From a virus (Duplodnaviria > Caudoviricetes): a stretch of DNA of 25,308 nt. Every line of letters begins with the position of its first letter. Within the stretch, counting starts at the first letter, position 1. The stretch is taken from the IMG/VR virus record IMGVR_UViG_3300050330_000015, positions 1-25,308 of that record; one strand, 5' to 3'. Both the position numbers and the translations under genes were made by a program. Positions 1 through 25,308 of this stretch are shown in pieces. The notes under the pieces were generated by a model that searched no databases, was not told the DNA's origin, and saw only the letters and a list, made by a program, of their open reading frames with translations.

Positions 1-2
1 TC

Positions 3-401
3 CTGGCGCGCCGGCACAATGTCGAGATCGTCACCGTGACCGAGAATGGCGCGGAGATCGCGCTCGACGCCCGCTCGGTTGACGTCGAGGCCGGATTGGT
101 CGAGCGCTGGGTGGATGGCCGCAGGACCTGCTGGCAGGCACGAGAGACCGTCGTCGCCTACGATGCCGGTTTCGATATCGTCCCGCCCAGCCTCTCCGGC
201 ATCGTCACCGATCTCGCGCGCATAAGGCTCAGCGAAGCGTCGGCCGATCCGCTGGTCAAGGCAACAACGGTCGATGTCGACGGCGTCGACAGCGTCCGCA
301 CCGAGCGCTGGGTCGGCGGATTGGCGGCTTCGGATGGGACGGGGTTTCCGGCAGGTTTTTCGGCTCGGCTTGAGCGGTTCATGAACAGGGCGATCGGGTG
401 A
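3..401 (+). CDS. Head-tail connector/adaptor protein (5'-partial)
   Basis: Frame is open from base 3 (LARRHNVEIVTVTENG...), so the true start lies upstream of the window; V-x-Y-x-A-G-F motif (VVAYDAGF) typical of gp6-like adaptors; first gene of the connector block. Confidence 0.6.
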   Translation: MARRHNVEIVTVTENGAEIALDARSVDVEAGLVERWVDGRRTCWQARETVVAYDAGFDIVPPSLSGIVTDLARIRLSEASADPLVKATTVDVDGVDSVRTERWVGGLAASDGTGFPAGFSARLERFMNRAIG

Positions 402-751
402 TGGTGGACCTTTCTGACACCCCGGCGGGTGCGATCTCACGGCTGGACGCTGCCATTGCGCGGCGGGGTTCCACGCTCGTGCTGAAGCGCGGCGACATTT
501 CGGCGCCATTGGCGACGGTGACCGTGAAGGGCTACGAGACCGACATCGACCCGACCAAGTTCGTAGGCAACTCGAAGCAGGGCGACAGCCTCATCATCCT
601 GTCACCAACTGGTCTCGGGGCCTTCGGCGAGCCGTTGGAGGATGATTGGACGGAGTTGGGCGGTCGGACCCGCAGCGTCTATTTCGTGCGCCGCAAGATG
701 CTCGCGAACGTTCTGGTGCGCCTTGAGTTGATGGTGCGGGGCGCGCCCTGA
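398..751 (+). CDS. Putative head closure / head-tail joining protein
   Basis: 117 aa; GTGA overlap with the previous stop; size and position after the adaptor. Confidence 0.55.
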   Translation: MMVDLSDTPAGAISRLDAAIARRGSTLVLKRGDISAPLATVTVKGYETDIDPTKFVGNSKQGDSLIILSPTGLGAFGEPLEDDWTELGGRTRSVYFVRRKMLANVLVRLELMVRGAP

Positions 752-1449
752 TGGCCAGGTTTGAGACCTTCGATCGCGATTTGCGGCTGGCGGTCGCCGA
801 TCTTGCACCCGACCAGATCAATGCAGCACTTGCGCGATTTGCGCGCGAGGAACTGGCGGAGGCGATCCGCAGCGGGGAAGGTAGTCCCAACTATCGACGG
901 TACGTCAATCGCGTCGAAGGCGCTCCGGAAAGCGCGGTGAAAGCGCCCGGGCCTATCATCTACGAATTCATCTGGTGGGAGCCTGTCATCCTATTCGCGC
1001 TGGCCGAGCTGCAGAAGCGCAGTCCGCGCAAGAGTGGCCGGTTCGCCTCGTCGTTCATCGTCATCGTCGGCGGCAAGATCATCGCCGATTTCGCCGATGT
1101 CCCGGCCGAGGCGGAAGTGATCATCACCAATTTCCAGCCCTATGTGCGTAAGGCGGAGGCCGGCCTGCTTGGCGTCCCGCGTCGCCGTCTCTTCGACGGG
1201 ACCAAGCGGCTGCTGAACAGCCGGTATGGCGAGATCGTGCAAGCCGAAACAGTGTTTCTCAGCATCGGTCAGGGTGTCCACCCAGCCATGCCGTACATCC
1301 TCAAAGGCGGCGCGCCGCTCCGAATGGCTGCACAATCGCGTCAGTCGAGTGCGTTTCGTGCCGGCCGAAAACACCTCGCGCCCCGGAAGGATACTGCGGC
1401 AGGTCAGCCGCTCACCTATCCGTCGATCGTGCTGAACCTCAACAGGTGA
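751..1449 (+). CDS. Putative neck/tail completion protein (HK97 gp10-like position)
   Basis: 232 aa; TGATG coupling; SPRKSGRFASS and ITNFQPYVRKAE resemble the 'P..TG.L..S' and 'N..PYA..LE' motifs of this class. Confidence 0.6.
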   Translation: MARFETFDRDLRLAVADLAPDQINAALARFAREELAEAIRSGEGSPNYRRYVNRVEGAPESAVKAPGPIIYEFIWWEPVILFALAELQKRSPRKSGRFASSFIVIVGGKIIADFADVPAEAEVIITNFQPYVRKAEAGLLGVPRRRLFDGTKRLLNSRYGEIVQAETVFLSIGQGVHPAMPYILKGGAPLRMAAQSRQSSAFRAGRKHLAPRKDTAAGQPLTYPSIVLNLNR

Positions 1450-1452
1450 GCC

Positions 1453-1863
1453 ATGTCCAGCCCGGCCGCCTTCACGAGCATCCAGACCTATCTCCGCGAT
1501 AACTGGACGGTCACCCCGATATACTTCGAGAACGAAAAGTGGCACTTCCCTGAACCTCCTGCGCCCTTCCTGCTGGTGGAGGTGTACGGCGACTTCTATA
1601 ACCAGGCATCCATCGGCGCCGATCCCCAAGGCGAAAATCTCTTTCGTGAGATCGGCCAGATCTATGTGCACGTCATGGCCCCGCGCGGCAGCGGGACGGC
1701 GCAGGCACGCACCTATGCCAAGCAGATCGTCGACCTGTTCCGCGGCAATGAAGATGCCGGGGTCCGGCCGCGCGACATGTCGATCGGCGCCGGCGAGCCC
1801 GGAACCGAGGACGGCAACTATTTCCGCATGACGGTGACAATCGAATGGGAAAGGGACGACTGA
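1453..1863 (+). CDS. Tail terminator-like protein
   Basis: 136 aa, acidic; 'YFENE..P' N-terminus and 'G.I.V.V..P.G.G...A...A..I..LF' pattern; lies just before the tail tube gene. Confidence 0.7.
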   Translation: MSSPAAFTSIQTYLRDNWTVTPIYFENEKWHFPEPPAPFLLVEVYGDFYNQASIGADPQGENLFREIGQIYVHVMAPRGSGTAQARTYAKQIVDLFRGNEDAGVRPRDMSIGAGEPGTEDGNYFRMTVTIEWERDD

Positions 1864-2054
1864 TGGCCATCGTGACGCAACCGTTCAAGACGCTTCGCCG
1901 TCGTCTGTCCGTCGGCACGCCGGTCGTCCCCTCCGACGATCTTGAGCCGTATACGTTCAACGATCTTCTGAAACGAGGCTTCATCCAGGAGCCGAAGGCG
2001 CAGCCCGTTTCCGCTTCGGCGCCCAGGAAGCCGGCGGGCCGGCCGAAACCGTAG
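1863..2054 (+). CDS. Small hypothetical virion-module protein (63 aa)
   Basis: ATG overlaps the previous TGA (TGATG at 1861-1865); fills the gap before the tube gene. Confidence 0.6.
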   Translation: MAIVTQPFKTLRRRLSVGTPVVPSDDLEPYTFNDLLKRGFIQEPKAQPVSASAPRKPAGRPKP

Positions 2055-2126
2055 CCTCACCGCCATCTCAGCCAGCCTTGTCCGTCCGGCGCGTGCCTGG
2101 CGGCCGCTTTGCCATGGAGCACTGAC

Positions 2127-3608
2127 ATGACCTCTTCCAACCGCCTTCGCCTCACGACCGTCCGCGAGCAGGACCTCGGCGTGACGCCCAACCCGCCGCG
2201 CATGCGCACTGCGCGCATCACCGGTGAAAGCCTGTCCTATGCACCGCAGTTCGTGAGCTCGAACGAACTCCGCGACGATCGCATGAACTCCGACCCCATC
2301 AAGGTCAACGAGCAGAACAGCGGCGCCATCAATTTCGAGTTGAGCTATCCCGTCGACAACAGTCCGCTCAGTGATTTCTTCCAGTCGCTGATGTTCAGCG
2401 CATGGCAGAATACCCCTCAGCGCGACAACGATGGCACCCCCGATAGCGTCATCACCGACGTGGCCGACACGACCGACGTGGTGACGGTGACGGCGGGACC
2501 GGCCTTCGTCGCCGGCCAGCTCGTGCGCATGACCGGGTTCACGAATGCCGCCAACAACGGCGTGTTCAAGGTGACGACCGGCAGCGCCACAGTGCCGGCG
2601 ATGCTGGGCGCGAACTTCGCCGCGGAGGCCGCGCCTCCCACAGCCGCGCGCATGAAGGTGGTGGGCTTCGAAGGCGCCTCGGGCGACATCACGGCGCTGG
2701 CCGACGGTCTCGGCTCCACGGCACTCGACTTCACCACGCTCGGCCTGCGCGTCGGGCAGTGGATCAAGATCGGAGGCACCGCTGACGGCAGCACCTTCGC
2801 CTTCCTCGTCAGCGGCGGTGCTGCCAAACGGGCCAACGCATGGGCGCGCATCATTGCGATCACCGCCAACAAGCTGACCCTCGACAACCTGCCTGCCGGC
2901 TGGACAACCGACAGCGGCACGACCAAGACGATCCGGGTCTTCTTCGGCGACCAGATCAAGAACGGCGTGGCCCGCTCCTCCCTGACCATCGAGCGCGGGT
3001 TCCTGGGCCAGACCGTGCCCACTTACATCGTGCAGGCCGGCATGGTCGCCGGCCAGGGCGAACTCAACTACACGACCGAACAGCAAATCACCGGCTCCTT
3101 CACTTTCCAGGGGCTTACCGGCGCACAGAGCACTGCTTCGCTCGATGCCTCGCCTGAGCCGCCGACGTCCAACCCGGTCTTGTCGGCCAACGTCAATGTG
3201 GGGCGCATCGCAGAGTCCGGCGTCGCCGTCGCGGCGCCCAACTTCGTGCGTAGCGCGCAGATCACGCACAACAACAACCTGCGGCCGATCACCGCCGTTG
3301 GCAATGTCGGCTCTGTCGATATCGGAGAAGGGGATTGCCAGGTAGAGGGCACACTGGAGACCTTCTTCGGGTCGAATGCCCTCTTTGCCAAGCTGATCGA
3401 TGGCCAGCCCGGGAGCATCAACCTGCGCACCACCAAGGGCGGGCAGGCGTTCATCGATGCGATCCCGCGCGCCACGTTCACCGCCGGCACGCCTTCCGCC
3501 GGCGGCAAGAACCAGGACGTCATGCTCAACCTGGCGTTCCAGGCGTCGAAAGACGAGCTGACATCGGCGCACCGCATCATCGACCGCCTCGAATATTTCG
3601 AGGGGTGA
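2127..3608 (+). CDS. Major tail tube protein with an inserted internal domain
   Basis: GGAG RBS before ATG 2127 (MTSSNRLRL); 'RITGESL...SNELRDDR...GAINFELS' N-terminus and 'VEGTLETFF' C-terminal motifs of tube proteins; followed by the chaperone and tape measure genes. Confidence 0.8.
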   Translation: MTSSNRLRLTTVREQDLGVTPNPPRMRTARITGESLSYAPQFVSSNELRDDRMNSDPIKVNEQNSGAINFELSYPVDNSPLSDFFQSLMFSAWQNTPQRDNDGTPDSVITDVADTTDVVTVTAGPAFVAGQLVRMTGFTNAANNGVFKVTTGSATVPAMLGANFAAEAAPPTAARMKVVGFEGASGDITALADGLGSTALDFTTLGLRVGQWIKIGGTADGSTFAFLVSGGAAKRANAWARIIAITANKLTLDNLPAGWTTDSGTTKTIRVFFGDQIKNGVARSSLTIERGFLGQTVPTYIVQAGMVAGQGELNYTTEQQITGSFTFQGLTGAQSTASLDASPEPPTSNPVLSANVNVGRIAESGVAVAAPNFVRSAQITHNNNLRPITAVGNVGSVDIGEGDCQVEGTLETFFGSNALFAKLIDGQPGSINLRTTKGGQAFIDAIPRATFTAGTPSAGGKNQDVMLNLAFQASKDELTSAHRIIDRLEYFEG

Positions 3609-3648
3609 TCCTTCTTCCGCCGACACGGACCTGCTTGCGCGCGTAAGG

Positions 3649-3689
3649 GCGGCGGCGTTGTCGGGCGCCGCCGCATCCCTCCCCGACAA
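3649..3689 (+). promoter_or_regulatory. Hairpin/pseudoknot-capable RNA element next to the chaperone RBS
   Basis: Perfect 9-bp stem GCGGCGGCG (3649-3657) / CGCCGCCGC (3666-3674); its 8-nt loop TTGTCGGG is exactly complementary to CCCGACAA (3682-3689), which overlaps AAGGA. Confidence 0.5.
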
Positions 3690-3700
3690 GGAAAAATCAC

Positions 3701-4147
3701 ATGACCATCAAGCTTGCTTCGCTCCGGGTCGACCTGGAGCGCGAGAAGACCGGCGACTGGATTCCCTATCCGGAATGGCCGGGCGTCGAGTTCAACGTGT
3801 CCTCGACACAGATCCCTGAGTTCGTGACCGCCCGCAATGGCATGAACAAGCGGCTGGCGAAGTCCTACAAGGGCGTGGACGTCCCCGAAAGCGTGCGCAC
3901 CACGGAACTGGGAAAGATCCTCGCGAAGCACATCCTGCACGGCTGGCGCGGGCTCGACGAGGAATACACGCCCGAGCGCGCCTATGAAATCCTCTCCGAC
4001 TGGGCTTTCCGCGAGGTGGTCAACGCCGTTTTCTACTGCGCCGCCCTGATCGGCCAGAGCGATGCCGAGTTCGTGGAGGAGGCGGGAAAAAAGTCCGCGT
4101 CCAACTCCGATGGCGGCTCGAAGGAGAAAAGCAGGCCGACTGGCTGA
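3701..4147 (+). CDS. Tail assembly chaperone (lambda gpG-like)
   Basis: 148 aa; AAGGA RBS; lies between tube and tape measure; slippery sequence near the 3' end. Confidence 0.8.
   Translation: MTIKLASLRVDLEREKTGDWIPYPEWPGVEFNVSSTQIPEFVTARNGMNKRLAKSYKGVDVPESVRTTELGKILAKHILHGWRGLDEEYTPERAYEILSDWAFREVVNAVFYCAALIGQSDAEFVEEAGKKSASNSDGGSKEKSRPTG
4084..4093 (+). promoter_or_regulatory. Programmed -1 ribosomal frameshift site G-GGA-AAA-AAG
   Basis: Two overlapping in-frame X-XXY-YYZ heptamers (GGGAAAA 4084-4090, AAAAAAG 4087-4093); the -1 frame has no stop from 4093 to 4473. Confidence 0.85.
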
Positions 4148-4473
4148 CGAAGCTTGCCGAGGAGTTTCCCGGCGAGGTTCCGGAGACGGAACTCGCCGAG
4201 ATGCCGGAGGATGCGGAGCCCGAGGAGTGGCACAATCAGCTCTGGCAAGCGTGGGAAACGCTACGGTATGATCGGCCCTATCTCGCCATGGGCGGCGAAA
4301 TGCCGGTCTTCTTCTCCTCCATCAGCGACTACGCCGAGCGCTACGGCATCGTGGGCCACGATTTCGACGAGTTCCTGGCTCTGTTCAAGGCGATCGACGG
4401 CGAATGGCTGACGTGGTGTGCAGAGCGCGCCAAGGAGCGGAAGTCGATGGAGGAGGCTCGGCGGCAGCGGTGA
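4093..4473 (+). CDS. Frameshifted C-terminal extension of the tail assembly chaperone (gpT-like part of gpGT)
   Basis: The -1 frame reads VRVQLRWRLEGEKQADWLTKLAEEFPGEVPETELAE directly into the 4201-4473 ORF (W.AW..L..DR...I..YA..YG...F..L...ID..WL). Confidence 0.8.
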   Translation, partial: VRVQLRWRLEGEKQADWLTKLAEEFPGEVPETELAEMPEDAEPEEWHNQLWQAWETLRYDRPYLAMGGEMPVFFSSISDYAERYGIVGHDFDEFLALFKAIDGEWLTWCAERAKERKSMEEARRQR

Positions 4474-4547
4474 AATTGGCGGTCCCAGATGGCTCCCTTT
4501 GAATAGAGGGCGGGAATGCGCTACATTTTCCATAAGTGGAGAGTGAT

Positions 4548-5108
4548 ATGGCCGCGCCGGCATTGAAAGATACGCCGTTGGTGAGTGACGCGAATCCCGA
4601 AGCCGCTCTGAGCAACGTGATAGATGCAATTTCCAAATTCGGAGACCGGGCGGCGGTCATGCGCCGCCTGGAGGCCGAGGACGCCGCATCGAAAGCGCGC
4701 TTCGAAGATCAGGCGAAAGCGGAGTGGGACGCTCTGAAAGTGTTGCGCGAGACATATCTCGCGCAGTCGCCCGAAAACCGCGACATCGCGGCCCTGGATG
4801 CTGCAATCGACAAGCGGGCGGCGCTTTCCGACATGAAGCGAGCCGTCCACGATGCCGTTCTCAATATGGTCAGGCGTCTCGTGCCGGATGTGGCCAAGGC
4901 GACGGGACAGCCGGAGGAATGGGTCAAGCGGGCCTTGGCATATGTCACATATCCGGCCCAGCGCGATGCCCAGCATTCCATCGATCTTCATTTCGAGATG
5001 GAGGCGCTGGCATCGGAAGTCGATCCAGACAATAGCCTTTCCGGCGATGTGCTGAAACCAGGCGACGACGTCGAAGCCTGGTTCAAGCGGATGATGGCCG
5101 AGTCATGA
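4548..5108 (+). CDS. Hypothetical acidic helical protein, candidate antitoxin
   Basis: GGAG RBS before ATG 4548; stop overlaps the start of a RelE-like gene (ATGA 5105-5108); inserted within the tail operon. Confidence 0.55.
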   Translation: MAAPALKDTPLVSDANPEAALSNVIDAISKFGDRAAVMRRLEAEDAASKARFEDQAKAEWDALKVLRETYLAQSPENRDIAALDAAIDKRAALSDMKRAVHDAVLNMVRRLVPDVAKATGQPEEWVKRALAYVTYPAQRDAQHSIDLHFEMEALASEVDPDNSLSGDVLKPGDDVEAWFKRMMAES

Positions 5109-5386
5109 GGATCGACCGCCGAAAGCGGTTCCTGAGACGATACAAGCGGCTAACACCAACTCAGCGGAAATTGGTAGAGGACGCGGTAGCCCTTTTTCTC
5201 TCCGATTGCTCAGCGGCGCGTCTCGATTTTAAGCAACGTGTGAACTCAAGATATCATTCGATCCGCGTCGGCACGAATGCGGACAATCTTCGGATCGCCA
5301 TGCTGAAGATCGATGAAGACTTCTACGCCTTCGAGTTCATCGGCAACCACGACGACTTGAATTCGCTCGACCGGCAGGATCGATAG
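5105..5386 (+). CDS. RelE/YafQ-superfamily toxin-like protein
   Basis: 93 aa, basic N-terminus; 'F.R.YK.L', 'YHSIRVG...LRI' and C-terminal 'FIGNHD' pattern of ribosome-dependent mRNases. Confidence 0.7.
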   Translation: MRIDRRKRFLRRYKRLTPTQRKLVEDAVALFLSDCSAARLDFKQRVNSRYHSIRVGTNADNLRIAMLKIDEDFYAFEFIGNHDDLNSLDRQDR

Positions 5387-5419
5387 CTGAGTTTGTGGCG
5401 CGCCAGAGGCAGACTTGCT

Positions 5420-5833
5420 CTACGGGTAGGGCGTCTTTCCCTTCTGGTTGGTTGCCGGTTTCGGCGGCGGCTTCTCGAACACGATACCGCAATTCTTCTG
5501 GATCGAGGCGTGTTCGATGGCCTCCATCTCGCCCTTCAGGCGGGCGACCTCTGCTGCGGTGGCTCCGTCACCCTGGGCGAGGAAAGCCGCCGGCCAAAAC
5601 AGCACAAGGGCAACGCCGACCGCTGCGGCGTCCTGGCCAGCCTTCTTGTCCTGCTGGCCGGACGCGGTGATAGCGCGGCTGGATACGTTCTGCGCTTCCA
5701 GCGCCAACTGCTCGCACGTCAGGTTCTGATACAGGATTGGCGACACGTAGCTAGCCTGGATATCGGCTGATTTCGAGGCGCAGCCAACGAGCAATGCAGC
5801 CGCGCCCAGCGTGGCAATATGGGTAATTTTCAT
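5420..5833 (-). CDS. Lipoprotein (moron)
   Basis: MK + hydrophobic stretch + lipobox LVGC; GGAGG RBS; internal hydrophobic segment AAAVGVALVLFWPAAFL; oriented opposite to the tail operon. Confidence 0.8.
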   Translation of the reverse strand: MKITHIATLGAAALLVGCASKSADIQASYVSPILYQNLTCEQLALEAQNVSSRAITASGQQDKKAGQDAAAVGVALVLFWPAAFLAQGDGATAAEVARLKGEMEAIEHASIQKNCGIVFEKPPPKPATNQKGKTPYP

Positions 5834-5920
5834 GATTTCCCTCCGTCCCGCTGATCATCAAATCACCGGGACGGCGGCCTGTCCATCGGCAAGACGCCGC
5901 ACGAAGCACCCGAGAGCCCT

Positions 5921-8900
5921 ATGGTCACCAAGCTCAGCAATCTGCGCCTCGCCGCGGAACTGGATGCGGACGGCTTCACGGCCGGCGCCACCGCGATCGA
6001 GCAGTCCAGCTCGCGCGCCGGCGCCGCGGTGAAGGGTCTCGGCGAATCCATCCAGCAGACAGATGTGAAGGTCGGCCGATCGGGAGACGGCATCCGTGCG
6101 CTGTCCATGCGCTATGTGGACGGCTTCGCCAACCAGGTAAAATACGAGCAGGGTCTACGCCGGATCAACGCTGCATTGGAGAAGGGGGCGATCGACCAAG
6201 CGCAGGCGCAGCAGCTCATCGCCGGCATGACCGCAAAGCTGGCGTTTGCCGGAGATGCCGCGCAACTTGCGGCGAGCGGCCAAACCCAGCTCGCGGGAAT
6301 TGTTTCAGCGGTGAACCGCGACCTACAGGTCGAGACCGGTCACATCGATAGAAACACTGCGGCTTTGCTGCGAAATGCGGCGGCGTCGAAGGCGGCACGC
6401 GCTGCCAACGACAACGTTCGCGTGTTCAACACCGCCAACATCGCCGCGCAGTTCCAGGATATCGGAGTAACGGCGGCGATGGGGATGAGCCCCCTTCAGA
6501 TCGCCTTGCAACAGGGTACGCAACTCTCGGCAATCTTCGAGCAGATGAAGGCCAGCGGTCAGGGTGTCGGCACCGCGTTGGCTGCCGCGATCACCAGCGT
6601 CATAAGTCCGCTTTCGCTTCTGACTATTGGTGCCGTCGCCGCGGGTGCAGCCATCATCCGATGGTTCATGAAGTCGGAGGACAGCGCCGACAAGCTTGAG
6701 AAGAAGCTTGAGGCTCATGCTGCCGCGGTGCGCATGATCAAGGATCTTTACGGCGAGACAGCCGCCGCCGCCGAGCGCGCGGGCAACGCCGGTGGCCTGG
6801 CGTTCTCCGCTGCCTCGATTAGGAGCGACGCTGCATTCTGGCAGCGGGAGCTGCAGCGTCAGGCCCAGCAAGTCACCGACAAGATGCGCGGTGACGGTAT
6901 CCTGACGCGCGGCCTGTTCGGCTCGCTCGCAAACGTCAAGGACTTGCGCGCTGCTGCCGGGGATCTCACCGATGAAGTGGAAGCCCTGATCCGGTCTGCC
7001 GGCAATGGTAGCGCCGACTTCGACACCTTCAACCACAGCCTCGACGCCGCCTTCGAGACGGTGCGTCGATCCGGCAAGGACGTCACGGCCGCCTACAACG
7101 AGATCGAGCGCGTGAGGGAGGTCGCCCAGGCGGCATTTCAGGTCGGAGGCAAGTTTCAGGAGTTCGCTGGGCCGATCAACCAGTTGCAGGTGGGGATCGC
7201 CAGCAACAACGTCGACCTCGAAAAGTTCAACAGCTGGGTCGAGCAGATCGGCAAGCAGAAGGGTATCCAGAGCCAGGCGGATCAGGCCATCGCCCTCGGC
7301 GCCGAACTGGTGAAGATCGCTGGCTATCTCCAGCAGATCGAGAACGCGCGGTTCCTGAAGACCGAGCAAATCCGCGATCGGCTGGCATCCGAGCGCATGG
7401 ACACCGGACAGTCCTATTTCCAGCAGCGGCAGCGCGAATGGGAGCTGGAAGACCGCATCCTCGACGCGCAAACCCAGCAGGTGAAGGCGCTCACCGACCA
7501 GGAGAAGATCGCCGCTGCGGGAGCGCTCGCCAAGGCACGCAATCCGGTCGAGGGCGAGCAGCGCCGCCGCGAAGTCCTGATTGCCGAGCGGCAGGAGCGC
7601 GAGCGCCTGGACGCGGCCTGGCGACAGGGCGAAATCCAGCGTGCCCGTGCGCGCGACGAAGATATCCTGCAGGCGCAACAGGAGTTTGAGCTGATCGGCA
7701 AGACGGTCGGTCAGGTCGCGGCCCTGGAATTCCAGTGGCAGGCGGAAGGAGCCGCACGCCAGGCGGCGGCAGAGGCTGGGCGCAAGATTGGCGATGACGA
7801 GCTTCGGGCCATCGGGGAACAGGCCGCGGCCGTTGGCGCCTTGGCGCAGAAATATGCCGAGCTTCAGCTCGTCAGGGGACTGCAATTCGATCGCGAGCAG
7901 CTCGGGCGCACCGATACCGAGCAGAAAGTAGCCGCCGCGATGCGCAGTCTATGGGGGGACGACTACCAGTCCCACATGAACGACGCGACCGCCGGGCTGA
8001 TCCGCTTCAATATCGAACTGGAAAAGACGGGCGAGATTGGAAAGGACGTCTTCGACAGTTTCATCGACGCCCTGACAAGCAGCGGCGATCTCGTCGAAAA
8101 CCTTATCTCGGCCTTTGCCCAGCTTGGCAAGATGTTTGCGACGCTCGGCGCCGAGAAGCTGTACGATTATATCAGTGGCAAGTCGTCATCTCTGTTCGGC
8201 GGCAGCACCCCGAGCGTTGGCGGCAGCGCCTCGGTCGCGAACTATCGCGCCAGCGGTCAGGCCATAGGCGAGACGATTGCGCCGCCGATTGTCGATAGCC
8301 TGAACTCCAATCTGGACACCTTCGCGGCGGCTATCAGAAAGATCGAGAGCGGCAGTTATGCCGGGAACTACAACGCTGTCGGACCTGTCGTCACTAGCGG
8401 CATGTATGCTGGCGACCGGGCCTATGGCGCTTATCAGATCATGGGTGGAAATATAGCGCCGTGGACGAAAGAAGTTCTCGGCACATCGCTATCGATCAAG
8501 GAGTTCCTCGGCAACCAGGCCGCGCAAGACAAGGTGGCCTACGCGAAGATGGGCGCCGCGTTCGATAAGTTCGGCAACTGGTCCGACACTGCCTCCGTCT
8601 GGTTCTCCGGTGGCCCTCTTGCTGCCAATAGCAACAGGAGCGACGGCTATACATCGGTGCCGTCCTATGTGTCGCAGACGCAGGCGGCCATGGACAACTA
8701 TCCCGGCGGGCTGGCCAAGGCCGTTTCGGACGGCACGGTAGACGCCAGCAAGCGCATTCGTGTCGGCAATAATTTCCAGGACACCTACGATGTAGCGCCC
8801 GGGTCCGTCGCCAGCCAGGGCGGCATGACCAAGATGCAGGGGCTGTTGGGCGTCGGCGGCGCCGCGCTCGGCGCCTTCGCCGGCGGCTTCCAGAGCGGCG

Positions 8901-11365
8901 ATCCGATCAGCGGCGCGATCGGCGGCGCGATGGCTGGCCTTGGTGCGGCCCCCGCTCTGGCGGCAATGGGCATTGCCGGCCCCGTCGGCATCATCGGCGG
9001 CGCCATCATCGGCCTGGTCGGCGGGCTGATCGGCAAGGCCAAGCAAAAAAAGCAGGAGATGAAGCAGGCCCAGCAGGAGCTGGAGTCGCAGATGGGCGCG
9101 ATCACGCAACTGATCGCGACGGCCACGGGCAACTTCATGGGCAGCTTCGAAAAGTCCTTCACGTCGACCACGGACGAATTCCAGAAGGCCATCGCCTTGG
9201 CCGAAAAGGCTGGCAACAAGGTCATGGTCGAGAAGCTGAAGTCCTCCATGGACGAGTTCTTCGGCACGCTGCAGGACCAGTGGGACCGGGGGTTCGAGGG
9301 CGTGCTCGCCTCGATGAACGCTGGCCTGGGCTTCGACGGCGAGTTTGTGAAGGGCAGCGACGCCGTCGAGAAGATGCGCGAAAGCCTCGTCGGGTTCGTG
9401 AACGACGCGAAATTCTTCGCCGAGGCGAACGGCGATCTCTCCTCGATGCTCGATGCCCGCAAGAACGAATTCGGCATCGGCACGACGCAGCAGACGCTCT
9501 ACCGCTACCAGCCCCAATATCGCGAGGCCGGGAGCGAGGGGTCCTGGGTCGATAACGAACTGACGGCCGGCTACCTCGACATCGCCAACCAGATGGTTGA
9601 TCTCGGTGTGGCGGCATTCACGCGGGCCGGCGGGCAGCTCTATCCCACGCTGGAAGCCCTGAAGCGCGCCGCGACCGATGCCGGGCTTGCCATCGACGAA
9701 CAGGGCAAGGTCACGCGGGAACTGAAGGCTGCGAACGACAACCTGGCGGGCTCGGTCGAGCGGGCGCGCGAAGGCGCACAGGCCACGGCGCTCGCCATGC
9801 TGTCGGGCGGGAAGGAATTCACCGAGGTCGAAAAGGCCATTCAGCGGCTGGAGGGTGCGGCGGCCACGCTGCCCAGCCTGCTGGAAGACCTCGGCATGTC
9901 AGCCGAGGAAGCCGCCAAGGCTATCGAGCACCACCTCAACATCGCGCTGCGCGATCTGCGCAACAATTTGACCACGGACCTGACCCGGTCGATCAACGAT
10001 CTGGCTGGCTTTGGCTATTTGAACGACCTGCTCGACGCGCAGACGGCCTACGAGACCCATTTGCAGGAGCTTGAGGCGCTTGGCATGGATACCGGCCTCG
10101 CCATGCAGGAGCTTGGCCTGCGGCTGGCCAACATCGCCAAGGAGGCCGAGCTTACCGACGATCAGTTGACGCAACTGGCAGCGGTGTTCCCGCAGTTGGG
10201 CGGGTCGTTGCTCGGGCTGATCGGCGCCGGCGGCACCGGCACCGCGGCGGCCGTGGCCGATGCCAAGGCCAAGCTGGACGATGCCAAGGCCGATCTGCGC
10301 CGGGCCTATGAGGAGGAGGCGTCCCGGCTCAACCAGGTGATCAGCAAGCACGAGGCGTACATCAAGAGCCTCCAGAAGTTCAAGGACGACCTGAAGCTCG
10401 ACAGCAACTTGTCGCCCTACGATCCCTATCAGCGGCTCCAGGAGGCGCAGCGGCAGTTCCAGGAGACGGCGACGGCCGCGCTGGGCGGCGACGAAGATGC
10501 CCTTGGGCGCATCGAGGATGTCAGCCGGTCCTATCTGGAGGAGGCCCGCAGCTACTATGGCACGTCGGAGGCGTATTTCTCGATCTTCAACGATGTGCAG
10601 AGCCTGCTCGACCAGGCCCTTGCCGTGTCGAACAGCAGCCTCAGCGAGGCGCAGCAGCAGCTCGCCGCGCTGAAGGATCTGGTCTCGCCCCTGATCGACA
10701 TCAACGACAGCGTGATGTCGGTCGCCGATGCCATTGCCGCGCTCACCGCAGCGGAGGCAGCGAACGCCGCTGCCATCGCCGCGCGCGATGCGCAGCAGGC
10801 GCAGCTATTCCAGCAGATGCTTGGCCTGCTCCAGCAGACCGGGCAGGCATACGACCCGTTTGTCAGCAGCCTCTATCGCGACGTGCTCGGCCGTGCGCCG
10901 GACGCTGAAGGTGCCGCCTACTACACCAACATGCTCAATTCGGGCATGTCGCAGGATGCCGTTCGAGCGCAGTTCATCGCCAACGCCCAGCCGGAACTCG
11001 CCCGCGGCTATCCGCTATTCGCTGAAGGCGGTTTCCATGCAGGCGGATACCGCATCGTCGGCGAGCGTGGGCCGGAGCTGGAGGCGACTGGCCCGTCGCG
11101 CATCTGGAGCGCCAGCGACACCAGCCGGATCCTTTCGCAGGCTTGGCAGGCACAGAGCTATGGCGCTTCGAACGACAATGGAAACGGCGAACTGCTCCGC
11201 GAGGTGAAGGCGCTGCGCGAGCAGAACGCCAAGCTGCTGGAGCGGTTGATCAGCGTGTCCGCGACGGGCGCGCAGGCCACGACGGCCGCCGCGCGCGAGA
11301 CCTCCCTTGCCGTGCGTGAGCAGACCAAGGCGGCCCGGCTCGAAAGGCGCCAGAAGGTGGCGTGA
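5921..11365 (+). CDS. Tail tape measure protein with embedded lysozyme-like and DUF4214-like domains
   Basis: 1814 aa, Ala/Gln-rich and helical; lambda-type TMP N-terminal motif NIAAQFQDIGVTAAMGMSPLQIALQQGTQL; IRKIESG..NYNA..AYGAYQIM lysozyme-like motif; Gly-rich hydrophobic segment; C-terminal FAEGG..IVGERGPEL. Confidence 0.93.
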   Translation: MVTKLSNLRLAAELDADGFTAGATAIEQSSSRAGAAVKGLGESIQQTDVKVGRSGDGIRALSMRYVDGFANQVKYEQGLRRINAALEKGAIDQAQAQQLIAGMTAKLAFAGDAAQLAASGQTQLAGIVSAVNRDLQVETGHIDRNTAALLRNAAASKAARAANDNVRVFNTANIAAQFQDIGVTAAMGMSPLQIALQQGTQLSAIFEQMKASGQGVGTALAAAITSVISPLSLLTIGAVAAGAAIIRWFMKSEDSADKLEKKLEAHAAAVRMIKDLYGETAAAAERAGNAGGLAFSAASIRSDAAFWQRELQRQAQQVTDKMRGDGILTRGLFGSLANVKDLRAAAGDLTDEVEALIRSAGNGSADFDTFNHSLDAAFETVRRSGKDVTAAYNEIERVREVAQAAFQVGGKFQEFAGPINQLQVGIASNNVDLEKFNSWVEQIGKQKGIQSQADQAIALGAELVKIAGYLQQIENARFLKTEQIRDRLASERMDTGQSYFQQRQREWELEDRILDAQTQQVKALTDQEKIAAAGALAKARNPVEGEQRRREVLIAERQERERLDAAWRQGEIQRARARDEDILQAQQEFELIGKTVGQVAALEFQWQAEGAARQAAAEAGRKIGDDELRAIGEQAAAVGALAQKYAELQLVRGLQFDREQLGRTDTEQKVAAAMRSLWGDDYQSHMNDATAGLIRFNIELEKTGEIGKDVFDSFIDALTSSGDLVENLISAFAQLGKMFATLGAEKLYDYISGKSSSLFGGSTPSVGGSASVANYRASGQAIGETIAPPIVDSLNSNLDTFAAAIRKIESGSYAGNYNAVGPVVTSGMYAGDRAYGAYQIMGGNIAPWTKEVLGTSLSIKEFLGNQAAQDKVAYAKMGAAFDKFGNWSDTASVWFSGGPLAANSNRSDGYTSVPSYVSQTQAAMDNYPGGLAKAVSDGTVDASKRIRVGNNFQDTYDVAPGSVASQGGMTKMQGLLGVGGAALGAFAGGFQSGDPISGAIGGAMAGLGAAPALAAMGIAGPVGIIGGAIIGLVGGLIGKAKQKKQEMKQAQQELESQMGAITQLIATATGNFMGSFEKSFTSTTDEFQKAIALAEKAGNKVMVEKLKSSMDEFFGTLQDQWDRGFEGVLASMNAGLGFDGEFVKGSDAVEKMRESLVGFVNDAKFFAEANGDLSSMLDARKNEFGIGTTQQTLYRYQPQYREAGSEGSWVDNELTAGYLDIANQMVDLGVAAFTRAGGQLYPTLEALKRAATDAGLAIDEQGKVTRELKAANDNLAGSVERAREGAQATALAMLSGGKEFTEVEKAIQRLEGAAATLPSLLEDLGMSAEEAAKAIEHHLNIALRDLRNNLTTDLTRSINDLAGFGYLNDLLDAQTAYETHLQELEALGMDTGLAMQELGLRLANIAKEAELTDDQLTQLAAVFPQLGGSLLGLIGAGGTGTAAAVADAKAKLDDAKADLRRAYEEEASRLNQVISKHEAYIKSLQKFKDDLKLDSNLSPYDPYQRLQEAQRQFQETATAALGGDEDALGRIEDVSRSYLEEARSYYGTSEAYFSIFNDVQSLLDQALAVSNSSLSEAQQQLAALKDLVSPLIDINDSVMSVADAIAALTAAEAANAAAIAARDAQQAQLFQQMLGLLQQTGQAYDPFVSSLYRDVLGRAPDAEGAAYYTNMLNSGMSQDAVRAQFIANAQPELARGYPLFAEGGFHAGGYRIVGERGPELEATGPSRIWSASDTSRILSQAWQAQSYGASNDNGNGELLREVKALREQNAKLLERLISVSATGAQATTAAARETSLAVREQTKAARLERRQKVA

Positions 11366-11397
11366 CTGCCGTGGCGCAAACTCAACGGAGGATATCC

Positions 11398-11589
11398 ATG
11401 GCTCAACCGGACCTGGAAAATGTGTCGCTCGCCGCATTGATCGGCGAACTGCGGGCGCTGCGGAAGGAAGTCGCCGAAATGAGGGCGGAGCGCCGACGCG
11501 GCGACGAAGTGGTCCACCGTGATCTGCGAGATCTGGTCGAAGCGGCTCGGGGGCCGAGCGCTGCCGTACGCGCCCGGCGGGCAGTGTGA
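11398..11589 (+). CDS. Small coiled-coil hypothetical protein (63 aa)
   Basis: GGAGG RBS before ATG 11398; LIGELRALRKEVAEM echoes the TMP C-terminal LLREVKALREQNAKL. Confidence 0.6.
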   Translation: MAQPDLENVSLAALIGELRALRKEVAEMRAERRRGDEVVHRDLRDLVEAARGPSAAVRARRAV

Positions 11590-11719
11590 TGCGAGGCAAG
11601 GCAATACCGCTTGTCGTCGGCTGCGCGGTGAACATTCCGCCGCAGCCATTGAGAAACTCCTTTGCCCTGACGGTCACGGTCCATCGTGCCCCAATCCACC
11701 AAACCAGCAAGAGGACGAA

Positions 11720-12202
11720 ATGAAACGTCGAGGCTTCCTCGCGGCGCTCGCCGCACTCCCTTTCCTGCCGTTTGCTCGTCAGGCTGCCGCCGCCAGGGGC
11801 GGGTATATTCATCGCGGGACGTACATCGTCGGCGAACTCAGCCCGGAGAATGAAGCATTTCCGGTGGCGCTCCGCGATACCGCAGTGATGGCGGATTGGG
11901 CCGGCGCTCCATATCCAATTGCCTTCGGCAAGATTCCGGACGGCGCAGTCACCGGCACCGTGATCGATGCGGAGCGATTGATCGTCAGCTTCTGTGATGG
12001 ACCCTGCTCGCGCATCGAAATGTACGATGGCCATGCGCCGCTCGGCTATGATCGCGATTTCGACACGGTTGAGGAGTTGCGGCAGTCCACCGGCCGGCTC
12101 GGCTATTACTCGACCTGCCTGGCGGCCGGTGTCTGTCGCCCGTATGGGAGCATCAACGGAAAGCCCGCATACGAATGGGCAGCGCTCGTTATGCCTGCTT
12201 AG
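11720..12202 (+). CDS. Tat-signal protein paralogous to a domain of the downstream tail protein (160 aa)
   Basis: GAGGA RBS; MKRRGFLAALAALPFLPFARQAAA twin-arginine signal; the mature part aligns with the segment of the 523-aa ORF encoded at about 12974-13257. Confidence 0.75.
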   Translation: MKRRGFLAALAALPFLPFARQAAAARGGYIHRGTYIVGELSPENEAFPVALRDTAVMADWAGAPYPIAFGKIPDGAVTGTVIDAERLIVSFCDGPCSRIEMYDGHAPLGYDRDFDTVEELRQSTGRLGYYSTCLAAGVCRPYGSINGKPAYEWAALVMPA

Positions 12203-12401
12203 GGTAGCCGAAGTGGCGGCGGATCGCATCCGCCACTCCCGCGCGAATGTTGTCGGTTTTCTCGGCACCTGGAGGGGACAGGGAGTCTAGAACTCTGTCG
12301 ATGCCCTCAAACGCTTTCGGCGTTTTGGCGTAAGCTTCCAAATGAAGCTTCACGGCCGCCAGCGCGTTGATCGCGGCGTCGATGTCTCGAAAGTCGTTCA
12401 T
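12189..12401 (-). CDS. Small hypothetical moron protein (70 aa)
   Basis: GGAGG RBS upstream of ATG at 12401 (MNDFRDIDAAINALAAVKLHL...); convergent with 11720-12202. Confidence 0.6.
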   Translation of the reverse strand: MNDFRDIDAAINALAAVKLHLEAYAKTPKAFEGIDRVLDSLSPPGAEKTDNIRAGVADAIRRHFGYPKQA

Positions 12402-12477
12402 TTCCAAGTCCTCCCGTTTCTCCCGCCACCATCGAACCACTTCGGTGACGGCGAGTCCATGACCGCAGGTTGATCCA

Positions 12478-14049
12478 GTGCTTGCATCGGAATGGCTGAT
12501 AGATATCGGCGCCTACACCGGCGCCGGGCAGGTGACGCTGCGCTATTCGGTCTCGGGCTATGTCACCGGCCCGGACGACGATCCGCCGAACACGGTCTAT
12601 GAGGGCCGGATTTCCTCGATCGGCGCGTTCGGCCGTCACCTGTTCGGCGAGGGCCAGACGCTCGGCGCCGTGTCGATCAACATGGGCGATCTGGTGCTCG
12701 CCAACGCCGATGGCGCGCTCGACGACATGGTGTCCAGCTACGGTCTCGACGGACAGCCTTTCGTCCTGAGGCGTCTGCCGTCACCGCGGGCGCCCCTCTC
12801 GGCCGCCGAGATCGTCTGGACTGGCGTGCTGGAGGGAGTCGACAGCGACAGCGGCATGCTGATGGTGCGGCTCAAGGTCTATGACCGTCGCCGCGACGTC
12901 GACATACCGATCCAGACGGACACCTTTGGAGGTACCTCGACCTCGGCCGGTGCGACGGCCGATGGCTCGCCTGACATGAAAGGCAACCTGAAGCCGCTGT
13001 GCTTCGGAGCCTGCTTTTCGGTGCCGGCGACCGTCGTCAACGCCCACAACGCCATGCTGCAGTTCTCTTCGAGCCCGCTTGCCATGATCGCGCTGATGGA
13101 TGGCGGCGTGCCGCTGATCAACGATGGCGACGTGGCGAACCTCGCGGCGCTGGCGGCCGCCACCGGCAATCCGGGCCACTACAAGACCTGCCTGGCACTC
13201 GGAATGGCCAAGCCCTTCGGCACCGCCGGCGGCAAGGCTGCGTTCATCTGGACGGCGGACATTCTGGAGGGAGCTTCGCCGACCGAGCGTAGCCCGGGCA
13301 TGGTGGTCTATCGGATGATGGACAAGATCGGCCTGGCCGACCAGCTCGACGCGGACTCGCTCATGGCGTTCTTGTCGTCGGCGACGCAGGAGGTCGGCCT
13401 CTACATCGATACGGAGACCAGCGCGCTCGCGGCGATCCGGCAGGTCCTCGGATCGGTAGGGGCTACGATATATCCGAATGCGCTCGGCATGTTCGAAATC
13501 GAGCGGTTTCTCGGCCCGGGCGTCCCGGTCGCCACCATCACCAAAGACGACATCATCACCACGTCGAAGGACGACGTCGTGACCGTCTCGCCGAATCCGG
13601 ACACGCCGGACGACATCCCGGCCTACAAGGTGCTCGTCAAGCATCATCGCAACTGGCACGTCCACACAGATAGCGATCTGGCCGGCTGCGCCAATTTCGG
13701 CGACCCGACGCGGGGCAGCGCACTGCAACAGGAATGGCTGGAGGAAAAGGCCGAGGATGCATCCGTGCAGGTCCGGCACAAGCTGGCGAAAGACCTGACG
13801 TTCGAGACCTGCCTGACCCTGTCCGGCGCCGCGGCCGTCGAAGCGACGCGTCTGCTGCCGCTCTACAGCGCCGACCGCGAGGTGATCCGCATCAGCGTCG
13901 CGTTCGATGCGGACAACATCCTGAAGCTGAACAAGACCGTGACGGTGAAGCTGAACCGGCTCGGCTACGACGTCGGCAAGCCGTTTGTGATCATCGGCAG
14001 GACCGACGACTACGGCGCCGAACGCACCGACCTGGTACTCTGGGGATAA
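12478..14049 (+). CDS. Minor tail (tail tip/hub-type) protein
   Basis: 523 aa after the TMP; 'GDLVLANADGALD' and 'KPLCFG.C..VP...V' motifs; strong GC3 codon bias; start codon uncertain. Confidence 0.7.
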   Translation: MLASEWLIDIGAYTGAGQVTLRYSVSGYVTGPDDDPPNTVYEGRISSIGAFGRHLFGEGQTLGAVSINMGDLVLANADGALDDMVSSYGLDGQPFVLRRLPSPRAPLSAAEIVWTGVLEGVDSDSGMLMVRLKVYDRRRDVDIPIQTDTFGGTSTSAGATADGSPDMKGNLKPLCFGACFSVPATVVNAHNAMLQFSSSPLAMIALMDGGVPLINDGDVANLAALAAATGNPGHYKTCLALGMAKPFGTAGGKAAFIWTADILEGASPTERSPGMVVYRMMDKIGLADQLDADSLMAFLSSATQEVGLYIDTETSALAAIRQVLGSVGATIYPNALGMFEIERFLGPGVPVATITKDDIITTSKDDVVTVSPNPDTPDDIPAYKVLVKHHRNWHVHTDSDLAGCANFGDPTRGSALQQEWLEEKAEDASVQVRHKLAKDLTFETCLTLSGAAAVEATRLLPLYSADREVIRISVAFDADNILKLNKTVTVKLNRLGYDVGKPFVIIGRTDDYGAERTDLVLWG

Positions 14050-14052
14050 TCC

Positions 14053-15459
14053 ATGGCATCCGACATCACCATCACCGCGCTGACGGCAGTCGGCATGGTG
14101 GGGCAGATCGCTGCGACGGTCATGGCCTCGTCGCCGGCGTCCATGTCCTGCCTGCCGTACATGCAGCCGGCGAAGGTGGACATCTACATCGCGGCGACCA
14201 ACAACTTCGCCTCGGCGACCCTTGCGGGCACGGTCAACTCGGCCGTCGGCGTGCTGATGGTGGATGGGCTGCCAGAACTCGCCACGCGCTACCTGTGGGC
14301 CATCCCGAAGGACCCGGACGGCAATGCCGGTGCGCGCTACCCGGCCGGTGGCGGCGTGTCGGTCACGACCAAGGCGACGGTGCCGGATGGCAGCGTCACC
14401 GGCCCCAAGCTGGCAGATGGCGCGGTCACGCCGACAAAGATGAGTGTCGGGACCCTCTCGGCGATCTCTGCCAACATCGGAGACATCCTCGCCGGCACGA
14501 TCACCGGTGTGACCTTCACTGGTGGCGTATTCAGGACCGGGGCGACCGGCCGGCGGATCGAGATCAACGGCGCGGACAACTATCTCAAGGCGTACGATAC
14601 CAGCGGCGCACTGGTCGCCACCTTCGGCGTCATCGACAGCTCAAATGCCCTGATCACCGGCAATCGCACCGGCGCGTCCGATGTGATGCTGCTGGCCAAT
14701 GCAAACCCGAGCGGTACGGCGCTGCGCACCACCGGCCGTGTGGTTCTGTCGCCGTCGCCGACCGGAGCATTCGACGTCGAGGTGATGGACGTCGTCAACA
14801 ACAAGACGTCCAACAACGCCCACGCCGCTCGCTTCCGCAACCCGAACACAGGCGGCGGCCACCTGGTTGCCGGCATCTCGGCCGGCGGCGGCGGGTATGC
14901 CGGAAATGCCCAGGTCGGCGGCTTCTATTCGGCGGACGGGTATTTCCCGTTCACCGGGTGCCACGAGACCGTGATCCGGAAAGATGCCGAAATCGCCGTT
15001 GGCGACATCGTGCGGGTCAAGCGCATCATCGCCCGGAACGGCTTGAGCAACGTGCTTGCCGAGGTCGAGCGGACGGAACTTGTCGGCGACCGCGCGGTGA
15101 TCGGCGTCGTCTCCGAAATCAAGGAACTGCATAAGGCCGGCCCCATCGCAGCGCTTGGCGGTGAGCCGACCACCGAGGCTGCGAAGCAAAAGCGCCGGCG
15201 GATGGCCAGGCGGTATTTCCGCGTCGCCGTGAACGCCTTGGGCGAAGGCCAGATGGACGTGTGCGGCCGCGGCGGCGACATCGGCGCCGGTGACTACATC
15301 ATCACGTCCGACCTGCCGGGCAAGGGCCAGCGGCTCGACATGGACCAGCCCGTCACCTTCGCGCTGGAGGCCGCAATCGTGGCGCAGGCCATGGAACCGG
15401 TGACGTTCGACAGCCCCGATCAGGTGCGGCGGGTCGCAGTCTTCTATCGGTGCGGGTGA
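14053..15459 (+). CDS. Tail fibre/spike with C-terminal intramolecular-chaperone-like (Peptidase G2-like) domain
   Basis: DGSVTGPKLADGAVTPTKM..LSAISANIG fibre repeats; C-terminal FTGCH..GDIV..VIGVVS..VNALGEG..GDYIITSD.PG.G..YRCG. Confidence 0.7.
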   Translation: MASDITITALTAVGMVGQIAATVMASSPASMSCLPYMQPAKVDIYIAATNNFASATLAGTVNSAVGVLMVDGLPELATRYLWAIPKDPDGNAGARYPAGGGVSVTTKATVPDGSVTGPKLADGAVTPTKMSVGTLSAISANIGDILAGTITGVTFTGGVFRTGATGRRIEINGADNYLKAYDTSGALVATFGVIDSSNALITGNRTGASDVMLLANANPSGTALRTTGRVVLSPSPTGAFDVEVMDVVNNKTSNNAHAARFRNPNTGGGHLVAGISAGGGGYAGNAQVGGFYSADGYFPFTGCHETVIRKDAEIAVGDIVRVKRIIARNGLSNVLAEVERTELVGDRAVIGVVSEIKELHKAGPIAALGGEPTTEAAKQKRRRMARRYFRVAVNALGEGQMDVCGRGGDIGAGDYIITSDLPGKGQRLDMDQPVTFALEAAIVAQAMEPVTFDSPDQVRRVAVFYRCG

Positions 15460-15463
15460 GGCA

Positions 15464-16294
15464 ATGCAGAACGTCCTGCTCATCTACGACAATTTCAGCG
15501 ACGTCGCGACGCTCTCGGGTGGATCGTTCGTTCCGGCCCTGCCGCTCAACAACCTCAAGGTGCCGGAGCCTTACAAGGTCGCTCGAACGACCAACACGCT
15601 GCTCTCCAGCACGCAGTTCTCCGTTTCGCTCGGCGGCTCTCGGGCGATGAAGGCAATCGTCATCGGCCCGACCAACCTGTCCACGGCGCACAAGTACCGC
15701 ATCAGCGGCACCGGTTTCGACACCGGCTGGTCGACCGGTCTCGCCCGCGCCGAGTGGAACACGCTGCCCTGGGACGATCCCGACTTCTGGACCGGCCTGA
15801 CGCCATGGGATGACGACGAGCGTGGCATCTGGATCATCCACGTTTTCGACACGCCGGTGGTGGCAAAGAACTGGCTGGTCGAGATCGACGATCAGCTCAA
15901 CGCGGACGGCTATATCGATCTCGGCCGCCTCGTCATGGGGCGCGCCTGGCAGCCGTCGTTCAATTTCGTCTACGGCAACAACGGCCTGGCCTTCCGCGAC
16001 AACTCGCTGCGGGCGTCCACGCTTTCCGGCGGCGAGAAAATCTGGCGGCGCGTCAACCCGCGCGTCTTCAATCTCGCCTTCGACTATCTCCCCGACGAGG
16101 AGATGCACCGGGACGGCTACGACTTCCAGCGGATAGCCGGCTACGATGGCCAGGTCTTCGTCATCCCCGATCCCGACAACATCGAAACCAGGCAGCGCCG
16201 GTCCTTCCTGGCGACGGTGACGCGCCCCGACCCGCTGGCGCAGGTCACCTTCGGCCGCTCCTCCACGGCATTCGAATTCAAGGAAATCATCTGA
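15464..16294 (+). CDS. Minor tail protein (distal-tail-like)
   Basis: 276 aa; GAGG RBS; '[18 protein letters not shown]' motif; within the tail-tip block. Confidence 0.65.
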
Positions 16295-17589
16295 TGGCGA
16301 TCCCCAGCGACGTCCAGGAGGCGCTCGACCGCCTCGCGCAGTACAACTCGGACCCGATTTCGCCCGAAAACCCGCACGGCATGGGCAATTACGGCAACCT
16401 GACCGAGTTCCCGCGAGCGCTCGACGACGTCTCCAAGGTGGCGCAGTGGGTCAATGAGACCGGCGGCGCTCCCGGTCCGTCCGGCGCCACGGGACAGAGC
16501 GGCAGCACGGGTCCCAGCGGCGCAACCGGCCCAACGGGCGCTACGGGACCCTCCGGCGCGGACGGACCGACGGGCGCCACGGGACCGAGCGGACCTGCTG
16601 GCGCCACCGGCCCAACGGGTCCAAGCGGCGGCGCTGGCGCGACCGGCGCGACAGGCCCGGGCGGTGCCTCAGGTCCGTCCGGCGCCACGGGACCGAGCGG
16701 CCCTGCCGGCGCCACCGGCCCAACGGGGCCGAGCGGTGCGACCGGCCCCACAGGTCCCAAGGGCGACGGTCTCCAGATCAATGCATCCGGCAGCTTCGCC
16801 GAGCGATCCGGCTATGACGGCGAGGCGCAGGGCTTTGCCTATGTGTCCAACGATGGCGACGGCGACCTGATCACCTCCGCTGTCATTTTCGTCAAGAACA
16901 GCGCCGCCTCGGGCGACTGGTCGGAGCCGATCCCCTTCGAGGGTGCGGCGGGTCCGACCGGCCCGACTGGTGCCACCGGCCCGAGCGGCACGCCGGGCGT
17001 TGTTGGCGCGACGGGCGCGACTGGTCCGAGCGGCCCCAGCGGTAATCCCGGCGATACAGGAGCAACGGGGCCGACCGGCCCGACTGGCGCGACGGGTCCC
17101 GCAGGGGCAACCGGCCCTAGCGGTGCGTCCGGTCCCTCGGGTGCCACTGGCCCGAGCGGAACGCCGGGCGTCGTCGGAGCAACTGGCGCGACGGGGGCAA
17201 CCGGTCCTGCCGGCGCCACCGGGCCTACGGGACCGACCGGGCCGAACCTGTTGCGCGACAACATCGAGAACCAGGGGCCGATCACCGGCGGCGCCGATGT
17301 CACCTCCAAATCGCTCGGCACGGTTACGTCCGGCACGAAGACCCTCGATGTCGGCGACTGCCCGTTGCAGCACTACACCAACAATGGCGCGCACACGCTT
17401 GCGCCGGGAGCGGTGACCGGATCGGCCATGATCGACATTCTGAACGGGGCATCCGCCGGCGCGATCACCACGTCCGGCTTCACCAAGGTGTCCGGCGACA
17501 GCTTCACAACGACGAACGGGCACAAGTTCCGTTGTCATGTCTCTGTCGGCAACAACGGCTCCCTCTTGATCGTACAGGCGCTCCAGTAA
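16294..17589 (+). CDS. Collagen-like tail fibre protein
   Basis: 431 aa with two uninterrupted (Gly-X-Y)34 blocks separated by a globular insert; TGATG coupling to the upstream gene. Confidence 0.9.
16465..16770 (+). repeat. Collagen Gly-X-Y block 1 (34 triplets)
   Basis: GAP-GPS-GAT...GPK-GDG counted from the translation. Confidence 0.95.
16942..17247 (+). repeat. Collagen Gly-X-Y block 2 (34 triplets)
   Basis: GAA-GPT-GPT...GPT-GPN counted from the translation. Confidence 0.95.
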
Positions 17590-18656
17590 TGCGATTCCAT
17601 GTCGTTTCCCTTCCGCACACCAACACCACGGCCGACTTCCCCTCTTGTGCGTTTACCCAAAAGGTCGTTCGGTTCGCGAAGATGATGATGGATCTCGGGC
17701 ACGAGGTCTTTCTCTACGCCGGCGAGGCGAATGAGGCGCCGTGCGCCGAGCATGTGCCGTGCATCTCCGAGCGCCGCCGCGCCGAGATGGTCGGCCTGAA
17801 GCACTATACCGAGGCCGATTGGTCGCATCCGCACTGGCGGGGCTTCTGCGCCAACGTGATCGGCCAGATGCACGAGCGGATCGAGCCGCAGGACTTCATC
17901 TGCCTGATCGGCGGCCACGCGCATAAGCCGGTCGCCGACGCCTTCCCGAAGCATATCAGCGTCGAGTTCGGCATCGGCTATGCCGGCACCTTCGCCATGT
18001 ACCGGGTGTTCGAAAGCTACGCATGGATGCACACCGTCTATGGTGCGCAGACGGGCGGCAATGCCGGCGCCGCCGACGGCCAATGGTACGACGCGGTCAT
18101 TCCGAACCAGATCGAGGATGGGCTGTACGACCTCTCTCGCGAGCGCGGAGACTATGCCCTCTATGTCGGACGGCTGATCGACCGCAAGGGCTATCGCATC
18201 GCGCAGGAGGTCTGCCAGGCCAAGGGCGTCGAGCTGATCCTCGCCGGTCCCGGCCGTGACCGCGGCAACGGCTATGGCCGCTTCGTCGGCGAGGTCGGCG
18301 CGAAGGACCGCGCCACGCTGATGGCCGGGGCGGCCTGCCTGTTCGCGCCGACCGTCTATGTCGAGCCGTTCGGCACGGTGACGATCGAGGCGATGGCCTG
18401 CGGCACGCCGGTGATCTGCTCCGACTGGGGCGCCTTTACCGAGACGGTGGAGCAGGGCGTGCACGGCTTCCGGTGCCGGTCGTTCGCGGAGTTCTGCGCC
18501 GCCTTGGATCGGGTCGGCAGCCTCGATCATCGCCGCATCCGCGATGACGCGCATCGGCGGTTTTCCATGGCGACCGTGAGCCGCCAGTACGAGGACTATT
18601 TCAGGCGGCTTTCGTCCCTGTGGGGCAAGGGCTGGTATGCGGAGGCGGCGGCATGA
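17589..18656 (+). CDS. Glycosyltransferase, GT-B fold family 4
   Basis: True start is probably ATG 17589, overlapping the collagen stop (TAATG); LYVGRLIDRKG and EPFGTVTIEAMACGTPVI (E-x7-E) signatures. Confidence 0.92.
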   Translation: MRFHVVSLPHTNTTADFPSCAFTQKVVRFAKMMMDLGHEVFLYAGEANEAPCAEHVPCISERRRAEMVGLKHYTEADWSHPHWRGFCANVIGQMHERIEPQDFICLIGGHAHKPVADAFPKHISVEFGIGYAGTFAMYRVFESYAWMHTVYGAQTGGNAGAADGQWYDAVIPNQIEDGLYDLSRERGDYALYVGRLIDRKGYRIAQEVCQAKGVELILAGPGRDRGNGYGRFVGEVGAKDRATLMAGAACLFAPTVYVEPFGTVTIEAMACGTPVICSDWGAFTETVEQGVHGFRCRSFAEFCAALDRVGSLDHRRIRDDAHRRFSMATVSRQYEDYFRRLSSLWGKGWYAEAAA

Positions 18657-19132
18657 AAATCGCGCTCATTTTCGCAGCGACCAATGCGGTGCTGCAGGTC
18701 TGGTCTCTCTCCGAGGGCGAAGAAGAACTGGCGATCCGGTACACGCTGCCGGACGGCAATCAGCTCTCGCCGATCAAGCCCGGCTGGGCGAAAAACGGCT
18801 ATTCCATCGTTGCCGTCACCGAGTTCGAGGTGCCGGAAGGCAAGGTCACGAAGGGGCCACCGTCCTATGCGCTGGTGGATGGCGAGGTGGTCGAGACCTA
18901 CACCGTCGAGGACAAGCGACCGATGGTGCGCAAGAGCACCGTGCAGGCCCGGTTGATCGCCGCCGGGAAGATGGGTGACGCCTATGCCGCGCTGACCACG
19001 AATGCGGATCATTTCGCCCGGTGGTTTGCGCCGGATCAGCCGCGCGTCTACTGCGACGATGCGGATTCGGTTGCGTTTCTTGTGGCGCTCGGCCTCGATC
19101 CCGAGGTCTTTCTGAAACAGGAGGAAATGTGA
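18653..19132 (+). CDS. Hypothetical tail-fibre-associated (assembly-type) protein
   Basis: GGAGG RBS, ATGA overlap with the GT stop; 159 aa; C-terminal 'VRKSTVQARL..AGK...A...L' helical region. Confidence 0.6.
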   Translation: MKIALIFAATNAVLQVWSLSEGEEELAIRYTLPDGNQLSPIKPGWAKNGYSIVAVTEFEVPEGKVTKGPPSYALVDGEVVETYTVEDKRPMVRKSTVQARLIAAGKMGDAYAALTTNADHFARWFAPDQPRVYCDDADSVAFLVALGLDPEVFLKQEEM

Positions 19133-19545
19133 TGTTCCTTGTTGCCCCGCCGTTCTTCAAGGTCGCGTCGGGCTTCGTGGCGCCGTCGCGGACGCTGACG
19201 GCGAAGAGCTTTTACCCGAGTGGGCTCTACGGATACATCCGGCCTGGCGGCATATCCGCAGGGGTGTTCGGGGATTCAGGCGGGACGCTTTCCGGCACGA
19301 TGCTGACAGGCTGGACGACAGATATAATTATTCAGGAATCTGGTTCTTGGGCGATATCACTCGGCTTTGTCGGCAACGCCGTTACTGCTCTAGCCGGTTG
19401 CACCGGGCTCAAAGTCAACTCGACCGTGTGTCCGATCTCTTCATCGGCCGTTTATGACGGTGATACCGGTGTGACAGGTTTGAGTTTCGACGGCTCGGCC
19501 ATCCACATGGCCGCCTCCACCGACTACACCGTGCAACTGGTATAG
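19132..19545 (+). CDS. Small Gly/Ser/Thr-rich beta-type protein, candidate fibre-tip adhesin
   Basis: GGAGG RBS, TGATG overlap at 19130-19134; 137 aa; more A/T-ending codons than its neighbours; last gene of the tail block. Confidence 0.6.
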   Translation: MFLVAPPFFKVASGFVAPSRTLTAKSFYPSGLYGYIRPGGISAGVFGDSGGTLSGTMLTGWTTDIIIQESGSWAISLGFVGNAVTALAGCTGLKVNSTVCPISSSAVYDGDTGVTGLSFDGSAIHMAASTDYTVQLV

Positions 19546-19551
19546 GCGCGC

Positions 19552-19624
19552 AAAAACCCGGCCGCAGAATGGCGCTCGGGGAAGCTTGCGGCCGGGAAGG
19601 TTGTCGGAGTGAGTTACTGACAAC
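19552..19624 (-). ncRNA. Candidate sRNA unit 1
   Basis: TTGCAC(19660-19655)-N18-TATTCT(19636-19631); hairpin GTTGTC/GACAAC; 10-bp stem 19557-19566/19587-19596; followed by TTTTT, i.e. an intrinsic terminator. Confidence 0.6.
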
Positions 19625-19672
19625 GCGGGAAGAATAGCCGAAGATGGCGCGCGCGTGCAAGGGATGGAGGGG

Positions 19673-19740
19673 GCCCGGCCGCAGGAGACAGCCCAGAGTG
19701 GAGCATACGGCCGGGCGTGCTGTCGTCTGCACATGACAGC
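19673..19740 (-). ncRNA. Candidate sRNA unit 2
   Basis: TTGATT(19775-19770)-N16-TAATAT(19753-19748); hairpin GCTGTC/GACAGC; 11-bp stem with one G-U. Confidence 0.6.
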
Positions 19741-19780
19741 GGCGGCCATATTACGGCGGATATGGAGACAATCAAGAGAT

Positions 19781-19847
19781 GCCCAGCCGCCAATCTGAAG
19801 TGGCATGCGACCGGCGGCAGGGCTACTGCCACTAGGCGGGCGGCAGC
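19781..19847 (-). ncRNA. Candidate sRNA unit 3
   Basis: TTGAAA(19882-19877)-N16-TAATCT(19860-19855); hairpin CTGCCGC/GTGGCAG; stem 19781-19791/19813-19823. Confidence 0.6.
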
Positions 19848-19886
19848 GTCCAGCAGATTATGCCGGCTGTCCCGGATTTCAAGGGG

Positions 19887-19958
19887 TGCCCGGCCGCCCC
19901 AAGGAGGGTGGCCGTTCGAAGGCAGCCGGGCAGTGCCGCCGTCTTCCACTACGACAGC
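19887..19958 (-). ncRNA. Candidate sRNA unit 4
   Basis: TTGAAT(19992-19987)-N16-TAAGCT(19970-19965); hairpin GCTGTC/GACGGC; 12-bp stem with one G-U; loop contains CCCTCCTT. Confidence 0.6.
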
Positions 19959-19998
19959 GCAACCAGCTTAGCCTGCCGAGGCCGACATTCAAGGTGAG

Positions 19999-20068
19999 AT
20001 CCCGGCTACCGGTCAAAGGGTCGCAGACAGGTAGCCGGGATTGCTGCTCAGTGCCCCCTCCGAGCAGC
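19999..20068 (-). ncRNA. Candidate sRNA unit 5 (promoter degenerate)
   Basis: Perfect 12-bp stem ATCCCGGCTACC/GGTAGCCGGGAT; hairpin GCTGCTC/GAGCAGC; the upstream region has CTGCAC and an extra hairpin in place of a good -10. Confidence 0.5.
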
Positions 20069-20109
20069 GCTATCGGCGCAGCCGATAGAGCCTCTCGTGC
20101 AGGCCGAGA

Positions 20110-20177
20110 CCCGGTCGTCGGCGTTTGGCTGACACGGGGGGTGTCCCGACGGCCGGGCTGCTGCCTGCGACGACAGC
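20110..20177 (-). ncRNA. Candidate sRNA unit 6
   Basis: TTGCCC(20213-20208)-N18-TAGGTT(20189-20184); hairpin GCTGTC/GGCAGC; stem 20110-20121/20146-20157. Confidence 0.5.
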
Positions 20178-20240
20178 TTCCGTAACCTATGCTGGCCAGT
20201 TGAGGTTGGGCAATTACCTCAATAGGATAGCCGGGAGGGG

Positions 20241-20354
20241 CTAGACGAACGGCCATGCCACCATGGCGCAGGCCCCGACAATCGCCGCTGCGATCATCCA
20301 GCCTGTCGGGTGCCTCTCCCACGGATAGGGCGCCCGCTCCCAATTGTAACGCAT
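20241..20354 (-). CDS. 37-aa single-transmembrane peptide
   Basis: MRYNWERAPYPWERHPTGWMIAAAIVGACAMVAWPFV; GGGAGG RBS 9 nt before the ATG; own promoter upstream. Confidence 0.6.
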   Translation of the reverse strand: MRYNWERAPYPWERHPTGWMIAAAIVGACAMVAWPFV

Positions 20355-20383
20355 GTGACTGACCTCCCGCACGTAAAGCGGGA

Positions 20384-20413
20384 AAGTTAGCCAGCCACGT
20401 TCCGCCGCGTCAA
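20384..20413 (-). promoter_or_regulatory. Sigma70-like promoter for the 37-aa peptide gene
   Basis: TTGACG(20413-20408)-N18-TAACTT(20389-20384). Confidence 0.5.
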
Positions 20414-20450
20414 CGGCGCTGCCTGCATCATCCACTGAAAGGACATCATC

Positions 20451-21326
20451 ATGGACCGCGCGAAGTTCTTCGCCGCATTGCGTTCGCGCGACTGCGGCCT
20501 GTTCGGCACGTCCCTGTCTCAGGGGCAGGTGGCAACCCTCGACCTCATGATAGACGAGGGTGAACGGCGTGGCCTGCCGCTGACGCATCTGTCCTATGTC
20601 ATGGCCACGCCATACCACGAGGTCGGATCGAGCCTCCAGCCGAAGTCGGAGAACCTGACCTACACCAGCGCGGCTCGTATCCGGGCGGTGTGGCCGTCCA
20701 GGTTTAAGTCGGACGCGGCGGCGATCCCATATGTCCGCAACCCGCAGCCGCTCGCCAATCTGGTCTATGGCGGACGGCTCGGCAACTCGGCTCCCAACGA
20801 CGGCTGGACCTATCGGGGCAGGGGCCTTTGCCAGATCACCGGCAAGGACAACTATACCCGGTTCGGCAACCTGCTCGGCATCGACCTGGTCAGGAGTCCG
20901 GACAAGGCCATGCAGCCCGATGTGGCCGTGGCGATCCTGTTCGAAGGCATGATCTTCGGCCTGTTCACCGGCAAGAAGCTCGCTGACTACCTCAATGCCA
21001 CGGCGACCGACTATCGCGGGGCGCGGGCGATTATCAATGGCGATGTGGCAGCAAACGGTGCCAGGATCGCGGGCTATGCCAAGGCGTTCGAGGCGGCGCT
21101 GAAGCAGGCCGGGTATTCGAGCCAGAAGCCGCAGCCGCTCCCGCCTGCCAAACCTGCGGAGGCCTCGAAGCCTGCGCTGGCCACACCGCAGCCCGCACCC
21201 GTCCCGCCAGCCCCGGCGCCACAATCCCCTCCCGCCACGCCCGCGCCGCAGGCATCGAAGCGCGGCGGCCTGCTGGCGCTGATCCTCTCCATCTTCGCAA
21301 GACTGTTCGGCCGCAAAGGAGCCTGA
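20451..21326 (+). CDS. Endolysin, glycoside hydrolase family 19-like
   Basis: [14 protein letters not shown] and [15 protein letters not shown] motifs; AAGGA RBS; Pro-rich linker and amphipathic C-terminus. Confidence 0.9.
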
Positions 21327-21327
21327 C

Positions 21328-21531
21328 ATGACCAGCGTCATCGTGCGCATCGCCCTGCGCTATCTCGCGGCGGTCCTCGTTGCCCGAGGCTTTCTTGACC
21401 CCGATGGCGGCTCTTTGCTCGGCGGCGATCCCGATGTAGCGGCGCTGGTTGAAGCCGGCGTCGGCATTGCTTGCGGTGTCGTGGCCGAGGGCTGGTACTG
21501 GATTGCCCGCCGCATGGGCCGGGAGACCTGA
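21328..21531 (+). CDS. Putative holin (67 aa, two hydrophobic segments)
   Basis: AAGGAG RBS; IVRIALRYLAAVLVARG...EGWYWIARR; directly after the endolysin. Confidence 0.65.
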   Translation: MTSVIVRIALRYLAAVLVARGFLDPDGGSLLGGDPDVAALVEAGVGIACGVVAEGWYWIARRMGRET

Positions 21532-21532
21532 C

Positions 21533-21778
21533 ATGGAGGCCCTTCTGTCCCTCGTGCTCGGCAAGGCGGGCGGCTATCTGGTCGGCGCCGGGGCTATCCT
21601 CATCGCCTTCATCGCGACGTACGTTCGCGGCCGTCTCTCCGGCGCCAAGCTGGAGCGGCAGAAGCACGCCGCCGAAGATGCCCGAGCCCGCGATATCCGC
21701 GACCAGGTGGACAATGACATCGGCGCCATGCCGGCCGACGCGGCGCGCAAGGAACTGGGCAAATGGGCAAGACGCTGA
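21533..21778 (+). CDS. Putative inner-membrane spanin (Rz-like)
   Basis: GGAG RBS, ATG 21533; N-terminal TM segment followed by a charged helical region; 3' end overlapped by a lipoprotein gene. Confidence 0.7.
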   Translation: MEALLSLVLGKAGGYLVGAGAILIAFIATYVRGRLSGAKLERQKHAAEDARARDIRDQVDNDIGAMPADAARKELGKWARR

Positions 21779-21951
21779 TCTTCGTTGCCTTGTTGGCGCT
21801 CGCCGGCTGCCAGACGGTCAAAGGCTCGTTCTGCGCCGTCGCCAGTCCGATCCGGCCTTCGGCAGAGACAATCGCCACCATGACCGACGCGGAGGTCCGC
21901 GACGTGCTGGCTCACAATCGCAAGGGGGCGGCGCTATGTGGCTGGAAATGA
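21763..21951 (+). CDS. Putative outer-membrane spanin (Rz1-like lipoprotein)
   Basis: MGK + hydrophobic + LAGC lipobox; two further Cys; overlaps the Rz-like gene. Confidence 0.75.
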   Translation: MGKTLIFVALLALAGCQTVKGSFCAVASPIRPSAETIATMTDAEVRDVLAHNRKGAALCGWK

Positions 21952-22025
21952 CCGACCTAGCCCTGATCCTCGGCGGCATCGCCCTGCTCGCCATCGTCAT
22001 CTACACCGCCATGAGGCCGCTATGA
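21948..22025 (+). CDS. 25-aa hydrophobic peptide
   Basis: MTDLALILGGIALLAIVIYTAMRPL; ATGA overlaps at both ends (21948-21951, 22022-22025). Confidence 0.55.
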   Translation: MTDLALILGGIALLAIVIYTAMRPL

Positions 22026-22252
22026 GCGAAGCAAATCGGTTTGACGATCTCCCGCAGAAGACCAAGGACTTCCTCATGGGCCTGCGCCCCGACGAGGTGG
22101 AAACCCTTGGCGACGGTATCCGTCTGGTCAACTCGATCCGAACGGTCGGCAACTTCGTCAAGTGGCTGATCGTCGGCATCCTCGGGCTTGCCCTTGGCAC
22201 CGTCATGTTCGGGGAGAGCGTGGCGAAGATACTGGCGTGGTTCCGGGGGTGA
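22022..22252 (+). CDS. Small membrane protein (76 aa, C-terminal TM), lysis-cassette associated
   Basis: GAGG RBS and ATGA overlap; MSEANRFDDLP...FVKWLIVGILGLALGTVMFG. Confidence 0.7.
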   Translation: MSEANRFDDLPQKTKDFLMGLRPDEVETLGDGIRLVNSIRTVGNFVKWLIVGILGLALGTVMFGESVAKILAWFRG

Positions 22253-22443
22253 ACCTACGGCGCCCCTGGCGTCGTCCCATATCGACCACCGAGCTATGCT
22301 TCCGCAACGTCTTCGCGATGATGGGCGAGGAGCGCCAGGAAGACCTGATCGCGAGTTACGCGAAGAAGTATCACTGCGGACGGCAGGAGGCGATGAGACG
22401 CGCACTGGAGCAGCGCGATCGGGATGCGCGAAGCTGGCGGTGA
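22249..22443 (+). CDS. Small hypothetical protein (64 aa)
   Basis: GTGA overlap with the previous stop; helical charged sequence; could alternatively start at 22318. Confidence 0.45.
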   Translation: MNLRRPWRRPISTTELCFRNVFAMMGEERQEDLIASYAKKYHCGRQEAMRRALEQRDRDARSWR

Positions 22444-22461
22444 GGCGCCGTGATGGGCCGG

Positions 22462-22489
22462 AAACGAAAGCCCTCGGCCGGAGCCGAGG
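22462..22489 (-). terminator. Probable intrinsic terminator between the convergent lysis and TA operons
   Basis: CCTCGGC-4nt-GCCGAGG stem (22472-22489) followed on the minus strand by CTTTCGTTT. Confidence 0.5.
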
Positions 22490-22493
22490 CGGA

Positions 22494-22877
22494 TCATCGA
22501 TGCGTACGGATGGTGGCTTTCCCAATGACCACGAGCAGCCTTTCGCAACTACCATCTGCCACCTTGGTCCACTCGTGCTCTAGAAGCGATAGCGCCGCTT
22601 CCATCCTGGCTGCGTAGTTGGGCTTTTCGCACTCGAAGCGCACCAATCCGAGCTTCTTGAACCGCGCTTTCGTGATGCCGTGACCCTTGGCGAGCATTTT
22701 CATGTCGTGGTCGCCGGCGATCAGGATGGCGTCATGAGATTCTGCGGCGGCACAAACGACAGGATCTGGCGTGCCCTTGGCGAGCCCGCTGTTGTTGAAA
22801 CGAATCGTCTCATGACCGCCCCGTTCGAGAACGCTGCCAACCGATACCGGAACCCCCTCATCCAGTAAGAATTTCAT
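22494..22877 (-). CDS. DUF5615 / PIN-like (VapC45-type) toxin
   Basis: MKFLLDEGVP..V...L...GH, 'GTPDP.V...A......ILI..D.D' motifs; ATGA-coupled to the DUF433 gene. Confidence 0.88.
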   Translation of the reverse strand: MKFLLDEGVPVSVGSVLERGGHETIRFNNSGLAKGTPDPVVCAAAESHDAILIAGDHDMKMLAKGHGITKARFKKLGLVRFECEKPNYAARMEAALSLLEHEWTKVADGSCERLLVVIGKATIRTHR

Positions 22878-23518
22878 GCAGCGTTGCGCTTGTCCTCGAA
22901 TGCTATAGCGGCTTCCACATCAGCCCTTTCGAGCGATGGATATTCCTGCAGGATTTGGTCCACGGAATAACCGGCGTCGGCAAATTCCTTAATGGCGGAC
23001 ACGGGTATCCGAGTGCCGGCAATGACAGGCCTGTTGCCGACGATACCGCGAGTTCGCTCGATCTGCCCGATCTCGTCGCCGCCGCGCTTGTTCATTTCCC
23101 GAATGCGTTCGCGCATGCCGCCAACGATTATCCTCAGTGGGATTTGGAAAACCTCTTGGCCAGAGCCTGCCTCATGCCGCGTTTCGTCATCGCGCTGGAT
23201 GACGACCTTTTTGCCGAGGAGATAAAGGGTGCTCTTGACCCACTTATCCTCGCCAAGGTGCGACAGGTCGGTTTTTACCTCACGCAGATGATCCATGCCG
23301 ACGCGAGTGTCATTGCGCAGTTGGTTGAGCACCTTGAGAGAAAGGAGGTCTCTGAACGAATAGAGCCGGGTGTAGGCGCCGCTTTCACCGCTCGAAACGC
23401 TGGGCGAGAAAAAGCCGTCGCGATCCCAAGTCGCGAGTTGACGCCGACTCACTCCGGTCAGGCGGGATGCCTGATCGACCGTGAAAAGCGCAATTACATT
23501 TTCGCCCGCTTCGTTCAT
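22874..23518 (-). CDS. MerR-type HTH + DUF433 antitoxin (VapB45-type)
   Basis: FTVDQASRLTGVSRRQLATWD..RLYSFRDL HTH; GNRPVIAGTRIPV..GYSVDQILQEYPSL..DVEAAIAF DUF433 motif. Confidence 0.9.
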   Translation of the reverse strand: MNEAGENVIALFTVDQASRLTGVSRRQLATWDRDGFFSPSVSSGESGAYTRLYSFRDLLSLKVLNQLRNDTRVGMDHLREVKTDLSHLGEDKWVKSTLYLLGKKVVIQRDDETRHEAGSGQEVFQIPLRIIVGGMRERIREMNKRGGDEIGQIERTRGIVGNRPVIAGTRIPVSAIKEFADAGYSVDQILQEYPSLERADVEAAIAFEDKRNAA

Positions 23519-23681
23519 ACTGCCATTGTAGCGCGCTTGACCGTTAAGAATATGGCCCTCAGGATCAATTCTTTTGTTACGTCAAGCCCCCAGTCCCCTC
23601 AATTCAACGCCGCCTTTATTCGCCTGCCGCCCCGCTTCCGTCAGCCCTAATCCGGCAGTAGCTAGGCCTCCCCTCCGATTG

Positions 23682-23861
23682 TCACCCCTTGGCGATAGGC
23701 TTCTTCAGCGCCAGCGCCGCGTCCCTCTCCAGTATCTGGCCCATGACATCGGCCACCGCTTTGAGCAAGCGCCGGATTTCCTCGGGGCTCAATGTCTCGA
23801 TATGATCTGCAGCGTCCAGAACGTTGACGAGCAGATCGACACCTCTCTGATGCAACTGCAT
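23682..23861 (-). CDS. 59-aa hypothetical protein not in the ORF track
   Basis: GGAGGAGG RBS then ATG at 23861; MQLHQRGVDLLVNVLDAADHIETLSPEEIRRLLKAVADVMGQILERDAALALKKPIAKG-stop. Confidence 0.65.
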   Translation of the reverse strand: MQLHQRGVDLLVNVLDAADHIETLSPEEIRRLLKAVADVMGQILERDAALALKKPIAKG

Positions 23862-23970
23862 CGTCTCGCCTCCTCCTGACGAGCCCCGCCTCCCATGTTG
23901 GCGATGAAATCACGCAGCGGGATCATGCACAAGCCGGAACCTCTGGCCGCCGGTCGAGTTGAGTCCGGCC

Positions 23971-24171
23971 ATGCCGAACCTCTATTTCGCAAGCCCGGTG
24001 CGCGTGATCCTGGGCACGCGCGACTTCAAGGCCGATGTCGTGTCGTCGGTCAGTAAGGCGGCTGAGCTGCTGCTCAACGACTGGCCGGACGGCGGCGGTC
24101 CAGCGCCTTGGCATCGGCAACAGGCGTTGCCGGATCGAGCCAGGCGTCATAGGCATCCGGGTCGAGGATGA
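23971..24171 (+). pseudogene. DUF982-like gene, 3'-truncated near 24103
   Basis: MPNLYFASPVRV..VVSSVSKAAELLLNDWPDGGG resembles the DUF982 N-half, then runs into the antisense strand of the SRAP gene. Confidence 0.55.
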
Positions 24172-24664
24172 CCGGCTGGCGGTCGTGGATCTGGCGCATG
24201 GGCTCGCCCGCGGCGGCTGTCAGGATCGTGCAACTGGTGATGTCGAGCGGCTGGTTGTAGGCCCACAGTCCCGCGAAGCTGAAAGGCCGCTCGCCGGGCA
24301 GGTGGATGTACCACGGGTCCTTGCCGCCGTCCTCGGCCCTGGTCCACTCGTAAAATCCGTCTGCAGGGATCAGACAGCGCTTGGACCGGAAGGCATCGCG
24401 AAAGGCCGGCTTGTCGGCCGCCTCCTCGGAACGCGCGTTGAACATGGCAAATTTGGGCCTCTCCTTGGCCCAATGCGGCACCAGCCACCACATGCCGGTG
24501 CGGATGCGTTGAAAGCCGTCGTCGCCGGCGGTGACAAAGATCACGTCCTGCGTCGGCGCGATGTTGTAGCGCGCCTCGGTGTTGCGGCCGCGCTCGGCCT
24601 CGGTCAGCCGGTACATCGCATGGATTTCGCGCCATGCATGATGTCGGGTAAAGCGTCCGCACAT
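24074..24664 (-). pseudogene. yedK: SOS response-associated peptidase (SRAP/YedK/HMCES family), C-terminally truncated
   Basis: MCGRF start, RYNIAPTQ, NARSE, RCLIPADGFYEW, HDRQPVIL motifs; GGAGG RBS; lacks the usual terminal 'V...VN' segment after DAKAL. Confidence 0.8.
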
Positions 24665-24727
24665 GGTCCACCTCCATCCGTGACCGGGCCATCGAAAACA
24701 TATCTGGCCTTGACCGGCAAGGAAAAT

Positions 24728-24742
24728 GTTCCTTATTCGTTC
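24728..24742. promoter_or_regulatory. Alphaproteobacterial LexA box
   Basis: GTTC-CTTATTC-GTTC (GTTC-N7-GTTC) between the divergent SRAP and Zn-ribbon genes, downstream of TTGACC at 24710-24715. Confidence 0.8.
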
Positions 24743-24747
24743 TTGTC

Positions 24748-25053
24748 ATGCCGGAGCGGTATCAAAAAGGGCCGAGCCCGTGGACCCTGTCGAAGGCCGT
24801 GAGCGGCGGAGAAATTGTCCGTATCCGCTGCGGCCACTGCAACATCACGCGTTTCTACGATCCCGCCGACCTGCTCAAGCTCGTGGGCGATGTGTGGGCA
24901 GACGCGATCCGCATGCGCTGCGAGCGCTGCGGCAAGACAGAGTGGATCGGCGCGAGCTTCGAGTTGATGGCGGCGTCCGAGCGGCAGCGCGTCCGGCTCC
25001 GGCGCCTGGTCGACGTCCGAACGGTGCGTAAGGTGATCTGGCGGGATGAATGA
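24748..25053 (+). CDS. Small zinc-ribbon protein (CxxC...CxxC)
   Basis: RCGHC and RCERC motifs; 101 aa; directly behind the LexA box. Confidence 0.75.
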   Translation: MPERYQKGPSPWTLSKAVSGGEIVRIRCGHCNITRFYDPADLLKLVGDVWADAIRMRCERCGKTEWIGASFELMAASERQRVRLRRLVDVRTVRKVIWRDE

Positions 25054-25257
25054 GGCCAACCGCTAGAAAAATGCCGAGCATTCCGGTCTGCCTTGTATCC
25101 TCAGGAATCGCCAAACCGGAACAAAAGCGGAAATCTCTGTACGGGTTTTGTACGGAAAGCGCCCGCATCTTCCCGGTTTGTTCCTGCAAGAAACTGCATG
25201 GAACCATCACCAAGAACAAAAATAGTTCGTGCAATAGACTGATATCGTTATGAAAAT

Positions 25258-25308
25258 TGGCGCACCCGACAGGATTCGAACCTGTGACCTCTGCCTTCGG
25301 AGGGCAGC
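25258..25308 (-). tRNA. 3' portion of tRNA-Arg(CCG); probable prophage att core
   Basis: Minus strand reads GCTGCC-CTCCGAA-GGCAG-AGGTC-ACAGG-TTCGAAT-CCTGT-CGGGTGCG-CCA: anticodon arm (CCG), T arm and encoded CCA; cut by the window edge. Confidence 0.92.

What the first reader, a model, noticed from the sequence alone, without database searches (positions are those of the whole stretch)
19552..20213. Phage-encoded tandem array of six structured small-RNA-like units with conserved scaffold and unique 19-24 nt loops
Seen directly: the ~660 bp between the last tail gene and the lysis region has no credible CDS but has a 107-117 bp periodicity. On the minus strand each unit is a short hairpin beginning G(C/T)TG(T/C)-, a 2-5 nt linker, then a 10-12 bp GC stem of consensus CCCGGC(C/T)GC...GCGGCCGGG. 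The stem sequence changes between units while pairing is kept (e.g. CCCGGCCGCA/TGCGGCCGGG vs CCCGGCTACC/GGTAGCCGGG), which points to selection on structure. The enclosed loops are all different: AGCUUCCCCGAGCGCCAUUC, UGCUCCACUCUGGGCUGUCUCC, GGUCGCAUGCCACUUCAGAUU, UUCGAACGGCCACCCUCCUUGG, UGUCUGCGACCCUUUGACC, GACACCCCCCGUGUCAGCCAAACG. Most (not all) stem mismatches become G-U pairs on the minus strand, and the last unit ends in U5. Inference: a constant scaffold with a variable ~20-nt segment is the architecture of a programmable guide or antisense RNA family. It is not CRISPR (no identical repeats, no cas), and I do not recognise it as a named family. No effector protein is obvious next to it, so it may use a host factor such as Hfq or a protein encoded elsewhere in the prophage.
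Basis: partly seen in the sequence, partly recalled or inferred. Interest (0 to 1): 0.92.

Follow-up and report, generated by a model that had tools for sequence, protein, structure and literature searches.

The report
Swappable small-RNA gene cassette in prophages
A bacterial virus carries six tandem two-hairpin units with a shared folded scaffold and six different loops, and related viruses carry other numbers and mixes of these units; they are likely small-RNA genes predicted to silence messenger RNAs whose identity is not yet known.

Summary
In detail: six two-hairpin units (period 107-116) lie on the minus strand between tail and lysis genes of a Mesorhizobium-type siphovirus fragment. 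The unit is a family with no Rfam match. Behind the same ORF, other phage and bacterial loci carry 1, 1, 2, 2, 3, 3, 6 or 6 units, with 5' hairpins and loops exchanged between them; one carrier is a myovirus sharing little other DNA. Across 23 distinct units 98.6% of stem cells pair and 10 of 16 pairs covary. Loops are C-rich: 12 of 16 distinct loops hold an anti-Shine-Dalgarno tetramer, 0 on the opposite strand. Best reading: separately promoted antisense small RNAs that block ribosome-binding sites (about 0.6). No target was established and transcription is not shown. It is not CRISPR, TIGR-Tas or cuckoo/CcsR by defining features. No dedicated effector was found, so 'programmable guide' is unsupported. 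This scan noted look-alike arrays on other DNA (e1-6222485, e1-9745028; not tested as the same family).

The parts
20241..20354 (-). 37-aa ORF with GGAGG ribosome-binding site and a hydrophobic C-terminal half; constant anchor directly upstream of the array
   Evidence: best 19-residue Kyte-Doolittle mean 1.98; 3 homologous clusters; precedes units in L325-L328, L330, G797, L353, L354; chromosomal homologues without array L331, L332; no Pfam family (best E 0.99)
20184..20213 (-). Predicted promoter of unit 1 (-35 TTGCCC at 20213, -10 TAGGTT at 20189)
20110..20177 (-). Unit 1: 5' hairpin plus long-loop stem (loop with inner hairpin and C6 run)
20061..20097 (.). Extra palindrome upstream of unit 2, where the other units have their -10 motif; unit 2 lacks the promoter motif
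   Evidence: (I3)
20001..20068 (-). Unit 2
19965..19992 (-). Predicted promoter of unit 3 (TTGAAT, TAAGCT)
19889..19958 (-). Unit 3; loop holds CCCUCCUU, the complement of AAGGAGGG
   Evidence: compensatory change 19957/19936 in a strain variant
19855..19882 (-). Predicted promoter of unit 4 (TTGAAA, TAATCT)
19782..19847 (-). Unit 4; loop holds CAU followed by a C/U run; recurs in myovirus G797
19748..19775 (-). Predicted promoter of unit 5 (TTGATT, TAATAT)
19674..19740 (-). Unit 5; loop is an inner stem plus a 3' UCUCC bulge kept in G797, L325, L327 and L328
19631..19660 (-). Predicted promoter of unit 6 (TTGCAC, TATTCT)
19552..19624 (-). Unit 6 with U5 tail
19132..19545 (+). Flanking ORF ending the tail region, convergent with the array; no family match
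20451..21326 (+). Flanking endolysin (phrog_181), divergent from the cassette

Best explanation
The array is a set of six related two-hairpin units, five preceded by a promoter motif, that are likely separate small-RNA genes whose C-rich loops are predicted to pair with ribosome-binding regions of different messenger RNAs and block their translation. Shown: the units, their covarying stems, the promoter motifs, the variable number and the exchange of loops and 5' hairpins between phages. Inferred: transcription from the minus strand in the lysogen (the cassette runs opposite to the late operon, like a moron); 3' ends at or just after the second stem; each unit having its own targets; new units arising by duplication and recombination in the shared stems. 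Unknown: the targets (host surface or metabolic genes, competing phages, or the prophage's own accessory genes) and whether Hfq is needed.
For: Promoter motif at fixed distance before 5 of 6 units against 3.4e-4 per background position (motif defined after seeing it). A -10-like motif in 14 of 16 distinct units. Listed strain substitutions spare the TTG and TA---T letters. Covariation in both helices: 98.6% paired, 10 of 16 pairs with two-sided change, 0 of 500 shuffles, slid controls 20-60%. Of 8 listed strain substitutions at paired positions, 6 keep minus-strand pairing. Anti-SD tetramer in 12 of 16 distinct loops, 0 on the opposite strand, background 3.8 of 17, P about 5e-5; loops 43% C and 17.5% G. 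Two loop types read as the complement of an SD followed by ATG (U4/G797B, G797C). Arrays of 1-6 units behind the same ORF in a siphovirus, a myovirus and bacterial genomes. Anti-SD loops in alphaproteobacterial sRNAs are expected to occlude the RBS (PMC3346310, section 5).
Against: No target established. No loop has an exact complement over 10 nt in the window or in G797. Of 9 loops tested for duplexes with their own phage's start regions, only G797C beat its shuffles (6 of 400, tcmP start), which is not significant after 9 tests. The predicted U4 target is no commoner than control in 31 genomes (22 vs 36), and the G797C target is in 0 of 41. For U5, 1 of 40 fetched sites is a clear gene start. 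Only U6 has a U tail, so 3' end formation and Hfq binding are unexplained. Unit 2 lacks the promoter motif. The covariation alignment was fitted to the structure and holds the training units. L326 and L327 carry a further mismatch in the U1 stem.
Confidence: 0.6

Rival explanations
1. The units are expressed small RNAs that act as decoys or sponges, binding a host protein through the scaffold or soaking up G-rich host small RNAs through the loops, not silencing mRNAs.
For: No mRNA target found; the CCCGG/CCGGG base of the stem is conserved in sequence, not only in pairing (4 of 10 pairs never vary).
Against: A protein decoy would not need a different, strain-stable loop per unit; several loops carry SD-plus-start complements.
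Confidence: 0.15
2. The units are transcription-control or DNA elements: stacked terminators or antisense promoters that damp the late operon, or a REP/MITE-like repeat; any RNA is a by-product.
For: CCCGG...CCGGG hairpins with long loops occur singly in many GC-rich phage loci without a 5' hairpin or promoter; U6 with its U5 tail faces the last tail gene; solitary units also lie between chromosomal genes.
Against: Promoter, 5' hairpin and stem recur as a unit; G.U-compatible changes and C-rich loops are strand-specific; units are rare per genome, unlike REP or RIME repeats (1 of 401 genomes by pattern; 6 of 151 by model); no terminator-like site by the simple scan.
Confidence: 0.13
3. The units are guide RNAs for a dedicated, unrecognised effector protein of the phage or host.
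For: Constant scaffold, variable 13-33 nt loops and modular exchange; the window record is only about 24% complete, so an effector could lie outside it.
Against: No Nop or DUF1127 in the window or complete G797; window and G797 share only four DNA blocks (protein-level sharing not tested); loop lengths are irregular, C-biased and partly self-paired; no long complement in 50,697 phage records at E<=1.
Confidence: 0.08
4. The units are antitoxin RNAs, or processing partners, for the adjacent 37-aa hydrophobic protein (type I toxin-antitoxin or CcaF1-like module).
For: The ORF directly precedes arrays in 8 other loci and is small and hydrophobic.
Against: The only complement to the ORF is one 10-nt stretch of U3 near its 3' end, at chance level; chromosomal homologues have no array; arrays and single units occur without the ORF; it is not DUF1127.
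Confidence: 0.04

Closest known systems
Cuckoo family / CcsR1-4 (RSs0680a-d) / alpha-r14 sRNAs (PMC4615179, passages read; PMC8034643, search listing only)
   Same: Alphaproteobacterial two-hairpin small RNAs in tandem behind a small ORF, with variable compensating stems and anti-SD loops.
   Different: Cuckoo has the same CCUCCUCCC motif in every hairpin loop, and CcsR1-4 are co-transcribed from one RpoH promoter. Here each unit has a different loop, only the second hairpin carries it, and 5 of 6 units have their own promoter motif. The ORF is not DUF1127, and the arrays are on mobile DNA.
alpha-r15 / AbcR1-AbcR2 sibling sRNAs and suhB (PMC3346310, section 5 and passages read; PMC3712013, search listing only)
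   Same: Tandem homologous sRNA genes in Rhizobiales with exposed anti-SD sequence; the sigma70 consensus CTTGAC-N17-CTATAT resembles the motifs here.
   Different: Those have three hairpins, a conserved anti-SD loop in the 5' hairpin and a U-tailed terminator. No Rfam match here.
Prophage-encoded Pas sRNAs of pathogenic E. coli (bioRxiv 10.64898/2026.05.13.724894, abstract and outline only)
   Same: Base-pairing sRNAs of phage origin, variable in sequence and copy number, some sharing an ancestor.
   Different: Different host class; the abstract describes no tandem array of one scaffold with exchanged loops.
TIGR-Tas stem-loop arrays (PMC12045711, passages read)
   Same: Phage-borne tandem stem-loops enclosing variable sequence.
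   Different: TIGR needs an adjacent Nop-domain protein and two 8-12 nt spacers flanked by box C (CCA) and box D (UG) per unit; neither is met here.

Membership tests
Cuckoo / CcsR / alpha-r14 | CCUCCUCCC in each hairpin loop | tested here: not met
   Absent from the six window loops and from all 16 distinct loops printed; definition from PMC4615179
Cuckoo / CcsR / alpha-r14 | Match to the Rfam models | tested here: not met
   window; 9 loci, gathering; 8 loci, best E 0.13 to an unrelated family
CcsR1-4 locus | Upstream DUF1127 gene and a single operon promoter | tested here: not met
   No DUF1127 in G000 or G797; promoter motif before 5 of 6 units
alpha-r15 / AbcR / suhB | Three hairpins with conserved 5' anti-SD loop and U-tailed terminator; Rfam match | tested here: not met
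   Two hairpins, U tail in 1 of 6 units; no Rfam match
alpha-r35b | Two-hairpin module with conserved primary sequence in Rhizobiales (PMC3346310) | tested here: inconclusive
   No sequence or model of alpha-r35b was available to compare; the paper describes sequence-conserved hairpins, whereas loops here differ; no Rfam match
TIGR-Tas | Adjacent Nop-domain protein | tested here: not met
   0 of 2 records (window fragment, complete G797), control positive in 4 archaea
TIGR-Tas | Two 8-12 nt spacers per unit, each between CCA and UG | tested here: not met
   Read by eye: one CCA in 5 of 6 window loops at varying places, never two boxed spacers
CRISPR array | Near-identical direct repeats and cas genes | tested here: not met
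   No repeat family above two copies; no Cas family among 37 window ORFs; no CRISPR repeat in Rfam scans
REP / RIME / MITE | Many dispersed, similar copies per genome | tested here: not met
   1 of 401 genomes by strict pattern; at most 3 model hits per genome, though only 32-150 candidates per genome were scored
Trans-acting base-pairing sRNA | Own promoter | tested here: met
   Motif level only:
Trans-acting base-pairing sRNA | Discrete transcript | not testable with these tools
   Only assembled contigs of RNA runs were available; they cannot show strand, ends or level
Trans-acting base-pairing sRNA | Conserved complementary mRNA target | tested here: inconclusive
   the true host genome was not available

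The most novel reading that the evidence does not exclude
Temperate phages of Mesorhizobium-type hosts carry an expandable library of antisense specificities: promoter-scaffold-loop modules that are gained, lost and recombined like spacers, each shutting off one host receptor or one competitor-phage gene at the ribosome-binding site. This would be a Cas-free, re-targetable RNA silencing array used in phage-phage or phage-host conflict.
Probability: 0.25. Interest if true: 0.9.

Novelty: new variant of a known kind. Interest (0 to 1): 0.72.

Why it matters
Known tandem bacterial small RNAs mostly share one seed. Here one scaffold carries many different seeds, in arrays whose length and content change between phages, which is a natural experiment in how small RNAs gain new targets. 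If the loops silence receptor or competitor-phage mRNAs, it is an RNA route to superinfection exclusion. The promoter-scaffold-loop module would also be a ready chassis for synthetic sRNAs in rhizobia. Each step is testable with a plasmid-borne unit and a reporter.

Tried and rejected
Homologue searches that found nothing: blastn of the array against phages (1 chance 23-nt hit) and plasmids (3 short hits). Viral pattern scans gave 3, 23, 22, 56 and 119 loci; after filtering only L091 (single unit, uncertain), L251 (G797) and L184 (two unit-like hairpins, weak) remained. The 40 loci anchored on a tail protein and 9 on the endolysin held no array. A class-wide model search gave 1 of 151, and that hit was unconvincing; only 32-33 of thousands of candidates per genome were scored, so this is no evidence of absence.

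RNA runs: contigs over the array had depth 56 (X15) and 63 (X16), one study, against 3.7-20.8 and 14.7-48.6 for other listed pieces. Contigs cannot show transcription and flanks are covered too, so this is not used as evidence.

Target searches: the U5-derived 12-mer occurs 116 times in 50 of 61 Mesorhizobium-genus genomes against 6 in a reversed control, but 38 of the 40 sites fetched had no start codon right after the motif, one had a GTG with an early stop and one was the start of an outer-membrane beta-barrel gene (L346). That hit was fetched because it matched, so its shuffle score is circular. Start regions of 21 other OMP_b-brl loci printed showed no obvious complement by eye, and none was a best hit. 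In one search the L330 loop also beat 30 of 30 shuffles, on an unrelated locus of doubtful start, among 24 loops tested. The G797B top duplex is its own opposite strand.

Slips in my scripts: mis-extracted four loops and is used only for the window loop-identity test; one search duplicated one row (17 rows, 16 distinct loops). The protein atlas gave only sub-threshold leads for the small ORF.

Full report
Setting. The window is a whole virus record of 25,308 bases, about 24% complete. It encodes siphovirus tail, tape-measure, fibre, glycosyltransferase, endolysin and spanin genes, then a DUF433/DUF5615 pair, SRAP and a tRNA end. Named members of its protein clusters and those of a related provirus come from Mesorhizobium and Pseudaminobacter assemblies; Rhizobium and Devosia relatives are more distant. 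Near-identical DNA is in sludge, digester, wastewater and sediment runs (20 of 22 listed rows hold some of it, 7 at least half, 15 studies).

Observation. Six units lie between 19552 and 20213 on the minus strand, each a 5' hairpin, a short linker and a CCCGG...CCGGG stem around a different loop. Spacing is 107-116. The minus strand folds with lower z-scores in 6 of 6 units. The loops are no more alike than shuffles. Rfam has no match at gathering or E-value level.

Five of six units have TTG 34-36 nt and TA---T ending 6-7 nt upstream of the 5' hairpin; the background rate is 3.4e-4 per position. I defined the motif after seeing it, but it recurs in units found later (-10-like in 14 of 16 distinct units) and resembles the S. 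meliloti sigma70 consensus quoted in PMC3346310. The simple E. coli scan found none. Unit 2 has a palindrome there instead. A 37-aa hydrophobic ORF at 20241-20354 runs straight into the array.

A family on mobile DNA. Using the ORF as anchor, 6 metagenome loci gave arrays of 6, 6, 2, 1 and 1 units, and one contig cut short. A complete 56.7-kb provirus, G797, has three units behind the same ORF. It is a myovirus with sheath, baseplate and another endolysin family and shares only four DNA blocks with the window. Among 202 genomes of the Mesorhizobium-type genus, 57 match only the ORF region; the two best, G899 and G979, have 2 and 3 units behind it, read by eye. Parts are exchanged: L330 joins unit 1's promoter and 5' hairpin to a new loop; L325 joins G797's first 5' hairpin to a new loop, and a unit-4-type 5' hairpin to a unit-5-type loop; G797 has unit-5-like, unit-4-like and new loops. 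Contigs from other runs show joints that skip part of the array. Without the ORF, a three-unit array lies in G443 near a primase-like and an integrase gene, and single or paired units occur in G979 and five more genomes (6 of 151), several between ordinary-looking chromosomal genes. So the scaffold is not confined to phages, but the longer arrays found are on mobile-looking DNA.

Selection on structure. In 23 distinct units aligned to the model, 98.6% of cells pair and 10 of 16 pairs change on both sides, above 500 of 500 shuffles and all slid controls. The alignment is fitted and includes training units, so it leans to the structure. Independent of it, 6 of 8 listed strain substitutions at paired positions keep minus-strand pairing, one pair compensatory; two break a pair; the tables were cut (108 and 9 rows not shown). 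L326 and L327 add one more mismatch in unit 1. Listed changes spare the TTG and TA---T letters, and the open loops of units 2, 3, 4 and 6.

The loops. They are 43% C and 17.5% G, and 12 of 16 distinct loops hold an anti-SD tetramer against 0 on the opposite strand and 3.8 of 17 expected. Unit 4 and G797 unit C read as complements of an SD followed by ATG; unit 3 holds the complement of AAGGAGGG. By established knowledge of alphaproteobacterial sRNAs, exposed anti-SD loops occlude ribosome-binding sites (PMC3346310, section 5). Targets, however, were not found. No exact complement above 10 nt lies in the window or G797. Predicted targets of unit 4 and G797C are not enriched in 31 and 41 genomes. 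Two leads remain. G797C pairs over the SD of its own tcmP gene (-36.1 kcal/mol, 6 of 400 shuffles, one of nine loops tested). The unit-5 bulge is complementary to the start region of an outer-membrane beta-barrel gene in one genome, 1 of 40 sites fetched. Neither is significant, and the true host genome was not available.

Mechanism. Most likely (0.6) each unit is its own small-RNA gene, expressed in the lysogen against the direction of the late operon, with the second hairpin displaying a seed that pairs at translation starts. Units, covariation, promoter motifs and modular exchange are shown; transcription, pairing, targets and Hfq use are inferred or open. Rivals are decoy RNAs (0.15), terminator or DNA repeat (0.13), guides for an unknown effector (0.08) and partners of the small ORF (0.04). 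Contigs of RNA runs cover the array but cannot show transcription.

Known systems. It works most like cuckoo/CcsR and AbcR sibling sRNAs but fails their defining features: no shared CCUCCUCCC loop, no DUF1127, separate promoters, no Rfam match. It is not TIGR-Tas (no Nop protein, no paired boxes) or CRISPR. Prophage sRNAs as such are known (Pas; abstract). Six literature searches returned no listing that describes this array; that library lacks most subscription papers, and alpha-r35b could not be compared. Earlier AI notes of this scan describe a five-copy two-hairpin array in Cereibacter mobile DNA and a two-module anti-RBS candidate; I did not test whether they are the same family and do not count them as support.

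Verdict. Real, selected and apparently undescribed: a new RNA family arranged as a variable multi-seed cassette. New variant of a known kind; interest 0.72.

Noticed in passing
window 20515-20523, run X15: A contig of a related strain has 867 other letters inserted near the start of the endolysin gene (insertion element, intron or alternative gene).
   Followed up: no
window 20241-20354; L331, L332: The 37-aa ORF has chromosomal homologues in Mesorhizobium (57 of 202 genomes match its start region); no family name in Pfam or NCBIfam.
   Followed up: partly
window 20382-20330, minus strand: A further stem pairs the region holding the small ORF's SD and start codon, so its translation may be structurally controlled.
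   Followed up: no
L298:1501-1540, L301, L306: An identical hairpin with a C-rich loop followed by a terminator-like hairpin occurs in three Rhizobiaceae genomes; no Rfam match. Possibly an unlisted chromosomal sRNA related to this family.
   Followed up: partly
L164:1501-1579 and L317: Two copies of one unit with the same loop in G443, each followed by the same unknown ORF and lying near DUF1236 genes.
   Followed up: partly
L427, L428, L430: Single units with a clear promoter lie beside phospholipid-methyltransferase (PEMT/ICMT) genes in three Mesorhizobium-genus genomes.
   Followed up: no
L016, L017, L021, L029-L033 near 2501: A recurring TATAAT promoter plus two-hairpin element in a set of other viral contigs; not matched by the model where tested, perhaps a separate small RNA.
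   Followed up: no
L091:687-756 and L289:1583-1649: Single unit-like elements inside tail operons of prophages with P2-like tail genes; L091's stem nearly equals unit 1's.
   Followed up: partly
L322:14140-15701: G797 carries a convergent tcmP / DUF5131 pair; the tcmP start is the best self-target of its third unit.
   Followed up: partly
window 17589-18656: A group 1 glycosyltransferase sits directly behind a collagen-repeat tail fibre gene, suggesting virion glycosylation.
   Followed up: no
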